Shown one piece after another: positions 1 to 64,000 of a DNA stretch of 64,000 nucleotides. A program made the translations under genes and the position numbers. The stretch spans positions 78,061 through 142,060 of the forward strand of contig CAYWDX010000002.1 of assembly GCA_964456235.1 (NCBI GenBank), read 5' to 3'. This DNA is from an uncultured Candidatus Saccharibacteria bacterium. GTDB lineage: Bacteria > Patescibacteriota > Minisyncoccia > UBA6257 > 2-01-FULL-56-20. How positions within the stretch are numbered: the first letter of the stretch is position 1; the number at the start of each line of letters is the position of its first letter. Under the pieces are notes generated by a model, which saw only the letters and a program-made list of their open reading frames with translations, was not told where the DNA came from and searched no databases.

Positions 1-889
1 AGCTTTTCACAGGAAGGTTCGCGGTAAAGTTCTGCCAGTTTTCCGGGCTCACCTCGGCGAGTTCGGCCCACGTCTGGCCATCCAAGCTGTAGCTCACCTT
101 GAGGAAATTTTCATTGACGATCGGTGCAGGAGCCGTGACCGGCGGCAGGGGCGCGGGTGTCGGCGCTGGCGCGGAGGCACCGCCGCCGTTGTCGGTCGCG
201 GAACCCGCGTCGGTAGCAGTGAGATTGGTAGATGCATCGGGCGCGACAATAACGGTCGACGTGTCAGGCGGCGGCGCGACATCATCCGCAAGCGCGCGGT
301 TGATAAAGAAAAGCATCGAGGTGCTCGGCGGCGCAGCAATCGTGGAACTGTCGGTGCTCGATGTAGCGGCCGCGGGCGTTGCATTCACCGGCGCGACTGG
401 CGTTGAACTAGGCAGTCCTGGAATATACCAAATGAATGACAAGCCGACGCTCGTCACATCGCCCTGCGTCGCGAAGTCGGGCGGAACAAACGCGCCACAA
501 TAAATCTGCGCAAGAGGATTCGTCGGGTCATACGCGCTCGCATTGGTGCTATCGATCGGCGTGTTCGATGCGTTCAGGCTTTCGGGATTGCCTTGCGCGT
601 TCGCCGGACTTTGCCAACTACCCAAACACGTGAGCGGGAAAAAATCTTTCACTTCCGCGTGTGTAGAAATTTTCCGCGCACTCCAAAAAATCCCGGTTAC
701 GAGAGCAATCATAAGCGCGGCGGTCACCCACGGCCGCCGGCGCCATAGGCCCGGCTTCAAATTTAAAACATTCTTCCCGTAAACAAGGCGGCGCGCCGAA
801 CGGACGATCGAATCAAAACGAGATTTCGCTTCGTTCGCTTGAACGTCAAACACGCCTCTCGGCCCTGTTTCTTTTCTTGGCCCAGACAT
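1..889 (-). CDS. Hypothetical membrane-anchored/secreted protein with long Ala/Pro/Thr/Gly-rich low-complexity region (3' end beyond window edge)
   Basis: Minus-strand ATG at 889-887 preceded by in-frame stop. Translation MSGPRKETGPRGVFDVQANEAKSRFDS...PWVTAALMIALVTGIFW (one TM/signal anchor) followed by A/P/T-rich tract running off position 1. Not in the supplied ORF track (runs off the window edge). The antisense ORF 99-503(+) is low-complexity. Confidence 0.55.
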   Translation of the reverse strand, partial: MSGPRKETGPRGVFDVQANEAKSRFDSIVRSARRLVYGKNVLNLKPGLWRRRPWVTAALMIALVTGIFWSARKISTHAEVKDFFPLTCLGSWQSPANAQGNPESLNASNTPIDSTNASAYDPTNPLAQIYCGAFVPPDFATQGDVTSVGLSFIWYIPGLPSSTPVAPVNATPAAATSSTDSSTIAAPPSTSMLFFINRALADDVAPPPDTSTVIVAPDASTNLTATDAGSATDNGGGASAPAPTPAPLPPVTAPAPIVNENFLKVSYSLDGQTWAELAEVSPENWQNFTANLPVKS

Positions 890-994
890 TCCCTATGATT
901 CTATCACCTAATGAAGCAGAAGCCCCAGTTTTTCTGGGGATTTCTCGCTCGCGTATCCGCGCTACATATTCGCAATCAAATCCGGGGCTTGAAC

Positions 995-1612
995 CTAATG
1001 TTTTGAAAAAGCCTCATCAACTCCCCTCCAATTAACCACATTCCACCAGGCGTCAATGTAATCGGGGCGTTTATTCTGGTATTTCAGATAATATGCGTGT
1101 TCCCAGACATCCAGGCCGAGGATCGGCGTCGCGCCCACCATGAGCGGGCTGTCCTGATTCGGCGTAGTCATGACGAGGATTTTTCCATCGCTATTGCGCG
1201 CAAGCCACGCCCAACCCGATCCGAAAACTCCCGCTGCCGCCTTCGTGAACGCATCTTTAAACCTCGCGAAGTCGCCGAATGTTGCCGCGATCGCATCGGC
1301 GATTTTTCCCGATGGCTCGCCGCCTCCCCCATCCCCCGCGCGAGCCATGATCGTCCAGAAAAAAGAATGGTTCAGATGGCCGCCGCCATGATTACGTACC
1401 GCCATCCGAATGTCTTCCGGAACCTTGGGGAGGTTCGCGAGAAGCGAAGCGAGCGGGGCCTCGGCAATTTCCGGATGCTTGTCGAGCGCCTCATTCAATT
1501 TCGTTACATAGGTTTGATGATGCTTCGTATGGTGAAGCTCCATCGTCTTCGCGTCGATGTACGGCTCGAGCGCGTCGTAGGCGTAAGGAAGTTGTGGGAG
1601 TTCGTATTTCAT
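995..1612 (-). CDS. sodA: Fe/Mn superoxide dismutase
   Basis: 205 aa; [36 protein letters not shown]... and C-terminal DVWEHAYYL are canonical Fe/Mn-SOD motifs. Confidence 0.92.
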
Positions 1613-1629
1613 TGTGATTTTCGTTTAAT

Positions 1630-1635
1630 TATAAT
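1630..1635 (+). promoter_or_regulatory. Candidate -10 (TATAAT) in AT-rich divergent region upstream of tRNA-Gln and sodA
   Basis: tataat at 1630-1635, about 20 nt before the tRNA 5' end; weak -35. The AT-rich stretch also lies upstream of sodA on the opposite strand. Confidence 0.3.
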
Positions 1636-1655
1636 ACATTATGCGGGATGGTAAT

Positions 1656-1729
1656 TGGGGGGTCGTCTAACGGTAGGACAGCGGCCTTTGAAGCCGTGAA
1701 TCGGGGTTCGATTCCCTGCCCCCCAGCCA
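1656..1729 (+). tRNA. tRNA-Gln (anticodon TTG), CCA encoded
   Basis: Cloverleaf: acceptor TGGGGGG/CCCCCCA, D-stem GTCT/GGAC, anticodon stem GCGGC/GCCGT with loop CTTTGAA (TTG), T-arm CGGGG-TTCGATT-CCCTG, discriminator G, then CCA. Confidence 0.85.
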
Positions 1730-1734
1730 AGAAA

Positions 1735-1771
1735 TTTTACAAAAACAAAACGGGTGCGCTACTGCGCACCC
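1735..1771 (-). terminator. Intrinsic terminator for the ECF sigma gene, overlapping its stop codon
   Basis: Stem GGGTGCGC (1752-1759) / GCGCACCC (1764-1771), loop TACT. On the minus strand it is followed by GUUUUGUUUUUGU. Confidence 0.5.
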
Positions 1772-2385
1772 AGTGAAGTTGCTACCTCTCGTGAGGCATA
1801 CTCAGCGAGAAGAACTTCAAAATTAGAGAGATCCATCTCAGGGTTAATGAGCTGCACCAGCCTTGCGCGCGCCTTGTGGAGTTGGGATTTACTGTTTCCG
1901 ATACTGCAGTCCAGCATAGCGGCGATCTCTACATGCTCATACCCCTGAATGTCGTGAAGGAAAAAGACTATCTGGTAACCAGGCGGTAATGCATCAAACT
2001 CCGCCCAGAAACGTACCCGCTCAGGCGACATTGTGAGTTGAGGATCAACGACCCCTTCATCAAATCGCGGCTCACCCCGCTCATCGCTCGCTTCATTCAT
2101 CGCATCAAGCGATACTCCATCGATAACCTTTTTCCGTCGTCCCATCAGAACGACATTGACGGCGATGCGATAAACGAAAGTAGAGAGAGCGGATTCGCCC
2201 CGAAAGAGATGTAGTTTTCGATAGAGTTGAAGGAAGGTGTCTTGAGTAAACTCCTCTGCTTCGGCAGGATTGCCGGTCATCCTAAGGAAAACACGCCAAA
2301 CACCTGACCGATTTGCAGAATAGAGCGCCTCAAATGCTGCTTCATCGCCCTCCCTTGCCCGTTGAACCATTTCCGCCTCTGTCAT
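1759..2385 (-). CDS. RNA polymerase sigma-70 factor, ECF subfamily
   Basis: 208 aa; sigma-70 region 2 (FEALYSANRSGVWRVFLRMTGNPAEAEEFTQDTFLQLYRKLHLF) and region 4 (YQIVFFLHDIQGYEHVEIAAMLDCSIGNSKSQLHKARARL). GGAGG SD about 8 nt upstream. Confidence 0.85.
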   Translation of the reverse strand: MTEAEMVQRAREGDEAAFEALYSANRSGVWRVFLRMTGNPAEAEEFTQDTFLQLYRKLHLFRGESALSTFVYRIAVNVVLMGRRKKVIDGVSLDAMNEASDERGEPRFDEGVVDPQLTMSPERVRFWAEFDALPPGYQIVFFLHDIQGYEHVEIAAMLDCSIGNSKSQLHKARARLVQLINPEMDLSNFEVLLAEYASREVATSLGAQ

Positions 2386-2445
2386 ACCAGGCCTCCACTT
2401 CCAGACCTACTAAAAAAATCTTAATACTGCTTATGGAAAAAGGCA

Positions 2446-2480
2446 ACAAAAAAATCCCGACCAATTACCAGATCGGGATT
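2446..2480 (-). terminator. Intrinsic terminator between the ParB-like gene and the sigma gene
   Basis: Stem AATCCCGA (2453-2460) / TCGGGATT (2473-2480), 12-nt loop; U7 run on the minus strand (plus A-run 2446-2452). Confidence 0.5.
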
Positions 2481-2668
2481 CTGCCGCCGGTTCCGAAAGT
2501 TACCGTCGGCGATGCCGTTTCCCTTTAGCAACTCGATCAAGAGATTCAGCAAGGGTGCTCAACTGTGCACAGCGGCGATCCAAGATCCTTACCACGGTGC
2601 TGAGATCTTTTTGAGAACGATGTCGGAACATGTCCTCAAAAACTTTGTGAGGCATGCTGAGCAAAACC

Positions 2669-3412
2669 TCAGCATCGTCTCCCAAGCGCGTAAGGACCTC
2701 TTCTCCTCCCACGCTTACGCAACATCTCGCCACTTCCCACTTGGGTCCGAACGAAACCCAATGCCTGCTTGAGCTTCAGCTCTCTCCCGACGATCCCTGC
2801 GGCGAGCGAGCATTGCCGCGCCGGTGGAAGATTTGCGAGAGCAATGGCGACCTGAAACTTCAGTCGCTTCGCGTCGGGTCGCGAGGGATCCATCAGTGCC
2901 TGAACTCGCGGATCCAGCTTTAGCAAGCTCAGATGCTGGTGAACCCACGCCGGCGAGTGCGCGAATATTTTGGCGAGTTTCTCCAGGACTTTCGCGCCAT
3001 ATTCCGATGTCGGTCCAAAGTGGGACAGCTTGATCCGCTGAATAGCCCGTGCTGTCTCCAGCGGGGTGTGGCCAGCGCGACCAAAGTTAGGCACGACCGA
3101 CTGAAGAAATTGATCATCGGCGGACGCTACTGTTCGCACCTCCGCAATCATGGTTGGGATATTTTTTAAGCCACAGGCCTGAAAGCGACGCTCCCCATCG
3201 ATCAACTCGAACTGATGACTCGGATCATCAGAAATCGGACGAACGCAGACCGGCGTCCTTTGTCCAATCTCTGCAATACTTTCCGCCAAGTTCCTGAGCT
3301 CCTCTGCGTTGAAATGTTTCCTCGGCTGATCTGCAAAGGGCCTGATCAACCGACGCTCGATCTTCACAATCGCTCCGACTTGGACCACTGATGGTGCTAC
3401 TCCCGCCGCCAT
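2669..3412 (-). CDS. ParB-like nuclease-domain protein (ParB/Srx N-terminal domain), stand-alone
   Basis: 247 aa; IRPFADQPRKHFNAEELRNLAESIAEIGQRTPVCVRP...ELIDGERRFQACGL is the ParB N-terminal/Srx fold. Shorter than canonical chromosomal ParB and has no parA neighbour. Confidence 0.7.
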   Translation of the reverse strand: MAAGVAPSVVQVGAIVKIERRLIRPFADQPRKHFNAEELRNLAESIAEIGQRTPVCVRPISDDPSHQFELIDGERRFQACGLKNIPTMIAEVRTVASADDQFLQSVVPNFGRAGHTPLETARAIQRIKLSHFGPTSEYGAKVLEKLAKIFAHSPAWVHQHLSLLKLDPRVQALMDPSRPDAKRLKFQVAIALANLPPARQCSLAAGIVGRELKLKQALGFVRTQVGSGEMLRKRGRRRGPYALGRRC

Positions 3413-3567
3413 CCTGCCCTCCTCGCTTCTAAAATCCTTAGAACTGCTGCCGGAATACTAACAATGCCGGCGGTTTTAATCAAGTAAAAGGTTCGGCAGC
3501 GTCCAATTCCTACAAGAAAACCTTGGCGCACCGGGTCAGGCGATGCTCTTTCAATTTACCGCAACAA

Positions 3568-4986
3568 TTATGAAGCCCTCCTCACAATACAAAACGGGGT
3601 CATCTCGTCAGATTGCCCAAGCGGATTATCCTTGAAAAGTTGGCCGATGAATTTTTCTGAAATTTTTCGCGTGGATTTGCCGAGCGAGAATACTCCGAGA
3701 TAATTTGCGTCGAGGATGACAACGTCGTGGCCGGTATGTTCTTTGATGCGCCGAGCGACCCCGTTCGGGTCCCCGGGGGCCAGCTTAGCCGAGTGCGCAT
3801 ACTTCAGTATAGTGAAGGACATCGGGCAGTCGATTGACTTAGCTTGCTTTCCGCAGAGCCGATAGAACATTCCGCCGATGCCGAGGGGGCGCGTCACGGC
3901 GGCTATCGCGGCGGCGGCGAAAACGCGGGGATACCCAACTTCTTCGATTAAGAGCTGCATAGCGAGCGATGTACCGTGGCCGAAGCCGTGGAATGCGCTT
4001 GTCCCGTAAAAGGTACCGACGTTGCGGGCGAGAAATCGCGCAAGGCGCGTCGGCTTAATATCGCCGAAATCGACGATCCGGTTCTGGGTGACGCAGAGTG
4101 CTTTTTCACTTATAAAAATAATATCGTCAGGCAAAAGGTAGGGGCTCACATACGCCTCGATAAGCGGCATGATGTCGGTGTCCTTTTCCGTTATGAGGCG
4201 CGTTTTCACCGGCAAGCGAAGGTAGGTGTCGTGATCGATATCGGTTTCGATTTTCTTGCCGGGATTAGCAGTAAACTTTCCCGAGGGTGGACGGGCGGGT
4301 GCTTCGAATTCTTCAAATGAAGGTTTTTCGCCGCGGAAAAGCGCGAACAAGGTTCCGAGGAATTGATAGATAGCCGTACCGTTTTCACCGAGCTTTGTGC
4401 GAGAGTTTAAGTTCTCCGTCGCTTCACTATAGAGAATATGCGCTTGGTCAATATCCGCCTCACTGAAAGCGGCTTCTACGGTCGGCGCACCCTCCGCCAC
4501 CATCCGCACAACAACCGAGCCGTCTCCCTGCGGCGTATAGAGAATTTCAATCCCGGTTTTTTTCTTCAGTTCTGTGTAGGTCTGCGTCTTTTCAACGAAA
4601 TGCCTTACGACGATCGGTATTGCTTTATGATGTTTAACTTCCGTTATGGTATTTTTACCATCCACGAATACGACGATGGGGTTCAGATCCTTAAGCTCGG
4701 AGGATTCGAGCCATACTTCGGCAAGAATAATTATCTTATCGCCCGGCTGGAAGTGATGCGCTGGCGGTCCATTGAGGCAGATGTCGCCATTGCCGCGCGG
4801 GCCGGGAATGACGTAGGTTTGCCAAAATACGCCATTGCGCAGATTAGTGATATTAACATACTGGAACGGCTTCATGCCGCTCGCCTCAATCAAAGCTTGG
4901 TCTATGGTTATGGAGCCGATGTAATTCAGATCGGCTTCGGTCACGGTGGCCCGATGTATTTTTGCCATGCAGGCGCGAATGAGCAT
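3568..4986 (-). CDS. Fusion protein: N-terminal aspartate 1-decarboxylase (PanD, pyruvoyl-dependent)-like domain plus ~350-aa C-terminal domain of uncertain function (possible CofE/F420-0:gamma-glutamyl-ligase-like fold)
   Basis: 472 aa; the N-terminal ~115 aa (MLIRACMAKIHRATVTEADLNYIGSITIDQALIEASGM...ICLNGPPAHHFQPGDKIIILAEV) aligns to PanD, including the Gly-Ser self-cleavage position (YIGSITID). The C-terminal part carries FISEKALCVTQNRIV (resembles the CofE VVSKAEGR region) and GVFSLGKST (GxxxxGKST). Confidence 0.65.
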   Translation of the reverse strand: MLIRACMAKIHRATVTEADLNYIGSITIDQALIEASGMKPFQYVNITNLRNGVFWQTYVIPGPRGNGDICLNGPPAHHFQPGDKIIILAEVWLESSELKDLNPIVVFVDGKNTITEVKHHKAIPIVVRHFVEKTQTYTELKKKTGIEILYTPQGDGSVVVRMVAEGAPTVEAAFSEADIDQAHILYSEATENLNSRTKLGENGTAIYQFLGTLFALFRGEKPSFEEFEAPARPPSGKFTANPGKKIETDIDHDTYLRLPVKTRLITEKDTDIMPLIEAYVSPYLLPDDIIFISEKALCVTQNRIVDFGDIKPTRLARFLARNVGTFYGTSAFHGFGHGTSLAMQLLIEEVGYPRVFAAAAIAAVTRPLGIGGMFYRLCGKQAKSIDCPMSFTILKYAHSAKLAPGDPNGVARRIKEHTGHDVVILDANYLGVFSLGKSTRKISEKFIGQLFKDNPLGQSDEMTPFCIVRRAS

Positions 4987-5012
4987 GTCGCTACTATTCT
5001 ATTGCGCCACTA

Positions 5013-6668
5013 TCACTTCTGCAACGGTATGCTCACATGGAACGCACTCCCCTTCCCTTCGCCCGGAGATTCCGCCCAGATTTTCCCTCCGTGGGCCTCT
5101 GCAATTTTCCGCGCAATAAACAAACCGAGACCAGTACCGCGAATCTGCTTCTTGATGCGTTCGTCGCGCACAAATTCTTCAAAAAGATGCGGGATGAGCT
5201 CTGCCGGAACTCCCACGCCCGAATCAGCAACGCTTACGGTTGCCGTCCCGATCGTAGCGCCCGGCGCGGCGCTCGCTGCCCCCGGCGCGAGCTCTTCGGT
5301 GAGCGTTACGTGAACAAAACCGGTTGGCGTGTATTTGATCGCGTTGTCGGTCAGGTTCTGGATCACCTGCTTTAGTTTTTCCGCATCCGCATTGACCCAA
5401 ACCGAATGGTCCGGCGCCTGGAGCGTGAATTCGAGCTTCTTTGTTTCGGCGAGCGGCTTCAGCAGATCAACCATGCCGGCGACCATTGGCGTGAGGTCGG
5501 TTTTCGCAAATGAATATTCCATTTTACCTTCTTCCACTTTGCGCACGTCGAGGAGCGTGTTGATGAGGCCGATGAGATCGTCGGCCGAGCGGCCAATTTT
5601 TGCGAGCGACTCTTTTACCTTCGGCTCGACGGCGCCGTAGGATCCATCGATGATCAGCGAGGTGAACCCTTTTATCGCCGCAAGCGGTGAACGGATCTGG
5701 TGAGACGCGAGCGACAAGAGTTCGCTCTTGAAATGCGAGAGCTCGTCGAGCTGGGCGTTCTTTTCTTCGAGTTGCTTATCCAACCGCTCGAGCTCTTCGC
5801 GCTGTTCGACCTCTTTGCGGACGCTCTTGATCAAGAAAACGCTGAAAACCAACGTGAGGGCAAACACAGCGGCTCGAAATAGTGTGGTCGCCAGATTTCC
5901 TGAAAGGACGACTTCTGCGAGAGAAATAATAGAGAGGATGAAGGCGAGGATTTCGGTGGCGATCACCTTCACATTCAGCAAATGGTGACGCAGCATCGCA
6001 TACGAGGTAAGCGCGACGAACGGGAAAAGAAAGAGCGCGCCAAATTTTATATAGTGGGTGTCTTCAAAAAATGCGGGTAACACAAAATTAAAAATGAGGA
6101 TGAGGCCAACCATGAGCATGAAGCCAAGCAGGAAAACGCGCAGAGCTTTCTTTTCGTCGGCTTCAGCTTTGCTCACGCGCCGAAGCAAAAAGATGATGCC
6201 TCCGATATTCAAAAATCCGACGATCGCTGCAAAGAAAATAATTCCTGGCCCATTAGTAACGTGCGCAACAGGACCCTCGGTAGATCCGGCCACTTGAGAA
6301 AATATAAGTGGCGTGAGCGTGAGCGCAGCGGCAACCATGGTCAACGGAACGAGGAGGCGCGAAAAATAGGGCGAGAATTGGGCCTGCTCGCGCGGAAAAA
6401 TATATGAAAGGGCGAATGTGAAAAATGAAGCGAGAACGCCGAAGAACAGCACGAGGCGCAGCAACCAGAACGACGCCTCTGATGATGAAACTTGATAAGA
6501 AGAATAATTGACAATACCCCAGATGCTCGCGCTCACGGCAAGCGCGAGGAAAAAGCGACTCGAAATGCTTTTAGAATTGCTGAAAAAGGTGATGAAACCA
6601 AGGATCACCATTCCGGCGGTCGCAACTCCGACTGACAGCAAATCGAGGTTTCCAAAACTTATTCCCAT
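5013..6668 (-). CDS. Sensor histidine kinase with multi-TM N-terminal sensor domain
   Basis: 551 aa; about 7-8 predicted TM helices, coiled-coil linker, HisKA (SHQIRSPLAAIKGF), HATPase_c (NLTDNAIKYT...GTGLGLFIARKIAEAHGG). A Gly/Ala-rich low-complexity insert lies in the ATPase domain. Confidence 0.85.
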   Translation of the reverse strand: MGISFGNLDLLSVGVATAGMVILGFITFFSNSKSISSRFFLALAVSASIWGIVNYSSYQVSSSEASFWLLRLVLFFGVLASFFTFALSYIFPREQAQFSPYFSRLLVPLTMVAAALTLTPLIFSQVAGSTEGPVAHVTNGPGIIFFAAIVGFLNIGGIIFLLRRVSKAEADEKKALRVFLLGFMLMVGLILIFNFVLPAFFEDTHYIKFGALFLFPFVALTSYAMLRHHLLNVKVIATEILAFILSIISLAEVVLSGNLATTLFRAAVFALTLVFSVFLIKSVRKEVEQREELERLDKQLEEKNAQLDELSHFKSELLSLASHQIRSPLAAIKGFTSLIIDGSYGAVEPKVKESLAKIGRSADDLIGLINTLLDVRKVEEGKMEYSFAKTDLTPMVAGMVDLLKPLAETKKLEFTLQAPDHSVWVNADAEKLKQVIQNLTDNAIKYTPTGFVHVTLTEELAPGAASAAPGATIGTATVSVADSGVGVPAELIPHLFEEFVRDERIKKQIRGTGLGLFIARKIAEAHGGKIWAESPGEGKGSAFHVSIPLQK

Positions 6669-7705
6669 TGGATTTCTGGTGGTCGTTTATGCGAAACGGC
6701 GGTTGGCGGACCAGAGTGCCCGATGCGGAACGCAACGGCAAGAATCCCGTTCGTGGTTTTGAACGATTCGCGCAACCGATCATAGGCACGATCAATGATT
6801 TCTCGATCGAGCGCTGAAAAATGTGCTGCGTTTCCTAAGTTCGCTTGTTGCCATAAGAAAAGAACGCCGGTGATTAACTGAAATCCCAAGCCGAGTTTCG
6901 CCGCGCGCAACCAAATATTTTCCACCATCTTCCCCGCTTCAATAAAATCTTGGTCATTGTCTTTTACGGCGATCACGCCGATCAAGCCGGCCGATGAAAT
7001 CGTTTTCGCGTTTTCCTCATAAATTTTTTTAGGAATTTTTAATTTGGAAAGGAACTGCGCCGTCTTCCATTTTCTCAATAATTTGAAGATGGAAGATTTT
7101 GGCGGTTTCACCTCCATGGTTCGCACATATAAACCTTTGCGAGTCTTTTGATGCTCTTCTTCCCATAAAATTTCTTCGAAAAGGAGGCGGTGCAGCAGTT
7201 CATTTTGGAATGTAACGAGGATGTCGAACGCCAAATTTTCTGCCACCGGCTGCAGCTCCCCTTCAACGATCGAAAGCTCGCACGATGGGAATCGCTGAGC
7301 TTCTTCAAAGAGATATTTCTTGTCGTGCTCGCCGATCGGGGTTGTTTTAAAGGGGCGTCGGTTCGTGTGCCGATGAGAAATGGCCGAGGCCAAATTGTGA
7401 GTCACGACTTTTTCTGCCGGCCTCAATTCGAAGGAGGCAAAAACATTCCCGCCGGGAAACACGGTGACATGCGGCGCGAAACCTTGCTGGCGGGCCGCGA
7501 TTTCCATATTTTCAATAAGCGCTCCGTGAGCGACATAGGTGCCGCGATTTCGAAAATTCATCACCGCATGGTCGCGTTCGGGCAAACCAATCACATCAAT
7601 TTTGTTCCCGTTCCCGCGAACAGCAAACTTCCACGGCTGCGAATTGCTCCCCGACGGCGCCAGGTTCCCCGCCTCTATGATTGCCTGAATTTTTTCTTTT
7701 TGCAT
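6659..7705 (-). CDS. Tandem nitroreductase-family (FMN oxidoreductase-fold) protein
   Basis: 348 aa; nitroreductase signature APSGSNSQPWKF at the N-terminus and a second degenerate nitroreductase-like half. Overlaps the HK start by 10 nt. Confidence 0.75.
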   Translation of the reverse strand: MQKEKIQAIIEAGNLAPSGSNSQPWKFAVRGNGNKIDVIGLPERDHAVMNFRNRGTYVAHGALIENMEIAARQQGFAPHVTVFPGGNVFASFELRPAEKVVTHNLASAISHRHTNRRPFKTTPIGEHDKKYLFEEAQRFPSCELSIVEGELQPVAENLAFDILVTFQNELLHRLLFEEILWEEEHQKTRKGLYVRTMEVKPPKSSIFKLLRKWKTAQFLSKLKIPKKIYEENAKTISSAGLIGVIAVKDNDQDFIEAGKMVENIWLRAAKLGLGFQLITGVLFLWQQANLGNAAHFSALDREIIDRAYDRLRESFKTTNGILAVAFRIGHSGPPTAVSHKRPPEIQWE

Positions 7706-7712
7706 TAAGAAA

Positions 7713-8843
7713 CTATGCCTGCGGAGGCGGACCGCTCATCATTTTCATGAATCGCTCGAGTTCCCGTTTGCGGAGCTGCAATTCGTCCGCATAGTTTGGG
7801 TCAAGCACCGATTCAAGATTAATTTCAGATTTTCCTTCGGTTACCGGTTGGCCGAGCGCAATGCGTCGCACGAGATACGCAATGATCACGCCGGAAAGCG
7901 TTGCGGCCGAAGCGAGCTGTGGCCAGGAATAAAGCGTTTTCCCAACCTCTTGCACCGATTGGAGCACGCGCGAGGGCACGAGCGACACGTCAATAATTTT
8001 TGCCATCGCTTCAAACATTTTTGGAGGCGACCTCTTGATTTCGTCGATATCCATCCCCTCGAGTGCTCCGTAAAATGGCTTCAGATCAGGGCGGAGGTCA
8101 AAGCGCTCAACGTCCACAATCACACTATCGCCATTATCCGTCACCATCACGACCGGCATGTTCCGTTTCTTTGCCCCCTCGCGCATTTTCACCTTCATTG
8201 CAATATCGTCCAATTCCTCGACGAGCACATTTAAACCATTCAAGAACTCATCGATGTTCGCCGGCGTGATGCCGTCAAGATAGCAGTGGATCTCGGCATA
8301 CGGATTGAGTTGGTAAAGGTACCGCGCGATCACTTCAGTCTTATTGATGCCGATCTGCGTGAAGTCGAAACGCATTCGATTTAGATTGGTTGGCGAAACC
8401 GTGTCGGGATCCGCTAGTTTAATAACCCGAGCGCCGCCCATGAGGGCGAGCGTCACTGCGCCATGACTCCCCACGCTAAGCCCCGCCACACCAACCGCGC
8501 AGTTATAAAACTTCTCTTGCTCCTCTTTATTGATGATATTGCGATTGCGTGCAGTGCGAATTTCCTGGTGCAGCGCATCGTCGAGATAGTGGACCAGCGT
8601 TTCGTTCCAAGGGAAAAACACCCACTTGCCACAGATCTCAAGCGGCTGCCCGCCGGAATGCTCTTTAATAAAGGCCTCGAATTCTGCCTGGTACTGCTTA
8701 TTGAACCGGAAACGTGGGTTATGGATCAGAAAGACGTCCTCAAGTTGCTCACGATAGACATCAACAACAGCATGGGGAGGATGCGTCTTTTTAATCTCTT
8801 CAAGAGAAGTTTGCTTGGGGTCAAAAATGATGGGTTTTTCCAT
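7713..8843 (-). CDS. E1-like / ThiF-MoeB family adenylyltransferase-fold protein
   Basis: 376 aa; Rossmann/ATP motif NCAVGVAGLSVGSHGAVTLALMGGARVIKLADPDTVSPTNLNRMRF matches the ThiF/MoeB/E1 superfamily. Only 7 nt separate it from the nitroreductase gene. Confidence 0.75.
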   Translation of the reverse strand: MEKPIIFDPKQTSLEEIKKTHPPHAVVDVYREQLEDVFLIHNPRFRFNKQYQAEFEAFIKEHSGGQPLEICGKWVFFPWNETLVHYLDDALHQEIRTARNRNIINKEEQEKFYNCAVGVAGLSVGSHGAVTLALMGGARVIKLADPDTVSPTNLNRMRFDFTQIGINKTEVIARYLYQLNPYAEIHCYLDGITPANIDEFLNGLNVLVEELDDIAMKVKMREGAKKRNMPVVMVTDNGDSVIVDVERFDLRPDLKPFYGALEGMDIDEIKRSPPKMFEAMAKIIDVSLVPSRVLQSVQEVGKTLYSWPQLASAATLSGVIIAYLVRRIALGQPVTEGKSEINLESVLDPNYADELQLRKRELERFMKMMSGPPPQA

Positions 8844-8853
8844 GTGTTCATAA

Positions 8854-10353
8854 TTATAACTTTTTTACCCATTTATGCTTATTGCCAAGCATGAAGTACT
8901 TGGGGTGCTCATATTCCCAAAACGCGATCCTCACGAGGGGGCGGCCCCTCACCTGATCCGAAAGCTCTCGAAATTCCGAACTCTTCCGGCGCAAAGTTTC
9001 GACAATGTGGCGCTCGGCCATTTTTGCATACTCCCGCTTGAGCTTATGATTCCGCCTTAATTCCAAATTAATTTCCAAATATTGATTACGGCGAGTGTCA
9101 TATTTGGTGATCATCGTAAATTTGCTAGTCAGGAAGCGGGTTAAATTTTTATGAAAGAGTGCCGATTTCACAAATTCGGGGAAGATAAGGACGCCATAGA
9201 GTGTCGTCGCAAGGTTTTTCCGTTCATATACATAGACCAGGGGCAATTGATTGATGTAGGGCGTAATCCTCTCCCGCTTTGCGGCAACCCTAAGCGAAAT
9301 ACCGTTTGCAGAAAGCACCTCGTTGAAATCGTCGAAGCTCAACAAACCGCCGTGATCCCCTGATTGATAGCGCACGAGGGGCGCCGGACTCCGACCCGTC
9401 AGGAATAGTTCGCCCTCAACACACTCAAAGTTAACGAAATGTGGGATGTATTGCGCGAGCGTGGGGGTTTTTAATGTGCCACCAAAAAGGCCCTCAAAAA
9501 TTTTGCCGCTATCGTAAGCCAAGCGGCGTCCGAGAATCGTGAGAGGCGTTTCGACGGCAACAGCCCCGAGCTCCGAAGTCCCATAGGTATTCATCGTATC
9601 CGTAAAAATATTTTTGACCGCCTTTTTCTCGGCAAGGTAATCCCGAAATTCTTCGGTAAACGCCTCGCCAGTGAAGACAGCGCGCAAGTTCATCGCCCGG
9701 ACATTAATCCCATCCTCAATCGCATTGTCAATAATATCTTTCACGAATGGCGGGTAGCCGGCGATCACCACTTGCCGAAACCGCGGCGCCAGGTTTTTTA
9801 AAATTTTTGTCACCTCGATTTTGTTGAGGCCCGGAGAAATGACCGATATAGGAAGCTTGCGCATATTGCTCGCAAGATATGCTGCCGCATGAATTCCCAT
9901 TCCAGCCGACCAGACCCCCATGCCGAAGGTAATGATAAAGAGCGTGGGCCCCTCAATGGTTTTTTCGTTGTTACGGAAAAAATTTTCGATGATGACCTCC
10001 CTCACCAAATCGGACTCGTTGTCACGTTGGAAATAAGTCGCTTCACCGGTAGAACCCGATGTTGCGTGAATGGTTAATGGTTTTTTAATGCTACCATCCC
10101 AAAATAATGATTCATAAGGATAGGCGTGCAGGTAATGTTCTTTGCTCGTCGGTGGAACCAGTTCGAAATCGCGCAAGGTTTTTACCTTAGCAGGATTCAC
10201 CCTCGCCTTCTTCAAAAAATCTTTATACGCGGGCACACGCTGTGCTGCTGCATGGAACAGTCGAAGGGTTTCCCGTTCCCCCGTCTTAACCCAAAACGCG
10301 CTTTTCTTGCGCTTGATGTCGTGTATGGCGAGATCGGGATTCATATGTTCCAT
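8854..10353 (-). CDS. PaaK/CapK/F390-synthetase-like adenylate-forming ligase (ANL superfamily)
   Basis: 499 aa; TIHATSGSTGEATYF matches the PaaK A3/P-loop motif (SSGTTGKP), with an N-terminal region like PaaK (…YPYESLFWDGSIKKPLTIHATSG). Confidence 0.75.
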   Translation of the reverse strand: MEHMNPDLAIHDIKRKKSAFWVKTGERETLRLFHAAAQRVPAYKDFLKKARVNPAKVKTLRDFELVPPTSKEHYLHAYPYESLFWDGSIKKPLTIHATSGSTGEATYFQRDNESDLVREVIIENFFRNNEKTIEGPTLFIITFGMGVWSAGMGIHAAAYLASNMRKLPISVISPGLNKIEVTKILKNLAPRFRQVVIAGYPPFVKDIIDNAIEDGINVRAMNLRAVFTGEAFTEEFRDYLAEKKAVKNIFTDTMNTYGTSELGAVAVETPLTILGRRLAYDSGKIFEGLFGGTLKTPTLAQYIPHFVNFECVEGELFLTGRSPAPLVRYQSGDHGGLLSFDDFNEVLSANGISLRVAAKRERITPYINQLPLVYVYERKNLATTLYGVLIFPEFVKSALFHKNLTRFLTSKFTMITKYDTRRNQYLEINLELRRNHKLKREYAKMAERHIVETLRRKSSEFRELSDQVRGRPLVRIAFWEYEHPKYFMLGNKHKWVKKL

Positions 10354-10355
10354 AA

Positions 10356-10751
10356 TTACCGCGTGATCAAACTCTGAATTCCCGACACCAATTTTTCGAT
10401 TTCCGTTTTACTGAAAATGGGCACACCGCGCAGATTTCTTGTCGCGAGCGTTCGTTTCGCTGGATCCATTTCGCCCCACGGATCATGCAAACTCGTAAAA
10501 AAGGCTACTTTAATGCCGCGCGTTTTCGGATTTTCGTGGAGCGCGAGCGCCAAATCCCAACCAGATGGTCCCGGCGGCATGTAGATGTCACTCAAGATGA
10601 GATCGGGCTGCAACGACTCAGCTTTTTTGAGGGCGTCGAGGGTTCCATGCGCCATCGCGGTCTCAAAATTTGCCGTCTTCAACTTGGCGGACGCAATGTC
10701 TAAAAACATATCTTCGTCATCAACAAGGAGAACGAGCGGGATGCTCCTCAT
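10356..10751 (-). CDS. Response regulator, receiver domain only (CheY-like)
   Basis: Receiver motifs LVLLVDDED...LILSDIYMPPG...KVAFFTS. The ORF track starts at 10805, but an ATG at 10751 (MRSIPLVLLVDDED) sits immediately downstream of an extended -10, so the shorter start is proposed. Confidence 0.75.
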   Translation of the reverse strand: MRSIPLVLLVDDEDMFLDIASAKLKTANFETAMAHGTLDALKKAESLQPDLILSDIYMPPGPSGWDLALALHENPKTRGIKVAFFTSLHDPWGEMDPAKRTLATRNLRGVPIFSKTEIEKLVSGIQSLITR

Positions 10752-10758
10752 ACCATTT

Positions 10759-10767
10759 ATTATAACA
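10759..10767 (-). promoter_or_regulatory. Extended -10 (TGnTATAAT) promoter, apparently driving a leaderless RR-ligase-E1-nitroreductase-HK-PanD operon
   Basis: The minus strand reads TTGTTATAAT AAATGGT ATG; the -10 ends 7 nt before the ATG at 10751. Confidence 0.45.
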
Positions 10768-10796
10768 AAAAAGGGCCTGCGAATTTTCGCAGGCCC
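10765..10796 (-). terminator. Intrinsic terminator downstream of the AstE/AspA-like gene
   Basis: Stem GGGCCTGCG (10773-10781) / CGCAGGCCC (10788-10796), loop AATTTT; the minus strand follows with UUUUUUGUU. Confidence 0.55.
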
Positions 10797-10811
10797 GTCG
10801 AACAAACTTCT

Positions 10812-11759
10812 TTACAATCCGAGCACCTCCGGCGGATGGGCGAGGAACATGATCTCCTCGTTCCACCGGATCGGCTTCACGCCCGGCTGCGGCATGAGCG
10901 CGCAGCAGTCGGCGGGAGCCACGATCGGCCCTTGGCTGCCGTTTGCGATGACTTGGCCCTTGGTGATGAGCTCGAAATTCTGAATCGGCTTCACGAGCTC
11001 GTACCCGGCATCCGGATACCGCACGGCGTCAAAGACCCGGTAAACCCGCTGCTCCCGCTTCGGAGCGAGATGCTCCCGATCGATCACGCCCAGCTTTGCG
11101 AGGAAGGTTTCCGCGCACGTTACGGCGCGCGGGAACGTCTCGGAAGCCTCGTGCCCACCAGCTTCGATGCCGTATACCGCGGCGCGGCCGTCGCCATAGA
11201 AGTAACACGCCGGCTTTCCCGACTGGACTTTCTCGATCCCGGCGAGTACGGTCTCGATGGGGAACCGACGGACCATGCCAGTATCGCTCCGATCAAGCGC
11301 GACAACCATGGGCAGCGTATTCGAGAGCGTGCTGTGGATGTCGAGCGCGTAATCGAATCGCGCCCAAATCCGCTGCAGCTCATACGCCCGCCGGACTTCG
11401 TACCGCGCGTCATCTTTACTCAAGACGTCCGGCAGGCGATTCATGTTCAGATCCGTGAAACGAGCCTGGATCTTTCCCTGGTCGTCGCCCGCATCCAGCG
11501 CCTCGAAATAGCGGCGCATCGCTGCGGGGTTGTTGAGGACAAAGATCACCGTCCCCTTCTGAATGTTCCAGGCATGCCGGCGACGGAATTCGTTGTACAC
11601 CGCGAGTCCGGCCGGTTCGTTACCATGGGTCCCGACGGTGATTCCTACCACCGGACCGGGAGCACCAGAGTCGAGCATCCATACTCCCTGCGCACCGTCC
11701 CGACTTTCGCGCAAGGCGTCGAACGCTTCGCGAAGCATCACTTGGGTTTCACGGTCCAC
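10812..11759 (-). CDS. Succinylglutamate desuccinylase / aspartoacylase (AstE/AspA) family zinc hydrolase
   Basis: 315 aa; GITVGTHGNEPAGL (HGNE zinc-ligand motif of the AstE_AspA family). Confidence 0.8.
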   Translation of the reverse strand: MDRETQVMLREAFDALRESRDGAQGVWMLDSGAPGPVVGITVGTHGNEPAGLAVYNEFRRRHAWNIQKGTVIFVLNNPAAMRRYFEALDAGDDQGKIQARFTDLNMNRLPDVLSKDDARYEVRRAYELQRIWARFDYALDIHSTLSNTLPMVVALDRSDTGMVRRFPIETVLAGIEKVQSGKPACYFYGDGRAAVYGIEAGGHEASETFPRAVTCAETFLAKLGVIDREHLAPKREQRVYRVFDAVRYPDAGYELVKPIQNFELITKGQVIANGSQGPIVAPADCCALMPQPGVKPIRWNEEIMFLAHPPEVLGL

Positions 11760-11829
11760 GTGAACCTCCGTTGGTGTTGGATTTTACTAATGTAAAAGAA
11801 CGTTGGCATTATACCTCTATAATATTTAT

Positions 11830-11861
11830 TTGTCAAGTGTGTGACATATGCGTTGTATAAT
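11830..11861 (+). promoter_or_regulatory. Candidate promoter in the divergent region (TTGTCA ... TATAAT, 20-nt spacer) for the DsbA-like/DsbB pair
   Basis: ttgtca 11830-11835; tataat 11856-11861. The spacer is long, so this is weak. Confidence 0.3.
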
Positions 11862-12254
11862 AGCGTAGTGAACAAAATACAGATTTGGACCTGGATCTTG
11901 GTTGGTATCGCGGGCGCAATGTCGGTATTCGTTTATATAAAAACGCTGCCGCCGCCCGCCGGGAAATACGATTCATTTGCAAAATGCATCGCGAATACTT
12001 CAACCACCTTTTACGGCGCGTTCTGGTGCCCGCATTGCGCAGACCAAAAACGCGCGTTTGGTGATGCGGCAAAATATTTGCCGTACCACGAGTGCTCGAC
12101 GCCCGACGCGCAACACGAGCTCACCTCGTGCGTGGATGCGGGCATCACGCAATATCCAACGTGGCGCTTTCCCGATGGATCGAAGCTCGTCGGTGAGCAA
12201 TCGTTCGAAACACTTTCTGCAAAAACCGGCTGCCCGTTGCCGAGCTCACCGTAA
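11841..12254 (+). CDS. Membrane-anchored thioredoxin-fold thiol:disulfide oxidoreductase (DsbA-like, CPHC active site)
   Basis: N-terminal TM helix, then FYGAFWCPHCADQKRAF (CPHC). The start is uncertain: ATG 11841 overlaps the putative -10; a GTG at 11868 is the alternative. Confidence 0.65.
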   Translation: MTYALYNSVVNKIQIWTWILVGIAGAMSVFVYIKTLPPPAGKYDSFAKCIANTSTTFYGAFWCPHCADQKRAFGDAAKYLPYHECSTPDAQHELTSCVDAGITQYPTWRFPDGSKLVGEQSFETLSAKTGCPLPSSP

Positions 12255-12284
12255 CGCTGGTACAATGAATTTAATAATTTCTTA

Positions 12285-12842
12285 ATGACGCCGTTCGTCC
12301 AAAACATTACGAATATTTTTTCTTTTTTTGTCCTACTCGGCGATATGGTTGCGGTCGCGCTCTTCGCGGTCCTGATCACGCCGCTCAGGCGCACACAGAG
12401 CGGCCGGGCGCTCACGAACTTTATTGGCGAGCGAGCGGTACTGCTTTCTTTTCTCATCGCGCTCGGCGCAACGCTCGGCAGCTTGTTTTATTCAGAGATC
12501 GCGGGTTTCGCGCCCTGCGTCCTTTGCTGGTGGCAGCGCATCTTCCTTTATCCGCAAGTTATTTTGCTATTCGTCGGCTTTATGAAAAAAGATCAGCTGA
12601 TCCGCCTTCATTCTATTATTCTCTCACTCGTCGGCGGCGTTATCGCTCTTTACCACACGTTCATCCAATTCGGCGGCGAGGCGATCGTCCCCTGCAGCGC
12701 CACTGGCCCCAGCTGTACGACACTTTATTTTCTGGAATATGGGTACATAACGATCCCGACGATGTCGCTCACGGTTTTTGCGCTTTTACTCCTCATCATG
12801 CTCACGCCGCACCCTAAGGATAAGCAGGTGAACGAGCTTTAA
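12285..12842 (+). CDS. Disulfide bond formation protein B (DsbB/BdbC family)
   Basis: 185 aa, 4 TM; first Cys pair PCVLCWWQR (BdbC-type CxxCWxQR), second pair PCSATGPSC. Confidence 0.75.
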   Translation: MTPFVQNITNIFSFFVLLGDMVAVALFAVLITPLRRTQSGRALTNFIGERAVLLSFLIALGATLGSLFYSEIAGFAPCVLCWWQRIFLYPQVILLFVGFMKKDQLIRLHSIILSLVGGVIALYHTFIQFGGEAIVPCSATGPSCTTLYFLEYGYITIPTMSLTVFALLLLIMLTPHPKDKQVNEL

Positions 12843-12852
12843 AAACGGCGGC

Positions 12853-13263
12853 CTACCGCCGCCGTTCGGTCTGCGAGATTTTTTCGAGCATCGCGATCAA
12901 TGCGCGGCGCTCTTTTTTGCTGAGGATAGAAAACAGTTGGCCGATTTTTTTCACGCGCTCGCGCATGCCCCGGGCGAAAAATGCCTTGCCCTGCGCGGTG
13001 AGCGCGAGGCGGGCGGTGCGACGATCCTTGGGATCAAGCGAGCGGCGAAGCAGGCCTTCGCGCACGAGCCCATCAACAAGCAGTGACGCCGCCGGGCGCG
13101 TCACGCATAAAAACTGCGCTACTTCATGGATGGGCGGCCTCCCCCTTTCCTTCACGTAGCGCAGGGTCTGAAAGTGGACCATCGAATGGCGCTGTTTTTC
13201 GTCGCGCATGCGCCTGCCGAGGCCGAAGAGGAGGGTGAAAATTTTTGCGTCGTCAGATGCCAT
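12853..13263 (-). CDS. MarR family transcriptional regulator
   Basis: 136 aa; winged HTH (FQTLRYVKERGRPPIHEVAQFLCVTRPAASLLVDGLVREGLLRRSLDPKDRRTARLALT). Confidence 0.85.
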   Translation of the reverse strand: MASDDAKIFTLLFGLGRRMRDEKQRHSMVHFQTLRYVKERGRPPIHEVAQFLCVTRPAASLLVDGLVREGLLRRSLDPKDRRTARLALTAQGKAFFARGMRERVKKIGQLFSILSKKERRALIAMLEKISQTERRR

Positions 13264-13348
13264 GATGGGAGTCTACCCATTCTGTGTAGCATGGTGACTA
13301 TGGCGGCGCAAGCCGATCGGCCAAAGCTAACCAACCGAAACCAGCCGG

Positions 13349-13801
13349 TTAACTCGAGCCGCGCGCATAGAGCCCCGTGAGCGTTGCGGTTTCTAAAATA
13401 TGTCCTTCCATAAAACTTTCGAGCTCCGGCTTTCCGGTGGCGTCGGTCTGCAAATCGAGAACGGTATCCAGCGCATACAATTGGATCTCGTAGTGGTGCG
13501 GCGCCCCGGGCGGCGGGCACGGCCCGGTATATCCCGCTCCCCGACTATTCATACCCTCGCTTGATCCTGGCGGAACGCTCTCTTCTTTAATCACAGTCGT
13601 GCGCGGCGGAATATTCCAAACCGCCCAGTGGGTGAAACCACCCGGCATGGGCGCATCGGGGTCGTGCATAATGAGCACCAAACTTTGCGCCTCAGCGGGC
13701 ACATTCTGGATGATGAACTCCGGATTAATATTTCCACCGTCGCACGTAAATTTTTTCGGGATCGAACCGTGCTCTTCAAATGATGGGCTGGTTATGATCA
13801 T
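13349..13801 (-). CDS. YbhB/YbcL family protein (PEBP / Raf-kinase-inhibitor-like)
   Basis: 150 aa; LIMHDPDAP...GFTHWAVWNIP...HHYEIQLYALD are PEBP motifs. Confidence 0.8.
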   Translation of the reverse strand: MIITSPSFEEHGSIPKKFTCDGGNINPEFIIQNVPAEAQSLVLIMHDPDAPMPGGFTHWAVWNIPPRTTVIKEESVPPGSSEGMNSRGAGYTGPCPPPGAPHHYEIQLYALDTVLDLQTDATGKPELESFMEGHILETATLTGLYARGSS

Positions 13802-13859
13802 GGTTATATTATTGAGCGGATCGTGCCACAGCGCACTGCGGCGTTACGCGGTCGCGCCG

Positions 13860-14201
13860 TTACGGCCTTGTACCGCTCGCATATTCATCGTATTCCTGCT
13901 TCATGAAATTTCTTTGAACGGGGTCGCGGGGCTTCGTGACGCCCGGATAGCGCCAGGCACTGATAATTTTCCGCTCGCGCCGGGAATCCTGGAACATCAC
14001 CCAGATTTCTTGATTCCATTTCCCCGCCCGCAAAGCCCCTGGCTGCATCGCGGCTATCGTTTTGGGAGCCACCCCTTCTTCAGTCCGCTTGGGCGCATTC
14101 AACACGCGTCGCACTCGCGACGGCGACAACCGGTAAAACTGCATCTTGGCCTTCGCGTGGAATGTCCAAGAAAATAATTTTGGTTTGAGTATTTCAGACA
14201 T
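13860..14201 (-). CDS. Small hypothetical protein, possibly DUF4258-like
   Basis: 113 aa; N-terminal WTFHAKAKMQFYRLSPSRVRRVL resembles the tfHAxeRM...is.eev signature of DUF4258. Overlaps the upstream gene by 8 nt. Confidence 0.35.
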   Translation of the reverse strand: MSEILKPKLFSWTFHAKAKMQFYRLSPSRVRRVLNAPKRTEEGVAPKTIAAMQPGALRAGKWNQEIWVMFQDSRRERKIISAWRYPGVTKPRDPVQRNFMKQEYDEYASGTRP

Positions 14202-14877
14202 TCAACCTGCTTGCCGCGTGCCGATAGGGGCAATATTCACAATCCGCCGACGCGTCCGGCGCTTCGCCTGAATCGAGAATCGCGCGGGCGCGGCGCAACC
14301 CCTGCTCCACCCACGAATCATCACCGGCAAGGGGCTCGACAAAAAGGTCAAAGGCGAGCGCTGCATCGCCATTCCCAAAGCCCTTCCCCTTATTGACGCG
14401 GGCGAACACAAAATAACCGGTCGGGGAAACTTTAAATTTATTTTGTCGCAGCAGCCACTGGTATACTTCCATCTGCCGCCGGTAGGAATCATAAATCTGG
14501 TGCTCTTTCGCACCCGTCGCCTTGTAATCAACCACCATCAATTCACCATCGGCATTCACCCAGATGTCGTCGACGGCTCCATAAACCAAGAAGTCGGTTT
14601 TTTTATGTTCGAATTGGACGCCGGTAAAATTGTGGCGCCACTGGCTCATCTTTTCATGCTGGAACGGGACCGCCCGAATACCATTCTTTATCATGACGGG
14701 GTGCGCGGTGCCCTTTTCACGGTGCACATCAAATTCTTCCTTGAGGAGATAATCGATCGCGTTGTTGATCGTGAACGGGGGCCCGGAGGGACGCTTCACG
14801 CCGTGATTCATATCGAGCCAAAAACAGCGCGGGCAATCGAGGGAGAGTTCTAATTTCGTGCGCGAAAGCTTCGTCAT
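14194..14877 (-). CDS. PD-(D/E)xK nuclease superfamily protein, Cas4/RecB-like with four Cys
   Basis: 227 aa; N-terminal CPRCFW, C-terminal CEYCPY, nuclease motif GAVDDIW...ELMVVDYKATG (D...ExK). Confidence 0.6.
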   Translation of the reverse strand: MTKLSRTKLELSLDCPRCFWLDMNHGVKRPSGPPFTINNAIDYLLKEEFDVHREKGTAHPVMIKNGIRAVPFQHEKMSQWRHNFTGVQFEHKKTDFLVYGAVDDIWVNADGELMVVDYKATGAKEHQIYDSYRRQMEVYQWLLRQNKFKVSPTGYFVFARVNKGKGFGNGDAALAFDLFVEPLAGDDSWVEQGLRRARAILDSGEAPDASADCEYCPYRHAASRLNV

Positions 14878-14928
14878 CAGGCCATTATACCAGAGGAGCC
14901 ATTAAAGAACTATTAAAATTTGGTTGCG

Positions 14929-16590
14929 TTATTGCGTCGCGGCGATGTGCTTCAGGCTGTACGCCAAATTCCCATCCACTTTTTTCCCTGGATTAAAAAT
15001 ATCTAACGGATCAAAAATCTTTTTAACTTTTTCAAACAAGGCGACGATGTTCGGGCCGTACATTTCGGTAAGATACGGCGTGCGAATGAGGCCGTCGTTA
15101 TGCTCGGCCGTGATCGAGCCGTGATACCGGAACACGAGCCGATAGACCTCTTCGGAAATTTTCGGGATGAGGGCGCGGATGCGCTCTTGCTTCAGGTCCA
15201 TGAGCGGAATGATGTGGAAATTACCATTGCCGGGATGGCCAGCGATCGTGTAGATCAAATCATTTTTATATTTATCGAGGATCGCGTTCAGCTTTGGCAT
15301 GAACTCGGGCAAATATTCCGGCTTCACGATGAAGTCGTCGATGAACGGCGCCGTATCTTTCCCCGTAACCGCGCCATGCAGCAGTGCAAAACTTTGGCGG
15401 CGAATCGCCCAATACTTTTCCGCTTCCTGGGCGTTGCGCAAAACGCGGATGTTCACGCCCGGCTTCGTTTGCGAAAATTTGTTTACGGCGGCGCGCAAAC
15501 GCTCAAGCTGCATCGCAAGGTCATGCTCGCTATCCGACGCCAGCTCCACCAGCACCACCATTTTCGGCATGCCGTGCCGCAGCACCATGAGCATTTCGGG
15601 AATAAATTGCCAGGCAAGTTTGAAAATATTCCCCTTCATTGAGCCGAGTACCGCCCGCCACAACGTGACGGCCACGCTCAAGGTTTTGTCATCATATGAT
15701 TCCAAACTCTCCGGATGGAATTTAAGGAGTTCAACGACGAGGTCGGCAATGGGGTCCAGCGTTTTCAGGAACACCACTGCCAGGCGCGAATATTTTTTTG
15801 CCGGCACGAGGCCGAGTTTTGCTTCGGCAAGCAAGCCGAGCGTCCCCTGGGCGCCTACAAAGATTTTCGTGAGGTCGAAAACATCTTTTTCTTTATCCCA
15901 CACATCCCACAAATAATAGCCGGCGGAATTTTTTGAAACATCGGGTTTCGCCTTTTTGATTTCGTCGTAATGTTCATTCAATAGTTGGTATGTTTTTTCA
16001 TAAAGATCGCCCTCGAAACTTTCCTCGTTGAGTTTGGCGTGAAGTTCGGCGCCCGAAAGCGGCTTCAAAACATGTTCTCTGCCATCGCTCAAGACCACCT
16101 TCAGTTCGCGCACATAATCTTCGGTCTTGCCATAGGCAAGCGTTTTCTCGCCGCCGGAATTGTTGTTCACGATGCCGCCGATTGCACAGAGGTCTTTTGA
16201 GGCGGGGTATGCCGGGAACAATAATCCGCGGGCATTAAGCTGCTTTTCGAGATCGCGGAAGTAAACGCCGGGCTCCACCACGGCATAGGAATCCTCAATT
16301 TTTTTGATGTGATTATAAAACTTCGTAAAGGAGACGATGATGCCGTTATTGAGCGGGCCGCCGGTCATATCGGTCCCCGCAGACCGTCCGGTGAGCGAAA
16401 TGGGTTCGCCCGCAGTTTTTTTCTTAGCAACAAAGGCGACTAAATTTTTGAGATCCTCGATGTCTTTTGGGTATACGACGAGCTGCGGCCTTACTTTGAA
16501 CAAAGAATAATCACGGCTGAACTTGGTGAGCGTCGCATCATCACCGGCAACGTCACCATGAAAAAACGAGCGGATTTCATCGGCCAACAT
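14929..16590 (-). CDS. FAD-linked oxidase (GlcD/D-lactate dehydrogenase-like, PCMH-type FAD-binding)
   Basis: 553 aa; N-terminal FAD-binding PCMH domain (LVVYPKDIEDLKNLVAFVAKKK...ISLTGRSAGTD...GGPLNNGIIVSF) and C-terminal FAD-oxidase domain. Confidence 0.85.
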   Translation of the reverse strand: MLADEIRSFFHGDVAGDDATLTKFSRDYSLFKVRPQLVVYPKDIEDLKNLVAFVAKKKTAGEPISLTGRSAGTDMTGGPLNNGIIVSFTKFYNHIKKIEDSYAVVEPGVYFRDLEKQLNARGLLFPAYPASKDLCAIGGIVNNNSGGEKTLAYGKTEDYVRELKVVLSDGREHVLKPLSGAELHAKLNEESFEGDLYEKTYQLLNEHYDEIKKAKPDVSKNSAGYYLWDVWDKEKDVFDLTKIFVGAQGTLGLLAEAKLGLVPAKKYSRLAVVFLKTLDPIADLVVELLKFHPESLESYDDKTLSVAVTLWRAVLGSMKGNIFKLAWQFIPEMLMVLRHGMPKMVVLVELASDSEHDLAMQLERLRAAVNKFSQTKPGVNIRVLRNAQEAEKYWAIRRQSFALLHGAVTGKDTAPFIDDFIVKPEYLPEFMPKLNAILDKYKNDLIYTIAGHPGNGNFHIIPLMDLKQERIRALIPKISEEVYRLVFRYHGSITAEHNDGLIRTPYLTEMYGPNIVALFEKVKKIFDPLDIFNPGKKVDGNLAYSLKHIAATQ

Positions 16591-16626
16591 ACGCTCATTG
16601 TACCACGCGTCGAGTGCCTCCCCCCG

Positions 16627-17232
16627 CTATGTGATTCGCGTCGCCGCGGCGCGTGCTGCGGCGACGCGCACCGCTCCTTGGCGCAAAATTTTTACGCGCC
16701 CATGTTGAAACGTGATGAGGGTGGAGGGCTTCGCTTTAAATTTTCCTGCATCGATATAGAGCTTCACCGCCGTCCCAAAATATTTTTTCGCTTCACGGAT
16801 GGTGCGCGCGGGCAATTTGCCCTCATGATTGGCGCTTGGCGCCACGAGCGGCCCGGTTTCAAGCAGAAGTTTTCGCAACCAGCTTGGTTTCGGCAGGCGA
16901 AACGCGAGCGTGTGAGTTCCTCGATGCAGATAGGCAAATTTTTTAGATTTTTTTAATGAAAAAATGATGCTGATTTTGCCGGGCCAAAATGATTTCAACG
17001 GCCGGCGCATGCCCGCAGTAACCGTTGCGCCAAAGGCTGCGAGCTGGCTGATATCACCGATCAAAATGATCAGCGGTTTTTTCAAATTTCGCTTCCGCAA
17101 GCGATAGATTCGCCGCACCGCCTTCGGCAACAGCGCCGAGCCGACGATGCCATAGATAGTATCGGTTGGCATCACCACGACTGTTCCGGCACGCAAGCAC
17201 GTAACCGCGTTCGCGAAATCTTTTTTGTGCAT
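16627..17232 (-). CDS. tsaC: L-threonylcarbamoyladenylate synthase (YrdC/TsaC/Sua5 family)
   Basis: 201 aa; VVVMPTDTIYGIVGSAL, the YrdC signature. Confidence 0.85.
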   Translation of the reverse strand: MHKKDFANAVTCLRAGTVVVMPTDTIYGIVGSALLPKAVRRIYRLRKRNLKKPLIILIGDISQLAAFGATVTAGMRRPLKSFWPGKISIIFSLKKSKKFAYLHRGTHTLAFRLPKPSWLRKLLLETGPLVAPSANHEGKLPARTIREAKKYFGTAVKLYIDAGKFKAKPSTLITFQHGRVKILRQGAVRVAAARAAATRIT

Positions 17233-17235
17233 AAA

Positions 17236-18459
17236 TTATTGAGGCGTTGCGAGGTGCGCGAGCGAGCGAGCGCCACGCAATTTTTTGTGGTACTGGATCG
17301 CGAATCGGTGGGCTTCGTCACGCACGCGAACCAGCGTCGCCTTCGGCACACCACATGGTATTGCGCCGATGATGTCGTTTCGTTTGCGTTCCGAACCTTT
17401 CACAATGCCGAGGATCGGGATGTTCAAACTCGCCTGGCGCAGCACGCGACGAGCGGCGCTCACCTGGGCAACACCACCATCAACGAGGATGAGATCCGGC
17501 AGGCGCCAGTTATTTTTAAACCGCCGCGCGAGCATCTCGGTCAGCATGCCAACGTCGTTCGGCTGAAAAATAGTTTTGATTTTGAACTTGCGATAATCGC
17601 TCTTCTTCGGCGCACCGTCCTCAAAAACGACCATGGAACCGACCGCCGAAGTCCCGGAAATATTCGAGATGTCATATCCCTCGATGCGGTAGAGTTCGGC
17701 GTCTTTTGAACGCGGGGCAATAAACGGCGAGTCGGAGATAAGCGAGGTATCGCGGATGTGGCGCAGGGCAAAGAGCTGGTGGCGCAACGCAGTAGCCTTT
17801 TCGAAATCGAGTTCCCCGCTTGCCTCCCTCATTTCTTTTTCGAGCGATCGCAGCACAATTTTCTTTTTTCCGTCCAAAAATAATTTGAGGTGGTCTATAT
17901 TTTTACGGTACTCGCCCCGCGCTATCGCGCCAATGCACGTACCCGGGCAAAGCCCTAGTTCATAGTCAAAGCAGGGACGCGCGAATTTGCCGACACGATC
18001 TGATTCGTGCGTGCTCCAGGGGAAAATCCGGCGCAGCAGGCGCAACGCTTCTCGGGCGCTCGACGCCGAGGTGAATGGTCCCCAGCGATAGCCGCCATGC
18101 CCAGGATCTTTCCCGCGCGCGAGTTGCACGCGCGGAAATGTATCATTCGTTATCTCAATAGAGAGAAAACTTTTATCGTCCTTTTCGCGAACGTTGTAGG
18201 GCGGCAAGAATTTTTTGATGAGCTCGGCCTCGAGGATTAGGGCTTCGAGTGCCGTGTCGGTCGTTTGATGATCGATTTTTCTGATGCGCTGCACGAGCGC
18301 CTCGATGCGCACATCGTGGGGCCGTTCAAAATAGCTTGAAACGCGCCGGCGCAAATTCGCCGCCTTTCCTATATAAAGGATCCGCCCGTCATGATCCTGC
18401 ATCAAATACACCCCGGGCGAATCCGGCAGCGATTTGTAATTTAATTCTTTTTTAATCAT
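17236..18459 (-). CDS. uvrC: Excinuclease ABC subunit C (short form, 407 aa)
   Basis: GIY-YIG ([29 protein letters not shown]) and the C-terminal nuclease motif [12 protein letters not shown]. No terminal (HhH)2 region is apparent. 4-nt overlaps link it to uvrA and tsaC. Confidence 0.85.
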
Positions 18460-21005
18460 TGCTTCAGGGCTTTGCGGAGATAGTGGCCCGTGGCGCTCCC
18501 CGCCTTACGCGCAATATCTTCCGGCGTTCCTGTCGCGACGATCCGCCCGCCACGCTCGCCGCCTTCAGGCCCAAGATCGATCACCCAATCCGTGGTCTTA
18601 ATAACATCAAGGTTATGCTCGATAACGACCACCGTGTTGCCGCGGTCAACCAGGCGCTGCAAAACTTTGACCAGTTGATCCACGTCGGCAAAATGGAGGC
18701 CGGTCGTCGGCTCGTCGAGCAAGTAGAGCGTGCGACGCGTGTCGCGCTTCCCCAGCTCGGCGGAAAGTTTAATGCGCTGCGCCTCGCCGCCCGAGAGCGT
18801 CGTCGCCGACTGGCCAATTCGCAAATAACCAAGACCAACTTCTTCAAGAATGGCGAGTTTTTCATGGAGCCACGGAATGTCTTCAAAAAATTTCACGGCT
18901 TCTTCGACCGTCGTCTGCAAAACATCGTAAATGTTTTTACTCCGATATTCTACTTCGAGGGTTTCGCGATCAAAACGTTTCCCTTTACACACATCGCAGC
19001 TCACATAGACCGTCGGCAGGAAGTGCATCTCGATGGCGATCGTGCCATGGCCTTCGCAGTTCTCACAACGCCCGCCGGGCACGTTAAAGCTGAACCTTCC
19101 CGGCTTGTACCCGCGCACCCGGGCGTCTTCCGTCGCCGCAAAAAGATCGCGGATGTGCGTCCAGGCGCCAATATACGTCGCCGGGTTTGAACGCGGCGTG
19201 CGGCCGATCGCGGCTTGGTCAATATTGATGACGCGATTAATATATTCGAGTCCGAGAATCGATTTGACGCCGCCGGCTTTGAAATTGGCGTGGTTGAGCT
19301 TGTCGGCAATATTTTTATAGAGAACGTCGTAGACGAGGCTCGATTTGCCCGAACCAGAAACGCCGGTCACCGCGATGAAACGCCGGAGCGGAATGTCTAC
19401 GTCGACATCCTTAAGGTTGTTCGCGTGAGCCCCGCGGATTTTCAACGCATCTCCCTCGACGACACCACCCTTGCCGATTTTTACCTTGCGTCGCTCCGCG
19501 GGCACTTCGATAAACTTTTTCCCGCGCAGGTATTGGAGCGTCAGCGAAGTCCTTTTTGCATCTTTAAGAATTTCCGGAATCGGCCCTTGAGCAACGATCT
19601 GCCCGCCATGCACGCCCGCCGCCGGACCAATGTCAACGAGATAATCTGAAGCGCGGATCGTGTCTTCGTCGTGCTCAACCACGACGATCGTGTTGCCGAG
19701 GTCGCGCAAGCCTTGGAGCGTTTTGATGAGCTTTGCATTGTCGCGCTGGTGCAAACCAATCGTTGGTTCGTCCAAAATATAGAGCGTGCCGACGAGGCGC
19801 GATCCGATTTGGGATGCGAGCCGGATGCGCTGCGCCTCGCCGCCCGAAAGGGTGCCCGCCTTGCGGTCGAGCGTGAGGTATTCCAAGCCAACGTCAGCCA
19901 TGAATTTTAATCGGCTTTTAATCTCGCGGAGCGGGGCTTCGGCGACTTCTTCCTGTGACGAACTCTTAAATTTCATTTTCGAGAAAAAGGCCAGCGCGTC
20001 TTCAATGGAAAACGCGGTCACGTTCGTAATGTTTTTATTGTCGATGAGTACATTCAAACTTTCTTCGCGCAAACGTTTGCCACCGCAGACGGCGCAAATC
20101 TCTTCAGACCACAAATCTTTCGTGCCAAGTCCGTGGCATTCGGGACACGCACCGTACGGACTGTTGAATGAAAAAAGGCGCGGCTCGATTTCGGGAAACG
20201 AGAAGCCGTCGTGCGGGCAGGTGAATTTTGCAGAAAGGGAGATTTCTTTGTCGGTGATCACGGTCACGACATCGTTGCCGTATTTGAGGCCGGATTCGAT
20301 CGCTTCGGCGAGGCGCAAACGGTTGTCTTTATCCTTGAAATCCATACCCGCAGGGATCCGGTCTACCACGAGCTCGATCGTGTGCGTGTGGTAGCGCCCG
20401 AGCTCGACGCGTTCGCGCAATGAATGGTAGGTACCATCAATGCGGACTTCGGAAAAACCGGCGCCCAAAAAATCATAGAGCATCTGGTAATATTCGCCCT
20501 TGCGCCCGCGCACGACGGGCGCGAGGATCACCATATTCTTGCGCGGCCCCTTTGGCGCGTTGTTTTCTTTTGCAATATCAATCGCGACGTCAACAATTTC
20601 CTCGGTCGTCAGTTTTTTTATTTCACGCCCGCATTGGGGGCAGAACGGCTTGCCGGCGCGCGCGAAGAGCACGCGGAGATAATCATAAATTTCCGTGATG
20701 GTCGCGACCGTCGAGCGCGGATTCGATGAATGGCTTTTTTGGTCGATCGAAATGGCGGGCGAAAGCCCTTCGATATCATCAACGTCTGGTTTGTCGAGCC
20801 GCCCCAAAAACTGTCGCGCGTAGGCGGAGAGCGATTCGATGTAGCGGCGCTGCCCTTCTGCAAAAATAGTATCGAACGCCAAACTAGACTTGCCGGAACC
20901 AGAAAGGCCGGTGAAGACCACCATGGTGTCGCGCGGGATCGTGAGATCAACGTTTTTCAGGTTGTGCTCGCGGGCCCCTTTGATGATGATTTTGTCGTGT
21001 GCCAT
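18456..21005 (-). CDS. uvrA: Excinuclease ABC subunit A
   Basis: Two ABC ATPase modules ([20 protein letters not shown]), zinc-finger Cys pairs and signature LSGGEAQR x2. The start is placed at [19 protein letters not shown] (the ORF track starts 23 codons earlier). Confidence 0.9.
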
Positions 21006-21180
21006 GTTAATCGATAGATTTTTGGTGAGTCTTAATGAATTCTTAATAACAGCTCGCCCCCGAGCATGGCTCATAGGGGTAGACTAAACGATTCAGTTGT
21101 ATCCCAATTATAAAGATTTGATTAAAACTTTCAACCGCAAAATGATAACCGCGCATCGGCGCGAAATGACGACCGCGAAC

Positions 21181-22974
21181 CTATACCAATGCGAGAGCCG
21201 GCTCCCCTTCCGCCGCCTGGGCACTCTGCTCATGCCATAGCGCGGCATACAGGCCATCGCGATGGCGCAGAAGTTCCTGATGGTTCCCCGATTCCGCAAT
21301 CTTCCCCTTTTGTAAAACATAAATTGTGTCGGCGTGCGCGATGGTCGAGAGGCGGTGCGCAATCATAACCGTGATGAGGTTCGGGCGCAATTGGGCGATC
21401 CCTTTGATCGTATCGGTAATTGATCTTTCCGTAATCGAATCGAGACTCGAAGTCGCTTCGTCAAAAATGATGAGTTCCGGATTGCGGAGCAGGGCGCGCG
21501 CAATCGCAAGGCGCTGGCGCTCGCCGCCCGAAATCTTCACGCCACCCTCGCCGATGCGGGTGCCGAGGCCCGTCCCCGCCCCCACGCCCGCTCCCCGTTC
21601 CGCAATAGACGTGACGGCCGCGTGCTTCAACGCGAGCCAGCACTCATCGTCGGTAGCACGCGGGTTCACAAACAAAAGATTTTCGCGGAGCGTGCCGGCG
21701 AAAAGCTGGGTGTCTTGCGAAACGTACCCAATGCGGCGGCGCAGTTCTTCATAATCAATGTCGTGCGCCTCGGTGCCATTCAGCAATAGTTTTCCGTGCG
21801 TGGGTCGGTAGAGGCCAACGAGTAACTTCACGAGCGTCGTCTTCCCCGATCCCGAATATCCCGCAAACGCCACCGTCTCCCCCTTATGAATGGCGAGATT
21901 AATATCCCGTAAGGCGGCGGCAGTACCGCCCGACCGGTATGCAAATCCAACATTTTTAAATTCAATCTTTTCAAGCGGGCCGGCCGCCACCGGATGCGCC
22001 GGCTTTTCTTCTGGCTTGATCGCAAGGACTTCTTCCAGTTTCTCCAAACTGCCCCTCGCTTCTTGATATTGCGCGGCAACGGTTCCGATCTCACCCAAGG
22101 GGTTGAAAATAAAGAATGAATAGAACCAGAGTGTCAGGAATTGTCCGAGCGAAACATCGCCCCGCAAAATAAGCCACAGCATCACAAAAAGAATGCCCGA
22201 CCGCAGGCCATTAGTGACCGTCCCCTGCGTAAAGCTCAACTTGCGGATCATCGTGAGCTTCGAGAGCTCGAGCTGCAAAACTCGTTCATTGACTTCGTTC
22301 AAGCGCTTGGTTTCCTGCTGTTCGAGGCCCAAACTTTTTACCAACTCCACGTTGCGGAGCGTTTCGGTCGTAGAGCCGGCGAGATTGGCAGATTCAACCA
22401 CAATATTTTTTTGGATCGCCTTAATTTTCTTCCCAAGGAAAAACACTGCGGTGCCAAGGAGTGGGATCGTGAGAAGGTACATAAGGCCGATCGCCCAATG
22501 CACAAAAAATGCGTACACCAAAACGAGGAGTACGCCGATGAGCGATGAAAAAATTACTTCCACTGAATTGATGATGAGATTCTGGCTGTCCGTGCGGGCT
22601 TTCTGCAACTTTTGGAGCAATTCGCCTGACCGTTGGTCCTCAAAAACTGCATATGGCAGCGAAAACGAATGCCCCACGGCGCGCGCGTACAGTTCGGCGC
22701 CAGCGCGCTGGCTCACCACGTTTTCGTAATATGCTTGAAAATTTTTCGCAACCCGCGAAACGAATGCGGCGCCTACCGATGCGGCGAGCAGGAGCGCTAC
22801 CCCGCGCAAGAAATCCTGGTGCGGTATCGTGCCGATTTTTGAAACATACTGGTCAATGATGAGGCGGAAAATTTGCGGGTCGGCAAGCGAAAAAGCGACG
22901 TTCACGGTTGCGAGAAACAGCGTGAGTGCGAGCAACTTCTTGTATCGCTTAAGATAACTGAAAAGCAGTGCCAT
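21181..22974 (-). CDS. ABC transporter, fused permease/ATP-binding exporter (MsbA/MdlB-like)
   Basis: 597 aa; 6 TM, then GYSGSGKTTL Walker A, ISGGERQRLAIARAL signature, IIFDEATSSLD Walker B. A Gly/Ala-rich insert lies before the signature. Confidence 0.85.
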   Translation of the reverse strand: MALLFSYLKRYKKLLALTLFLATVNVAFSLADPQIFRLIIDQYVSKIGTIPHQDFLRGVALLLAASVGAAFVSRVAKNFQAYYENVVSQRAGAELYARAVGHSFSLPYAVFEDQRSGELLQKLQKARTDSQNLIINSVEVIFSSLIGVLLVLVYAFFVHWAIGLMYLLTIPLLGTAVFFLGKKIKAIQKNIVVESANLAGSTTETLRNVELVKSLGLEQQETKRLNEVNERVLQLELSKLTMIRKLSFTQGTVTNGLRSGILFVMLWLILRGDVSLGQFLTLWFYSFFIFNPLGEIGTVAAQYQEARGSLEKLEEVLAIKPEEKPAHPVAAGPLEKIEFKNVGFAYRSGGTAAALRDINLAIHKGETVAFAGYSGSGKTTLVKLLVGLYRPTHGKLLLNGTEAHDIDYEELRRRIGYVSQDTQLFAGTLRENLLFVNPRATDDECWLALKHAAVTSIAERGAGVGAGTGLGTRIGEGGVKISGGERQRLAIARALLRNPELIIFDEATSSLDSITERSITDTIKGIAQLRPNLITVMIAHRLSTIAHADTIYVLQKGKIAESGNHQELLRHRDGLYAALWHEQSAQAAEGEPALALV

Positions 22975-22985
22975 AGACAGATATG

Positions 22986-24701
22986 CTAAACCGAATAGAT
23001 CTTCACCGCAACCGTCTTCCCCTTCACCTTGACCTCGCCCAGTTCACGCGCAGGAACCGGCTCATGCAATTTCTCCCTGGTCGCCTCGGAAATGATGATG
23101 TGTGACTTATATTCCTTATTGAGGCCCTCGAGGCGCGAAGCGGTGTTCACCGAATCGCCGATCACCGTATAGTCGAAGCGTTTTTCTGAACCCATATTGC
23201 CCACGATCGCATTTCCCGTGTGAATGCCGACGCCGATATCCACATGCGGGAATCCAGCAGCGTTCCATTTTTTTTGAAGGCGCCCGAGGCGCTGGATCAT
23301 CCCCTGTGCCGCGCGCACCGCGCGGTCGGCATGGTCCGGTTGCTCGAGGGGAGCGCCCCAAAAGGCCATGATCGCATCGCCAATGAATTTGTCGACGACG
23401 CCGTCGGTCGCTAAAATTTCTTCGGTCATTTCGGTGAAGTATTCATGCAAAAGTTTTGCCAGCAGCTCTGGATCGGTGCTCTCGGTGATGGTCGTAAACG
23501 AACGGATGTCAGAAAAAAGGATGCTTACTTCTTTTCGCTCTCCGCCGAGCGACAAGCTTTTGGGATTTTTGAGGATCATGTCAAGCACGGCCGGAGAAAA
23601 ATAATTTTGGACGGTGCGGCGGATGCGGCGCTTCTCCTGATCTGACGCATACCATTCCGTGATGCCATATTGCGTGAACGCCCCAGCGATGAGTATTTCG
23701 ATCCAAAAATAAGGAAGCAGCAGGAGCCGCTGGGCCATGAAATAGCTCGCAAGCGGTGGGGCAGCCAGGGCGACGATCGCGAGCGCAACGGCGCCCCGCA
23801 CACGCAGACGGGATAAAAGAAAGGCGACGAAGAGTGCAAAAAGGGCGCCCCCCAGATGCACGGCGATCGGTGGCAGCGCTTTGAGCGGCCGCTGCAATAA
23901 AATATTATCCAAAACGTTTGCGTGCCATTCAACGCCCGCCATTACTCCGCTGCCCATGGGCACGGCAACCACGTCATGGAGATCGCTCGCCGTTGCGCCA
24001 ATCAAAACAAAGGCATTTTCCAAACGCTCGCGCGGGATCGCGCCGCCCTTCGGAGAGCTGTCATTCAGAAAATCGCTTATTGAATAGGTCGGGAACGTTC
24101 CCGCGCCTCCCGCAAAATTGACTTCATTCGCGTCGCCTGCATCAATCGGCGCCGCATTCGCCATTGCCGCGAGTTGCGTGGCAAATGGCGTTAGCTGGCG
24201 GGCAACGGGGAACGGTCGTGCCGTGCCATCAGCTGCAAGTTTCACCGCGACGCTGCCCGTGCGCACATTCGCCGGCGACAAAAATTCTGCGAGCGGATAT
24301 ATAAAAGAGGAGCTTCCATCCGAATGCATGACGGGTTCTATCGGCAAAACAATCGGAAATTTTGCGCCGGCGATGGCGCTCGCGAGCACTGCATCATCGC
24401 GGGCATTGCTTTTATCGCTGAAGTTAATATCAACTCCTACGGCGCGCGGTGAAAACTGCGCAAGCCTACTCAAGACGTTCGCCTCAACGCTGCGAGGCCA
24501 CGGCCAGCGGCCGACCGCTGCAATACTTTTTGCGTCAATCGCGAGAATAACGATGTCGGGGTGAGGAGCGTGCGGGTGCGTGAAAGCGTCGGTACTTTGG
24601 AGGTCGAGTTTTGACACCCAAGAAAAATTCCCTACGGCGACAAGAACCCCGGCCACCAGCATAGTGAATGCAAATTTTCGGAAGGATGATGCAACAGACA
24701 C
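22986..24701 (-). CDS. CHASE2-sensor class III adenylate/guanylate cyclase
   Basis: 571 aa; N-terminal TM and periplasmic CHASE2-like domain, further TM helices, C-terminal cyclase domain (EVSILFSDIRSFTTITE...FIGDAIMAFWGAP). Confidence 0.8.
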   Translation of the reverse strand: MSVASSFRKFAFTMLVAGVLVAVGNFSWVSKLDLQSTDAFTHPHAPHPDIVILAIDAKSIAAVGRWPWPRSVEANVLSRLAQFSPRAVGVDINFSDKSNARDDAVLASAIAGAKFPIVLPIEPVMHSDGSSSFIYPLAEFLSPANVRTGSVAVKLAADGTARPFPVARQLTPFATQLAAMANAAPIDAGDANEVNFAGGAGTFPTYSISDFLNDSSPKGGAIPRERLENAFVLIGATASDLHDVVAVPMGSGVMAGVEWHANVLDNILLQRPLKALPPIAVHLGGALFALFVAFLLSRLRVRGAVALAIVALAAPPLASYFMAQRLLLLPYFWIEILIAGAFTQYGITEWYASDQEKRRIRRTVQNYFSPAVLDMILKNPKSLSLGGERKEVSILFSDIRSFTTITESTDPELLAKLLHEYFTEMTEEILATDGVVDKFIGDAIMAFWGAPLEQPDHADRAVRAAQGMIQRLGRLQKKWNAAGFPHVDIGVGIHTGNAIVGNMGSEKRFDYTVIGDSVNTASRLEGLNKEYKSHIIISEATREKLHEPVPARELGEVKVKGKTVAVKIYSV

Positions 24702-24705
24702 GTCC

Positions 24706-25788
24706 TTATCCCTGCAATGGTCCGGTTACCGGTGTGATGCTCGCACCCACACTAAAGACGGCGGTTTTATCAAGAAACGCTTTTCCGGTGGATCGATCGG
24801 TCCAGGTGGCAACGACGGCGCCGGTCGCCTGGCCGAATTCAGCGGCGGACGCACCGAGGGCCGCCGTGAACACGCCCGATCGGCTGATCGTGCCAATACT
24901 CCCCAGCACCTGCCAACTCGCCGCGCTCGTCACATCTTTTTTAGACCCATCGCTCATCGTGACCGTCGCGGTGAAAGCAACCGTGTTTCCTTCGATAAGA
25001 TTATTTAAAGACGATTTCGCAGCAATAGAAAACGATTTCGGAACTACCGCAACGGCTTGGGAAGCAGGGGCAGACACAACCGGATTACCAACATTGGTTT
25101 CGACCATCGCTGGAGCAGTAACGCCGCTTGCCTGGACTTTCACATCTTCCCCTTCGTTAAATTTTGACCAATCATCCGTTGGTGCGAAAGGTTCCGGGCC
25201 TTTTGCAAAGTCGGTGGAGGCGGTCTGGTCATTCACGACGAGCGCATTTCCTTCCTCGACTACTTTTGCGGACGCTGGATCGGCACGGAGCGCGACGTTC
25301 ACCGCGTGATTACTCACATGAACCTCGCTCGTTCCCGACGCATACCAAACATCGAAAATGGTCCCGCGGACGGTCGCAACCACGGTTGGCGTTTCTACTT
25401 CGTAGGTCCCCCCTGCGGCAAGCGGCTCCACATTGGACCAAGCTTTGCCACTCGAAAGATCAAGCACCGCACTCTTTATTTTTCCATGATCGTAGATGAC
25501 GTCGTGAACCGAAAAGATACTGCCGGCCCCAAGACGCACCGTCGTGCCATCTTTGAAAATAATGGAAGCGCGGCCGTCAGCCGAAACCGTAATCACATCG
25601 CTCGCGCCGATTTCAGTCCCGATGCTTCCTGAAAATTGGGCACTCCCCCGCGCCACTTGCGTCGTACCGGTATAAATATTCAAATTACCGACGGCGGCAA
25701 AGGTCGTGGAGTTCCAATAGAACCAAAATCCTGCAGCGACGATAATGACTGCCGCTCCAACCATCCACTTCATTTTCGACTTGTTCAT
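24706..25788 (-). CDS. FecR-domain protein (TM-anchored), partner of the CHASE2 cyclase
   Basis: 360 aa; N-terminal TM; the FecR-like region lies 4 nt upstream of the cyclase. Confidence 0.55.
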   Translation of the reverse strand: MNKSKMKWMVGAAVIIVAAGFWFYWNSTTFAAVGNLNIYTGTTQVARGSAQFSGSIGTEIGASDVITVSADGRASIIFKDGTTVRLGAGSIFSVHDVIYDHGKIKSAVLDLSSGKAWSNVEPLAAGGTYEVETPTVVATVRGTIFDVWYASGTSEVHVSNHAVNVALRADPASAKVVEEGNALVVNDQTASTDFAKGPEPFAPTDDWSKFNEGEDVKVQASGVTAPAMVETNVGNPVVSAPASQAVAVVPKSFSIAAKSSLNNLIEGNTVAFTATVTMSDGSKKDVTSAASWQVLGSIGTISRSGVFTAALGASAAEFGQATGAVVATWTDRSTGKAFLDKTAVFSVGASITPVTGPLQG

Positions 25789-25826
25789 AGAATTATGATT
25801 TTTCGGTTATATCACCTTCGCTCTTA

Positions 25827-26132
25827 TCATCTGCGCAAAACACCTATAACAACCAGTGCATTGAACAATGCGAGTAGGGCGTTACCAAATATGAGTGCGG
25901 GCAGCTTGCGGAAGATACCATACGCAACCCACGCAAGAGATCCGAGCATAAGGAGGGCCCACGAGAGGGCCGAAACGCCTGAAACATCTTGACTGACCCA
26001 AACCGCTACCACTTGCGGAAGGAGCGCGAGCGGACCAATCAAGCCAACCACAATCATAAAGCGATCGAAAAAACTAGCACGCCCTTCTTTAGCTATCTTT
26101 TCGGCGTGGTGCAATCCACTCGAATGGTGCAT
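25827..26132 (-). CDS. SemiSWEET (PQ-loop/MtN3-like) small sugar transporter
   Basis: 101 aa, 3 TM; LALLPQVVAVWVSQDVSGVSALSWALLMLGSLAWVAYGIFRKLPALIFGN follows the SemiSWEET pattern (PQ motif, S/T-x-x-ISR/S, W..YG, LP). Confidence 0.5.
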   Translation of the reverse strand: MHHSSGLHHAEKIAKEGRASFFDRFMIVVGLIGPLALLPQVVAVWVSQDVSGVSALSWALLMLGSLAWVAYGIFRKLPALIFGNALLALFNALVVIGVLRR

Positions 26133-26141
26133 GTTCTTATT

Positions 26142-28181
26142 CTACCGCTTGCCCGCCGTCTGCGCCACATCCTTCGGTCCCGCGAGCGCCTTCTTCGTGA
26201 GCTCTTTGATCTCGTCGCGCAAGATTACTGCAAGTTCAAAATCAAGATGCTTGGCTGCCTCGCGCATCTCGCGTTCTTTTTCGGCAATCAATTTTTGCAT
26301 GCCCAGTTTTGATTTCGGCACCGGCTTGGTTTCGAGCGCAAGTATCTCGTCGATGTTCGGCAAAATATCGGTGATCGCCTTCACGACGGTGCGCGGCGTG
26401 ATGCCGTGCTGCTCGTTATGGGCAACCTGAATTTTGCGGCGCCGGTCAGTTTCGGCGACCGCGCGCGCCATCGAACCGGTAATGTGGTCGGCATACATAA
26501 GGACCTCTCCCTCAACGTTACGCGCGGCGCGGCCGATCGTTTGGATGAGCGAAACTTCGCTGCGCAAAAATCCTTCCTTATCGGCGTCCATGATGGCGAC
26601 GAGCGACACTTCGGGAAGGTCGAGGCCCTCGCGCAACAAATTCACGCCGACTAAAATTTCGATTTTCCCTCGCCGCAGGTCAGTCAAAATTTTGATACGA
26701 TCCAGCGTTTTCACATCGCTGTGCAAATACGACACTTTCATTTTTTTCTCCTCAAGGTACGCAGCGAGGTCCTCGGCCATGCGCTTCGTGAGCGTCGTCA
26801 CGAGTACCCGTTCTTTTTTCGCGACGCGCCCCTCGATGCGCGGAATAAGGTCGTCAACCTGCCCGCGCGCGGGACGGATGGTTATTTTCGGATCAACAAG
26901 GCCGGTGGGGCGAATGATCTGTTCCACGATTTGGCCCTCGGGCGGCGCGCTCTCCTTTCGTTCGTAAGGGCCGGGCGTCGCCGACGTGTAAATAGTTTGG
27001 CCGATGCGATTCACGAATTCAGGGAATCGGAGTGGGCGGTTATCCTTTGCCGACGGCAAGCGGAATCCGTATTCAACAAGCGTTTTTTTGCGTGAGGAAT
27101 CGCCCTCGAACATGCCTTGCAGTTGGGGCACCGTCATGTGCGACTCGTCGACTACCGTAAGGAAATCGGGCTTGCCGTCGGCAGTGTGGGGGAAATAATC
27201 GAGTAGCGTGTCCGGCGGCTCGCCCTCGCGGCGGCCGGAAAGGTGGCGCGAATAATTTTCGATGCCGTGGCAATAGCCCACCTCGCGCATCATCGCGATA
27301 TCAAATTTCGTGCGCCGCTCGAGGCGCTCCGCCTCAAGGAATTTCTTTTCGCGCTCGAAATATTTTAGCTGCGCCTTGAGTTCTTCTTGGATCGCCTTGA
27401 TCGCGCGTTCGCGTTCGGGCGCTTCAGTAATGAAGTGCTTTGCCGGCGCAAAAATGACATCGGGAATTTGCGGCGTTTTCCCGGGACGGAAGCCCGCGAC
27501 GGGATCAATTTCATAAATGGCGCGGATCACGCCGTGCACCACTTCAAAGTTATAAATCACTTCGCGATCAGCCGGCATGATCTCCCAGTTTTCCCCACGC
27601 AAACGATACGTGCCGCGCTTAAGATCACCGTTCGTCCGGCTAAATTGCAACTCCACCAATTTACGCGCAAAATCTTTTCGTTCGATTTTGTCGCCGACTT
27701 TGAAATGGAAAATATTTTGTGCGTACACTTCCGGCGCGCCCAATCCGTAAATGCACGAAACCGAGGCCACGATGATCACGTCGCGGCGTGTGAGGAGCGC
27801 GGTCGTCGCCGCGTGCCGCAATTTGTCGATTTCGTCATTGATCAGCGCCTCCTTGTCTATATAGGTATCGCTCGAAGGAATATATGCTTCGGGCTGGTAG
27901 TAGTCATAGTACGAAACGAAATAATTGACCGAATTTTTCGGAAACAGTTCGCGGAACTCATTGCATAGTTGCGCGGCGAGCGTTTTGTTATGGGCGATCA
28001 CCAGGGCCGGTTTCCCATACTGCGCGATCACGTTCGCGATCGTGAATGTTTTCCCGCTGCCCGTCACGCCGAGAAGTGTTTGCTCGCGGAAGTCGCGCCA
28101 CAAGCCGGAAACGAGCGACTCAATCGCTTTTGGCTGATCCCCTGCGGGTTTGTTATTTGAAATAAGTTCGAAGTTTTTCAT
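26142..28181 (-). CDS. uvrB: Excinuclease ABC subunit B
   Basis: Helicase motifs (GVTGSGKT), UvrB beta-hairpin, C-terminal UVR domain. The start is placed at MKNFELISNNKPAGDQPKAI by alignment to the UvrB N-terminus (the ORF track starts 24 codons upstream). Confidence 0.9.
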   Translation of the reverse strand: MKNFELISNNKPAGDQPKAIESLVSGLWRDFREQTLLGVTGSGKTFTIANVIAQYGKPALVIAHNKTLAAQLCNEFRELFPKNSVNYFVSYYDYYQPEAYIPSSDTYIDKEALINDEIDKLRHAATTALLTRRDVIIVASVSCIYGLGAPEVYAQNIFHFKVGDKIERKDFARKLVELQFSRTNGDLKRGTYRLRGENWEIMPADREVIYNFEVVHGVIRAIYEIDPVAGFRPGKTPQIPDVIFAPAKHFITEAPERERAIKAIQEELKAQLKYFEREKKFLEAERLERRTKFDIAMMREVGYCHGIENYSRHLSGRREGEPPDTLLDYFPHTADGKPDFLTVVDESHMTVPQLQGMFEGDSSRKKTLVEYGFRLPSAKDNRPLRFPEFVNRIGQTIYTSATPGPYERKESAPPEGQIVEQIIRPTGLVDPKITIRPARGQVDDLIPRIEGRVAKKERVLVTTLTKRMAEDLAAYLEEKKMKVSYLHSDVKTLDRIKILTDLRRGKIEILVGVNLLREGLDLPEVSLVAIMDADKEGFLRSEVSLIQTIGRAARNVEGEVLMYADHITGSMARAVAETDRRRKIQVAHNEQHGITPRTVVKAITDILPNIDEILALETKPVPKSKLGMQKLIAEKEREMREAAKHLDFELAVILRDEIKELTKKALAGPKDVAQTAGKR

Positions 28182-28443
28182 GGATAGCGGGTGATGCTTT
28201 CCCCGTCTCGCCGCGCCGCTTTGAGCAGAAATCCCCCACGGGTCAGGACCCAAGGGGTGGCTATCTCGCCTTCACTTTACGCTCCGCCGCCGAGACCGTC
28301 AAACAAAAACCGCTTCTCACCTCACATGAGCAGCGGCCTTTGTTTCGGTTAACCGTTATAAGTAACGTTAACTACAGGATTAATTATATCAGACTCATGG
28401 GATGGCGGGGTGTGGATAAAAACCGCGCTTTCTATGGCGCTTT

Positions 28444-29088
28444 CTACGCTCCGAGAACCTTCGTAAGCGGGCAAAGTTCATGCTTATGGGGCCGCGCTGG
28501 ACAGTATGTGCGGCCATAGTCGATGACCATATAGGTAGCGTTAAACCACTGGTCACGCGGGATAATCGCCATCAAGTCCTGTTCGATTTTTTCAGGCGTT
28601 TTTTCTTTGGAAAGGCCGAGGGCGCGGGACAGGCGCATCACGTGCGTATCGACCGCGATCCCCTCAACCACGCCAAACGCGTTGCCCAAAATGACATTCG
28701 CCGACTTGCGCCCAACACCCGGCACCTTCACCATCTCCGCCATCGTGTGCGGAAGTTTGCCGCGGTGTTTCTCTTTTATGTACGTTGCCGCCCCCAAAAT
28801 ATTTCGCGTCTTCGCCCGGTAAAACCCGCATTGGTGGATGTCTTTTTCAAACTGGCGCGGGTCAGCTTTCACATAATCCTCAAGCTTGCGATATTTTTTG
28901 AAAAGCGCCGGCGTCACCTCATTCACTTTTTTGTCGGTACACTGCGCAGAAAGTTGCACGGCGACCAGTAGCTCCCATTCGTTTCCGTAATGGAGTGCGA
29001 TCTTGGCGTGCGGGAAAAGTTTTTTAAGCGCTTTCAGGATTTTCGCCGCCCGGCGCTTCATCATCGGCAGATCTTTCTTGGCGATCAT
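28444..29088 (-). CDS. nth: Endonuclease III (DNA glycosylase/AP lyase)
   Basis: 214 aa; HhH-GPD (LPGVGRKSANVILGNAFG) and the [4Fe-4S] Cys cluster CPARPHKHELCPL. Confidence 0.9.
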   Translation of the reverse strand: MIAKKDLPMMKRRAAKILKALKKLFPHAKIALHYGNEWELLVAVQLSAQCTDKKVNEVTPALFKKYRKLEDYVKADPRQFEKDIHQCGFYRAKTRNILGAATYIKEKHRGKLPHTMAEMVKVPGVGRKSANVILGNAFGVVEGIAVDTHVMRLSRALGLSKEKTPEKIEQDLMAIIPRDQWFNATYMVIDYGRTYCPARPHKHELCPLTKVLGA

Positions 29089-29096
29089 GCACCTGA

Positions 29097-29774
29097 TTAT
29101 ACCGGCGCCTCAATCTTATATCCATAGCCATGGACCGTATGGAGTAATTTCTTTTTGAATGGGTCGTCAATTTTCTGACGCAGGTAGCGCATGTGGACGT
29201 CCACCGTATTTGTGAAGGGGTCAGCATTCATATCCCACACATGTTCCAGGATCATGCTCCGCGTGAGGATCACGCCCGGGTTGCGCATAAAATATTCGAG
29301 GAGCGCGAATTGCTTGCGCGTTATGCGGATCGTTTTCCCGGCGCGCACCACCGATTGCATCTGAATATCCACGACAAGATCGTGGATGATGAGCACCGGC
29401 CCGGTCACTTTTCGCTCGCGCCGCAGGAGCGCATTCGCCCGTGCGAGGAGCTCGCTGAACACGAACGGCTTTGATAAATAATCATCAGCGCCGATATTCA
29501 GCGCCCGCACCTTGGTCGCTGCATCGCCCGTAACCGTGAGCATGATGATCGGGTAGGTTCGGCCCGCCGCGCGCGTCTCGCGACAAACGTCAATGCCGGT
29601 CAATGTGCCAGCCAGCCGGATATCAAAAATGCCGAGGTCATAATCATTCACCTTGGCCCACACGAGGCCGCGCTCACCCGTCTCTGCCCAATCAATCGAG
29701 AAATTTCGCCGCATGAGCCCCTCGCGAATCGATCCCGCCAGATTCCGTTCATCCTCCAAAAGCAATATGCGCAT
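29097..29774 (-). CDS. Response regulator, OmpR/PhoB family (receiver + winged helix)
   Basis: 225 aa; MRILLLEDE...D(52)...LTVTGD...KPF, then trans_reg_C (TRKQFALLEYFMRNPGVILTRSMILEHVW). It lies 8 nt upstream of nth and has no adjacent kinase. Confidence 0.85.
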   Translation of the reverse strand: MRILLLEDERNLAGSIREGLMRRNFSIDWAETGERGLVWAKVNDYDLGIFDIRLAGTLTGIDVCRETRAAGRTYPIIMLTVTGDAATKVRALNIGADDYLSKPFVFSELLARANALLRRERKVTGPVLIIHDLVVDIQMQSVVRAGKTIRITRKQFALLEYFMRNPGVILTRSMILEHVWDMNADPFTNTVDVHMRYLRQKIDDPFKKKLLHTVHGYGYKIEAPV

Positions 29775-29861
29775 GGTTTTCTTTTGATCCTGCCATACGG
29801 GACATTAAGAAAAGTTAAAGGGCCGGCCGGTGGGACGCGAGCGCTGATTTGAGGCTCGAAC

Positions 29862-29889
29862 TTGACAGATTATATGGACTTGGTACAAT
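29862..29889 (+). promoter_or_regulatory. Near-consensus sigma70 promoter (TTGACA-16-TACAAT) for an orphan small RNA
   Basis: ttgaca 29862-29867, 16-nt spacer, tacaat 29884-29889. No ORF follows. Confidence 0.55.
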
Positions 29890-29892
29890 CGT

Positions 29893-30034
29893 ATCCAGTT
29901 CCATTTTGGAAGGGTTTATGCCGATCCCGAGTGCCGGCTGCCCCTTCCCTGCGCGGTAGAGCCCAGACGAACGAGGGGGTGAGCTCCCGCGCAATCGCAA
30001 GGGGCGTCGATTGATTCGACGCCCCTTATTGTTT
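29893..30034 (+). ncRNA. Candidate small RNA (~140 nt), family not recognised
   Basis: Bounded by the promoter above and an intrinsic terminator. It has three predicted hairpins: GGAAGGG...CCCUUCC (29909-29949), UGCGCGG...CCGCGCA (29951-29993) and the terminator stem. It is not a leader for any downstream gene (the next gene is convergent). Confidence 0.45.
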
Positions 30035-30036
30035 TT
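30000..30036. terminator. Intrinsic terminator (plus-strand sRNA; possibly also serves the convergent FKBP gene)
   Basis: GGGGCGTCGA (30001-30010) / TCGACGCCCC (30016-30025), loop TTGAT, then TTATTGTTTTT on the plus strand. Confidence 0.6.
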
Positions 30037-30054
30037 AATGCTTTTTTAATTTTT

Positions 30055-30549
30055 CTACTGACCCGCGGCGCTGGTCGAAACCGAGAGAAGCTCGACAACA
30101 AAATGAAGCGTCGCATTGGCCGGAATCACCGATCCGGCACCGGCGGCACCATAGGCGAGTTCGGGAGGAATCGTAAGTTCGCGCTTGCCGCCCACCTTCA
30201 TGCCAAGAACACCGTAATCCCACCCCTTGATCACCTGTCCGGCGCCAAGAAGGAAGCTGAACGGCTGCTTGCGGTCATAGGAACTGTCAAACTTTGTGCC
30301 GTTCATGAGCGTGCCAACATAATTCACCGTCACCGTTTCGCCATTTTTGGCTTCGGCACCGGTTCCTACCACGAGATTAGTTATTTTCAGGTTTTCCATA
30401 AGTCGCTGTTGGGCTTGCGCTACGGCACTGTCGGCAATCGCTTGCGCCTGGCGGGCTTCTTCTTCAGATTTTTGATTATACCAGATTGAAAGCCAAATAA
30501 TGCCGACGGCGAGAACTGTAAAAAGAATTCCGGAAACCACTTTTTTCAT
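30055..30549 (-). CDS. FKBP-type peptidyl-prolyl cis-trans isomerase, membrane-anchored
   Basis: 164 aa; N-terminal TM, then the FKBP domain VTVNYVGTLMNGTKFDSSYDRKQPFSFLLGAGQVIKGWDYGVLGMKVGGKRELTIPPELAYG. Confidence 0.85.
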   Translation of the reverse strand: MKKVVSGILFTVLAVGIIWLSIWYNQKSEEEARQAQAIADSAVAQAQQRLMENLKITNLVVGTGAEAKNGETVTVNYVGTLMNGTKFDSSYDRKQPFSFLLGAGQVIKGWDYGVLGMKVGGKRELTIPPELAYGAAGAGSVIPANATLHFVVELLSVSTSAAGQ

Positions 30550-30581
30550 TTTTCTTTAATGAAAGTTTTATTAAGAAAACA

Positions 30582-30899
30582 TTAAGAAACGTGGGCGCCG
30601 GGCGGGACGGGCTTATCCGGCATCACGAGAAACGGCAGACCGTCGTCTCCATGCGCGGCGAGGAGCATGCCCTGGCTTTCAAGCCCCATAAGTTTCCGCG
30701 GCTCGAGGTTTGCGATCACAACTACCTCGCGCCCCACCAGTTCCTCTGGAGTATACGTCTTCCCGATGCCCGATACAATCTGTCGGGGTTCGCCGATATC
30801 AATTTGCAGCTTGATAAGTTTTTCCGAATCGGGCACGCGCTCGGCCGCAAGGATTTTTGCCACGCGCAAATCAACTTGCTTGAATTCGTCTATCGTCAC
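30582..30899 (-). CDS. tRNA-binding domain protein (CsaA/Trbp111/EMAP-like OB fold)
   Basis: 105 aa; DLRVAKILAAERVPDSEKLIKLQIDIGE...SGI... is the typical MetRS-C/CsaA tRNA-binding domain. Confidence 0.8.
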   Translation of the reverse strand: MTIDEFKQVDLRVAKILAAERVPDSEKLIKLQIDIGEPRQIVSGIGKTYTPEELVGREVVVIANLEPRKLMGLESQGMLLAAHGDDGLPFLVMPDKPVPPGAHVS

Positions 30900-30904
30900 A
30901 ACGC

Positions 30905-31426
30905 TTAGAGATGGAGATGCGAAAGAATCGACTGAATAAAGTGCGCGATCGAAGCGAGGTAGGCAAACTGGTCGGCAAGGTATTGATACGCCGCAGAACG
31001 ATTCACGGTATTTGCGCCCAGCACTTCCCCGCCGGGAACCGTAACCGAATAGGTCGCCTGCGTGTCGGCGTTTTCCGCAAACGAATGCTGCGGGTCGATG
31101 GTGACCCGGACTGAATACGTCTGGCCGCTTGCCATATTGAACGTCGCGTAGGGCTCATAGGCAAATCCGCACTGGCCAACGGCCAGCGAATTTATGGTGG
31201 GATATTGCGTCACACTATTCGCATTCACCACCACCGTGACCGAACTCGTCAGTTTCGCCGTGCCCTTATTGCAGACGCCAACGCCAAACTGCGTCGTGTC
31301 CCCCGCCCGCTGCCCAATGCCGCTGTTTTTAAGGACACCGCCGGTCGTCGCGAAGGCCGGGATAACCGTTAGCGCGGAGATCGCCAAAACGAATGTTAAA
31401 ACCTTCAGGGCTTTGGGCGTTTTCAT
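30905..31426 (-). CDS. Secreted hypothetical protein (signal peptide)
   Basis: 173 aa; N-terminal signal peptide MKTPKALKVLTFVLAISALTVIPAFA; Thr/Ser/Val-rich beta-type composition. Confidence 0.5.
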   Translation of the reverse strand: MKTPKALKVLTFVLAISALTVIPAFATTGGVLKNSGIGQRAGDTTQFGVGVCNKGTAKLTSSVTVVVNANSVTQYPTINSLAVGQCGFAYEPYATFNMASGQTYSVRVTIDPQHSFAENADTQATYSVTVPGGEVLGANTVNRSAAYQYLADQFAYLASIAHFIQSILSHLHL

Positions 31427-31501
31427 ATCGCTCTATCTAACACCTCTTTAACAAAAATGTCAATGGTATGTGCCGTTCATCATTGACCGATTTCACAGAA
31501 G

Positions 31502-32245
31502 TCAAGCTAACTTGTTTTGATCCAGAAAATGACCAATTTCAATCTCTATTTCCTTGATAACTTCGGAGTAATAGCGATAGTCATGATCGCAATCAACTCT
31601 CACGATCGTTTTTGGTTCCGGCACTTCAGCAAATAAATTTTCGGCCACATCGGTCGGAGTAAATTCGTCTCGAGTTCCATAGATAAGAAGTTTTGGTTTT
31701 GTGCAACCCTTCAGAAGCTCGCCTGCATTGTACTGCTTTCCATCTTCCCAGTATGTAATGGGTAATTTGAATTCTTTCTGCTCTTTGGTTTTAGAAGTTC
31801 CGGGTGGCAAATCTCGGTATGACAATTTATATCCTTTCCGCATCGCTTCTGCGCCTGGAGCTGTGGGTTCTTCGAAATTCGCCATGATCGGCACGATACC
31901 GAAGACAACAGGGTTCGAGCTCGCGAAGATGGCAGTGGCCGCTCCTCGACTATGACCAATTAAAAGCGTTGGCTTATTCCCGAAATATTCGATTAGCTCG
32001 TTAACTGCTTTAACATAGTTTGTAGTTGTATATAAATCAATGCTTCCCGGGCTTTCCCATGTACCTGGTGGATCGAACGCAATTGCATAAAAACCACGTT
32101 CCGCTAGATAGTCCGCATGACTTGTGAAACAAGCGTAATCTTTAGTATCTAGACGACCAGGCAAAAGCAGAGCTAACTTTTTGGCATTTCGGTTTCCTTG
32201 CGCCAATATCGCCAATTCAAACGATTTTGTTCTGACAATTTCCAT
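31502..32245 (-). CDS. Alpha/beta-fold hydrolase (esterase/dienelactone-hydrolase-like)
   Basis: 247 aa; nucleophile elbow LLIGHSRGAATA (GxSxG); catalytic Asp/His candidates near the C-terminus. Confidence 0.75.
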   Translation of the reverse strand: MEIVRTKSFELAILAQGNRNAKKLALLLPGRLDTKDYACFTSHADYLAERGFYAIAFDPPGTWESPGSIDLYTTTNYVKAVNELIEYFGNKPTLLIGHSRGAATAIFASSNPVVFGIVPIMANFEEPTAPGAEAMRKGYKLSYRDLPPGTSKTKEQKEFKLPITYWEDGKQYNAGELLKGCTKPKLLIYGTRDEFTPTDVAENLFAEVPEPKTIVRVDCDHDYRYYSEVIKEIEIEIGHFLDQNKLA

Positions 32246-32246
32246 A

Positions 32247-34961
32247 TTATTTTTTGTCCTGAAGATTTCTTTGATGCTCCTCCGTATTCAGCAACCCACA
32301 CTTCTTATATTTCTTCCCGCTGCCGCAGGGGCAGGGATCGTTGCGGCCAATTTTATTATCGTGGGCGACTCGATTGGCCATCGCAGCTTGCGATGCTGGT
32401 TGCGAAGGCCCACCCATCCCCGGCGCCCCCGGATTTGCCATTTTGAATGCGTTTGCAAAGACCATCCCGTTGAAGTTAGACCAGAAATTTTGGAACAGGC
32501 GGTGTGATTCTTGGCGATACTCTACGAGCGGATCGCGCTGGCCATAAGCGCGCAAGCCAACCGACTCTTGGAGCGCCTCGAGGTCTTCGAGATGATTCAT
32601 CCACAGCAAATCTAGGATGCTCAAGAGTTGATTCTTAACAAGCGGGTTTTCTGCCGCGAGCACTGATTTTTCTTTAATCGCTTTTTTAAGAGCACTGCCA
32701 TCGCTGCCGTCGCTACTATCGTTGCCCTCGCCGTCATTGCCAGCGGCGGAATCGGAATCGCCGAGCAACGCATCGGCCTTTGCCTCATCGTCAACCAATT
32801 GCGAGTCCTTTAATATCTTTTTAATGTCGGCGCGGCCAGTTGGTTCGCCCGCGTCGTTGGTCGCCGAGAGCATTGGAGCCAGTGCGGTTTCATAATGTTC
32901 GGTCGTTGCCGCAGCCACCACCTGCGCGACCTCCGTTTTATTCATGAGCGCAAGAATCTCCGACCGGCGGCGATACACCGCCGAGCGCTGTTTATTCAAC
33001 ACGTCGTCGTAATCGAGGAGGTGTTTGCGGAGATCGAAGTTCGCGCCCTCCACTTTTTCCTGCGCCTGGGCGACCGCCTTGCTTACAAAACCGAACTCGA
33101 TCGGCTGATCGTCAGGAACATTCAAACGCTCCATCGTGTTTTTCAATCGGTCGCCGCCAAAAATGCGCAGCAAGTCGTCATCCGCCGACAAGAAAAACTG
33201 CGTGGAGCCAGGATCGCCCTGGCGACCCGAGCGGCCGCGCAACTGGTTGTCGATGCGGCGCGCTTCGTGCCGCTCGGTACCGATCACGTGCAATCCCCCC
33301 GCCTCGCGCACCTTTGCTGTTTCTTCCGACTTTGGCGGATTGCCGCCGAGCAATATGTCGACGCCGCGCCCGGCCACGTTCGTAGCCACCGTCACCGCGC
33401 CCGGACGCCCGGCCTGCGCGATGATCGCGCCCTCGCGCTCATTATTCTTCGCATTCAAAACCTCGTGCGGAATTCCCGCCTTCGAAAGGGCGGCCGAAAA
33501 AATTTCGTTCTTTGCGATGGAGGTCGTGCCGAGCAGCACGGGCTGGCCCTTTTCACGAAGCGCAGCGACGGCGTTCACCACCGCATCAATTTTTGCGCCA
33601 AAATTCTTGTAGATAAGATCGTTCATATCCTTCCGCGCCAGCGCTCGGTTCGGCGGAATGCTTTCCACCTCTAGTTTGTAGACTTTATAAAACTCCTCGG
33701 CGGAAGTCTGCGCGGTTCCCGTCATGCCGGAAACCTTCTCGTACATGCGGAAATAATTTTGGATCGAAACTTTCGCGTAGGTGCGCGACTCCTCTTTCAC
33801 CTTGACGCCCTCCTTGGCTTCGATCGCCTGGTGGAGACCCGCCTGGTAACGGCGGCCGATCAGTAAGCGTCCCGTAAATTCGTCCACAATCAACACCTCG
33901 CCGTTTTTAATCACATAATCGCGGTCAAGAAGGAACAGCGCTTTTGCTTTCAAGCTTTCTTCTAAGTAGTGCACCAAACGAATATTTTCTGGCGCGTAGA
34001 TGTTCCGAATTTTCAAAACCTGCTCCACCTTCTCCACGCCGGCATCCGTAATCGAAATTGATTTTCGTTTTTCGTCTACTTCGTAGTCTTTGTCCTTTTC
34101 AAGAAGAGCGGCGACGCGAGCAAAAGCCTTGTAGGCGTCGCTCGCTTCGCTGTCGGGCGCGGCGATGATGAGCGGCGTGCGCGCTTCGTCAATTAAAATA
34201 CTGTCCACTTCGTCGATGACCGCATAATGATGCCCGCGCTGCACGCGATCTTCGAGCTTGTACGCCAAATTGTCGCGCAGATAATCAAAACCAAACTCAT
34301 GGTTCGTGCCATAGGTGACGTCAGCTTCGTAGGCCTGGCGTCGCGGTGCCGGCCGTAAAAATTCCTGCTGCACGAGGAAACTCCCCGTCGTGTCGCGTTC
34401 TTTATCGAGCAGTTTCGATTCTTCTGGGTTCTGCGATTTCGCGCCGGCGCCCTCTTCTGGAGCTTTATAAGCAGGGTCATAGATGAACGCAGCATTCGGA
34501 ACGAGACAAGCAACCGAGAGGCCAAGCGCACGATAAATCTGGCCCATCCAAATGGCGTCGCGACGGGCAAGGTATTCGTTCACGGTAACAACGTGAACGC
34601 CGCGCCCGGTGAGCGCGTTCAAATAGGCTGGAGCAACCGCCGCGAGCGTTTTCCCTTCGCCGGTCATCATTTCAGCGACCGCGCCCCGATGGAGCACCAG
34701 GCCGCCCAACATCTGCACGTCGAAGGGGCGCTGGCCAAGCGTGCGCTTCGCCGCCTCGCGCACCAGGGAAAACGCTCGCGGCGCGAGGCCATCAAGCGAC
34801 TCCCCCGCCATCGCGCGCCCTTTCAACTTCAAACTTTCGGACGCGAGCGACTCGTCGGAAAGTTTGGAAATTTCTGCTTCGAGCGAGTTGATGGCGCGGA
34901 CTCTCTCCTCGAGCGCGCCGAGCGAGCGCTTTCTAAAAAAACTTTTAATAGATCCCAGCAT
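32247..34961 (-). CDS. secA: Preprotein translocase subunit SecA
   Basis: 904 aa; DEAD motor, PPXD, C-terminal zinc finger CPCGSGKKYKKCG. An acidic Asp/Ser/Gly-rich insert (DSDSAAGNDGEGNDSSDGSDGS) precedes the C-terminal region. Confidence 0.95.
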   Translation of the reverse strand: MLGSIKSFFRKRSLGALEERVRAINSLEAEISKLSDESLASESLKLKGRAMAGESLDGLAPRAFSLVREAAKRTLGQRPFDVQMLGGLVLHRGAVAEMMTGEGKTLAAVAPAYLNALTGRGVHVVTVNEYLARRDAIWMGQIYRALGLSVACLVPNAAFIYDPAYKAPEEGAGAKSQNPEESKLLDKERDTTGSFLVQQEFLRPAPRRQAYEADVTYGTNHEFGFDYLRDNLAYKLEDRVQRGHHYAVIDEVDSILIDEARTPLIIAAPDSEASDAYKAFARVAALLEKDKDYEVDEKRKSISITDAGVEKVEQVLKIRNIYAPENIRLVHYLEESLKAKALFLLDRDYVIKNGEVLIVDEFTGRLLIGRRYQAGLHQAIEAKEGVKVKEESRTYAKVSIQNYFRMYEKVSGMTGTAQTSAEEFYKVYKLEVESIPPNRALARKDMNDLIYKNFGAKIDAVVNAVAALREKGQPVLLGTTSIAKNEIFSAALSKAGIPHEVLNAKNNEREGAIIAQAGRPGAVTVATNVAGRGVDILLGGNPPKSEETAKVREAGGLHVIGTERHEARRIDNQLRGRSGRQGDPGSTQFFLSADDDLLRIFGGDRLKNTMERLNVPDDQPIEFGFVSKAVAQAQEKVEGANFDLRKHLLDYDDVLNKQRSAVYRRRSEILALMNKTEVAQVVAAATTEHYETALAPMLSATNDAGEPTGRADIKKILKDSQLVDDEAKADALLGDSDSAAGNDGEGNDSSDGSDGSALKKAIKEKSVLAAENPLVKNQLLSILDLLWMNHLEDLEALQESVGLRAYGQRDPLVEYRQESHRLFQNFWSNFNGMVFANAFKMANPGAPGMGGPSQPASQAAMANRVAHDNKIGRNDPCPCGSGKKYKKCGLLNTEEHQRNLQDKK

Positions 34962-35002
34962 GACCCCCGGATTATAGGCGATGTTCGACGGAATTTCCAG
35001 CC

Positions 35003-35341
35003 CTAGCGCACCCGGCCGCGGCGGGGCTCCATGAATCGCGTGCGGTATTTTTCGATTTCGAGGCGGAGCGTGTCGCGAGCTTGATCAATCGCCGCGCGCA
35101 TGTCGTCGGCATATTCTTCGGCGCGTAAAATCCGTTTCGGTAAACGCAGGTCAGCAGAGGCCATAAACACCTCGTTGCCTTTTTTATGATGGCGCGTGGT
35201 GCGCGAAACTTCGAGCCAGATCCCCGCCTCCCCCGTCTCATCAAACCGCTTCACGAACTTCGCGAGCGAGCCCAGTTTCAAATCAATATACTTGCGGAGC
35301 GACGGGGTGAGATCCGTCGTGGCTTTGATCACGATCTTCAT
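35003..35341 (-). CDS. hpf: Ribosome hibernation promoting factor (HPF/RaiA, S30AE family, short form)
   Basis: 112 aa; MKIVIKATTDLTPSLRKYIDLKLGSLAKF...DDMRAAIDQARDTLRLEIEKYR. It is immediately upstream of secA, the usual hpf position. Confidence 0.85.
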   Translation of the reverse strand: MKIVIKATTDLTPSLRKYIDLKLGSLAKFVKRFDETGEAGIWLEVSRTTRHHKKGNEVFMASADLRLPKRILRAEEYADDMRAAIDQARDTLRLEIEKYRTRFMEPRRGRVR

Positions 35342-35348
35342 GCCTCAA

Positions 35349-36320
35349 TTATATCACCTGCACTTCTTCTTCGAGCACCAGACCAAATTTCTTTTTGACC
35401 TCTGCCTTGGCAAGCCCAATGAGTTGCTTCACTTCGGGCGACGCCGCGCCAAGCACGTTCACGATAAAGTTCGGGTGCTTGCCGGAGATCATGGCACCGC
35501 CAGCGCTCACGCCGCGCAACCCCGCCTCCGAAATCAATTTTGCGGCCGAAATAACCGGAAATGGATCCTTTTTCACCGAAAATTCCGATCCCCGGAAGCG
35601 CAATTTGCCCGCAGCAAGTGCTTGTTTATAGTGGGGGCTCGACGGCGCATGGACGTGGTGCAGCGCCACATTCTTAAAGATGCTCCCAATATTCGGATAA
35701 TCAAGCGGATGGTTTTTTTCGCGGTGCGCTATTTTTTCGTTGATGGCCGCCTCGATTTTTTTGCGATTGCCTTTCTTGAGCGCGAGCACCGCATCGAGGA
35801 CGATCTCGCTTCCATTTTTTTGCTTAAAAATACTCGTGCGATAGTCAAATTTGCATGTGGCTCGGCGACGCTCAACCGCCCTCATGGTCTTCGTGTCAAA
35901 ACTGCGCACCGATTCGATGACATCTTTTATTTCGCCGCCGAAGCATCCTGCATTGCCACGGATCGCGCCGCCCACCGTACCCGGCAGGCCGCCCGCCCAC
36001 TCCAAGCCCGCAAGTGATTTTTTTGCAGCGAACGCGAGGAGTTCTGGCATGGCAACGCCAGCGCCAACCGTAATTTTCGTTCCTTGTGCCGCGAGCGTTG
36101 CGATACTCGGTCGTATGACAAGCCCGTTAAAACCAAGATCATCAATCAGCAGGTTAGTTCCGCCGCCGAGCACAAAAAAATCCAGTTTCATTTTTTTTGC
36201 CTGCGCGACGGCCCACACCAATTCTTTTTCCGTTTTGGGTGCAAAAAAATAGCGGGCGGGTCCCCCGATTTTGTAGTTGCTCCATTCGCGGAGCAAAATA
36301 TTTTCTAATAATTTAGGCAT
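35349..36320 (-). CDS. murB: UDP-N-acetylenolpyruvoylglucosamine reductase
   Basis: FAD-binding PCMH domain (FFVLGGGTNLLIDDLGFNGLVI) plus the MurB C-terminal domain. The start is placed at the ATG at 36320 (MPKLLENILL...); the ORF track start at 36377 is a TTG. Confidence 0.85.
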   Translation of the reverse strand: MPKLLENILLREWSNYKIGGPARYFFAPKTEKELVWAVAQAKKMKLDFFVLGGGTNLLIDDLGFNGLVIRPSIATLAAQGTKITVGAGVAMPELLAFAAKKSLAGLEWAGGLPGTVGGAIRGNAGCFGGEIKDVIESVRSFDTKTMRAVERRRATCKFDYRTSIFKQKNGSEIVLDAVLALKKGNRKKIEAAINEKIAHREKNHPLDYPNIGSIFKNVALHHVHAPSSPHYKQALAAGKLRFRGSEFSVKKDPFPVISAAKLISEAGLRGVSAGGAMISGKHPNFIVNVLGAASPEVKQLIGLAKAEVKKKFGLVLEEEVQVI

Positions 36321-36555
36321 GGCGGTGGTGGCACATGATGATGCGCATGGGTCGTAAACAATATAAAGAGCTATCAAGCCGATCCGCTTAGATCTCCGCG
36401 GCGGGCGCCGGTCCGCATACGACGAGGAGCAAAGAGCTAAGCGGAGCGGCTGTGGTGACCTCCAATTCTGTTTGAATGAATGAGTGCTCTTCAGCCAGCT
36501 CCGCTTTCAGTATAAATAATGCGAGTTAAAAAACAATTAAAGACACTCATGAACT

Positions 36556-36581
36556 AAAACCCCCGTTTTACGGGGGGTTTT
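36556..36581. terminator. Bidirectional intrinsic terminator (downstream of the gtrA-like gene)
   Basis: AAAA CCCCCG TTTTA CGGGGG TTTT; A-run and T-run flank a 6-bp G/C stem. Confidence 0.55.
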
Positions 36582-36698
36582 AGCAAACAGAATCGTGTGG
36601 GACATTGCTCAGCCGACGTCGTCGTTAAGCGATGCGCGCACCCATTCGCAGCCATTATACCAGGTCTTCTATAAATAAGCAAGGGGTTTGCAAGGGCC

Positions 36699-37307
36699 CT
36701 ACTTCTTAAAGACCCAGAGCTTGTAGGCTAGAAAATCCCAAAGGAAAGCGGCTGCCACGCCGGCGAGGGCGCCAACATTCGCCCAGGTATTTGGCGAAAC
36801 GGCCATCGGACGGCTCACGCTGCTGAAAACATACGAGGCGAAACCGACATTCAGCAAGAAACCGATGACCGCCGCCGTGTAAAATTTCACCGTCTGCGGC
36901 ACATTCGCCGGTTCGCGCGAATTAAACGTCCAGAATTTATTCCACAAGAAACTGTTCGTCGTTGCGGCGATGAACGAAATCCCTTTCATGAAACGAAAGC
37001 CCCAGATGGCCGGCGTGCCAACGAGGAGAATTTCAAGATTGAGGACGCCGATGTCGACAAAAGTGTTCAGGGTGCCCACTGCGGCAAACTTCCCAAATTG
37101 GTAAAGCACCGAGACAAGTTTGCTCGCAAGATAAATAATGAACAGCGCGGCCGGGGCGAGGATCGTGAAGCTAAGGAAGATGGCGAGGCGGACGGTCGGC
37201 GTGAGCGCCAGGTCGAATTGGCTCGCGACATTCGCAAGGATCGGCTGCGACAAAAGCCCAACCGTTGCCCCGATGATAACCGACGCTATCCAGTCGCGGC
37301 GCTTCAT
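36699..37307 (-). CDS. GtrA-family membrane protein
   Basis: 202 aa, multi-TM; YQFGKFAAVGTLNTFVDIGVLN...FLWNKFWTF matches the GtrA-like family. Confidence 0.7.
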   Translation of the reverse strand: MKRRDWIASVIIGATVGLLSQPILANVASQFDLALTPTVRLAIFLSFTILAPAALFIIYLASKLVSVLYQFGKFAAVGTLNTFVDIGVLNLEILLVGTPAIWGFRFMKGISFIAATTNSFLWNKFWTFNSREPANVPQTVKFYTAAVIGFLLNVGFASYVFSSVSRPMAVSPNTWANVGALAGVAAAFLWDFLAYKLWVFKK

Positions 37308-37315
37308 TGAATCAA

Positions 37316-38077
37316 TTAATTAAGAGCGTAAACGATACTTACGGTGTCAGTAATATCTTCGGTGCCGGGCTGTATCGTCGGCGGAACCGGCGCGGAGCTC
37401 GCACCGCCCACCCCGAAATCCGCAGCCGCATAGTATCGCGGTCCAGGGATATAATTGTTTTCTGAAATGCTCACGATGCGGCCCAAAGAAACATGGGCAT
37501 CCGCCGCCATCGCTTTTGCCTCTTCGGCCGCCTTCGCAATAGCGTCAGCGCGCGCGGCCGAAAGCACTTTCGCATCATCCGCGAACGTGAAATTCACGCC
37601 GCCGATTTGGTTCGCGCCAAGCGGTGCGAGGCCGCCGAGCACCGAAGCCACCTTCGAAAGGTCCCGCACCTTCACCTGAACCGTTTGCGTGAGCGTGTAG
37701 CCCGTGATGTAATTCCGCATCGTGCTTTTATCCCACGAATAATTCGGCGAAAGATTGTAGCTCGTGGTCTTAATGTCATCATCAGCAACTCCCTGCGATT
37801 TCACAAACTGGAGAATCGCATTCATCTTCGTATTGTTGTTGTCGGAAAGGGTTTGCGGACTCTGGCCCTGCGTCACGACCGAGAAGGAAATTTCCGCGAG
37901 GTCAGGTGCCGCAGTCGTCTTCCCCTGTGCAGAAACCGTAATCGTATGGGCCGGATAGAACGCCTCGCCCCACTTATAAATCGTCGGCATCACAAAAAAT
38001 ATGAGATTAACAATCAGAGCCCCCAGGAAAACCGTGAGCAAAATCCAGAACCACTTTTTTATATCTGTGCTTTCCAT
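37316..38077 (-). CDS. SIMPL-domain protein (DUF541, 26-kDa periplasmic immunogenic protein family), TM-anchored
   Basis: 253 aa; N-terminal TM, then a SIMPL-like region (ITVSAQGKTTAAPDLAEISFSVVTQG...NYITGYTLTQTVQVKVRDL). Confidence 0.75.
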   Translation of the reverse strand: MESTDIKKWFWILLTVFLGALIVNLIFFVMPTIYKWGEAFYPAHTITVSAQGKTTAAPDLAEISFSVVTQGQSPQTLSDNNNTKMNAILQFVKSQGVADDDIKTTSYNLSPNYSWDKSTMRNYITGYTLTQTVQVKVRDLSKVASVLGGLAPLGANQIGGVNFTFADDAKVLSAARADAIAKAAEEAKAMAADAHVSLGRIVSISENNYIPGPRYYAAADFGVGGASSAPVPPTIQPGTEDITDTVSIVYALN

Positions 38078-38805
38078 AATATTTTTTTGAACTCGTTTGG
38101 TTTGGTGCTGGCGCCGCCGACGAGCGCGCCGTCTATTTCTTTATATTGTACATAATCGCCGATGTTCTTACCGTTCACGGAGCCGCCATAGAGAACGCGG
38201 GTGTGCGTCCTTCTCCTGATGACCCTTGCCATATGTAACGCGTCATCGGGCGTATCGTTACGACCCGTTCCAATAGCCCAGATCGGTTCATAGGCCACGA
38301 TCAGATTTTTTTTCTTTGCACCGGTGAGCGTGACGCCGGCTAAATCTTTTTTGAGCTGCCCTTCAACAAATTTTTTCGCGGCATTAATCCCCTTTTTACG
38401 GATCGCAAGGGGCTCACCGACGCAAAGGATCACGCGAAGCCCATCCGCGAGGGCAAGTTTCACTTTTTTATTGATCATCGCGTCCGTTTCGTGGAGCCAC
38501 TTGCGCCGCTCGGAGTGGCCAATGATGGCATACTTTACGCCGAGGCGTTTCAGCATGCGCGGCCCAACCTCGCTCGTAAACGGGCCTCGTTCCTTCCAGA
38601 AAACGTCTTGCGCGCCGATAACTACCCTGCGATTTTTACTGCGGCGATGGAGCGCCGCGATCTTCTCAAGAAAAATAAATGGCGGGCAGATTACCGTCTC
38701 CCCTTTTATTTTTCTGGCTGCCGCCACCGTTGCACGGTAAAGCTTCGCCGCCTGCGCCTCCGTGCGCGGATTTTCCTTCCAATTCGCCGCGATTAATTTC
38801 GGCAT
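38059..38805 (-). CDS. tpiA: Triosephosphate isomerase
   Basis: 248 aa; MPKLIAANWKEN..., IIGHSERR, AYEPIWAIGTG are canonical TIM motifs. Confidence 0.92.
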   Translation of the reverse strand: MPKLIAANWKENPRTEAQAAKLYRATVAAARKIKGETVICPPFIFLEKIAALHRRSKNRRVVIGAQDVFWKERGPFTSEVGPRMLKRLGVKYAIIGHSERRKWLHETDAMINKKVKLALADGLRVILCVGEPLAIRKKGINAAKKFVEGQLKKDLAGVTLTGAKKKNLIVAYEPIWAIGTGRNDTPDDALHMARVIRRRTHTRVLYGGSVNGKNIGDYVQYKEIDGALVGGASTKPNEFKKILWKAQI

Positions 38806-38895
38806 GAGGATTCGTCTAGTTTACCACGCCGCCTTGCTCGGACAGTTCCGCGGAGCTGTGGAGCTGCCGAAATTTGCATCCGGTTTATTACTTGT

Positions 38896-39059
38896 CAAAG
38901 GTAATGTTTTACCTACATAAACTACAGCCCCTGCTCCACAGCGGGGCGAGCATAGCATACCAGCAATTAAAACTCATTAAAAACACCAACGGCCGCTGAA
39001 GCGGCCGTTGGTGCGACAAGCAAATAATAAGCTGTAGTTCAACTTACATTACCTTTATG
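38896..39059. repeat. Imperfect ~30-bp inverted repeats flanking a ~100-bp core with an internal hairpin (MITE-like or recombination-site-like element)
   Basis: IR-L caaaggtaatgttttacctacataaactacagc (38896-38928) versus IR-R gctgtagttcaacttacattacctttatg (39031-39059). They share AAAGGTAATGT and AACTACAGC. The core hairpin is aacggccgc-tgaa-gcggccgtt. An outer 10-bp IR gctgtggagc (38846) / gctccacagc (38933) lies around it. Confidence 0.4.
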
Positions 39060-39121
39060 GATACGATAGCGCATAAAATATAGAAGTCAAGCGCAGTTTT
39101 AATGAATTTTTAATCGAAATA

Positions 39122-39189
39122 AATAAAAAGCGCCATTGTTTTGCCGAGAGCCCTTCCGAGTACTCGAGGCAAAACAATGCCGCTTTTTA
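39122..39189. terminator. Long bidirectional terminator-like hairpin
   Basis: AAAAA GCGCCATTGTTTTGCC ...loop... GGCAAAACAATGCCGC TTTTT. Confidence 0.45.
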
Positions 39190-39332
39190 TGGTACTCCGT
39201 CTCGGGGCGCATCTCGAACTCTGGATGACACGCTGGAAAAACTAATGCAGTATTTTGCTGCTCAAGACCGCCAAAGTAGCTTTGGCCTCGCGGGTTATGA
39301 AACTGGGGCATAACCCGCTTCCGCCTGTGGCA

Positions 39333-39361
39333 TTGACATATATCGCATTACGATATATAAT
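39333..39361 (+). promoter_or_regulatory. Perfect-consensus sigma70 promoter TTGACA-17-TATAAT with an embedded operator-like palindrome
   Basis: ttgaca 39333-39338; tataat 39356-39361. The spacer contains the palindrome TATATCG-cattA-CGATATA. Confidence 0.6.
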
Positions 39362-39394
39362 GCAGCCAGCCTTTTAAATCTACAAACATCTACT

Positions 39395-39447
39395 TTGAGA
39401 CGGGCGTTCTGTGAGCCAGCAACTGACTCCTAGAACGCTCGTCTCAA
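39395..39447 (+). promoter_or_regulatory. Stable 5'-UTR hairpin (15/16-bp stem, 21-nt loop) ahead of the GC-rich membrane-protein gene
   Basis: ttgagacgggcgttct (39395-39410) pairs with agaacgctcgtctcaa (39432-39447). The alternative GTG start at 39411 lies in the loop. A true AAGGAG SD is at 39492-39497. Confidence 0.4.
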
Positions 39448-39503
39448 TCAGGCGTGCCCAGTGCCCGCAAGGGCTCTTGGAATTTCTCCACAAGGAGTTC
39501 CCT

Positions 39504-40310
39504 ATGAAGACCAGTCACAAGGTTTTCCTGGCGTGCGCCTTCGGCGGGTTCATCGGCGCATTTGTCGCGCTGTGGCTCAGTCACTACGACTCACTCTTCG
39601 CGTTCGTGGGCTTCGCCATCGGCGGCTTCACGGGCTACTTGAGCTACAACATCCACGAGGTCATCGCGGCCATTCTGCAGGCGTGGGCGTCGGCGACGAA
39701 CTGGCGGCCGGACAAGGCGTGGTGGCGGATGTGCTGTCAGGAGCTGCTTCGCTACTATGGCTTCGCGCTGACGGTAGTCACCGGCGTCGCGATGTTCGTT
39801 TGTGGGGCTGCCTCTATTGCCGAGCCAAAATTTCCAGAAAATCTTTTGATGTTCGCTTGCATACTTGTCCTTTTCTGGACGACCGTCTTGGTCTCCGGGA
39901 TACCCCTGACTTTTTTCTGGAAGGACGGGGGAGTTCTGGAAATTCGGGCTTGGATGGGTCCAGTGCCAGACGTGAGCCCGTTCAAGTTTTACGGCTATAC
40001 GCTGCCCAAGTTCTTCCTCTGGATGGGGCTCAAGGCGCTCGCCACCCTGATCGGCGCTCTCGGTGTTTGTACGCCCGGCGCCACCATGGTGCTGTTCCGC
40101 TTCTTCCGGAATCTCATCCAACGGATCCATTCGGATGTTCGCGTCGTGTGCGCGGTGGATGCCATGCTCGGCGCCGTCGCCGGGTACTTCTTCCACGATC
40201 CGTGGGTCGGTGCTCTGATTGGCGGAGTGCTGGGGGTCTTGAACTATGAGATCCTCTCCATCCGCATCTTCAAGCTCGTACCGGCGACGCAGTCGATGTT
40301 CAGTCGCTAG
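39504..40310 (+). CDS. Hypothetical polytopic membrane protein (about 7 TM), visibly GC-richer than its neighbours
   Basis: The start is taken at the ATG at 39504 with AAGGAG 7 nt upstream (the ORF track starts at GTG 39411). Product MKTSHKVFLACAFGGFIGAFVALWL...; no recognised family. All six frames are open across it, consistent with high G+C. Confidence 0.6.
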   Translation: MKTSHKVFLACAFGGFIGAFVALWLSHYDSLFAFVGFAIGGFTGYLSYNIHEVIAAILQAWASATNWRPDKAWWRMCCQELLRYYGFALTVVTGVAMFVCGAASIAEPKFPENLLMFACILVLFWTTVLVSGIPLTFFWKDGGVLEIRAWMGPVPDVSPFKFYGYTLPKFFLWMGLKALATLIGALGVCTPGATMVLFRFFRNLIQRIHSDVRVVCAVDAMLGAVAGYFFHDPWVGALIGGVLGVLNYEILSIRIFKLVPATQSMFSR

Positions 40311-40331
40311 GTACGGGATATGCAGTTCACA

Positions 40332-40368
40332 GGCTCCTCCGAGTAATCGGCGGGGCCTTTTTCTTTTG
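40332..40368 (+). terminator. Intrinsic terminator after the GC-rich membrane-protein gene
   Basis: GGCTCCTCCG-agtaat-CGGCGGGGCC, followed by TTTTTCTTTTG. Confidence 0.55.
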
Positions 40369-40523
40369 TATATATAGGTAAAGGTCGTTAATAACGCTAC
40401 CTATATGAAACTCACTGACGAGGAGCTCGACAGATTCTTTGATGAATATTTTGCAATCCTCTTGGATATTGCACAGCGCTCCGTAAAGGAGGGGGGGCCA
40501 GGATCAAGACATCTAGCGCCCCG

Positions 40524-40540
40524 GTTCAAATCCCGATGGA
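40524..40540 (+). repeat. Inverted 17-bp copy of the tRNA-Glu T-loop/acceptor segment (GGTTCAAATCCCGATGG)
   Basis: Identical to the reverse complement of 40668-40684 inside the tRNA-Glu gene. The surrounding sequence does not fold into a tRNA. Confidence 0.45.
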
Positions 40541-40662
40541 GCCGATCAAAAACCCGTCTCCCCGTGCGGGTTCTTGGCCCGTCAAAAGAGTGCAGATCTA
40601 ATGGGCATTCCCAGAGCAAAAGATACATAAACCCGCGTGTGGGGCGCGGGTTCGAATCGGCG

Positions 40663-40737
40663 TACCGCCATCGGGATTTGAACCCGAGTTTTCGCCGTGA
40701 GAGGGCGACGTCCTAGGCCGGGCTAGACGATGACGGC
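40663..40737 (-). tRNA. tRNA-Glu (anticodon CTC)
   Basis: Acceptor GCCGTCA/TGGCGGT (two G-U pairs), D-stem GTCT/GGAC with an 11-nt D-loop, anticodon stem TCGCC/GGCGA with loop CTCTCAC (CTC), T-arm TCGGG-TTCAAAT-CCCGA, discriminator A. The 5' end overlaps the last ~8 codons of murF. Confidence 0.65.
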
Positions 40738-42053
40738 TCTATATATTTTATTTCCGCAACCACCTTATCAAGCTCCATCGCGTGCGAACCCTTCACGAGC
40801 ACAAGGTCGCCGCGGCGCATCATCTCGCGAAGCGGTACGCCCGCTTCGCCTGCTGTTTCGTACGAAAAAATATTGGCGGGTTTGATGCGCGATTTTCGCG
40901 CGGCGTCCGCGATGAATTTCGCGCGCGGCCCCACGGTCACCACAACGTCGGCGATCCGAGCAGCGATGCGGCCAATTTCCTCATGCGCTTCGGGCGTATA
41001 CTTCCCAATCTCGAGCATGTCGCCGAGGACGGCGATGCGGCGGGTCGCGGGGAGATCGCGGAGCGTCTCGAGCGCGGCGCGCATGGAGAGCGGGCTCGCG
41101 TTGTACGAGTCATCGATCACCGCGGCAAACTTCACACCCGGCAAAAGCTGCATGCGCGAAGCGGCTGACTGATAATGCGCGAGGGCTTCCGCAATCTTAA
41201 CGAGGTTCATACCGAAAATCAAACCGATTGCGCCCGCGGCGGCGGCGGCGTACCCGTGCGCTTTTCCAAAAACGCCTTCGATTTTCACCGGGACAGAACT
41301 ACCTCCATATTCCAGCTTGAACGCGATGCCGCGCGGAATTTCGCCGACGCGCGATTCGTCGTCGCTTTTTTCTGTCCAGTTTTCAAAACGCGCCACGCGC
41401 ACGGCGACTCCCTTCTCGAAACCGTACGAGACGACGCGGGCTCGCGTGCGCGGCGCGAGATCAGCCACACGTTCGTCGTCGCCATTCAGCACGGCGAAGC
41501 CCGATGACGAAAGAGTTTCAATGAGTCGGGCCTTTTCGCGCGCGACCTCTTCGGGGCCCGCGTAAAATTCGACATGCACGGGCGTGTCGCCAATCGCCGT
41601 GATCACGCTCACGTTTGGACGCACGATCCGCAGGAGCGCGCGGATGTCCCCCGGCCGGTCAGCGCCATATTCAAGCACGAGAATTTCTGGATAGCGGCCG
41701 TCGCGCTTGATAAGACGCCAGGTTGATGCGACGAGCACCTTTGCCCAAAAGAAAAATTTGCGCGCTCGAGCGGTCCCGGCCGGCGTTTCGCGACTCACGA
41801 GCGCAAGTTCGCGCGGAGACCAGTCGCCAAGGATGGCGAGCGGCAGACCAAGATCATTGTTAAGGTTCCCCGAGGAAACCCGGACGCGGCGGACGGCACG
41901 AAGGACGCTCGCGATCGCAATCTTGGTTGACGTTTTGCCCACGCTCCCCGTCACCCCGACCACGCCCGGCCGGTAGCGCGCAATGGTAAGGCGCGCAAGC
42001 ACGCGCACGCTCCCTCGCAATATGTTTATTAAATATTTATTAAAACCTCCCAT
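40713..42053 (-). CDS. murF: UDP-N-acetylmuramoyl-tripeptide--D-alanyl-D-alanine ligase
   Basis: 446 aa; Mur ligase P-loop GVTGSVGKTSTK, central and C-terminal Mur ligase domains. Confidence 0.85.
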   Translation of the reverse strand: MGGFNKYLINILRGSVRVLARLTIARYRPGVVGVTGSVGKTSTKIAIASVLRAVRRVRVSSGNLNNDLGLPLAILGDWSPRELALVSRETPAGTARARKFFFWAKVLVASTWRLIKRDGRYPEILVLEYGADRPGDIRALLRIVRPNVSVITAIGDTPVHVEFYAGPEEVAREKARLIETLSSSGFAVLNGDDERVADLAPRTRARVVSYGFEKGVAVRVARFENWTEKSDDESRVGEIPRGIAFKLEYGGSSVPVKIEGVFGKAHGYAAAAAGAIGLIFGMNLVKIAEALAHYQSAASRMQLLPGVKFAAVIDDSYNASPLSMRAALETLRDLPATRRIAVLGDMLEIGKYTPEAHEEIGRIAARIADVVVTVGPRAKFIADAARKSRIKPANIFSYETAGEAGVPLREMMRRGDLVLVKGSHAMELDKVVAEIKYIEPSSSSPA

Positions 42054-42089
42054 TCTTTTAATACTAACGTACTGTCGCGAGCGTGCCGT

Positions 42090-43697
42090 TTATTGCACCG
42101 CGTCAAGACGATCCGGCGGAACATGATAATAGTTGATGATGTATTGCGAAAGCGTTTTGAAGGCGGGCACCACGCTTTGCGCTGCGAGCGCCGTTGAGGG
42201 CAATGTGTTCAGGCGGATCAAGGCGATGAAGCGCGGATCAGACGTGGGACCAAAGCCGACATAGGAATCGATCAACTTGTCGGTGTAGCCGCCATGGACG
42301 AGATCGGGAATGAAGGCGCTGCCGGTTTTGCCGGCCAGAGAATATCCTTCAATATTTGCGACGCCGGCATGATCAACCGCCCCGACCATCATCTGCGCCA
42401 CCGTCTTCGCCGTCGTCGCGCTCATCACGATTCCCAACGCCTGCGCCTTCGTTGACGCATTCACGCGCGGCTTCATCATCACACCGCCGTTCGCGAGCGC
42501 ATCGATCGCGGTGATCAACCCGATCGGCGTCACGGCAACCCCCTGGCCATACGCAGCCGTGTCGAACGCGACCTGGCGTGATTTTGGATTGAGCTCGCTC
42601 AAATTGCCGATCACTTCGCCCGGCAAATCAATCCCGGTTTTTTGGTCAAGGTGAAATTTTTTGATGAACGCCGTAAATGCGTCGTTGCCAACTTTGTTTT
42701 CCACGTAAATGGCGCCGGTATTGATAGAGTGCTCGATCACCTCCGTCATCGTGGTGCCGGGACCATAGGGGCCATGCGTCGCCAAATCATAGTTCGTAAT
42801 ATGTGCCTTGTTGATATTCACATACCCAACGTCGTTATAGGTCGAGTCCGGCGTCACCGTGCCAGACTCGATCCCCGCCGCCATCGTGAGCACCTTAAAA
42901 ATTGACCCCGGCTCATACACCTCCTGCACGGTTGGATTTAAGAAATTTGAGACCGGGAATACGCCGTAATTATTCGGATCGAACGTCGGGTAGCCGGCCA
43001 TCGCAAGAATCGCGCCGGTTTTGGGATCCTCTACTATAATACTGCCGCCCGTCGCGCCGTTCCGCGCCACCAAATCGTCCAAAATCTTCTCCGCCTCGAT
43101 CTGAATGTTCGGATCAATCGTGAGCGTCACCTCGTCGCCCTGGGCAAGCGTTGAATCGTAATACCCCTCAACGCCGTAATGGCCGCTCTCGCCGTTCGTC
43201 GTAGCATTCGGACCAACATAACCGAGCACCTGCGCCGCGATCAAGTCAAGTGGATAGAAGCGGTCGGGTGCGTAATCGGCGTAGACACCTTTCAGCTTGA
43301 GCTCAGTGATCTGCTGCGCGACGTTCACGTCAGCTTTGCGCGCGAGAAGTTCGTACTGGTCGCCGGGTTTTGAAAAAAGTGCTTCAAGGGTCGCAGCTTG
43401 CACGCCGAGTATCGGCGCGACGAGATTCGCCGCCTCCGCGGCGTCGTCAATTTTTACGGGCACGGCGTAGACGAGGGGGAATTGTTTTTCGATCGCCGCG
43501 GGCAGCAGGGTGCCATCGGCTTCAGTAAACGAAATGGTCCCGCGATTCCCGCTCGTGCTCTCGGCAACCGCCGCCTGGTTCTCCGCCTTTGCTAAATAAA
43601 AATCTCCTTTGGTGATTTGTAATTCATACACATGAAACGCCAACACAAAAAAAGCGACCGAGATTGCCCCGATTAAAAGTGAGATGCGATAGACCAT
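42090..43697 (-). CDS. ftsI: Penicillin-binding protein 2 / FtsI-type peptidoglycan transpeptidase
   Basis: 535 aa; N-terminal TM, PBP dimerisation domain, transpeptidase domain (GSIFKV SxxK, SxN, KTG-like motifs). Confidence 0.85.
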   Translation of the reverse strand: MVYRISLLIGAISVAFFVLAFHVYELQITKGDFYLAKAENQAAVAESTSGNRGTISFTEADGTLLPAAIEKQFPLVYAVPVKIDDAAEAANLVAPILGVQAATLEALFSKPGDQYELLARKADVNVAQQITELKLKGVYADYAPDRFYPLDLIAAQVLGYVGPNATTNGESGHYGVEGYYDSTLAQGDEVTLTIDPNIQIEAEKILDDLVARNGATGGSIIVEDPKTGAILAMAGYPTFDPNNYGVFPVSNFLNPTVQEVYEPGSIFKVLTMAAGIESGTVTPDSTYNDVGYVNINKAHITNYDLATHGPYGPGTTMTEVIEHSINTGAIYVENKVGNDAFTAFIKKFHLDQKTGIDLPGEVIGNLSELNPKSRQVAFDTAAYGQGVAVTPIGLITAIDALANGGVMMKPRVNASTKAQALGIVMSATTAKTVAQMMVGAVDHAGVANIEGYSLAGKTGSAFIPDLVHGGYTDKLIDSYVGFGPTSDPRFIALIRLNTLPSTALAAQSVVPAFKTLSQYIINYYHVPPDRLDAVQ

Positions 43698-43990
43698 GTG
43701 TCGTGCACGGTGAGATATTCTGGCTTTTGGTCGGCCACCAATCCATGCGATGCGGCAGCCGCAGCCACGGCGTCACTGCCCAATGCGGCGATCACCGTGT
43801 TGTTCAGGGTGATATTCGTCGCGCCAACGGCATCGAGCTCCACACGCGCCGCATCTAAATTGTGGCTGATGTTTACCGTCGCGTTGTAGAGCGCGACCAT
43901 GCCAAACACGCCAGCGCCGATCGCCAAAATAGTGAGCGTCAAAATAATATCGAGGATGGTTTTATTTTTATGGGGCTGGATAAATGTCAT
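43673..43990 (-). CDS. ftsL: Cell division protein FtsL-like (septum formation initiator)
   Basis: 105 aa; a single TM followed by a short coiled-coil region. It sits between rsmH and ftsI and overlaps ftsI by 25 nt. Confidence 0.55.
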   Translation of the reverse strand: MTFIQPHKNKTILDIILTLTILAIGAGVFGMVALYNATVNISHNLDAARVELDAVGATNITLNNTVIAALGSDAVAAAAASHGLVADQKPEYLTVHDTWSIASHF

Positions 43991-44011
43991 GTTTTTATTT
44001 CACGCTGCCGC

Positions 44012-44962
44012 CTACACCCCTGCCCACACCGCTGCCCGCAATTTGGCTGACCGGCTGCGGGGATTCACGAATATTTCATCGCGCGTCGTCGGAATTGGTT
44101 TTTTAGTTAAAATTTTGAGCTTCTTTTCTTTTTCCATTGATTGAAATTCTTGTTTCACGATGCGATCTTCGAGCGAATGGAAGGTGATGATCGCTACTCG
44201 CCCGCCTGGCGCGAGAATTTGGTCTAGGTTTTTTAATATCTTTTTAATGTTCCCGAATTCATCGTTCGCGTAGATCCGAAGAGCCTGGAAGGTGCGCGTT
44301 GCTGGGTCAATCCTCCCCCGCTCATAGTTTCCGGGCACTGTGGCGCGGATGGTTTCGGCAAGCTCGCCGCTCGTTTTGATCGGCCGGCGGCGTTCGCGCT
44401 CGACAATCGCTTTCGCAATCCGCCGCGACATGCGTTCCCCGCCGAGCTTGTAGACGATGTCCGCCAGTTCGGTTTCACCCATGCCCCGCAAAATTTCTGC
44501 GACCGGAGTTCGCGCGTCGTCGTACGTCATGAGGAGCGGTTCGTCGGCAGCCGCGGGCGCGAAACTGAATCCCCTTCCCGAGAGCGCAAGCTGCTCCGAA
44601 GAAAATCCGAGATCGAGGAGCAGGCCGTCCGCGCGCGGCAATTTCTCGCGCGCAAGAATTTCTGGGAGATCGGCGTAATTGCCGTGGACAAAATTTTTCT
44701 GCACACGACTCGCAATCGTCGCACTCGATTTTTTTGCCCGCTCGATTATGCCGCGATCCCAGTCAACGCCGAGAAATTTACCGCCGGGATCGATGCGCAT
44801 CATGACCGCCCGCGCATGCCCGCCGCCATCCATCGTCCCGTCGATCATAAAATCGCCGGGCTGCGGATCAAGATATTGCAAAACTTCTTTTAAAAGAACT
44901 GGCTCGTGCACCTGGCCCTTGCTCTGCGCGCCTCGTTCACTCCGCGCACGATCTGCCATCAT
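44012..44962 (-). CDS. rsmH: 16S rRNA (cytosine1402-N4)-methyltransferase
   Basis: HEPVLLKEVLQYLDPQPGDFMIDGTMDGGGHARAV...LLDLGFSSEQL. The start is chosen at the ATG overlapping the mraZ stop (ATGA); the ORF track starts 25 codons upstream. Confidence 0.85.
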   Translation of the reverse strand: MMADRARSERGAQSKGQVHEPVLLKEVLQYLDPQPGDFMIDGTMDGGGHARAVMMRIDPGGKFLGVDWDRGIIERAKKSSATIASRVQKNFVHGNYADLPEILAREKLPRADGLLLDLGFSSEQLALSGRGFSFAPAAADEPLLMTYDDARTPVAEILRGMGETELADIVYKLGGERMSRRIAKAIVERERRRPIKTSGELAETIRATVPGNYERGRIDPATRTFQALRIYANDEFGNIKKILKNLDQILAPGGRVAIITFHSLEDRIVKQEFQSMEKEKKLKILTKKPIPTTRDEIFVNPRSRSAKLRAAVWAGV

Positions 44963-45393
44963 CAAATACCCAGCTCGCCCAACTTCTCCGCAATTTCCTC
45001 CGAAGAATTTTCTGTTTTCGCCTTGTAGGCGTTCCATTTTTTTTCATCCCAGATTTCGATGCGGTTATAGAGGCCCGCGACGATCACCGATTTCGAAAGT
45101 TCGGCATACAATCGCAGATAATCAGGAATGAGGATGCGGCCTTGTGTGTCAAGATCAACATCCGACGCGCCCGCCATCATGAGGCGCACGAAAGCGCGGG
45201 AGTTCGCTTGAGCCAGCGGCAACGCCACCAACTTTTTTGCAAGCACTTCCCACTCGCTGTTTGCAAATACAAAAAGACAATTATCAATTCCGCGCGTGAT
45301 GATGGCGCCGGCGTTTAACTTCTCGCGGAATTTTGCCGGAATCGCCACACGACCTTTATTGTCCAAATTGTGTTGATATTCGCCGAGGAGCAT
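44962..45393 (-). CDS. mraZ: Transcriptional regulator MraZ
   Basis: 143 aa; MLLGEYQHNLDNKGRVAIPAKFR and a second SpoVT/AbrB-like repeat (DTQGRILIP). Confidence 0.9.
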   Translation of the reverse strand: MLLGEYQHNLDNKGRVAIPAKFREKLNAGAIITRGIDNCLFVFANSEWEVLAKKLVALPLAQANSRAFVRLMMAGASDVDLDTQGRILIPDYLRLYAELSKSVIVAGLYNRIEIWDEKKWNAYKAKTENSSEEIAEKLGELGI

Positions 45394-45447
45394 GGTGGGG
45401 TAAATGCCTTATTTCGCGAAGAGTTCTGCACAGAAACCGGGGTTTAT

Positions 45448-45473
45448 CCCCAGAATTATCCACAACTCCCCAC
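45448..45473 (-). promoter_or_regulatory. Three direct GTGG(G/A)-type repeats at 10-bp spacing (MraZ-box operator) between the mraZ -10 and its start codon
   Basis: The minus strand reads GTGGGGagtt-GTGGATaatt-CTGGGGata (plus-strand ccccag 45448, atccac 45458, ccccac 45468). Confidence 0.5.
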
Positions 45474-45482
45474 TTTCCTACC

Positions 45483-45510
45483 AGTATACGCCACCCGGCC
45501 AAAGCGTCAA
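45483..45510 (-). promoter_or_regulatory. mraZ promoter TTGACG-16-TATACT
   Basis: Minus strand ttgacg (plus 45505-45510) and tatact (plus 45483-45488), 16-nt spacer. Confidence 0.5.
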
Positions 45511-45565
45511 TTGTGAATAAATAGTGAAAATGCCCATTTTCATGGGTTTTAAAGGATTTGCAAGG

Positions 45566-45637
45566 TGGGTGTTGCAGGGATCGAACCTGCGACCTTTCCG
45601 ATGTGAACGGAACGCTCTACCACTGAGCTAAACACCC
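45566..45637 (-). tRNA. tRNA-Val (anticodon CAC)
   Basis: GGGTGTT-TA-GCTC-AGTGGTAGA-GAGC-G-TTCCG-TTCACAT-CGGAA-AGGTC-GCAGG-TTCGATC-CCTGC-AACACCC-A; all stems are Watson-Crick. Confidence 0.85.
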
Positions 45638-45766
45638 AAAGGCGAAAGCCATTTCGCTTTGGGGGACGGTGTTCCGGCCTGTCGGCCGGCTACCTCACTC
45701 TCGGCGCTCATCGCGCCTACGAGACGCCCCTCAAACCAAAATGGCTTTGTGCCTGTTGCTATTATA

Positions 45767-46141
45767 CTACTGGATTTCTACCGTCGCGCCGGCTGCTTCG
45801 AGTTTTTTCTTCATCTCGTCCGCCTCTTCTTTCTTTGCGCCTTCCTTGATTGGCTTCGGAGCATTGTCAACGAGATCCTTCGCCTCCTTCAAGCCGAGCG
45901 CCTGATTCACTTCGCGCACCGCCTTGATGACGGCGAGCTTGTTCGCGCCGCTCGATTTCAAGATGACGTTGTAGCTTGACTTCTCTTCAGCCGCAGGAGC
46001 GCCCGCTCCCACACCTCCCGCCGCGACCGGAGCCGCCGCCGAGATGCCAAATTTCTCTTCAAGTTTCTTCACGAGCTCCGCGAGCTCCATCGCCGAGAGC
46101 GATTCGATTTCTTTGATGAGATTGTCGTAATTTGCTGCCAT
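45767..46141 (-). CDS. rplL: 50S ribosomal protein L7/L12
   Basis: 124 aa; N-terminal dimerisation helix, Ala/Gly-rich hinge, C-terminal domain ...[20 protein letters not shown]... Confidence 0.95.
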
Positions 46142-46182
46142 ACTGTTTTCTTAATAATTTGTGCTTGCGTTAGCTCGACCTT

Positions 46183-46704
46183 TTATTGGGACTGTTTGGA
46201 TTTCTGGTCCAATACATACAAGAACGAACGGATGGGGGCCGCGATCATGCCCATGAGCTGGGCGAGCAGCACCTCGCGCGCCGGGAGCTTGCCGATCATG
46301 ACGAGCGTCGCGGCGTCCATCGGCTGCTTCGCTTTCATGTCGTAACCGCCAAGGAGATGCGAGGTCCACATATTTTTGTCGCCGCCCTCCGGCACCTCAA
46401 GCCCCGAAAAGAATTTGAACGCCGAAGCGGCCGCGGGCTCGGGCCCTTTTTCCGAAAAAATCGTACCGATCGAAACTTTGTGGTTCGAAAGGCCGGCATC
46501 GATCCTCTGCTCTTTAAATAAGATGCCGAGGAGGCGCTTCTTGATCACGAGGAGGTTCGCGCCGCCCTTTTTGAGTTCCATGCGAAGCCTGCGCACGTCT
46601 TCGGCTGCAATTTTTGTAAAATCCGCAAATACAAGCGCCGTGCTCTTCGCGAGCATGTCCTTTGCCTTTGCAAGTTCAGTCTGCTTTTGAGCTTTGGTTT
46701 TCAT
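46183..46704 (-). CDS. rplJ: 50S ribosomal protein L10
   Basis: 173 aa; MKTKAQKQTELAKAKDMLAKSTALVFADFTKIAAEDVRRLRMEL... Confidence 0.9.
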   Translation of the reverse strand: MKTKAQKQTELAKAKDMLAKSTALVFADFTKIAAEDVRRLRMELKKGGANLLVIKKRLLGILFKEQRIDAGLSNHKVSIGTIFSEKGPEPAAASAFKFFSGLEVPEGGDKNMWTSHLLGGYDMKAKQPMDAATLVMIGKLPAREVLLAQLMGMIAAPIRSFLYVLDQKSKQSQ

Positions 46705-46855
46705 TTTTATTTCATTAAATTTTCCTTAAACCTTCCTGCCGTCTTAGTAACTTAGTAAATAAAAAACGGCCAAATCCAAAGCCGTTCGAGTGTTCCTCGG
46801 CAGGCCTTATTCCCTCGGTATGTTATCGGAGTGGGACGCCCGCTGTCTTTGGAGT
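46705..46855 (-). promoter_or_regulatory. Ribosomal protein L10 leader (autoregulatory 5' UTR with attenuator hairpin)
   Basis: The transcript begins after the TTGACC-16-TATACT promoter (plus 46862-46889). It contains the hairpin AACGGCUUUGGAUUUGGCCGUU followed by U6AUUU (plus 46755-46784), about 60 nt before the rplJ ATG, and the purine-rich GGCAGGAAGG. The position and architecture fit the L10 leader family. Confidence 0.45.
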
Positions 46856-46931
46856 AGATGCAGTATAGCTGACTAGAGAAAAAGGTCAAGTCCCCCAAAT
46901 ATCCACCCGGCTTTTCATTTTCCCTTCATTT

Positions 46932-46940
46932 TGGTATACT
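46932..46940 (+). promoter_or_regulatory. Extended -10 promoter TGGTATACT for the GC-rich orphan gene
   Basis: tg 46932-46933, tatact 46935-46940; it is divergent from the rplJ promoter. Confidence 0.4.
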
Positions 46941-47028
46941 GATGGGTAGAGTGTTTTGTGGGGTCGTTTTTATTTTCAGCCACCGGCCACACAGAACATC
47001 ACTTAAAAATAAAAACGAGAGGCTCCAC

Positions 47029-47640
47029 GTGAGGAATGCAACCCAAGCAGTTCCTTCCGCAATGCGCCCCATCCTGCCATTCCTGATGGCAGATGGCAAC
47101 GAAAAACCACATCGTCAACTCCACCTCGCCGGCATCGTTCCCCTTCGTCGTATCGGAACCGACGGCGCGAACCCCAAGGATCGTCTCGCCCTCGTCCTCG
47201 ATGGATACAGCCCGAACCTGCGCATCATCACCCGCAGCATGTCGGTCGACCAGTTGAACAACCTGGCTGCGATCATGGTTGATGAGATCATCAACCGGGA
47301 TCCGCAGTTCAGCGGTTTCGAGCTGATGACCACCGGCATGGCTTCTCTCGGGCCGCCCGCGAGCTGCAAGAGCTCGGAGCTCCAGAACATCGTGATCGAG
47401 ATCGCGAACGGGGATCTTCGCAAGGATGAGGCGTCTGCGTACAACGCCGGCGACCGCAAGCGGCGCCAGGCGATCGGCATCAAGATCGCCATGGGGATCG
47501 AGCACGCCAAGACCTGCCTGCATTGCAAGATCATCATGCAGGCGGATCCTCACCGCAACCGGCGCACCAAGCTCACGCTTTCCCGAATCATTCAGCCGCA
47601 TCTCGCGGCTCTCACCACCTCTCGTGGCGGCCGCGCATAA
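47029..47640 (+). CDS. Hypothetical protein, GC-rich orphan (no recognised domain)
   Basis: GTG start at 47029 with GAGAGG SD 7 nt upstream (the ORF track starts at 46942, which overlaps the -10). Product VRNATQAVPSAMRPILPFLMADGNEK.... Long antisense ORFs (46999-47601, 47115-47537) reflect the high G+C. Confidence 0.45.
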   Translation: MRNATQAVPSAMRPILPFLMADGNEKPHRQLHLAGIVPLRRIGTDGANPKDRLALVLDGYSPNLRIITRSMSVDQLNNLAAIMVDEIINRDPQFSGFELMTTGMASLGPPASCKSSELQNIVIEIANGDLRKDEASAYNAGDRKRRQAIGIKIAMGIEHAKTCLHCKIIMQADPHRNRRTKLTLSRIIQPHLAALTTSRGGRA

Positions 47641-47693
47641 ACAGCCGCGCGTAAGCCGCGTCGCCGATCATGTTTGTCAGTTTTTCAGTTTTG

Positions 47694-47730
47694 GGGCGCC
47701 CCCGGACCTGTTGTCCCTGGGGCGCTTTTT
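47694..47730 (+). terminator. Intrinsic terminator after the GC-rich orphan gene
   Basis: GCGCCCC...GGGGCGC stem (47694-47726), then TTTTTTG. Confidence 0.45.
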
Positions 47731-47739
47731 TGTTATAAG
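47731..47739 (+). promoter_or_regulatory. Extended -10 promoter TGTTATAAG positioned to start transcription at the tRNA-Ser 5' end
   Basis: tg 47731-47732, tataag 47734-47739; the tRNA begins at 47749. Confidence 0.45.
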
Positions 47740-47748
47740 TAGGGCGAA

Positions 47749-47835
47749 GGAGGGTTGGCAGAGTGGTCTAACGCGCCGCACTCGAAATGCGGTTGGGGAG
47801 AAATCCCCTCAGAGGTTCGAATCCTCTACCCTCCG
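47749..47835 (+). tRNA. tRNA-Ser (anticodon CGA), type II with long variable arm
   Basis: Acceptor GGAGGGT/ACCCTCC, anticodon stem CCGCA/TGCGG with loop CTCGAAA (CGA), variable arm TTGGGGAGAAATCCCCTCA, T-arm GAGGTTCGAATCCTC, discriminator G. Confidence 0.85.
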
Positions 47836-47849
47836 CAGCAATACACTTC

Positions 47850-48215
47850 TTATTGTTTGTGTTCTTTATAAAAGAAATACAGAGCAAGCGGTGCTCCCCA
47901 GTTTGCAAAGCGTTCGACGAAGTCGAGCCAACCGACGCCGACGATCGGACGGACAAGCGCGGTCCAAAAACCCCAGAATGTCGCCCACAAGAGAACGACA
48001 CCCACGGGCCTGAAGAGCACGATCGCCGCGACCACTAAGTCCGAAATGCCGATGAGTAGCAAAAGTGTAGTTGCAGTTCCCGCATCCACATGAATCAGTT
48101 GGCTGATCCATTTGATCCAGTCGGCCTTGCCGCCGATCGCGAGAAGTCCGTGACCCAGGAACTCCCCGGCCACCCCGACCCGCAACGCCCATTCGAGTTT
48201 TTTATTGTTTGACAT
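47850..48215 (-). CDS. Small membrane protein (DoxX-like, tentative)
   Basis: 121 aa, 3-4 TM (LGHGLLAIGGKADWIKWISQ...LLLLIGISDLVVAAIVLF...). Confidence 0.4.
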   Translation of the reverse strand: MSNNKKLEWALRVGVAGEFLGHGLLAIGGKADWIKWISQLIHVDAGTATTLLLLIGISDLVVAAIVLFRPVGVVLLWATFWGFWTALVRPIVGVGWLDFVERFANWGAPLALYFFYKEHKQ

Positions 48216-48257
48216 TGTTTTTATTATACCACACTGACCAAGGCATCTTCATTTATC

Positions 48258-48266
48258 TGATATACT
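48258..48266 (+). promoter_or_regulatory. Extended -10 promoter TGATATACT ending 6 nt before the htrA ATG (leaderless or near-leaderless)
   Basis: tgatatact 48258-48266; ATG at 48273. Confidence 0.4.
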
Positions 48267-48272
48267 TCTCCT

Positions 48273-49379
48273 ATGGACGACGAACGCGTCATTAAAGTGA
48301 TTCGCAAGGCGATGCCCGCGGTGGTTTCGATCGTTATTTCGAAACATCTCGCCGATCTTGAAAAAGAATTGCCGCACGAACTCTATCCGTTTATCCCGAG
48401 TGCACAGGGTGCGAATGGCGGCGCGGCAGGAATGGGAGCTGGTGCTCGCGGGAGCAATGCGAAAAACAAAAAGGGTGTGCACTTGCCAAAAACTATCGCT
48501 GATCGAAATGGGATGGTGCAGGTGGGTGGCGGGTCGGGGTTCATTGTTGATTCTGACGGACTCATCCTCACGAACAAGCACGTGATGAGCGACCGCGCGG
48601 CTGAATACACCGTCATCTTGAATGACGGCCGCCGCTTTGCGGCAGAAATTTTGAGCCGCGATCCGATCAACGACGTAGCAATTTTGAAAATTCCCGCGCG
48701 CGGCCTCCCCTGCCTCAAGCTCGGCGACACCGCGAAGCTCGAGCTCGGCCAAAGTTTGATCGCGATCGGCAATGCACTCGGCATTTTCCAAAACACGGTC
48801 TCGCTCGGCATCGTCTCAGGACTTTCTCGCGCAATCAGCGCGCAGGCGGATCCCGACGCGCCCGTCCAGGAAATGCGCGGCCTCATTCAAACCGACGCCG
48901 CGATCAACCCGGGCAACTCCGGCGGGCCGCTCGTCGATAAAGACGGACTCGTCGTTGGCATCAACGCGGCGATTGTTTCAGGTGCGCAGAGTATCGGCTT
49001 TGCGATTCCGGTGAGCGCCGCGCGGCGCGACCTTGAAGACATCCGCAAATTCGGCCGCATCCGCCGTCCGCTCCTCGGCGTACGCTACGTGATGATCGAC
49101 GAAGATTTGAGTGCGAAAATGAAATTGCCCGTTGAGTACGGCGCGCTCGTGATGCGCGAAACCAACCACGACTACGCGGTGGTTCCGGAAAGCCCAGCCG
49201 AGAATGCGGGCTTGCGCGAAAAAGATATTATTTTGACGTTGAACGGGAAGCGGCTGGACCGGGAGTGCCCCATTCAGGATTGTCTTGAAAATCTTGATGT
49301 TGGCGACACGGTTAATCTTTCAATCTTGCGGAAAGGAAAAGCAATGAACGTGATGGTAAAACTTTCAGAGCGGCTTTAG
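48273..49379 (+). CDS. HtrA/DegP-family serine protease (trypsin-like domain + PDZ)
   Basis: 368 aa; catalytic triad context HVMSD...D..., GNSGGPLVDKDGLVVGIN, C-terminal PDZ domain. Confidence 0.85.
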   Translation: MDDERVIKVIRKAMPAVVSIVISKHLADLEKELPHELYPFIPSAQGANGGAAGMGAGARGSNAKNKKGVHLPKTIADRNGMVQVGGGSGFIVDSDGLILTNKHVMSDRAAEYTVILNDGRRFAAEILSRDPINDVAILKIPARGLPCLKLGDTAKLELGQSLIAIGNALGIFQNTVSLGIVSGLSRAISAQADPDAPVQEMRGLIQTDAAINPGNSGGPLVDKDGLVVGINAAIVSGAQSIGFAIPVSAARRDLEDIRKFGRIRRPLLGVRYVMIDEDLSAKMKLPVEYGALVMRETNHDYAVVPESPAENAGLREKDIILTLNGKRLDRECPIQDCLENLDVGDTVNLSILRKGKAMNVMVKLSERL

Positions 49380-49416
49380 ACGCATCGCGCGGGATGCGGT
49401 CGTTTTTAATGAAATT

Positions 49417-50373
49417 TTAATAAGTATAGAGGTCCACCAGCCGCCCACCATGGTCAAGTAACTCGACCGTATCGTGGAACGGATCGAGGGGCGACGATCC
49501 CATCCAAGCCCACACCTGATTCGAAAGAAAGTCTGGATTCGCCACATTTGCGTCGTAACATGACCGGTAGTTGAAATGATTGGCGAGGTATTCGCGACAA
49601 GAATAATCGCTTGGGACGCGCGGATCGTTCAGGTTCGGCACCTGGCAGCCACCCAGCGAATCGACGTAGCTTTGGCACGCGCCGCCAAATGATACGCCGA
49701 CGGATCGGTCAATCGAGGGACAGGTTGTCGGCAACGCAGGGCTGAACTGCGTCTTGTTCGGCAAGTAACCGATGCATTGATTGAGGCGCAAATTGACCGG
49801 CGCTTGCGATGTGTAAAGGTACAACGTGTCTCCGCCCTTCAGCTGGATATCGCTCGCAGCGTTCAGGCCAAGTGGGTCGTAAAAGGTAACGGCTTTCGGA
49901 ATGAACTCTCCGCCGTGGTTTGCCTTGATCTGCCACCCGGTCACGTCTACCCCCGTGCCCGGCTCGCTCCCGCCGCGAGCGTTATACGACGCGGAAAGCG
50001 AAATCTGCCCGGAATAGCCGCCGTAGTTGCCGAGCGGATTACTGGGCGACACGCCCGCAAAACGAACTTGATGGAAATAGGGCGAGAGGTCGTTTAGCGT
50101 GAAACCGCGCGGGATGTCTGACGAACTTATAACGCTCCCTCCGCCTACCCCGCCCGACCCACCCGACCCGTTACCATAACCACCTTGCGCCGCCGGCGGA
50201 TTTTGTGAATACGGGAATTGCAAAGAAAAGGGCGACGATGTTCCCGATAGGTGAAGAGGTCCAAAGCCCTTGAGTGAGTCGAGGCCCTGCTGCGCCAATC
50301 CAGAATTGAAAAGATACACAATCCCACCGAGGACAAGAACGAGAAGTAGGATCGCGCCAATTTTTCCTCCCAT
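49417..50373 (-). CDS. Secreted/TM-anchored hypothetical protein with Gly-rich N-terminal region and Cys-rich C-terminal domain
   Basis: 318 aa; N-terminal TM MGGKIGAILLLVLVLGGIVYLF, a GGYGNGSGGSGGVGGG tract, and 8 Cys in the C-terminal third. Confidence 0.45.
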   Translation of the reverse strand: MGGKIGAILLLVLVLGGIVYLFNSGLAQQGLDSLKGFGPLHLSGTSSPFSLQFPYSQNPPAAQGGYGNGSGGSGGVGGGSVISSSDIPRGFTLNDLSPYFHQVRFAGVSPSNPLGNYGGYSGQISLSASYNARGGSEPGTGVDVTGWQIKANHGGEFIPKAVTFYDPLGLNAASDIQLKGGDTLYLYTSQAPVNLRLNQCIGYLPNKTQFSPALPTTCPSIDRSVGVSFGGACQSYVDSLGGCQVPNLNDPRVPSDYSCREYLANHFNYRSCYDANVANPDFLSNQVWAWMGSSPLDPFHDTVELLDHGGRLVDLYTY

Positions 50374-50403
50374 AGTAATTATTAAAACTTCATTAAGCAG
50401 CTT

Positions 50404-52830
50404 TTAAGCAACGATGTTGATAAGTTTTTTTGGTACGTAGATAACGTTCTGCAGGGGCGCGCCGGCGATCGCGGCCTGGACCTTCGCGCTCTGAAGCGCT
50501 TTTTCTTTTGCCGCGCCCTCGCTGATCGACGCCTCGACTTCAATCGTATCACGGACCTTGCCGTTCACCTGGACGACCAGCATGAACGTGTTTTCCGCGA
50601 TGAGCGCAGAATCAAACGCGGGCCAGGTTTCGAAATCAACATAGGTCGCGTTTCCGGCGCGATCCCATAGTTCTTGGGCGAGATGCGGTGCGAAGGGGTG
50701 GAGAATTTTGAGCAGTATTTCGAACTCGGCGCGGGCAAACGCCGGCGCGCCCTCGATCTCGTTCAATAAAATCATGAGCGCCGAAATTGCGGTGTTGAAT
50801 TTAAACTGCTCGATGTCCTCCCCCACTTTTTTCACAGTTTTGTGAAGCAGGGCGGTGAGTTTGGGATCACTCGGGTCTTGCGCTGAAGCGTCGCCGATTG
50901 CCGCAAGCACGGCCTCGCCATATTTCCAAATGCGCGCAAGAAAACGGTTTATACCCAAAATGCTTTTCGGATCCCATGGCGCGCCATCCTCAAACGGCCC
51001 CATGAACATTTCGTACATGCGGACCGTGTCGGCACCAAACTGCGCGACGAGCTCGTCGGGATTCACCACGTTGCCACGGCTCTTCGACATCTTTTGGCCG
51101 TCCGCACCGCGGATCAAACCTTGGTGGCGGAGTTTAATAAAAGGTTCATTAAAATTTATTAAATGTTCGTCGTGCAAAAACTTGGTGATGAAACGCGAGT
51201 AGAGCAAGTGCAGCACGGTATGCTCTGCCCCGATCACATAGAGATCAACCGGCAACCAGCGTTTTGTTTTTTCTGGATCAAAGATGGCGTTCGCATTTTT
51301 CGGATCGGCGTAGCGCAGATAGTACCACGATGAATCGACGAAGGTGTCGAGCGTCTCGGGGTCGCGGCGCGCATCCTTGCCACACTGCGGGCATTTCACA
51401 TTTATAAAATCCGGAGCGCTGGCAAGCGGCGGGATCCCCTGCGGCCGATAGTTTTCCAAGTTGGGCAGGAGAACCGGCAATGCGGCATCTGGCACGGGCA
51501 CGATGCCGCACGCATCGCAATGGATCATGGGGATGGGCACGCCCCAATAGCGCTGGCGTGAAACAGACCAGTCGCGGATCTTATATCGCGTTTTCATTTC
51601 GCCGCCCACGGACTTCGTGATTTCTGCTTTCGCCTTCTCCGCGTCCGTGCCATCAAATTTTCCCGAACTTACCAATACGCCGTCTTTTACCACTTCAACC
51701 ACTTTCAAATTAAATTTCTGCGCAAATTCCATGTCGCGCTCATCATGCGCGGGAACACCCATAATCGCCCCGGTCCCGTATGAGCCGAGCACGTAATCCG
51801 CAACCCATATCGGAACCTCCTCGCCGTTCGCAGGATTGATTGCGGCAACTCCTTTCAATGGGACGCCAGTTTTTTCTTTCGCCGATTCCTGGCGCATGAG
51901 ATCAGTTTTGTGGGATGTGGCCGTCACATAACTCCGCACCTCATCTTTATTCTCGAGCACATCATGCTGGCCATCGATCGCGAGCGTGACCCAGGGATGC
52001 TCCGGCGCGAGCACGAGATAGGTAGCGCCAAACAAGGTATCGGGACGAGTTGTGAAAACTTTTAACGCGGCGCGCTCACCATTCGGGCCACGATTGTCAT
52101 TGGCCTTTGGATCTTTTTTGAAATTAAGCAGAAATGAAATTTCGGCACCTTCTGATTTGCCGATCCAATCTTCCTGCCGCTTCACCGTCGCCGCCGGCCA
52201 GTCGAGACCCTTCAGGTCAGCGAGTAAGCGGTCGGCATATTGCGTGATCTTGAAAAACCACTGCTCCATCGCCCGCTCTTCAATCACGCTACCGCACCGC
52301 TCGCACGTGCCATCAACGACTTGTTCGTTCGCAAGAACGGTTTGATCCTTGGGGCACCAATTCACTTTCGCCGCGGCGCGATACGCAAGGCCCTTTTTGA
52401 AAAGTTGTATGAAGAGCCACTGCGTCCACTTATAATATTCGGGCGAAGAGGTATCAATTTCGCGATCCCAGTCATATGAAAACCCGAACATGCGCACTTG
52501 TCGGCGGAAGTTGTCGGTGTTTTCCCGCGTCACCTCGCGCGGACTGCGGCCAACTTTGATCGCATAATTTTCGGTCGGCAAACCGAATGCATCCCATCCG
52601 ATCGTGTAAAGGACTTCGCGCCCGCGCATGCGCATGTAGCGCGCGTGGATATCCTCCGCGGTATAGCCCTTCGGGTGGCCGATGTGCAGACCCTCGCCGG
52701 ATGGATACGGAAAAGTTTCTAACTGATAATATTTTTTCTTGGGCGATTCGTCGTGAGCGCGAAAGGCCTTCTCGTCAATCCACTTTTTTTGCCATTTTGC
52801 CTCGATGTTTTGCGGCTCGTAGGGGGACAT
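50404..52830 (-). CDS. leuS: Leucyl-tRNA synthetase
   Basis: 808 aa; HIGH (PYPSGEGLHIGHPKGY), editing CP1 domain, KMSKS (KMSKSRGN). Confidence 0.95.
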   Translation of the reverse strand: MSPYEPQNIEAKWQKKWIDEKAFRAHDESPKKKYYQLETFPYPSGEGLHIGHPKGYTAEDIHARYMRMRGREVLYTIGWDAFGLPTENYAIKVGRSPREVTRENTDNFRRQVRMFGFSYDWDREIDTSSPEYYKWTQWLFIQLFKKGLAYRAAAKVNWCPKDQTVLANEQVVDGTCERCGSVIEERAMEQWFFKITQYADRLLADLKGLDWPAATVKRQEDWIGKSEGAEISFLLNFKKDPKANDNRGPNGERAALKVFTTRPDTLFGATYLVLAPEHPWVTLAIDGQHDVLENKDEVRSYVTATSHKTDLMRQESAKEKTGVPLKGVAAINPANGEEVPIWVADYVLGSYGTGAIMGVPAHDERDMEFAQKFNLKVVEVVKDGVLVSSGKFDGTDAEKAKAEITKSVGGEMKTRYKIRDWSVSRQRYWGVPIPMIHCDACGIVPVPDAALPVLLPNLENYRPQGIPPLASAPDFINVKCPQCGKDARRDPETLDTFVDSSWYYLRYADPKNANAIFDPEKTKRWLPVDLYVIGAEHTVLHLLYSRFITKFLHDEHLINFNEPFIKLRHQGLIRGADGQKMSKSRGNVVNPDELVAQFGADTVRMYEMFMGPFEDGAPWDPKSILGINRFLARIWKYGEAVLAAIGDASAQDPSDPKLTALLHKTVKKVGEDIEQFKFNTAISALMILLNEIEGAPAFARAEFEILLKILHPFAPHLAQELWDRAGNATYVDFETWPAFDSALIAENTFMLVVQVNGKVRDTIEVEASISEGAAKEKALQSAKVQAAIAGAPLQNVIYVPKKLINIVA

Positions 52831-52872
52831 GGATAGTTCCCATTGTAAACCCGCGGCGCCGATTTCTCAACG

Positions 52873-53319
52873 CTAGATTGAGGTCACCTGGGTCTCGATG
52901 CCAAGCTTCGCCTTGGCGAGAAAACGAGACATTTTACTCGTACCGGGAGCCATCCTCAAAATATTTTCTTTCCGATTTTCTTGCTGCTGCGCACTGGTCA
53001 ACGCGGTGAGCATATCTTCTTTAAGCGGCGCCGGCTTTTCCCGTTTAGGATCGAGTATAGTTCCGTCCCTACATTTTCCGACAAACTCATTAACGATGCC
53101 ATCCATTTCTCGGTCCGTGGGATTATCAGACAAACCCTCTAACTGCTCACCATATTGAACTCCAACGATCGCTAAGAACTGGCGCGCATTAAAATCCGGA
53201 TTCGATGGTCCTTTTTTCCTTTCAACCGGTTGCTCAATGGGCTTGGAAACCGGCTCCGGACTCGATTCAGGAATGTTCGGCCGCTGTTCAGATAATCGCT
53301 CGAACGGATTGGTTGCCAT
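52873..53319 (-). CDS. Hypothetical protein (charged, low-complexity)
   Basis: 148 aa; no recognisable domain. It is co-oriented and tightly spaced between tatD and leuS. Confidence 0.4.
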   Translation of the reverse strand: MATNPFERLSEQRPNIPESSPEPVSKPIEQPVERKKGPSNPDFNARQFLAIVGVQYGEQLEGLSDNPTDREMDGIVNEFVGKCRDGTILDPKREKPAPLKEDMLTALTSAQQQENRKENILRMAPGTSKMSRFLAKAKLGIETQVTSI

Positions 53320-53326
53320 GTCCCTA

Positions 53327-54202
53327 TTATATCAGCTTTATTTTAAAAACTCTTTCGGCGTTTTTGAGGATCTGCGCAGCCATCGCAGCAGCCTCCATCC
53401 CTTTCAATTCGGCGAGGCGCTTGACCACTTCGGGAATGTACGCCGGCTCGTTACGCTTCCCACGATAGGCAGCCGGGGCCACATAAGGCGCGTCAGTTTC
53501 CGAAAGAATATTTTCTGGCGGAATCATTTTGATCACGTCATCGTAGGCGCTTTCGGCCTGGCCTTTGCGTGGCGCGAATGTGACTGCTCCGCCAAAGGTG
53601 AATGAGAAACCGAGGTCGAGCAACGCATGGGCGTCCTCCTTGGTGCCGGTAAAAAAATGGATGACGCCGGGATTTTCGGGCAAGAGCAGCGCGCGGTGTT
53701 CGCGAAGCATCGCGATCATATCAGCAAACGCCTCACGACAATGGATCATGAGGGGCTTTTTTACTTCGTTCACAAGCTTGATCTGCGCGAGAAACGCTGC
53801 TTTTTGTTTCTCGATTTGCGCCTCGCGGGGCTCATCATCATCAAAATGGAAATAATCAAGGCCACACTCCCCGATCGCTACGGTCTTTGGATGGAGCGCG
53901 AGGGTGCGGTAAATTTCTGGGTCAAAAATTTCGCCGCGCGAAGTGAACGCTTTCGCAACTTCCCCGCCACCCAGCTCATTCGCATCGTGATATGAGCGCG
54001 AGGTGTGGATCGGATGGAGCGCAACCGCGGCATACAGGCCTTCGTGCCGTTCGGCGAGCGCAACCGCGGCGGCCGACATGTCTTTTTGGGTTCCGACATT
54101 GATCATCGCGACACCGGCCTCTTGGGCGCGCTGGATCACCGCTTCACGATCGGCGTCATAGGCAGAAAATTGGACGTGTGCGTGCGCGTCGAAAAATTTC
54201 AT
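53327..54202 (-). CDS. tatD: TatD-family metal-dependent hydrolase (DNase)
   Basis: 291 aa; MKFFDAHAHVQF..., ...IGECGLDY..., ...HCREAF are TatD motifs. Confidence 0.85.
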   Translation of the reverse strand: MKFFDAHAHVQFSAYDADREAVIQRAQEAGVAMINVGTQKDMSAAAVALAERHEGLYAAVALHPIHTSRSYHDANELGGGEVAKAFTSRGEIFDPEIYRTLALHPKTVAIGECGLDYFHFDDDEPREAQIEKQKAAFLAQIKLVNEVKKPLMIHCREAFADMIAMLREHRALLLPENPGVIHFFTGTKEDAHALLDLGFSFTFGGAVTFAPRKGQAESAYDDVIKMIPPENILSETDAPYVAPAAYRGKRNEPAYIPEVVKRLAELKGMEAAAMAAQILKNAERVFKIKLI

Positions 54203-54672
54203 TTTCCAAACTTCTTAACCGGCGGGACTCTGTTTATAAAGTCCTGTTCTTCGGTTTTCTTTTCTTCGAGAAGCCGCAACGCTTTCGCCAGAGTATCATT
54301 TCGAGCATAAACATTTTTATCCCAAAAATAACGAAGGAGTTCGACGAGGTCAGCAATGTTCACACGGCTCCCATGGAAACGGCTTTCCGGGCGGATTTCG
54401 TGTATCAGCTTATCGATCTCCTTTTGGTCGGTGAGATTTTCGATCGTGGTCTCAACCGTCATATAGTCTGGGTAACCCTTATAGTAGAGAAAATCACTGA
54501 GAAATGCGGCCAGGCTCGTCATTTTCCTAATATCATGCTTCAGCTTAGCTATATATTCATCGCCGATGGTCTTGAGATCAGCATTCACCCTAAGATCTCC
54601 AGGCTCCCCATGGAGCTTTGTGAGCTCTTCCCTGAATGTATCTCCTTCTTTTCCACCTTCCTTAAATGGCAT
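54199..54672 (-). CDS. Hypothetical protein inserted between metG and tatD
   Basis: 157 aa; no recognisable domain. 4-nt overlap with tatD, 14 nt after metG. Confidence 0.45.
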   Translation of the reverse strand: MPFKEGGKEGDTFREELTKLHGEPGDLRVNADLKTIGDEYIAKLKHDIRKMTSLAAFLSDFLYYKGYPDYMTVETTIENLTDQKEIDKLIHEIRPESRFHGSRVNIADLVELLRYFWDKNVYARNDTLAKALRLLEEKKTEEQDFINRVPPVKKFGK

Positions 54673-54686
54673 GGCGATTTCGAGTT

Positions 54687-64000: not shown

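Follow-up and report, generated by a model that had tools for sequence, protein, structure and literature searches.

Seven ORFs lie in close succession on the minus strand of the window, i.e., the whole 64,000-nucleotide stretch from an uncultured Candidatus Saccharibacteria bacterium analysed here, and they raise the question of whether they encode one pathway and, if so, what it makes. The initial annotation had treated them as a single undescribed amide-forming pathway, with six genes separated by gaps or overlaps of 3-10 nt from 10751 to 3568. ORF calls and the sequence place all seven genes, on this strand and in this order, at the coordinates it gave (Table 1). The gaps between the receiver, ligase, ThiF-like and nitroreductase genes are 2, 10 and 7 nt and the kinase gene begins 10 nt inside the nitroreductase gene, whereas 26 nt separate the kinase from the PanD fusion, a spacing above the range claimed. 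As had been proposed, the cassette is set apart from the AstE-like gene by an intrinsic terminator (a 10-bp hairpin and a T-run), which marks its upstream limit, and by an extended -10, TGTTATAAT, a predicted element called by consensus match only, whose geometry predicts a leaderless cassette mRNA. At the other end, the gap from the kinase to the PanD fusion is 26 nt and a terminator scan gave no hit there, so that the fusion may be co-transcribed with the cassette in the window; it also has a -10-like element of its own near its start, with TAGAAT 9 nt 5' of its ATG and, in a relative, TAAAAT 6 nt 5' of the ATG.

Table 1. Genes and predicted signals of the locus, in window coordinates.
Feature	Coordinates	Strand	Details
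Promoter of AstE-like gene	11836-11808	-	TTGACA-17-TATAAT, 12/12 match
AstE-like	11759-10812	-	ORF
Intrinsic terminator of AstE-like unit	10796-10773	-	10-bp hairpin, 8 GC pairs, then TTTTTTG
Extended -10, TGTTATAAT	10767-10759	-	downstream of terminator; ends 7 nt 5' of ATG 10751
Receiver	10751-10356	-	ORF, 131 aa counted from ATG
PaaK-like ligase	10353-8854	-	ORF, 499 aa
ThiF-like	8843-7713	-	ORF, 376 aa
Tandem nitroreductase	7705-6659	-	ORF, 348 aa
Histidine kinase	6668-5013	-	ORF, 551 aa
PanD fusion	4986-3568	-	ORF, 472 aa

Comparison with related genomes separates the genes that belong together from their neighbours. With each species represented by one genome, a scan found relatives of the ligase encoded at 440 related places, and hundreds of species of the ultra-small Patescibacteria (CPR) keep the cassette. 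Among 37 long genome loci anchored on the ligase (at least 7 kb either side), the ThiF-like protein and the kinase are each encoded in 34, the nitroreductase in 33 and the receiver in 14; among 20 long metagenome loci anchored on the ThiF-like protein (at least 6 kb either side), the ligase, nitroreductase and kinase are each found in 19. Since this gene set recurs across Patescibacteria, the core goes beyond chance; it is retained despite altered gene order, e.g., in locus L006. The conserved block consists of the receiver, ligase, ThiF-like, nitroreductase and kinase genes only (window 10751-5013, minus strand), with the two-component pair embedded in it, as had been stated. AstE-like, PanD and CofE-like genes, in contrast, occur in none of 160 related cassette loci; hence, neighbourhood conservation holds for the five core genes but not for the AstE-like gene and the PanD fusion.

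The domain calls made earlier all proved correct. Pfam and NCBIfam assign Response_reg, ThiF, Nitroreductase, HisKA_7TM + HisKA + HATPase_c, Asp_decarbox and AstE_AspA_cat to the window products, and profile and structure searches identify the ligase and the CofE-like part. Of the profiles suggested for this purpose, ThiF, Nitroreductase, Asp_decarbox and AstE_AspA lie above threshold, while the PaaK equivalogs failed and the CofE-like part remains below its Pfam cut-off (24.3 bits against 25). The PanD domain of the fusion (Asp_decarbox, residues 1-114) passes the panD equivalog TIGR00223 (118 bits, cut-off 106), keeps the Gly-Ser self-cleavage site G24-S25 and looks intact; the fusion itself is unusual. 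Its C-terminal domain has the CofE fold by Foldseek, which bears out the second ligase-like domain expected there, and is ~19% identical to CofE. This CofE-like domain also exists as a stand-alone protein (57-68% identity across the Patescibacteria homologues sampled in the alignment), whose genes are elsewhere partnered by panD and by a PLP enzyme, not by F420 genes, and a relative's PanD fusion, 73% identical, sits among unrelated genes. Judged by these contexts, the fusion belongs to a separate PanD/CofE-like association. The AstE-like gene, encoding a zinc deacylase-like protein, has its own promoter and terminator, and its homologues occur in unrelated contexts, one of them again adjoining DsbB, as in the window; gene context thus places both genes outside the cassette as unrelated neighbours. 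A pathway of all seven genes, in which the AstE-like enzyme would free Asp or Glu, PanD would yield beta-alanine, and the PaaK-, ThiF- and CofE-like ligases would form a beta-alanine amide or thioester, could draw on contiguous genes on one strand with short gaps, on the possible co-transcription of the PanD fusion, and on an apparently intact PanD joined to a domain of amide-ligase fold, but it is hardly tenable and largely refuted by comparative context: the AstE-like/PanD chain lacks comparative support because both genes are missing from the 160 loci and have homologues in unrelated neighbourhoods, and the window copy of the AstE-like gene is insulated by a strong terminator.

What the remaining five genes do is best approached through the ThiF-like protein and the nitroreductase. 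The earlier view that no canonical pathway matches is outdated, since oxazolone synthetases, whose chemistry is experimentally established for OxzB (bioRxiv 10.1101/2020.06.11.147165), TyzB/TyzC (PMC10404671) and TrzS (PMC12856293), combine a ThiF protein and a flavin oxidase of nitroreductase fold. Against NF005901 (Rv1355c family), the ThiF-like protein reaches 288 bits across profile positions 26-345 (next ThiF model, 78 bits), and the nitroreductase, which carries the Pfam Nitroreductase domain in two stretches (Acg type), scores 162 bits over positions 374-713 (Acg family, 128 bits). Compared with a Rhodococcus Rv1355c-family protein, the former is 35% identical (E 7e-56) and the latter, over residues 371-646 of that protein, only 22% identical (E 4e-18). 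Moreover, the ThiF-like protein has in common with the Rv1355c family the motifs WxxYPW, RNRNxIT, GLSVG, SNLNR, DVERFD, WPQL and SGR, and the agreement extends to family-specific motifs beyond the Rossmann core. Because the pair covers both halves of NF005901, each protein scoring far above other ThiF and nitroreductase models, it is, on homology, a split version of the oxazolone synthetase TrzS (Rv1355c): the ThiF-like protein is predicted to correspond to the ATP-dependent cyclase forming the N-terminal half of TrzS/Rv1355c-type enzymes, and the nitroreductase to the C-terminal, flavin-dependent oxidase half. In M. smegmatis TrzS, the residues probed by mutagenesis are D217, R540 and Q651.

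Alternatively, the ThiF-like protein could activate the C-terminus of a protein or peptide, or a tRNA base (in the manner of E1/ubiquitin-like, MccB, TOMM or TcdA systems), with the nitroreductase acting as an azoline- or SagB-type dehydrogenase. We consider such macromolecule modification very unlikely. The generic ThiF/E1 similarity on which it builds (TcdA, MccB and UBA matches with E 1e-5 to 1e-11; PADLOC E1-E2 matches of at most 38 bits) falls far below the Rv1355c-family score, the partner proteins match no defence-system model, and searches of the window and the loci turned up no carrier, E2, YcaO, JAB, ubiquitin-like or precursor ORF. The reported absence of a sulfur-carrier or precursor ORF was likewise upheld, as an ORF scan of the window gave no credible GG-ending candidate and the comparison of related loci found no recurrent small ORF.

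The ligase has no Pfam match and fails all NCBIfam PaaK equivalog models, with 59-64 bits against cut-offs of 646-700 (~10%). A profile search of PDB sequences, however, matches its N-terminal domain to PaaK (E 1e-12), and its AF2 model (pLDDT 86.7) finds its best folds in PaaK1/2, BT_0428, HCL and ClxA (Foldseek against PaaK1, E 5e-19); the P-loop-like TSGSTGE loop is intact and conserved, and the C-terminal K492 is invariant in homologues. According to the model, it is a divergent PaaK-fold adenylate-forming enzyme of the ANL superfamily, which has the fold and adenylation motifs of the phenylacetate-CoA ligase PaaK but is only 16-18% identical to PaaK-type enzymes and ~60-70 residues longer. 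PaaK-like enzymes of benzoxazole biosynthesis, NatL2 (PMC7204872) and ClxA (PMC9400959, PMC12519233), form amide or ester bonds directly and independently of CoA; unlike in the PaaK, NatL2 and ClxA systems, neither paa genes nor an amidohydrolase partner lie near the window ligase. By analogy with NatL2 and ClxA, for which direct bond formation is known, we propose that the ligase may be a CoA-independent N-acyl-amino-acid ligase; it could also be a plain CoA ligase, with the acyltransferase encoded elsewhere.

In 33 loci, the slot upstream of the ligase is taken by a Trp/Leu/Phe-type amino-acid dehydrogenase and in 7 by a HisC-type aminotransferase, one or the other lying directly 5' of the ligase in about half of the loci. 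Some loci also encode, between nitroreductase and kinase, a protein that shows a methyltransferase-like glycine motif yet matches neither Pfam nor NCBIfam models. These additions may point to an amino-acid-based pathway for a small molecule. The upstream slot would also suit catabolism or salvage of aromatic or branched-chain acids, with a true acyl-CoA ligase working alongside the dehydrogenase or aminotransferase, the kinase sensing the substrate, and the ThiF-like protein and nitroreductase serving as accessory redox or activation enzymes; the nearest solved folds, phenylacetate-CoA ligases and BT_0428, agree with this. Nevertheless, such a route seems quite unlikely given the low PaaK equivalog scores; moreover, no recurrent 2-oxoacid:ferredoxin oxidoreductase, thioesterase, paaABCDE or beta-oxidation gene was found in the loci, and the route leaves no role for the ThiF/flavin-oxidase pair, whose nearest characterised relatives are biosynthetic.

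A ThiF-like cyclase beside or fused to a nitroreductase-superfamily flavin oxidase is found, as in the window, in OxzA/OxzB (Pseudoalteromonas rubra), TyzA/TyzB/TyzC and TrzA/TrzS (Rv1356c/Rv1355c, Mycobacterium), the split TyzB/TyzC architecture resembling the window pair. The same pairing is present in the NasY-ThiF-nitroreductase clusters of Stieleria, Massilia and Thalassotalea, and the methyltransferase-like protein, possibly a tailoring enzyme, loosely recalls the Stieleria clusters (PMC12479983). Oxazolone clusters have been reported from Pseudomonadota, Actinomycetota and Planctomycetota (PMC12479983), whereas the host phylum here is Patescibacteria. Their defining third component, an N-acyl-amino-acid synthase, was not found with the cassette, which has the PaaK-fold ligase in its place, often adds an amino-acid dehydrogenase or aminotransferase, and includes a 7TM histidine kinase, frequently accompanied by receivers. 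This ligase/ThiF/nitroreductase/kinase variant is not described in the literature searched.

Our collective results lead us to suggest, with moderate confidence, that the 10751-5013 cassette makes a small molecule of the oxazolone (azlactone) or dehydro-N-acyl-amino-acid type, coupled to a dedicated membrane sensor. An amide-forming small-molecule pathway, as first envisaged, is therefore still the best reading, though of a smaller unit in which the AstE-like enzyme and PanD have no role. We infer the chemical steps, the substrates and the sensing link as follows. The ligase would adenylate a carboxylic acid and transfer it directly onto an amino acid's amino group. By forming an N-acyl amino acid in this way, it would replace the acyl-CoA-dependent synthase of known systems. 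Patescibacteria are generally held to make few lipids or cofactors of their own, and a CoA-independent ligase would fit them for this reason. The ThiF-like protein would then adenylate the alpha-carboxylate, so that the amide oxygen could close the 5(4H)-oxazolone ring, and the tandem nitroreductase-fold flavoprotein would desaturate the C-alpha to C-beta bond. Known flavin oxidases of the TrzS-half type use O2, and many Patescibacteria are anaerobic; a superoxide dismutase is encoded in the window's genome. Finally, the 7TM kinase would bind either the hydrophobic product or one of its precursors within the membrane, and would phosphorylate the receiver-only regulator. Weighing against this reading are the O2 use of the known oxidases, the missing N-acyl-amino-acid synthase, the low identity of the nitroreductase to its actinobacterial counterpart, and the presence of adjacent receivers in only ~40% of loci.

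The kinase has ~8 hydrophobic segments, and its predicted 7-8-helix membrane domain is its only sensor. This domain is under constraint: median identity is 37% in the membrane region against 44% in the kinase core, and W50, N54, F91, P92 and Y223 are each at least 90% conserved. The receiver keeps the acidic pocket DDED, the phospho-acceptor Asp in LILSD and the conserved T/S and K positions; Response_reg is its sole Pfam domain and, since Pfam finds no DNA-binding domain in it, it must work via protein contacts. Receiver homologues of 129-139 aa stand beside the cassette in loci L003, L005 and L006; of 82 loci examined, 32 encode such a homologue, and receivers are adjacent in only ~40%. Possibly, an oxazolone-type lipid is instead a structural or protective component of the membrane, with kinase and receiver only timing its synthesis or answering envelope stress. 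The same TrzS/Rv1355c homology would serve this alternative, and mycobacterial oxazolones are mainly cell-associated and were linked by the authors to stress physiology (PMC12856293). We regard it as somewhat unlikely, as a regulator without DNA-binding output makes simple transcriptional control of the operon not evident, and a kinase linked in >90% of long loci is tied more tightly than is usual for a general stress sensor.

By itself, the gene linkage would fit a kinase that senses the product and one that merely regulates the pathway alike. In CqsA/CqsS, LqsA/LqsS/LqsR and AgrBDCA, genes for a small hydrophobic molecule accompany a polytopic membrane kinase without an extracytoplasmic sensor domain and a response regulator. 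The likeness of the window cassette to these systems is one of organisation only, with no homologous enzymes, and product sensing would be by analogy. Hence, under the proposed oxazolone-type reading, the gene block suggests a small molecule produced beside its own receptor.

All seven open reading frames between 11759 and 3568 lie on the minus strand, as the initial annotation had described. Read from the sequence, the genes from the receiver to the kinase are separated by 2, 10 and 7 nt and then overlap by 10 nt; the kinase gene and the PanD fusion, however, are 26 nt apart, which does not fit the close packing that had been described for them. The AstE-like gene has a promoter of perfect match (TTGACA-17-TATAAT), and a GC-rich 10-bp hairpin with a T-run lies 3' of it, at 10796-10773. 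Directly after this hairpin, 7 nt upstream of the ATG at 10751, stands TGTTATAAT, and its geometry relative to that ATG would fit an extended -10 element with a leaderless start. Hexamers resembling a -10 element, with no Shine-Dalgarno sequence, are found 6-9 nt before the ATG of both the receiver (window 10759-10767) and the PanD fusion (4996-5001), and the same arrangement is seen in a locus fetched from a relative (L001, 9984-9989); the lineage may commonly use leaderless starts.

Features of the window, followed by stand-alone CofE-like gene contexts in fetched loci (local coordinates of each locus)
Feature	Coordinates	Strand	Basis
Fe/Mn superoxide dismutase	995-1612		
ECF-type sigma factor	1759-2385		
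ParB	2669-3412		
PanD joined to weak F420_ligase match	4986-3568	-	Pfam/NCBIfam
HisKA_7TM-HisKA-HATPase_c kinase	6668-5013	-	Pfam/NCBIfam
Two-repeat nitroreductase-fold protein	7705-6659	-	Pfam/NCBIfam
ThiF-family protein	8843-7713	-	Pfam/NCBIfam
PaaK-like ligase, 499 aa	10353-8854	-	No Pfam hit; weak PaaK similarity (NCBIfam)
Receiver-only response regulator	10751-10356	-	Pfam/NCBIfam
AstE/AspA-type deacylase	11759-10812	-	Pfam/NCBIfam
CHASE2 sensor fused to adenylate/guanylate cyclase domain	22986-24701	-	
Stand-alone CofE-like context, L087	5491-8138		
Stand-alone CofE-like context, L088	4958-7095		
Stand-alone CofE-like context, L089	5059-8164		

Three ligase homologues, at 70, 53 and 45% identity (n = 3), each lie beside the four other cassette gene types, namely a ThiF protein of ~370 aa, a nitroreductase of ~350 aa, a HisKA_7TM kinase and one or two receivers, with a rearranged gene order in one of these loci (L006). 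When one genome per species was scanned, ligase relatives proved to be encoded at 440 places, nearly all in records that carry names of Patescibacteria lineages (Kaiser-, Wolfe-, Lipton-, Harrison-, Brenner-, Staskawicz-, Wildermuth-, Nomura-, Magasanik- and Roizmanbacteria); the names of the homologues assign the window to Patescibacteria/CPR, the nearest named relatives being Kaiserbacteria, or Kaiserbacteria-like, and other Paceibacterota MAGs. Of the 80 loci fetched around the ligase, 37 extend for 7 kb or more to both sides; in these long loci, the ThiF gene was present in 34, the kinase in 34, the nitroreductase in 33 and a receiver in 14. When metagenome contigs were instead searched starting from ThiF, the ligase, the nitroreductase and the kinase were each recovered in 19 of 20 long loci. 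Not one of 160 cassette loci carries an AstE-like, PanD, CofE-like or ParB gene. Because of these locus counts and neighbour absences, we consider the ligase, ThiF, nitroreductase and kinase genes, often accompanied by receivers, to be the conserved unit.

The sole long ThiF-anchored locus that lacks ligase and kinase (L153, a 158-kb metagenome contig, with ThiF at 9001-10074) may represent another lineage or another system. When loci L006, L019, L020, L028, L030 and L047 were set against the window, two cassette types were seen. In the first, to which the window belongs, the genes run ligase-ThiF-nitroreductase and the nitroreductase is TrzS-like; the second either has a nitroreductase that is shorter and divergent (22-27% identical) and precedes ThiF, or carries these two genes upstream of the ligase. 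The G+C content is 0.47-0.51 inside the cassette (5500-10500) versus 0.55-0.59 in the flanks (10500-12000 compared), and the housekeeping genes beside the cassette differ by genome (RF-1, DnaK/DnaJ/GrpE, L31, AspRS); together, the compositional dip and the varied flanks suggest that the cassette moves within or between genomes.

The ThiF-like and nitroreductase proteins resemble the two halves of a single known enzyme. Against the NCBIfam model of the Rv1355c family (NF005901), the ThiF protein scores 288 bits over profile positions 26-345 (the runner-up ThiF model reaches 78 bits) and the nitroreductase scores 162 bits over positions 374-713 (Acg family, 128 bits), so that the two split genes sum to 450 bits, just below a cut-off of 476 bits that was set for the fused protein. 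The ThiF protein is 35% identical in BLASTP to an annotated Rhodococcus Rv1355c-family protein (E 7e-56), and the nitroreductase is 22% identical to residues 371-646 of that protein (E 4e-18), the two matches running collinear with the fused sequence; beyond the Rossmann core, the alignment has WxxYPW, RNRNxIT, DVERFD, WPQL and SGR as common motifs. A tblastn search against plasmids returned actinobacterial Rv1355c-family proteins and Streptomyces ThiF genes adjoining GNAT or KAS III genes. Rv1355c is TrzS, whose ThiF domain cyclises N-acyl tryptophan with ATP and whose flavin oxidase domain introduces a double bond into the ring (PMC12856293); OxzB (A0A5S3UR53; bioRxiv 10.1101/2020.06.11.147165) and TyzB/TyzC (TyzB, P95234; PMC10404671) carry out the same reactions on N-acyl tyrosine, and a review names this oxazolone-synthetase type as the sole ThiF-like enzyme with a known small-molecule substrate (PMC12596934). 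Oxazolones are sensitive to acid, in which they hydrolyse, and to alcohols, with which they react (PMC12856293). In TrzS, residues D217 (ATP), R540 and Q651 (oxidase) have been tested by mutagenesis, and TrzS variants showed a loss of cyclisation and a build-up of the saturated ring. In our alignment the TDN aspartate (D236), the glycine-rich loop and the SNLNR motif of the ThiF protein are conserved, and a candidate LHR motif is kept in the Rhodococcus protein and reads LHK in the Mycolicibacterium protein. By homology, the ThiF protein is a putative cyclase of the OxzB/TyzB/TrzS clade, adjoined by a nitroreductase-superfamily, flavin-dependent oxidase that starts 7 nt past the ThiF stop codon.

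An N-acyl-amino-acid synthase is part of every oxazolone system described so far (PMC12479983). No acyltransferase of the OxzA, TyzA, TrzA or NasY type adjoins the cassette: across 82 loci, the genes that recur around it include no GNAT and no synthase family. Three tblastn queries (a Streptomyces GNAT protein, the protein upstream of the Rhodococcus Rv1355c-family gene and the protein downstream of the Mycolicibacterium one) gave no match inside the cassette in a search of 2.18 Mb, and the sole match was one weak GNAT, ~2.6 kb beyond the kinase gene in locus L085; the negative result with the Rhodococcus query is weaker than it looks, because that query has no Pfam hit and its homology to TrzA is unconfirmed. 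In place of the synthase, the invariant partner is the 499-aa PaaK-fold ligase. Its AF2 model (pLDDT 86.7, pTM 0.82) matches PaaK1/2, BT_0428, 2-hydroxyisobutyryl-CoA ligase and ClxA in Foldseek at 13-18% identity, with E 5e-19 and TM 0.55-0.65 against 2y27 and 2y4o, and a profile search reached PaaK at E 1e-12. The TSGSTGE loop and the C-terminal lysine K492 are conserved, the lysine invariantly, and the protein hence has the fold together with the adenylation motifs of a PaaK ligase.

A catabolic route through a CoA ligase, which would be in keeping with this fold, was considered. The protein scores 59-64 bits against the NCBIfam PaaK models, whose cut-offs are 646-700, Pfam AMP-binding gave no match, and no paa genes are found in the window or the related loci. 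PaaK-like ligases that form amides or esters independently of CoA have been described, namely NatL2 (PMC7204872) and ClxA (PMC9400959, PMC12519233). The slot directly upstream of the ligase is occupied by a ScyB-like amino-acid dehydrogenase of the Trp/Leu/Phe type in 33 loci and by a HisC-type aminotransferase in 7 others (e.g., L015 8931-9995 and L070 8870-9895, with 38 other loci), and an ApbE flavin transferase lies near 4 of them; homologues of the dehydrogenase, the aminotransferase and ApbE are absent from the 64-kb window. This swap is a functional substitution and suggests that the substrate is an amino acid or a 2-oxo acid. In a few cassettes (L085 5363-6286; also L029, L058, L078, L125, L162, L165 and L172), a protein of ~305 aa with a methyltransferase-like DLGAGG motif, and no Pfam or NCBIfam hit, has its gene inserted between those of the nitroreductase and the kinase and may act in tailoring.

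Modification of a macromolecule was considered as well. Against it, no YcaO, carrier or precursor was found, which also removes the TOMM, RiPP and ubiquitin-like readings: neither YcaO nor a recurrent small ORF, as expected of a TOMM or SagB-type azoline dehydrogenase system, occurs in the window or in 82 loci, and there is no beta-grasp, GG-ending carrier as in ThiS/MoaD or ubiquitin-like E1 systems. The MoeB and ThiF models of NCBIfam score at most 78 bits against the ThiF protein, below their cut-offs. The initial annotation had likewise reported no carrier or precursor, and our scan for GG-ending ORFs bears this out, as it gave two ORFs only, both attributable to chance. An anti-phage defence system was rejected, since PADLOC matched generic E1 models alone, with no score above 38 bits, and gave no match for the partner proteins.

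The cassette further encodes two-component signalling proteins, with HisKA, HATPase_c and receiver Pfam matches above their cut-offs. The only sensor of the kinase is its membrane domain of ~8 hydrophobic segments, which is conserved nearly as well as the catalytic core (median identity 37% versus 44%) and contains several near-invariant polar and aromatic positions. No output domain was found by Pfam in the receiver, in which the acidic pocket, the phospho-acceptor Asp and the T/S and K positions can be read from the sequence. The combination of biosynthetic genes with a polytopic kinase recalls, by analogy, the Cqs, Lqs and Agr cassettes. We also considered that the product could be a structural lipid and the kinase merely regulatory.

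Least supported is the beta-alanine pathway of seven genes, including the AstE-like gene and the PanD fusion, that the initial annotation had proposed, and the comparative context rejects it. AstE-like homologues form a small Paceibacterota family in unrelated contexts; DsbB (window 12285-12842, plus strand) adjoins the AstE-like gene (10812-11759, minus strand), as it does a 50%-identical relative (L174 6370-7981), and therefore the conserved neighbour is DsbB and not the cassette. A 73%-identical PanD fusion in a 250-kb contig lies between DUF3298 and unrelated genes. On comparative grounds, both genes belong outside the cassette. TAGAAT stands 9 nt before the ATG of the PanD fusion and TAAAAT 6 nt before that of a relative, which suggests that the fusion has its own transcription start; it might also be read through from the kinase gene. 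Its PanD part scores 118 bits against TIGR00223 (cut-off 106 bits), retains the pyruvoyl-forming Gly-Ser site (YIGS) and is 35-42% identical to PanD structures in Foldseek, identifying it as an aspartate 1-decarboxylase, and the predicted structure of the fusion (pLDDT 78.9) combines PanD with a CofE fold. The label F420-0:L-glutamate ligase may be wrong, because the CofE match is weak and below the Pfam cut-off. The CofE-like part also occurs as a stand-alone protein of ~350 aa, 57-68% identical among the Patescibacteria homologues sampled, beside a separate panD in 2 of 3 contexts and a PLP-dependent (PALP) gene in all 3. In one fetched locus (L089 5059-5865), a 268-aa protein with two tandem PanD-like repeats adjoins the CofE-like gene. 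PanD and the CofE-like ligase look like a separate conserved module, which might possibly add beta-alanine as an amide ligase.

For the cassette itself, the most economical reading is a Patescibacteria version of the oxazolone pathway. Both the known systems and the cassette have a ThiF enzyme and a flavin oxidase, whereas the cassette has a ligase in place of the synthase and adds a kinase; what is new is the other acylating enzyme, the added sensor and the phylum, and the same two core enzymes are already known. Homology and linkage are what we observe, and from them we infer chemistry, substrates and sensing: the CoA-independent ligase would provide the N-acyl amino acid, and the co-encoded kinase would sense the product or a precursor. 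Going further, we speculate, and regard it as rather improbable, that the cassette supplies both the synthase and the receptor of a signal, as a self-contained system native to Patescibacteria in which an oxazolone or dehydro-N-acyl-amino-acid autoinducer would be made from scavenged acids and amino acids by the CoA-independent ligase, ThiF and the flavin oxidase and read by the co-encoded 7TM kinase.

Bacterial oxazolones came to light as recently as 2020-2021, and what they do physiologically is posed explicitly as a question. Patescibacteria, in turn, account for a large part of bacterial diversity; they live as reduced epibionts, and few specialised pathways have been assigned to them. In the literature searched, no paper connects oxazolones with Patescibacteria, nor the enzymes that make them with a histidine kinase; the authors of the TrzS study noted that oxazolones resemble signalling molecules (PMC12856293). 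Here, homologues of oxazolone synthetase are tied to a dedicated membrane kinase, with relatives of the cassette in several hundred species genomes, and the cassette points to a way of making N-acyl amino acids that does not depend on CoA. A second, separate association, that of PanD with a CofE-like ligase, is conserved as well. Three soluble enzymes and one kinase provide a concrete, testable handle on both the role of oxazolones and the pathways of Patescibacteria. If the signal-synthase reading is true, these ultra-small bacteria would for the first time have a chemical communication system assigned to them, whether it acts from cell to cell or from symbiont to host, and bacterial oxazolones would gain their first physiological role.

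Follow-up and report, generated by a model that had tools for sequence, protein, structure and literature searches.

The closest described relatives of the locus are the oxazolone synthetases, which combine a ThiF cyclase with a flavin-dependent oxidase (FDO). The N-acyl-tryptazolone pathway of Mycobacterium and Rhodococcus employs TrzS and TrzA (Rv1355c and Rv1356c; Kleetz et al. 2025, PMC12856293). TrzS, in which a ThiF cyclase and an Acg-type flavin oxidase are fused, converts N-acyl-tryptophan to an oxazolone; in vitro, it performs the ATP-dependent cyclization and the O2-dependent desaturation of N-acyl-Trp, and the best structural homologue of its oxidase domain is 2YMV (PMC12856293). 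OxzB and TyzB/TyzC catalyze the same cyclization and desaturation with Tyr and Phe (PMC10404671; 10.1101/2020.06.11.147165). In the tyrazolone pathway of M. tuberculosis (TyzA/TyzB/TyzC; Grigg et al. 2023, PMC10404671), the ThiF cyclase TyzB and the FDO TyzC are encoded by adjacent genes and act on a small N-acyl amino acid.

The window, i.e. the whole stretch of 64,000 nucleotides analysed here, comes from a Patescibacterium and contains an operon of a receiver, a PaaK-like ligase, a ThiF protein, an oxidase, and a 7TM histidine kinase. With a probability of about 0.6, the ThiF and oxidase genes represent the separately encoded halves of an enzyme of the oxazolone-synthetase kind (TrzS, OxzB, TyzB+TyzC), which would work with the ligase, the kinase, and the receiver by the mechanism proposed below.

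Organization of the operon

The features of the locus are as follows, in the direction of the operon.

10812..11759: AstE/AspA-like gene, beyond the hairpin
10773..10796, minus strand: intrinsic-terminator-like hairpin (consensus scan and sequence reading)
10356..10751, minus strand: stand-alone response-regulator receiver, first gene of the operon (Pfam Response_reg, 4.9e-10)
8854..10353, minus strand: PaaK-family adenylate-forming ligase, 499 aa (Foldseek of the AlphaFold2 model)
7713..8843, minus strand: ThiF/E1-like adenylating enzyme, 376 aa (Pfam ThiF, 9.9e-22; NF005901)
6659..7705, minus strand: Acg-type tandem-nitroreductase FDO, 348 aa (NF005901, NF047509, AlphaFold2)
5013..6668, minus strand: polytopic HisKA_7TM sensor histidine kinase, 551 aa (Pfam)
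3568..4986, minus strand: PanD (aspartate decarboxylase) fused to a CofE/F420-ligase-like domain (Pfam)
995..1612: putative Fe/Mn superoxide dismutase (read by eye)

The initial annotation had described the ThiF and nitroreductase genes as co-oriented and 7 nt apart, and the ORF coordinates agree. The nitroreductase is indeed duplicated (Pfam Nitroreductase in two stretches, 1.8e-15, in agreement with the AlphaFold2 model), and carries the reported signature as the motif APSGSNSQPWKF at residues 16-27. The absence of YcaO was also confirmed in a profile scan of 8 neighbouring proteins, of 16 of the 17 other ORFs with 330 aa or more, and of four smaller ORFs; the 17th ORF of this size (18456..21074) reads as UvrA. 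Intergenic gaps in this operon range from -10 to +10 nt, and therefore leave no space for a precursor peptide gene, which the initial annotation had likewise not found.

The hairpin has a 10-bp stem with 8 G-C pairs and a T-run, and marks the upstream boundary of the operon, separating it from the AstE/AspA-like gene, which is a conserved neighbour in none of the related loci. The receiver probably starts at the ATG at 10751, not at the TTG at 10805: an ORF from the TTG would traverse the hairpin, whereas the ATG (MRSIPLV...) comes after it. A 2-nt gap separates the receiver from the ligase gene. At the other end, the first 10 nt of the kinase gene lie within the oxidase gene. The kinase contains the HisKA_7TM, HisKA, and HATPase_c domains of Pfam, and its residues 1-280 form about 8 hydrophobic segments with loops of up to 38 aa. 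The PanD-CofE fusion gene (Asp_decarbox 6.5e-39; F420_ligase 2.6e-5, which is below the Pfam cut-off) lies 26 nt downstream of the kinase. A homologue was found beside the cassette in 0 of 80 related loci, and it is doubtful that this gene is part of the system.

Relationship of the ThiF protein and the oxidase to TrzS

Sequence comparison identified the ThiF protein as a homologue of the N-terminal cyclase domain of TrzS (Rv1355c family), and the oxidase as a homologue of the C-terminal domain. The pair matches the profile NF005901 ("Rv1355c family") collinearly, with ThiF on positions 26-345 (1e-85, 288 bits) and the oxidase on positions 374-713 (1.9e-47, 162 bits), which argues for a split oxazolone synthetase; the scores (288 + 162 bits) are below the cut-off of 476 bits, which argues against it. 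This profile is the closest match for both proteins, and they score best on the TrzS-type profile rather than the TyzB/TyzC one. The ThiF protein shares 38% sequence identity over 279 aa with a Mycolicibacterium Rv1355c-family protein, and the similarity includes the C-terminal TL(Y/S)(S/T)WPQL motif; the alignment of the oxidase with the C-terminal domain runs from one end to the other. Fused ThiF-FDO proteins are close relatives of the window ThiF, with identities of up to 52%. The best match, P0361 (732 aa), is 52% identical to ThiF, and its C-terminal half is 34% identical to the oxidase (E 7e-67). Another relative, P0370 (41% identical), reaches 534 bits on NF005901, above the cut-off. 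TrzS is one fused gene, whereas the window has two; split and fused forms are intermixed in the set of the 150 best representatives.

The residues G121/G125, D145/D147, N153-L-N-R156, K168, and D212 are invariant in the ThiF family and align with the ATP-site motifs of TcdA. All the adenylation residues are kept, and D212 corresponds to the catalytic D217 of TrzS. The window ThiF is predicted to be an ATP-dependent cyclodehydratase. It has 3 Cys in total, and no CxxC zinc site was found in its sequence.

The oxidase also matches the Acg family profile NF047509 (4.5e-37), and the motifs APSGxNxQPW and RxTNR are invariant. Its AlphaFold2 model (pLDDT 92) has a pseudo-dimeric tandem architecture. 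The top Foldseek match was the monomeric Acg homologue MsAcg (2YMV; E 5.4e-16, TM 0.69/0.73), the same best structural homologue as for the TrzS oxidase domain, ten orders of magnitude ahead of the next match (1e-5). The modelled fold is of the Acg type, not of the azoline-dehydrogenase type, and the enzyme is predicted to be a C-alpha/C-beta desaturase. However, where the actinobacterial oxidase domain has arginines (motifs DRxRF and ELRW), the window clade has hydrophobic residues; therefore, the substrate pocket differs. One of these arginines is probably R540, which matters in TrzS.

The split architecture resembles that of TyzB and TyzC. Compared by description rather than by sequence, OxzA/OxzB of Pseudoalteromonas rubra (de Rond et al., bioRxiv 10.1101/2020.06.11.147165) has the same pairing of ThiF and nitroreductase domains, and OxzB converts an N-acyl aromatic amino acid to an oxazolone in an ATP-dependent reaction; unlike the window genes, it is fused and proteobacterial. 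The TrzS/TrzA hosts are mycolic-acid actinobacteria. The known systems also differ in their partners: OxzB is accompanied by an N-acyltransferase using fatty acyl-CoA, and the Tyz pathway uses the acyl-CoA-dependent acyltransferase TyzA, with no sensor kinase in the cluster. The window contains no TrzA-type acyltransferase, and the PaaK-like ligase and the 7TM kinase are linked instead. A tblastn search of the window and all related loci with a Nocardia TrzA homologue gave no match better than E 0.5. The absence of this defining partner counts against the oxazolone reading. Its NAS-type N-acyltransferase role appears to be taken over by the ligase.

The ligase and the conserved cassette

The ligase had no match in the Pfam search, and its match to PaaK profiles is weak, with 64 bits, about a tenth of the cut-off of 700. 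The top Foldseek matches of its AlphaFold2 model (pLDDT 85) were PaaK1 (2y27; E 2.9e-20, TM 0.67/0.77), NatL2 (6tm4), and ClxA (9s45). These PaaK-family enzymes share the two-domain fold with the ligase over its full length, as well as the P-loop and the C-terminal Lys (conserved as T98-SGSTGE and K492), although the identity is about 17% and the ligase has roughly 70 extra residues. NatL2 and ClxA form amide or ester bonds, not CoA thioesters. The structural matches suggest that the ligase could plausibly make amides; it is predicted to activate a carboxylic acid and to provide the N-acyl amino-acid substrate. It could also be a mere CoA ligase, which counts against the oxazolone reading.

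The cassette was compared in 81 loci, comprising the window and about 80 relatives, nearly all labelled Patescibacteria. The gene order of PaaK-like adenylating ligase, ThiF, oxidase, and 7TM histidine kinase was found in about 80 Patescibacteria species, and this conservation of the four-gene cassette is the new part of the finding. The canonical order is present in 60 of 62 evaluable loci, with median gaps of 3-10 nt. The ligase adjoins ThiF on the same strand in all 68 evaluable loci (68/68), and the kinase lies downstream on the same strand in 61/67. The oxidase, and with it the ThiF and nitroreductase pairing, recurs in 74 of the 77 evaluable related loci; therefore, the adjacency is not due to chance. 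Receiver genes are inside or beside the cassette in 15 loci. There are natural fusions of ligase and ThiF (P0424), of amino-acid dehydrogenase, ligase, and ThiF (P0468), and of ThiF and an MIO aromatic ammonia-lyase/aminomutase (P0375), which indicate functional coupling of the cassette parts. In each of these three contexts the kinase has kept its place beside the cassette, and it is present at the loci with fusions or variant gene order (L090, L092, and L094). In 19 loci a ScyB-like ELFV dehydrogenase is encoded immediately upstream of the ligase, and in 16 others a HisC-like aminotransferase; the two never occur together. Methyltransferases occur in about 12 loci, and the accessory methyltransferases and hydrolases vary from locus to locus. 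No recurring small ORF family was found among the neighbours in the 81 loci.

Proposed pathway and alternatives

Based on homology, fusions, and synteny, the following pathway might be proposed. The PaaK-like ligase would adenylate a carboxylic acid, which would then be coupled to an amino acid at its amino group, either directly or through CoA, to generate an N-acyl amino acid. In the relatives, the acid would probably derive from deamination of an aromatic or hydrophobic amino acid by the adjacent dehydrogenase, aminotransferase, or ammonia-lyase; the absence of an adjacent deaminating enzyme in the window itself speaks against the oxazolone reading. ThiF would then adenylate the free alpha-carboxylate, and the amide oxygen would close the 5(4H)-oxazolone (azlactone) ring. 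The FMN oxidase would desaturate C-alpha/C-beta to form an alkylidene- or arylidene-oxazolone or, following ring opening, a dehydro-amino-acid derivative. The kinase, embedded in the membrane, and the receiver might sense the lipophilic product or control its synthesis. TrzS and TyzC need O2 and many Patescibacteria live in anoxic water, which is a further point against the oxazolone reading. The superoxide dismutase-like gene of the window may be set beside this objection.

The same enzymes might instead use a small-molecule substrate for another ring chemistry. Two amino-acid-derived units would be linked by the ligase, and attack of an amine or enol on the carboxylate activated by ThiF would give, for example, a diketopiperazine, pyrazinone, or tetramate-like ring. 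The oxidase would then dehydrogenate this ring, as the cyclodipeptide oxidase AlbA does. The missing NAS acyltransferase, the non-conserved pocket arginines, and the variable methyltransferases and hydrolases are consistent with this chemistry, and cyclodipeptide desaturases with a nitroreductase fold (AlbA) have been described. The upstream enzymes form 2-oxo acids, so that a reactive keto group may be present on the acyl unit. However, the nearest characterized homologues are all oxazolone makers, the known small-substrate ThiF cyclizations (including TcdA on t6A) use an amide or carbamoyl oxygen, and the sequences give no specific indication of another nucleophile. This alternative seems unlikely, though it is the strongest one.

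It is less probable still that the substrate of ThiF is a macromolecule, be it the C-terminus of a protein or peptide, a tRNA nucleoside (e.g. t6A), or a precursor of the cell wall, with the oxidase and the ligase tailoring the polymer. Most ThiF/E1 enzymes do act on macromolecules. The best ThiF matches with solved structures include the tRNA t6A dehydratase TcdA and E1 enzymes, PADLOC gave weak E1-E2 matches to the ThiF domain, and a 2025 review lists OxzB as the sole ThiF-like enzyme known on a small molecule. However, the TcdA score is 45 bits against a cut-off of 304, PADLOC found nothing for the other three cassette proteins, and neither ubiquitin-like, ThiS/MoaD, or precursor-peptide genes nor an E2, JAB, or other conjugation partner was found; the operon gaps do not exceed 10 nt. 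The fusions, moreover, are to small-molecule enzymes (amino-acid dehydrogenase, PaaK-like ligase, ammonia-lyase).

The initial annotation had likened the pair to the TOMM machinery (SagB dehydrogenase, SagC E1-like protein, SagD YcaO), i.e. an E1 "C" protein and a SagB-type azoline dehydrogenase acting on a ribosomal peptide, without YcaO or with a distant one. What is shared is the superfamilies (E1-like and nitroreductase fold) in adjacent, co-transcribed genes, and an SGSNSQPW motif generic to the superfamily. However, the SagB-type, ocin-ThiF-like, and cyclodehydratase profiles matched neither protein, the nitroreductase not even at E<=10; the oxidase model is a monomeric tandem of the Acg type; and YcaO is also absent from the recurrent neighbours in the 81 loci. 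TOMM "C" proteins are degenerate at the adenylation residues, whereas the window ThiF has an intact ATP site and is predicted to be competent for adenylation. The TOMM reading is very improbable and already largely refuted. The fallback of the initial annotation, a different chemistry such as dehydrogenation of an adenylated intermediate, was essentially right, judging from the closest characterized relatives. The suggestion of a partnerless system did not hold, as the PaaK-like ligase and the 7TM kinase, left unlinked at first, are the partners.

Equally improbable are unrelated housekeeping genes, i.e. a MoeB/ThiF sulfur-carrier adenylyltransferase beside an NfsA/NfsB-type NAD(P)H nitroreductase, the case named initially as counter-evidence: public annotations of the relatives read "molybdopterin/thiamine biosynthesis adenylyltransferase" and "nitroreductase", but the profile scores far under the cut-offs (ThiF/MoeB equivalogs 78/159 for ThiF, 51/275, and 38/266 for MoeB; NfsB 15.5/227) and the fusions already refute this identity, and the missing zinc site and the conserved four-gene synteny also stand against it.

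The kinase linkage speaks for co-regulation, not for the identity of a ligand. To our knowledge, the ligand is known for no HisKA_7TM kinase. In autoinducer systems such as cqsA-cqsS, luxM-luxN, and agrBDCA, the synthesis genes are co-transcribed with a multi-pass receptor kinase. The window similarly has a multi-pass histidine kinase without a periplasmic domain and a receiver, co-transcribed with biosynthetic genes for a putative small lipophilic molecule, although its proteins are not known to be homologous to the synthases or receptors of those systems. Purely from synteny, we infer that the cassette may have a signalling role. The cassette conserved in these Patescibacteria probably makes, and perhaps also senses, a small amino-acid-derived molecule.

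Organization of the gene run

The initial annotation described a ThiF-like gene and a tandem-nitroreductase gene as a co-oriented pair, 7 nt apart. The ORFs and the Pfam matches agree with this description, and the pair belongs to a tightly packed run of minus-strand genes:

10356..10751 (-), receiver domain (Pfam)
8854..10353 (-), 499-aa protein without a Pfam match
7713..8843 (-), ThiF-family protein, 376 aa (Pfam ThiF, 9.9e-22)
6659..7705 (-), nitroreductase-family protein, 348 aa (Pfam Nitroreductase in two stretches, 1.8e-15)
5013..6668 (-), HisKA_7TM histidine kinase

The genes follow each other on the minus strand in this order, with gaps of -10, 7, 10, and 2 nt counted from the kinase end. 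The signature motif reported for the nitroreductase was also recovered (APSGSNSQPWKF, residues 16-27). A strong terminator-like hairpin (10796..10773, minus strand) lies just past the stop of an AstE/AspA-like gene and within the TTG-started form of the receiver ORF; thus, the operon most likely begins at the ATG at 10751. A TATAAT box is located only about 8 nt ahead of this ATG, so the transcript could be near-leaderless.

The AstE/AspA-like gene (10812..11759) is preceded by a perfect sigma-70 consensus (TTGACA, 17 nt, TATAAT; 11808-11836, minus strand). It was attractive as a member of the system at first, since its family hydrolyses N-acyl amino acids; it was excluded because the terminator separates it from the operon and because it is not a conserved neighbour in the related loci. 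The PanD-CofE-like gene (3568..4986, minus strand), 26 nt downstream of the kinase gene, was also rejected, as it is not beside the cassette in any related locus. Its 472-aa product joins a complete aspartate 1-decarboxylase PanD (TIGR00223, 118 bits, cut-off 106) to a C-terminal domain with a weak, below cut-off match to the F420-0:gamma-glutamyl ligase (CofE-like). Elsewhere, the window contains an AI-2E-family transporter (PF01594; 56186-57190), a CHASE2-adenylate/guanylate cyclase (22986-24701) adjoining a FecR-domain protein, and a pilin-like (N_methyl) NHL-repeat protein (60828-62450), all three on the minus strand. The remaining genes are housekeeping, including UvrABC, SecA, a Mur ligase, a PBP, LeuRS, MetRS, and four tRNAs.

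Family assignment of the ThiF-oxidase pair

Rv1355c (TrzS) is a fusion of a ThiF cyclase and a flavin-dependent oxidase (FDO), which converts N-acyl-tryptophan, supplied by the acyltransferase TrzA (Rv1356c), to N-acyl tryptazolone (Kleetz et al., PMC12856293). The ATP-dependent cyclisation occurs first, followed by the O2-dependent desaturation; the D217A mutation abolishes cyclisation, and R540A impairs desaturation (PMC12856293). In Pseudoalteromonas, the fused OxzB performs the Tyr/Phe version of this chemistry, and in M. tuberculosis the split TyzB (ThiF) and TyzC (FDO) do so. These ThiF-oxidase oxazolone synthetases were discovered in 2021-2025, and the work on them has been in proteobacteria and mycolic-acid actinobacteria. 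The likeness of the acyl-oxazolones to acyl-homoserine lactones has already been remarked on by the authors of that work.

The best NCBIfam match of both the ThiF protein and the nitroreductase is NF005901, the 'Rv1355c family protein'. The two matches are collinear, with the ThiF protein at profile positions 26-345 (1e-85, 288.4 bits) and the nitroreductase at positions 374-713 (1.9e-47, 162 bits). The adjacency of the two genes therefore marks an 'oxazolone synthetase', and not the SagC/SagB pairing of thiazole/oxazole peptide maturation (TOMM) to which a resemblance had been noted. No SagB-type, ocin-ThiF-like, or cyclodehydratase profile matched (NCBIfam; E<=0.01 for both proteins, E<=10 for the nitroreductase). 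The absences noted earlier held: YcaO was found neither among 28 scanned window proteins (the first eight re-scanned, NCBIfam) nor among the recurrent neighbours of the related loci, and there is no precursor peptide gene in the operon, where the gaps are 10 nt or less.

The ThiF and oxidase scores sum to about 450 bits, and miss the curated NF005901 cut-off of 476 bits. Among related proteins from the cluster-representative search, P0361 (443) and P0363 (452) score below this cut-off and P0370 (534) above it. These scores near 476 place the clade at the edge of the Rv1355c/TrzS family, and the window pair is predicted from sequence to be a split member there. TrzS carries the ThiF and FDO domains in one protein; whereas the window has two genes in the same order as the domains, a split arrangement like that of TyzB and TyzC. 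When 1.84 billion cluster representatives were searched, 929 relatives were obtained at E<=1e-30; the nearest representatives of the window proteins were fused ThiF-FDO forms, and forms of about 370 aa and about 730-780 aa interleave among the best 150 of the 929 relatives. The top match, P0361, is a fused protein of 732 aa, 52% identical to the window ThiF protein; its C-terminal half is 34% identical to the window nitroreductase (E 7e-67). P0370 is 41% identical. The window ThiF protein also shares 38% identity over 279 aa with a PGAP-annotated Rv1355c-family protein on a Mycolicibacterium plasmid; both the catalytic Asp and the C-terminal TL(Y/S)(S/T)WPQL motif fall within the match. Over its full length, the nitroreductase aligns with the C-terminal domain of the same protein (22% identity, E 5e-12).

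The ThiF family alignment showed that the adenylation-site residues (G121/G125, D145/D147, N153-L-N-R156, K168, and D212) are invariant. These residues line up with the TcdA motifs, and the Asp matches that of the Mycolicibacterium homologue; the site is intact, including D212, the equivalent of TrzS D217. The top-scoring solved structure for the ThiF protein is PDB 9egb/9egc, a 'THIF-type NAD/FAD binding fold domain-containing protein' of 265 aa.

The APSGxNxQPW and RxTNR motifs are invariant in the oxidase family. The AlphaFold2 model of the nitroreductase (pLDDT 92) has the monomeric, pseudo-dimeric Acg homologue 2YMV as its top Foldseek match (E 5.4e-16, TM 0.69/0.73), and the remaining nitroreductase structures follow from 1e-5 onward. 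2YMV is also the closest solved structure to the TrzS oxidase domain (PMC12856293). The model and the alignment together indicate a monomeric FDO fold of the Acg type, with tandem nitroreductase domains and the FMN motifs. The match to the Acg family NF047509 (128.2 bits, E 4.5e-37) is below the subfamily cut-off of 199; the window oxidase shares the Acg fold, yet sits on the ThiF-associated 'FDO-A' side, not on the Acg/DosR side. In a mapping made only through the Mycolicibacterium homologue, the equivalent of TrzS Q651 is Q276 in the window and Q or H in the clade, and the DRxRF and ELRW arginines of the actinobacterial proteins, one of which is probably TrzS R540, are hydrophobic in the clade. 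These differences suggest that the substrate pocket, and possibly the product, differ from those of TrzS.

The alternative named in the initial annotation, an ordinary MoeB/ThiF protein beside an NfsA/NfsB-type reductase, did not materialize; all scores are far under the equivalog cut-offs. The sulfur-carrier adenylyltransferase profiles gave 78.4, 66.9, 51.4, and 38 bits against cut-offs of 159, 152, 275, and 266, respectively (ThiF 78, MoeB 38). The ThiF protein has Cys residues only at 71, 115, and 187, with no CxxC zinc site, and no small GG-ending ThiS/MoaD-type partner gene is present in the operon. The TcdA identity was likewise rejected (45 bits, cut-off 304). The nitroreductase scored 15.5 bits for NfsB (cut-off 227) and 14.7 bits in the other comparison (cut-off 183), with a match confined to the N-terminal 30 residues; NfsA/NfsB are homodimers of about 220-240 aa, whereas the oxidase has 348 aa and a tandem fold. 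An anti-phage E1-E2 system was also rejected: PADLOC returned only weak ThiF-domain matches, and none for the ligase, oxidase, or kinase.

Conserved neighbours and the predicted activating ligase

The named members of the large clade that contains the window ThiF protein belong to the Parcubacteria group of Patescibacteria, such as Kaiser-, Wolfe-, Lloyd-, and Pacebacteria, and their annotation is generic only. A scan of one genome per GTDB species identified 160 relatives; 80 loci were kept, nearly all labelled Patescibacteria, with three under other phylum labels. Across these 80 loci and the window, same-strand homologues of the 499-aa protein are present in all 68 loci that could be evaluated, those of the nitroreductase in 74 of 77, and those of the 7TM kinase in 61 of 67. 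Of the 62 complete cases, 60 keep the order ligase-ThiF-oxidase-kinase, and the median gaps are 3-10 nt. One genome has a 631-aa ORF between the ThiF and oxidase genes (L013:9025-10920), which by eye resembles a DUF262/GmrSD-type nuclease. In two fusion-variant loci, the cassette is headed by a gene for a dihydroorotate-dehydrogenase-family flavoenzyme (PF01180; L090:3879-4976 and L092:2222-3310), which may be either pyrD or an enzyme of the pathway.

The AlphaFold2 model of the 499-aa protein (pLDDT 85) matched PaaK1 over both domains (E 2.9e-20, TM 0.67/0.77), followed by BT_0428, NatL2, 2-hydroxyisobutyryl-CoA ligase, and ClxA. Both its P-loop (T98-SGSTGE) and its C-terminal K492 are conserved. 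Based on the fold match and these residues, the protein is predicted to be a divergent PaaK-family adenylate-forming enzyme. It shares only the fold and motifs with the PaaK equivalogs TIGR02155 and NF041878, whose cut-offs of 646 and 700 bits are far above its scores of 59 and 64 bits. A GH3-type amido synthetase was rejected, as GH3 ranked only 50th in the fold search.

The known systems have an adjacent NAS-type N-acyltransferase (TrzA, OxzA, or TyzA); whereas the window cassette has the PaaK-like ligase and no such enzyme. With a Nocardia TrzA homologue as the tblastn query, the lowest E was 0.48 in the window and 0.57 across the related loci. In a positive control, blastp of this query against its Rhodococcus counterpart gave 9e-50. 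A hidden TrzA/OxzA-type acyltransferase was therefore rejected, with neither the Nocardia query nor a Streptomyces GNAT query matching anything in the window or related loci. No acyltransferase family is among the recurrent cassette neighbours. The gene that follows the Mycolicibacterium plasmid homologue does not encode a TrzA and was thus unsuitable as a control.

In 19 loci, the ligase gene is directly preceded on its strand by an ELFV-type amino-acid dehydrogenase, whose best NCBIfam match is the tryptophan dehydrogenase ScyB (311 bits, under the cut-off of 600). A HisC-like class I/II aminotransferase occupies this position in 16 other loci, and the two enzymes never occur together. Natural fusions were also found: P0424 joins the ligase (38% identical over all 499 residues, E 6e-123) to ThiF; P0468 joins a ScyB-like dehydrogenase, the ligase (E 1e-70), and ThiF; P0375 joins ThiF to an MIO aromatic amino-acid ammonia-lyase/aminomutase (TIGR03832, 547 bits, cut-off 501). 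On the contigs with these fusions, the other components and the HisKA_7TM kinase still adjoin, although the gene orders differ. About 12 loci have methyltransferase-like genes between the oxidase and kinase genes. One family of about 310 aa at this position (10-12 loci, including L026, L029, L038, L045, L051, L052, and L058; e.g. L026:10232-11146) has a SAM-methyltransferase-like GxGxG / LHHL pattern without a Pfam or NCBIfam match; L070 and L077 have a standard class I methyltransferase at a similar position. The window itself has no accessory gene for such a dehydrogenase, aminotransferase, or ammonia-lyase.

The accessory genes and fusions indicate a small-molecule, amino-acid-derived pathway. 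Since three alternative enzymes that remove or move the alpha-amino group feed an acid-activating ligase, the acyl donor is suggested to be an amino acid after deamination, either a 2-oxo acid or, in the presence of the lyase, an aryl-acrylic acid, and not a fatty acyl-CoA. The amino acid deaminated upstream is probably aromatic or hydrophobic. A ligase fed by amino-acid deamination thus appears to replace the acyl-CoA N-acyltransferase.

Proposed pathway and biological meaning

Direct amide formation by the ligase is plausible, as amide or ester bonds are the products of PaaK-family enzymes such as NatL2. The ligase would adenylate the acid and couple it to an amino acid, perhaps through a CoA thioester intermediate; the ThiF protein would cyclise the N-acyl amino acid to an oxazolone, and the FMN oxidase would introduce the exocyclic double bond. 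The O2 dependence of the oxidase may be problematic for the anaerobic relatives. A different ring closure is possible, such as a diketopiperazine-type or pyrazinone-type ring. It is less likely that the ThiF protein acts on a macromolecular substrate, since no carrier or precursor gene is present and the natural fusions are with a dehydrogenase, the ligase, or an ammonia-lyase.

In the preferred oxazolone pathway, the 7TM kinase would either sense the product or control its synthesis, as suggested by its near-obligatory linkage and by the presence of a receiver gene in the operon. The kinase has about eight hydrophobic segments in its first 280 residues, and the longest loop is at most 38 residues; it is therefore predicted to be a membrane-embedded sensor suited to a lipophilic ligand. 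In the fullest form of this reading, to which we give about one chance in four, the cassette unites signal synthase and receptor in one self-contained module that is widespread in Patescibacteria (CPR): its three enzymes would assemble a reactive azlactone or dehydro-amino-acid signal from two amino-acid-derived units without acyl-CoA, and the co-transcribed 7TM kinase would be its membrane receptor.

In actinobacteria, GGDEF or GGDEF-EAL genes flank the trzA/trzS-type loci of Nocardia farcinica (L089:2569-7341) and Rhodococcus (L088), an arrangement also reported for M. tuberculosis, and thus oxazolone genes are linked to signalling genes in an unrelated phylum too. A stand-alone ThiF of the window clade, 33% identical over residues 3-347, occurs on plasmids of Streptomyces and Kitasatospora. 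In the one such locus inspected (Streptomyces sp. NBC_01426 plasmid, L085:6923-8697), a GNAT-family gene overlaps the ThiF end and there is no adjacent oxidase gene; this type may be a cyclase-only variant.

The enzyme pair itself is best regarded, from its family matches, as a split and divergent member of the ThiF-FDO family already known. No published description was found of the combination, in Patescibacteria, of a PaaK-like ligase replacing the acyltransferase with upstream deaminating enzymes and an obligatory 7TM kinase linkage, and literature searches on oxazolones in Patescibacteria, Patescibacteria quorum sensing, and PDB 9EGB/9EGC returned nothing relevant.

These results extend the ThiF-oxidase enzymes to Patescibacteria, which have minimal biosynthetic capacity, yet keep these genes in about 80 species-level genomes. 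They also correct misleading labels, such as 'molybdopterin/thiamine adenylyltransferase' and 'phenylacetate-CoA ligase'. The genetic tie to a membrane sensor kinase gives the question of what oxazolones are for a testable form, namely signalling, and provides candidate communication molecules for the largely uncultured CPR bacteria. If the cassette is a signal module, it would represent a chemistry for quorum sensing or host sensing that had gone unrecognised in these ultra-small episymbiotic bacteria, and would give the HisKA_7TM kinases their first ligand class.

Follow-up and report, generated by a model that had tools for sequence, protein, structure and literature searches.

In enterobacteria, orphan sRNAs and other short transcripts are known to emerge from decayed genes or from spurious promoters. 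In the same bacteria, some sRNAs are controlled by two-component systems, such as OmrA/OmrB by OmpR and MgrR by PhoP. Among housekeeping RNAs, the small SRP RNA is defined by a covariance-model match that includes the domain IV hairpin and its conserved loops, and tmRNA by a tRNA-like domain and a tag ORF. For CPR/Patescibacteria, our literature search found nothing usable on leaderless translation or sRNAs.

In this work, we analyzed a predicted transcription unit of about 140 nt, located between the genes for an OmpR-family response regulator (RR) and a membrane-anchored FKBP in a 64-kb stretch of DNA from the genome of a Paceibacteria-type CPR bacterium (the whole stretch is referred to as the window). 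This unit resembles the enterobacterial sRNAs derived from gene wrecks in having its own promoter and Rho-independent terminator, a lineage-restricted distribution, no conserved structure, and a location that is occupied by a protein-coding gene in relatives. It differs from them in that its descent is argued from position and promoter, and that it is known here from sequence. Similar to OmrA/OmrB and MgrR, it would be a short terminator-ended RNA near a direct repeat of the RR-binding type. However, this repeat lies 42 nt from the -35 hexamer, and the unit has no conserved seed, no target evidence, and no sequence relation to those sRNAs. The likeness to the bacterial small SRP (4.5S) RNA (RF00169) is limited to length; there is no model match and no domain IV motif, and the unit is not conserved at this position in relatives. 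Overall, we class the unit as an orphan transcription unit whose general kind is known, and probably as a gene remnant.

Promoter, Terminator, and Neighboring Genes

The coordinates of all features are provided in Table 1. The + strand promoter (TTGACA-16-TGgTACAAT, 29862-29889) matches 11 of the 12 consensus positions of sigma-70 promoters, which are defined by a -35 TTGACA, a -10 TATAAT, a spacer of 16-18 nt, and an optional TGn; its spacer is 16 nt. The first-pass annotation described this site as a promoter with no ORF behind it, and this description holds because no ORF of more than 13 codons was found downstream of the predicted start site (about 29897). Sites with at least 11/12 matches occur four times in the window, compared to 0.41 expected from shuffles. 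The other three are all in the correct orientation and directly precede long ORFs, so such sites appear to be used promoters here. Being of the consensus type, the promoter of the unit is probably activator-independent. In 10 of 49 genes in the window, a -10 hexamer (at least 5/6) is positioned with its end 5-9 nt ahead of the start codon, which suggests that leaderless mRNAs are common in this CPR genome. No start codon lies 5-9 nt past the promoter of the unit, so it drives no leaderless gene. Shine-Dalgarno-like motifs precede only four of the 44 long genes in the window.

The terminator has the G+C-rich hairpin and the immediate U-run on the transcribed strand that define intrinsic terminators. 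The presence of a terminator had been noted in the first-pass annotation, but its stem is a perfect 12 bp (eight G-C pairs) rather than 10 bp, followed by ATTGTTTTTAATGCTTTTTT. The hairpin begins about 110 nt past the promoter and lies 28 nt from the FKBP stop codon. The T-run is found on the + strand only, while the minus strand past the hairpin reads GCGATTGCGCGGG. This polarity implies that a + strand transcript ends there. The T-rich stretch past the terminator (inverted repeats I2 and I4) was considered as a second copy of the RR box described below and rejected, as it contains no match to the box pattern within three mismatches.

Table 1. Locations of the features in the window and of the cassettes in related loci.
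Feature	Location	Strand	Basis
Other near-consensus promoter site (11-12/12), just upstream of long ORF 10812..11759	11808-11836	-	
Other near-consensus promoter site (11-12/12), just upstream of long ORF 18456..21074	21107-21134	-	
OmpR-family response regulator (RR) gene, divergent neighbor	29097..29774	-	ORF list
Conserved RR box, direct repeat (period 10 bp; RR strand CTTTAACTTTTCTTAATGT, TTTTA-N5-TTTTA)	29802..29820	-	Comparison with relatives
-35 hexamer TTGACA	29862..29867	+	Consensus match
Promoter-like site TGGATA-17-TATAAT (10/12), towards RR gene	29869..29897	-	Promoter scan
Extended -10, TGg (29881-29883) and TACAAT (29884-29889)	29881..29889	+	Consensus match
Predicted transcript body	29897..29998	+	Start inferred at about 7-8 nt past the -10
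Stem-loop 1, GGAAGGG/CCCUUCC with inner GCCG/CGGC (arms 29908-14 and 29942-48)	29908..29948	+	MFE structure, inverted repeat I6
13-codon ATG micro-ORF, peptide MPIPSAGCPFPAR followed by a stop codon	29918..29959	+	ORF list
Stem-loop 2, UGCGCGG..GAGC/GCUC..CCGCGCA (arms 29950-59 and 29984-93)	29950..29993	+	MFE structure, inverted repeat I3
11-codon GTG micro-ORF, peptide MSSRAIARGVD followed by a stop codon, runs into the terminator	29979..30014	+	ORF list
Intrinsic terminator, 12-bp stem, 5-nt loop, and T-run (hairpin 29999-30027)	29999..30036	+	Terminator search, inverted repeat I1
Membrane-anchored FKBP gene, convergent neighbor	30055..30549	-	ORF list
Other near-consensus promoter site (11-12/12), just upstream of long ORF 39411..40310	39333-39361	+	
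Cassette	L084 1591-1910	-	Leader and ORF comparison
Cassette	L085 1621-1905	-	Leader and ORF comparison
Cassette	L087 1-272	-	Leader and ORF comparison
Cassette	L091 about 11600-11997	-	Leader and ORF comparison
Cassette	L124 about 1350-1663	-	Leader and ORF comparison
Cassette	L126 106-399	-	Leader and ORF comparison
Cassette with a leader of about 290 nt	L129 about 1240-1638	+	Leader and ORF comparison
Cassette	L137 1386-1677	+	Leader and ORF comparison

Both neighboring genes lie on the minus strand, FKBP convergent with the unit and RR divergent from it. The unit also precedes no + strand gene, in agreement with the first-pass annotation that it lies between two protein-coding genes and is not a 5' leader. 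A box of about 20 nt, which looks like a putative OmpR-family binding site, is located upstream of the RR gene in the window and also beside the RR start in L082-L085, L087, L091, L124, and L126, between the RR gene and the divergent promoter. The window copy is most similar to the one in L087, which also has the most closely related RR protein by sequence identity. The distance between the box and the -35 hexamer, which is occupied by G+C-rich sequence (29821-29861) in the window, is 8-18 nt in relatives.

A 10/12 promoter-like site is also present on the minus strand, in full overlap with the + strand promoter; if used, it would start the RR transcript with an 88-nt leader including the RR box. 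A search for minus-strand intrinsic terminators from the FKBP stop codon to the start of the RR gene (29775-30054) found none.

Predicted Fold and Comparison With Known RNA Families

The two additional stem-loops reported in the first-pass annotation are present in the MFE structure, but they are no more stable than chance and are what a sequence of 60% G+C gives. Without the terminator, the 102-nt body has a folding energy of -38.8 kcal/mol, compared to -35.6 +/- 3.6 kcal/mol for shuffled sequences (z = -0.89); 33 of 200 shuffles fold as well. The reverse strand of the body has a z of -1.54. The z of -3.4 obtained for the whole RNA thus comes from the terminator.

At gathering thresholds, an Rfam search of the whole window found four tRNAs only. 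In a permissive scan (E<=10) of the 331 nt at 29750-30080, we found sub-threshold noise, mostly from the terminator hairpin, and no match to SRP RNA, 6S RNA, RNase P RNA, or tmRNA. ARAGORN found no tmRNA, and direct reading of the sequence found no SRP domain IV motif. These results agree with the first-pass assessment that this is a short transcription unit of its own with no recognized RNA family. However, its suggestion of a 4.5S-type SRP RNA found no SRP signal even at the permissive threshold. The broader idea of a structured RNA from a new or housekeeping family is also not supported, given the chance-level stability of the stems and the absence of the unit from orthologous spacers. As a caution, a perfect promoter-terminator pair around foldable GC-rich sequence does not make an RNA family.

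The distribution of the unit is narrow. No second copy was found in the 64-kb window, and the identical sequence was found in only one NCBI assembly and one Logan assembly (sample SRR12313479).

Orthologous Loci and the Small Membrane-Protein Cassette

Homologs of the RR protein were found by the hundreds at 60-70% identity, with names assigned to Paceibacterota, Minisyncoccia, or Patescibacteria; the best match is 70% identical and none is closer. The gene order tRNA_bind-FKBP-RR-Nth(-UvrB) is conserved. Among the nine orthologous loci compared, six (L084, L085/86, L087, L091, L124, and L126) have a cassette in the FKBP-RR spacer, always in the same place and orientation. The spacer is 450-520 nt in L084, L085/86, L091, and L124, and the short contigs L087 and L126 have the same insert on the RR side. 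The other three loci (L082, L083, and L088) have spacers of 51-92 nt without the cassette, so its complete loss is recurrent. One of these, L088, is the closest relative by FKBP (74%) and among the closest by Nth (79%). In relatives without the cassette, such as L083, a bidirectional terminator was observed in this spacer.

Conservation of the region, on which the first-pass annotation had made its small RNA depend, is poor; the spacers of all nine relatives are either empty or contain an unrelated leader and small ORF. No sequence related to the 140 nt of the window was found in these loci or in any other fetched locus, where the closest relatives have only 70% RR identity. Furthermore, no ORF-less unit homologous to that of the window was seen in any relative.

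Several candidates were rejected as orthologous loci. The 222-aa RRs (P0006 and P0023; L125, L127, and L128) are paralogs in an RR-histidine kinase operon; those of the L127/L128 operon are 67-69% identical to the RR of the window and are not orthologs of this orphan RR. Upstream of the paralogous operon, eight tandem copies of the heptamer CTAATCG were observed (L127 1150-1205 and L128 355-410). A profile search of genome contigs with the RR-ortholog alignment was dominated by generic OmpR-family peptides and led only to distant regulators from other phyla.

The cassette is located on the strand opposite to the RR gene and starts just past the conserved 20-nt box (ACATTAAAAGATTCTAAAAT). It consists of a promoter (TTGACA-16/18-TAnAAT), a leader of 129-157 nt, an ORF of 45-60 aa, and a terminator convergent with FKBP. 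In L126, the promoter region is shorter and has no clear -35. The ORF encodes a single-pass membrane protein with the motif MxxAIGF..GIFMPDVL[RH]AL..FLL..KATAF.Q.MP... In a collection of 5.8 billion proteins, this family comprises 39 clusters (P0121-P0159), most of which are unnamed, and all named ones are "hypothetical". None of these 39 clusters has a Pfam domain, and one is named Parcubacteria. The leader and the ORF were also found together away from the RR locus, with recG as the neighbor in L129 and a DoxX gene nearby in L137; therefore, the leader belongs to the small gene.

The leader contains a long hairpin (P1) of 20 pairs, six of which have compensatory changes, that sequesters an invariant CCGCAGGAGGAAGGCC. 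It also contains two small hairpins (P2 and P3), for which 89% of cells are paired and six double changes were observed, compared to 1.6 expected. By eye, a CAUGGCC segment of the leader is able to base-pair with GGCCAUG around the start codon; compensatory variants are seen in L087, L126, L137, and L124. No Rfam match was found for this leader. The leader is a candidate cis-regulatory RNA, undescribed, in front of an unannotated small membrane protein that is specific to Parcubacteria.

A metagenome scan with the leader core resulted in 36 loci. Five of these are genuine and represent four distinct sequences (L091, L093, L112, and L124; L100 is a partial copy of L124), and the remaining matches are due to chance, apart from the doubtful L123. 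The match in L123 (1376-1478, minus strand) is weak and 5'-truncated, with 26 bits for covariance model R1 and 21.7 bits for R2, and the next ORF is unrelated to the small membrane protein. It may represent a divergent use of the leader, or chance.

Comparison of the Unit With the Cassette

Compared to the Paceibacteria/Parcubacteria cassette (L084, L085, L087, L091, L093, L112, L124, L126, L129, and L137; P0121-P0159), the unit in the window has the same FKBP-RR slot, strand, type of promoter beside the RR box, and convergent terminator, and it shares two promoter 7-mers with L087 and L112. In contrast, it lacks the CCGCAGGAGGAAGGCC core, the P1, P2, and P3 helices, and the ORF, and it is about 140 nt long rather than 350-400 nt. 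Positional orthology is therefore found in slot, strand, and flanking signals, while no alignable residue indicates descent of the interior from the leader, the ORF, or the 3' UTR.

The two shared 7-mers are ATATGGA in the 16-nt promoter spacer, as in L087, and TATCCAG at the first bases of the predicted start site, as in L112. Two such anchored matches were obtained in 0.03% of 20,000 shuffles (p about 3e-4), a test that was devised post hoc with the matches already seen.

For the interior, all searches with the leader were negative. The nhmmer leader profile did not match the locus; its best match in the window (25409-25449, E = 0.028) falls within the coding sequence of a 360-aa protein and was attributed to chance. 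Covariance model R1, run on the whole window with filters off, found no match in 29800-30060. When the 161 nt at 29880-30040 were scored alone, R1 gave 1.9 bits and R2 (3' half) 0 bits, compared to 52-127 bits for true members. Searches with the protein were also negative. The small-protein HMM (39 members), run against six frames of the window, ranked the frames of the candidate below 1000 of 2732, and tblastn with the small protein found nothing in the window. The 11-codon GTG ORF, the start of which (MSSRAIA..) was considered as a remnant of the N-terminus MSxAIGF, has no HMM support.

In pairwise DNA alignments between the interior of the unit and eight cassettes, the scores were within the range of shuffles. 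The single nominal match (p = 0.045 in one of eight tests) is CCTGCGCGRTAGA, which is common to the interior of the unit and the end of the L126 ORF. The end of the 13-residue peptide, CCTGCGCGGTAGA, also resembles the end of the L126 ORF (IPAR followed by a stop codon), but this resemblance is not significant. A test of the peptide against the C-terminal tails of the family gave p = 0.7 (best match) and p = 0.18 (mean). Three by-eye alignments of the interior failed formal tests: one placed it against the 3' half of the leader, another against the 5' strand of P1, and a third against the C-terminal codons, the stop, and the 3' UTR of L126. GC-rich sequence with much CCUCC/GGAGG is easily matched by eye, and since these three alignments of the same stretch were mutually exclusive, such resemblances mean little here.

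Origin and Possible Function

The explanation that we favor, and to which we give about an even chance, is that the unit is what remains of a collapsed small-protein cassette; it would probably still be transcribed but have no function of its own. A single internal deletion spanning the conserved core of the leader together with the conserved ORF segment would leave both ends in place. Between them, ~100 nt of poorly conserved sequence would be left, from the beginning of the leader, the variable tail of the ORF, and the 3' UTR. Such segments are not expected to align at this evolutionary distance, which would account for the combination of intact ends and an unalignable interior. RNA polymerase would then start at the consensus promoter and stop at the terminator, producing a short RNA without conserved structure or coding capacity. 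We infer that the unit is transcribed, that it descended by internal deletion, and that it has no conserved RNA function.

The evidence for a remnant includes the synteny, the cassette in the same slot of six of the nine loci with recurrent loss in the other three, the promoter 7-mers, the conserved RR box, and the terminator that is polar for the + strand. The lack of structure beyond chance in the body, the absence of Rfam matches and of other copies, and the finding that consensus promoters in the window otherwise precede genes also point in this direction. Because the interior has no supported similarity, descent from the cassette is argued from position and promoter only. Against a remnant, it is equally conceivable that selection maintains the transcript, since its interior has decayed while the promoter and terminator are near-perfect. 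Any effect of a remnant would probably be local, through promoter competition, antisense pairing, or collision with FKBP read-through. Given the full overlap of the + strand promoter with the minus-strand 10/12 site, occupancy of one should exclude the other. Furthermore, as FKBP has no minus-strand terminator, its transcripts should run antisense through the unit towards the RR gene.

A second explanation is a lineage-specific regulatory small RNA. Such an RNA, perhaps born from the cassette and expressed from a strong and possibly RR-influenced promoter, could act by base pairing in trans, or in cis as an antisense RNA or by collision with FKBP transcripts. The near-consensus promoter with its extended -10, the perfect terminator, the interior unrelated to the cassette, the lack of a minus-strand terminator in the FKBP-RR interval, the overlapping promoter-like site, and the RR box 42 nt upstream are all consistent with this possibility. 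Yet the body folds no better than shuffles, the interior is related to no fetched locus, and no relative was seen to have a homologous ORF-less unit. When the unit was tested for duplexes with the 62 gene starts of the window, the result also remained at control level (72% of shuffles did as well). We therefore regard a regulatory sRNA as a tentative and rather unlikely explanation. Its more specific form is a functional riboregulator that was exapted from a gene wreck, took over the small membrane-protein slot beside the orphan RR, and became tied to an RR/FKBP regulon. It might act through transcription convergent with FKBP, whose transcripts lack a terminator, or by competing with the promoter of the RR gene; this is speculative and decidedly unlikely. 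Alternatively, promoter and hairpin may be a chance juxtaposition with no discrete transcript, in which the promoter-like site is silent or serves the minus strand and the hairpin is the FKBP terminator. The 10/12 site at the same place on the opposite strand and the 28 nt between the FKBP stop codon and the hairpin fit this scenario. It is nonetheless improbable, given that 11/12 matches with a TG are rare here and the other three such sites precede genes, that the T-run is on the + strand only, and that relatives have a real gene in the same orientation at the same place.

The coding and housekeeping alternatives are the least likely. The 13-residue peptide could be the product of a micro-protein gene, perhaps a C-terminal fragment left from the ancestral small protein. 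Its ATG is 21 nt past the predicted start, in an unpaired internal loop, and the peptide sequence is reminiscent of the Pro/Ala-rich family tails (..MPTSPA.. and ..IPAR at the C-terminus). Since Shine-Dalgarno motifs are hardly used in this genome, the absence of one is no argument against translation. However, the tail similarity is at the level of chance, there is no HMM signal, the conserved transmembrane core of the family is missing, and the ORF is not at the 5' end, unlike many leaderless genes here; this makes a micro-protein very improbable. As for a divergent 4.5S SRP, 6S, RNase P, or transfer-messenger RNA missed by standard models, CPR housekeeping RNAs can be atypical, and both the length (about 140 nt) and the strong promoter would suit such a gene. 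This idea is effectively refuted by the negative results of the permissive scan, of ARAGORN, and of the search for an SRP domain IV motif; moreover, a housekeeping RNA would be conserved, yet it is absent from the orthologous spacers of relatives.

As an unconserved short transcription unit found in a single genome, the element itself matters little. If functional, it would join a very short list of candidate sRNAs in CPR bacteria and would illustrate how a non-coding transcript can take the place of a small-protein gene. The more promising lead is the conserved leader and small-protein cassette that relatives have beside an orphan OmpR-type regulator with a direct-repeat box, which provides a testable candidate cis-regulatory RNA.

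The reach of this regulator may extend to FKBP. We observed a tandem TTTCTTAAT repeat (TTTCTTAATG TTTTCTTAATA; 10-bp period) at 30565-30588 on the minus strand, 20-40 nt upstream of the FKBP start and overlapping the end of the tRNA_bind gene. This repeat resembles half of the RR box and fits the RR-box pattern, which has three matches in the window, compared to 0.2 expected; the third is at 16942-16958. Based on the repeat upstream of FKBP, the FKBP gene, the RR gene, and, in relatives, the small-protein cassette may form one regulon.

Follow-up and report, generated by a model that had tools for sequence, protein, structure and literature searches.

The DNA between tpiA and a tRNA-Glu(CTC) gene in the 64,000-nucleotide stretch analysed here (the window) is probably a slot of three layers: two native flanks bearing RNA elements and, between them, an acquired, autonomous insert encoding a membrane protein. 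We place the probability of this reading at about 0.6. The first layer would be the native leader unit next to tpiA (38806-39115) and the second a native long stem together with the initial ~20 nt of a module of four helices (about 40520-40661). The third would be a lineage-specific insert (about 39116-40519) comprising one oppositely oriented unit with terminators on both sides. Layers 1 and 2 are conserved in relatives and layer 3 is variable. A preliminary description had taken the entire interval, 38806-40662, for the scar of a tRNA-targeted insertion. A hot spot for lineage-specific DNA and a single self-contained cargo gene are supported, but its boundaries, its MITE and its reading of a tRNA fragment as an att scar do not: ~310 bp on the tpiA side and ~140 bp on the tRNA side appear to be conserved native elements.

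The slot is anchored by tpiA (38059-38805, minus strand; Pfam TIM, E = 5.5e-71) and by tRNA-Glu(CTC) (40662-40737, minus strand; Rfam 54.5 bits), next to which lies murF (40713-42053, minus strand). The variable DNA is on the 3′ side of the tRNA gene. Relatives share the gene order PBP-murF-tRNA-Glu-gap-tpiA-SIMPL-GtrA-murB, including the synteny of tpiA with SIMPL, GtrA and murB, and the gap ranges from 0.7 to ~10 kb with its flanks kept. It measures 683 bp in L015, 1555 in L012, 2773 in L016, 3776 in L013, 3946 in L098 and 4311 in L097; in others it is ~1.0 kb (L181), 1.7 kb (L180), 3 kb (L177) and ~10 kb (L174/L179). The genes it contains are unrelated between relatives and include toxin-antitoxin pairs, methylases, a transposase and membrane proteins. 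In L174, for example, an island of ~10 kb with HigB, P4 cII and a transposase of the IS256 type, the sole mobility gene seen in the gaps, separates tRNA-Glu from the T-arm module described below. As the preliminary description stated for the interval itself, integrase families are absent from the window gap, and also from the Pfam-annotated gaps of L173, L174/L179, L176, L177, L180 and L181, to which this negative result applies (L012-L016, L083, L097 and L098 were seen as open reading frame translations or left out). With the order of the flanking genes preserved and both the length and the content of the gap changing from each relative to the next, the comparison supports a clade-wide variable slot, a hot spot for lineage-specific DNA.

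In the window the insert is ~1.4 kb long and holds one membrane protein gene. Nearly all the sequence features pointed out beforehand are real. At the tpiA-side edge is a bidirectional terminator-like hairpin (39123-39190), in which an A-run and a T-run enclose 28-nt arms that are 89% complementary. It is followed on the plus strand by three small hairpins (39247-39261, 39270-39286 and 39290-39318) and by a sigma-70 promoter, TTGACA-17-TATAAT (39333-39361), which matches the consensus at 12/12 positions. The promoter spacer holds a palindrome, ATATATCG/CGATATAT, which looks like an operator; the promoter with this candidate operator would drive the membrane protein gene. The 5′UTR (39368-39503, plus strand) is structured (z = -4.3 for the complete UTR), with a long hairpin of 25-nt arms at 39395-39447, a small one at ~39460-39478 and a third at 39479-39501. 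The last is predicted to pair with the AAGGAG ribosome-binding site (39492-39497), which would thereby be hidden and translation held in check.

The gene itself (39504-40310, plus strand) encodes a polytopic membrane protein of 268 aa with ~10 predicted helices. It belongs to an uncharacterised family of ~1,800 clusters which occurs in Patescibacteria and in which the ~65 aa at either end are conserved; H209, R213, C216, D219 and N247 are among the invariant residues, and E249 is nearly so. In agreement with the preliminary description, no recognised family was found: searches of Pfam, NCBIfam, PHROGs, PADLOC and PDB sequences gave nothing significant, the best Pfam match, Gly-zipper_YMGG (E = 0.017), reaching 15 bits against a cut-off of 28.9, and searches of PDB folds returned generic helical matches only. 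An intrinsic terminator (40332-40367, plus strand) follows, predicted to fold into a stem of 11 positions (10 paired) with a GUAA loop and a U run. Taken together, these features support a self-contained, oppositely oriented transcription unit. In the homologue loci inspected in other genomes the neighbouring genes differ; a promoter-like site of their own is present in 3/4 and a terminator-like hairpin lies downstream in all. At only 33% protein identity, the homologue in L007 still has its promoter block, and the foot of its UTR hairpin, in common with the window. Further along the plus strand, a short open reading frame begins at 40405 (MKLTDEELDRFFDEYFAILLDIAQRSVKE...) and runs through 40520 into the tRNA fragment, ending at 40716. 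It has no family match and no homologue in any locus compared, and is probably either what is left of a truncated gene or no gene at all. Neither direct repeats nor a target-site duplication bracketing the insert were found, and an inverted repeat around the cargo (38908-38927 against 40363-40382, 80% over 20 nt) was no better than chance pairs.

That the insert was acquired is suggested by several observations. No homologue of the membrane protein gene was found in the slot in any of ~15 relatives with the same flanks (tblastn and gene lists). In other genomes the homologues occur in unrelated contexts, one of them beside transposase fragments. The gene runs against the strand of 47/53 window genes, and it interrupts a module which is intact in at least seven relatives. 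These points stand against the alternative that gene and RNA elements are ancestral and that the relatives differ by loss or drift in poorly constrained intergenic DNA, which we consider unlikely. It does draw support from codon usage, the likelihood of which, rank 29/53, is ordinary and host-like. The higher GC that had been noticed by eye is partly confirmed: the open reading frame is above the gene mean (0.59 vs 0.54 ± 0.03) and below the flanking murF (0.61). Its GC3 (0.78), the highest of the 53 window genes (mean 0.63 ± 0.07), speaks for a separate insert. The window interval also lacks mobility genes. Since the family occurs in Patescibacteria, an origin of the gene within the phylum, or even a vertical one, is possible. 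The nearest relatives are moreover very distant: among 5.8 billion proteins none is nearer than 67% (tpiA) or 71% (murF) identity, and at this distance differential loss could also give gaps of differing content.

On the tRNA side, a long-stem element lies directly 3′ of tRNA-Glu (40541-40661, minus strand). It is closed by GCCGAUU.../...GAUCGGC and contains terminator-like hairpins at 40629-40653 and 40546-40575; its fold z is only -1.9, and similar long stems follow tRNA-Glu in L012, L177, L180 and L181. Adjoining it is the relic of the 5′ strand of a T-arm module (40515-40543, minus strand), whose likeness to intact modules stops ~20 nt in. The T-loop/acceptor segment of tRNA-Glu recurs in the relic as the exact inverted 17-mer reported earlier (40523-40539 against 40668-40684), 122 bp from the tRNA; we estimate its chance expectation at ~2e-5 within ±1.6 kb. 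In relatives the intact module is ~130 nt long and has four helices, the closing one being formed by two copies of the tRNA-Glu T-arm/3′ end, one inverted and one direct. The sequences of helices P2-P4 vary, with pairing preserved, in L012, L013, L083, L098, L099, L173, L174 and also L180, where the module directly adjoins part A of the leader unit, the uninterrupted arrangement. Copies of the tRNA-Glu 3′ end are found downstream of 10/12 tRNA-Glu(CTC) genes listed (1/30 for other tRNAs) and upstream of none. The direct copies comprise the last 16-18 nt of the tRNA, starting in the T-loop, whereas within 1.6 kb the window has no direct tRNA-Glu match that reaches 12 nt. On this comparison the tRNA-proximal ~140 bp is a native conserved element, and the inverted 17-mer is no att scar: it is a decayed remnant, the 5′ end of a structured module that relatives conserve. 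The module has no match in Rfam, even at E up to 10. Three other leads on it were not retained. The single match in viral contigs (L172) belongs to a real but truncated tRNA, encoded on the opposite strand of a phage-like contig, and was treated as chance; a TnpB/omega-RNA-like reading does not fit L098, where the 1.35 kb separating tRNA-Glu from the module encodes a receiver-domain protein and not TnpB/IscB; and as an opposite-strand tRNA the module has a T-stem without pairing.

It is less likely still that the whole of 38806-40662 is the scar of one tRNA-targeted integrative element which has since lost its tyrosine integrase and whose ends are the repeats and the tRNA fragment. The variable DNA does form an island on the 3′ side of a tRNA gene, as such an element would, with direct tRNA-Glu copies downstream in relatives; the L174 island sits between tRNA-Glu and the module; and the direct copies match the displaced fragment which, with a regenerated tRNA gene, marks tRNA-integrated islands (PMC4383910). 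The window fragment, however, is inverted and close to the tRNA instead of forming a direct repeat at the far end. The relatives' direct copies adjoin the tRNA, and most of the variable genes lie farther out; in L012 and L013 the variable genes are outside the bracket from tRNA to direct copy. The 310 bp beside tpiA is conserved in relatives, no integrase family is present in the annotated gaps, and the bracketed DNA maintains helix pairing despite sequence change, which a decaying scar would not.

Under the three-layer reading, arrival of the insert would have removed the distal ~105 nt of the T-arm module. Entry may have occurred by recombination in or next to this T-arm-derived module, the element using a recombinase encoded elsewhere, or alternatively by illegitimate recombination. 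We infer that the membrane protein gene is kept under tight repression, an excess of its product being harmful.

On the tpiA side, the ~310 bp includes a conserved leader unit of ~280 nt (39114-38837, minus strand), which consists of two parts. Part A (38965-39114, minus strand; nhmmer E = 8.5e-72 in a conserved alignment, fold z = -6.8) comprises, in order along the minus strand, an AT-rich UP-like box, a promoter-like site (TTGACT-16-TATCGT, 39090-39063), a small structured RNA and a terminator hairpin of 14 bp (38983-39014) followed by a U run, the last being the enclosed hairpin of the preliminary description. Part B is a tRNA-shaped RNA (38859-38931, minus strand; Rfam tRNA 41.2 bits against a gathering score of 29) with 42% GC. 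A hairpin or palindrome is found directly 3′ of it (38842-38859, minus strand), an inverted repeat with the counterpart GGCACGGCCGUGCC in 3/4 copies of L177 and L180. The complete unit was recovered by nhmmer once in the window and twice each in L180 and L177, and in L173 and L012 part A occurs by itself immediately upstream of tpiA; in relatives the unit is repeated in front of cargo genes. Part A has no match in Rfam, even at E up to 10, and only tRNA hits pass the threshold.

The tRNA-shaped RNA is a class-I cloverleaf with anticodon UGA, C37, a C31.A39 mismatch, G3.U70, A73, the T-loop UGCAAAU and a variable region of 4 nt. ARAGORN rejects it at default settings and, at a relaxed threshold, calls it tRNA-Ser(tga) without the long arm. 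Its fold is backed by covariation among five copies, with changes on both sides at 9/21 pairs and a score reached by 0/500 shuffles. Across the copies the anticodon is that of Ser (UGA or CGA) or Leu (UAG), and 4/5 carry G3.U70 with A73, the classical alanine identity set. Like a canonical tRNA-Ser, it has a full cloverleaf above the Rfam tRNA threshold. In contrast to one, it lacks the long variable arm of class II, carries C37 in place of a purine, conserves the C31.A39 mismatch and, in two copies, has a non-canonical T-loop; it is also preceded by a complementary small RNA, in a leader placed before protein genes. Canonical class-II tRNA-Ser genes are present as well.

The 5′ two-thirds of the tRNA-shaped RNA is complementary to the small RNA of part A through three segments of the latter, a (39046-39057), b (39029-39041) and c (39014-39023). 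All three pair with the tRNA-like sequence of their own unit, G.U being tolerated, and segment c changes together with the anticodon arm, for example GUUUGCUA vs UAGCAAAC in the second L177 copy. Pairing between the two RNAs, like the transcripts themselves and the repression of the membrane protein gene, is predicted from sequence. Because the unit recurs in relatives and is complementary to its own tRNA-like sequence, it is best regarded as a native conserved element, neither cargo nor scar. The inverted repeats that had been described as MITE-like do exist, the left arm (38897-38928) being the 5′ half of the tRNA-like gene and the right (39031-39056) lying in part A, and as an imperfect pair of ~26-32 bp around ~100 bp with a hairpin they resemble the ends of such a non-autonomous transposon, but this is highly improbable since each arm is single-copy in the 64 kb window at up to 3 mismatches, the tRNA-like arm has no match in the viral collection, one arm belongs to a cloverleaf with covarying helices, the arms pair with G.U tolerated and recur in the same syntenic arrangement in L177 and L180, a D-loop deletion interrupts them and no target-site duplication was seen.

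Morons and autonomous accessory cassettes are single genes that sit in foreign or variable DNA with a promoter and terminator of their own. The cargo gene of the slot resembles them in having a consensus promoter and terminators of its own and in being oriented against its neighbours. Unlike a moron, it is not in a prophage, and its conserved operator-like palindrome and the UTR hiding its ribosome-binding site would indicate tight control, not constitutive expression.

Regeneration of the tRNA gene and displacement of a fragment of it are the marks of islands integrated at tRNA genes (PMC4383910). The slot shares with islands and islets of this Islander type lineage-specific genes 3′ of a tRNA gene, displaced copies of the tRNA 3′ end starting in the T-loop (in its relatives), and toxin-antitoxin pairs, methylases and a transposase among its contents. 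It differs in that the annotated gaps lack an integrase family, that no direct repeat bounds the window insert and that its tRNA-derived repeats form a conserved four-helix structure instead of simple att sites. The islands of Prochlorococcus (bioRxiv 10.1101/2020.12.28.424599) are similar in other ways: flexible genes of a streamlined genome are held in islands at fixed tRNA genes, with partial tRNAs, degraded remnants and "island genes" that have ceased to belong to a functional element. The tycheposons of Prochlorococcus carry tyrosine recombinases and replication genes (bioRxiv 10.1101/2020.12.28.424599); in the slot neither was seen, and it is far smaller and belongs to Patescibacteria.

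A speculative reading, with rather low odds, is that the ~280-nt unit constitutes an undescribed RNA system in which a small terminated RNA base-pairs through three co-varying segments with a downstream tRNA-shaped RNA. The unit could then be a leader or attenuator using a tRNA mimic, or the tRNA-like RNA could be a controlled, potentially mistranslating tRNA held in check by its antisense partner; together with the T-arm module, the unit may mark the cassette boundaries of an exchange slot devoid of integrase. The cargo belongs to a sizeable, uncharacterised membrane protein family under what is predicted to be unusually tight control. In a tiny Patescibacteria genome, the locus shows a fixed slot beside a single tRNA gene, with accessory genes that come and go. 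It resembles the tRNA-anchored islands of other streamlined bacteria without a visible recombinase and is framed by conserved, structured, tRNA-derived RNA elements absent from Rfam. If these elements act in recombination or regulation, they would offer a concrete starting point for studying how an uncultivated phylum exchanges genes and controls them through RNA.

The locus between tRNA-Glu(CTC) (40662-40737, minus strand) and tpiA (38059-38805, minus strand) is real and composite. The window has the look of a Patescibacteria genome (Paceibacteria/Liptonbacteria-like): its GC content is 54%, its minus strand carries 47 of the 53 scored genes, and MAGs labelled 'Minisyncoccia' and 'Paceibacterota' are the nearest species representatives. 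Beyond tRNA-Glu are murF and a PBP gene. The murF frame as listed overlaps the 5′ end of the tRNA by 25 nt (40713-40737) and the public gene call is of 429 rather than 446 aa, because the start differs. In a collection of 5.8 billion proteins the closest relatives show at most 67% identity for tpiA and 71% for murF, which restricts the comparison to distant genomes. These relatives (their loci carry L numbers here) keep the order PBP-murF-tRNA-Glu-gap-tpiA-SIMPL-GtrA-murB, while the gap measures anywhere between 683 bp and about 10 kb and its content is never the same. It includes a 368-aa membrane protein in L012, several hypothetical ORFs in L013, an Exo_endo_phos protein in L180, a 214-aa hypothetical protein in L181, a Ser-hydrolase, a NUDIX protein and a DUF4258/DUF2283 pair in L177, and HigB, an M78 peptidase, P4 cII and an IS256-type transposase in L174/L179. 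The loci of L173 and L014 do not show tRNA-Glu; the DNA upstream of tpiA encodes methyltransferases in the former and a HicAB-like pair, judged from ORF sequences, in the latter. No homologue of the window's membrane protein occurs in the slot of the relatives compared and no integrase families were found in the Pfam-annotated gaps. Since content differs each time while the flanking order is conserved, the comparison supports the view that this slot is a hot spot. It is comparable to islands anchored at tRNA genes in other bacteria (PMC4383910) and those of streamlined Prochlorococcus (bioRxiv 10.1101/2020.12.28.424599), and in this respect a variable slot adjoining a tRNA is a familiar kind of arrangement. 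In L083, tRNA-Glu is inverted with respect to murF and tpiA (7481-7556) with the variable DNA still on its 3′ side, suggesting inversion of a tRNA-plus-island segment. In L012 (4719-6445), the closest tpiA relative, and also in L092, the stretch from the PBP gene to tRNA-Glu lacks murF, which the window and other relatives have there.

A preliminary description had read 38806-40662 as the scar of a tRNA-targeted insertion with MITE-like repeats. Nearly all the features it listed were found in place, but acquisition beside the tRNA is supported only in part, for about 1.4 kb, and neither the MITE nor a simple att scar is supported. As regards the MITE, the left arm of the proposed inverted repeat is the 5′ half of a second tRNA-like (38859-38931, minus strand; 41.2 bits against an Rfam gathering score of 29), and neither arm has a further copy within the window. 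The stretch 38837-39114 (minus strand) is one copy of a leader unit of about 280 nt that recurs in relatives and that we therefore regard as native rather than acquired DNA. Two units were detected with nhmmer in L180 (11674-11950 and 12711-12987), on either side of the Exo_endo_phos gene and with the second 47 nt upstream of tpiA, as in the window, and two in L177 (6281-6562 and 7154-7429). In L173 (8793-8962) and L012 (7895-7953) only the first half is present, directly upstream of tpiA. Part A of the unit comprises an AT-rich box, a promoter-like site (TTGACT-16-TATCGT in the window) and a small structured RNA followed by a strong terminator with a conserved U-rich tail (fold z = -6.8); the 14-bp terminator hairpin noted previously is present at 38983-39014. 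Part B comprises an outer stem, the tRNA-like and a 3′ hairpin. In the window, a tandem duplication of CAGCTCCA and CAGCTCCG (38850-38866) at the 3′ end of the tRNA-like contributes to both the outer stem and the 3′ hairpin.

The cloverleaf appears well supported by alignment of the five tRNA-like copies: 90.5% of cells are paired, both sides change in 9 of 21 pairs, the observed score was reached by none of 500 shuffles and slid controls scored far lower. The anticodons are UGA, CGA and UAG (Ser or Leu), C37-A38 with a C31.A39 mismatch is recurrent, G3.U70 occurs in four of the five copies and A73 is likewise carried. ARAGORN needed a relaxed threshold to call the window copy, which it gave as a tRNA-Ser(tga) of 74 nt lacking a long variable arm. 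The tRNA-like of the second L177 unit (7344-7419) was called tRNA-Leu(tag), also 74 nt and without a long arm, and partially matches the Rfam tmRNA model (25 bits, below threshold). In every unit, three part A segments (39046-39057, 39029-39041 and 39014-39023 in the window) are complementary, allowing G.U, to the unit's own tRNA-like, and for this reason the inverted repeats probably reflect conserved pairing at the RNA level. The third segment, just 5′ of the terminator, varies together with the anticodon arm: it is CUUGUC/GACAAG in most copies, GUUUGCUA pairs with UAGCAAAC in the second L177 unit, and each segment matches its cognate partner specifically in the three units that diverge most within a small sample of five full units.

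The att reading took the exact inverted 17-mer of the tRNA-Glu T-loop and acceptor (40523-40539) as a trace of integration. This copy is indeed present, but the relatives argue that it is what remains of a structured module. Of the 12 tRNA-Glu(CTC) genes listed, 10 have copies of the tRNA 3′ end downstream, against only one of 30 other tRNAs, and no copies were seen upstream. The copies frame a four-helix module of about 130 nt in L012 (6595-6736), L013 (4260-4410), L083 (minus strand, about 7390-7520), L098 (5400-5555), L174 (8855-8980) and L180 (11540-11665), a longer one in L099 (25-310) and L112 (1215-1390) and a variant form in L173 (7215-7320) and L177 (6130-6270). It consists of an inverted T-arm copy (GGAUUYGAAC), GGGUCGG, hairpins P2, P3 (AACC-GAGR-GGUU) and P4, GUGA and a direct copy of the last 12-18 nt of the tRNA, which pairs with the inverted copy as the closing helix. 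Across this small sample of about ten, GGGUCGG and P3 are invariant or nearly so, pairing is kept while helix sequences differ, and P1 follows each genome's own T-arm; Rfam gave no match to the module. The window keeps only its first 20 nt or so and is unrelated beyond. The module may work at the RNA level, or at the DNA level as a recombination site such as a folded att-like site. In L098 and L174 the module is separated from tRNA-Glu by cargo, which in L012 and L013 lies beyond the module instead. Because the intact L180 module directly abuts part A of a leader unit, the uninterrupted layout was likely tRNA-Glu, long-stem element, module, leader unit(s) and tpiA. The long-stem element, which several relatives have just 3′ of tRNA-Glu, is a stem of about 20-25 bp enclosing 60-85 GC-rich nt (L012 6446-6590, L177 6011-6130, L180 11392-11530, L181 11369-11510); its window counterpart (40541-40661, minus strand) is weaker (fold z = -1.9). 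The element may represent a terminator complex, some other RNA or a small insertion.

Subtraction of the conserved leader unit and the module remnant would leave about 39116-40519 as lineage-specific DNA, whose arrival would have removed about 105 nt of the module. This insert is a single, insulated transcription unit in the opposite orientation. An A-stem-T hairpin (39123-39190) and three smaller hairpins precede a perfect TTGACA-17-TATAAT promoter (39333-39361), a structured 5′UTR with a long hairpin (39395-39447; the whole UTR folds far more stably than shuffled sequences, z = -4.3), a 268-aa ORF (39504-40310) and an intrinsic terminator (40332-40367). The atypical composition claimed for the ORF holds for GC3, the highest of 53 window genes (0.78 against 0.63 +/- 0.07), but not for overall GC (0.59, below the 0.61 of murF) or codon usage, which is ordinary (rank 29 of 53). 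The protein was rightly described as lacking a recognisable family, with no match in any family library, PDB sequences or PDB folds. A word-indexed search found only 13 relatives and an exhaustive profile search 1,793 clusters at 50% identity, including 727 with E <= 1e-30; the 150 listed are of 233-312 aa, and the matches listed are named only 'hypothetical protein', one being from a Patescibacteria MAG. The N- and C-terminal 65 residues or so are conserved, with glycine-zipper-like motifs, invariant H209, R213, C216, D219 and N247 and a nearly invariant E249; the middle is free to vary and the AlphaFold model is confident at the two ends only.

The homologues inspected sit among unrelated neighbouring genes; a terminator-like hairpin follows each of the four, and three of them carry a promoter-like site of their own. 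The homologue in L007, of 33% protein identity, shares with the window the promoter block TTGACATAT...GATATAT (39333-39361; about 2542-2570 in L007) and the base of the long UTR hairpin. This DNA is therefore better conserved than the protein's middle third, and the shared block and hairpin base indicate that gene and control region were inherited or moved as one unit. The consensus promoter, an operator-like palindrome (ATATATCG...CGATATAT) between its -35 and -10 boxes and a last 5′UTR hairpin predicted to pair with the AAGGAG ribosome-binding site together suggest a tightly repressed gene whose product is harmful in excess.

The unexpected part of this locus is the set of conserved tRNA-derived RNA elements framing the slot. 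These are complete only in the relatives and in the window's tpiA leader, and they deserve follow-up.
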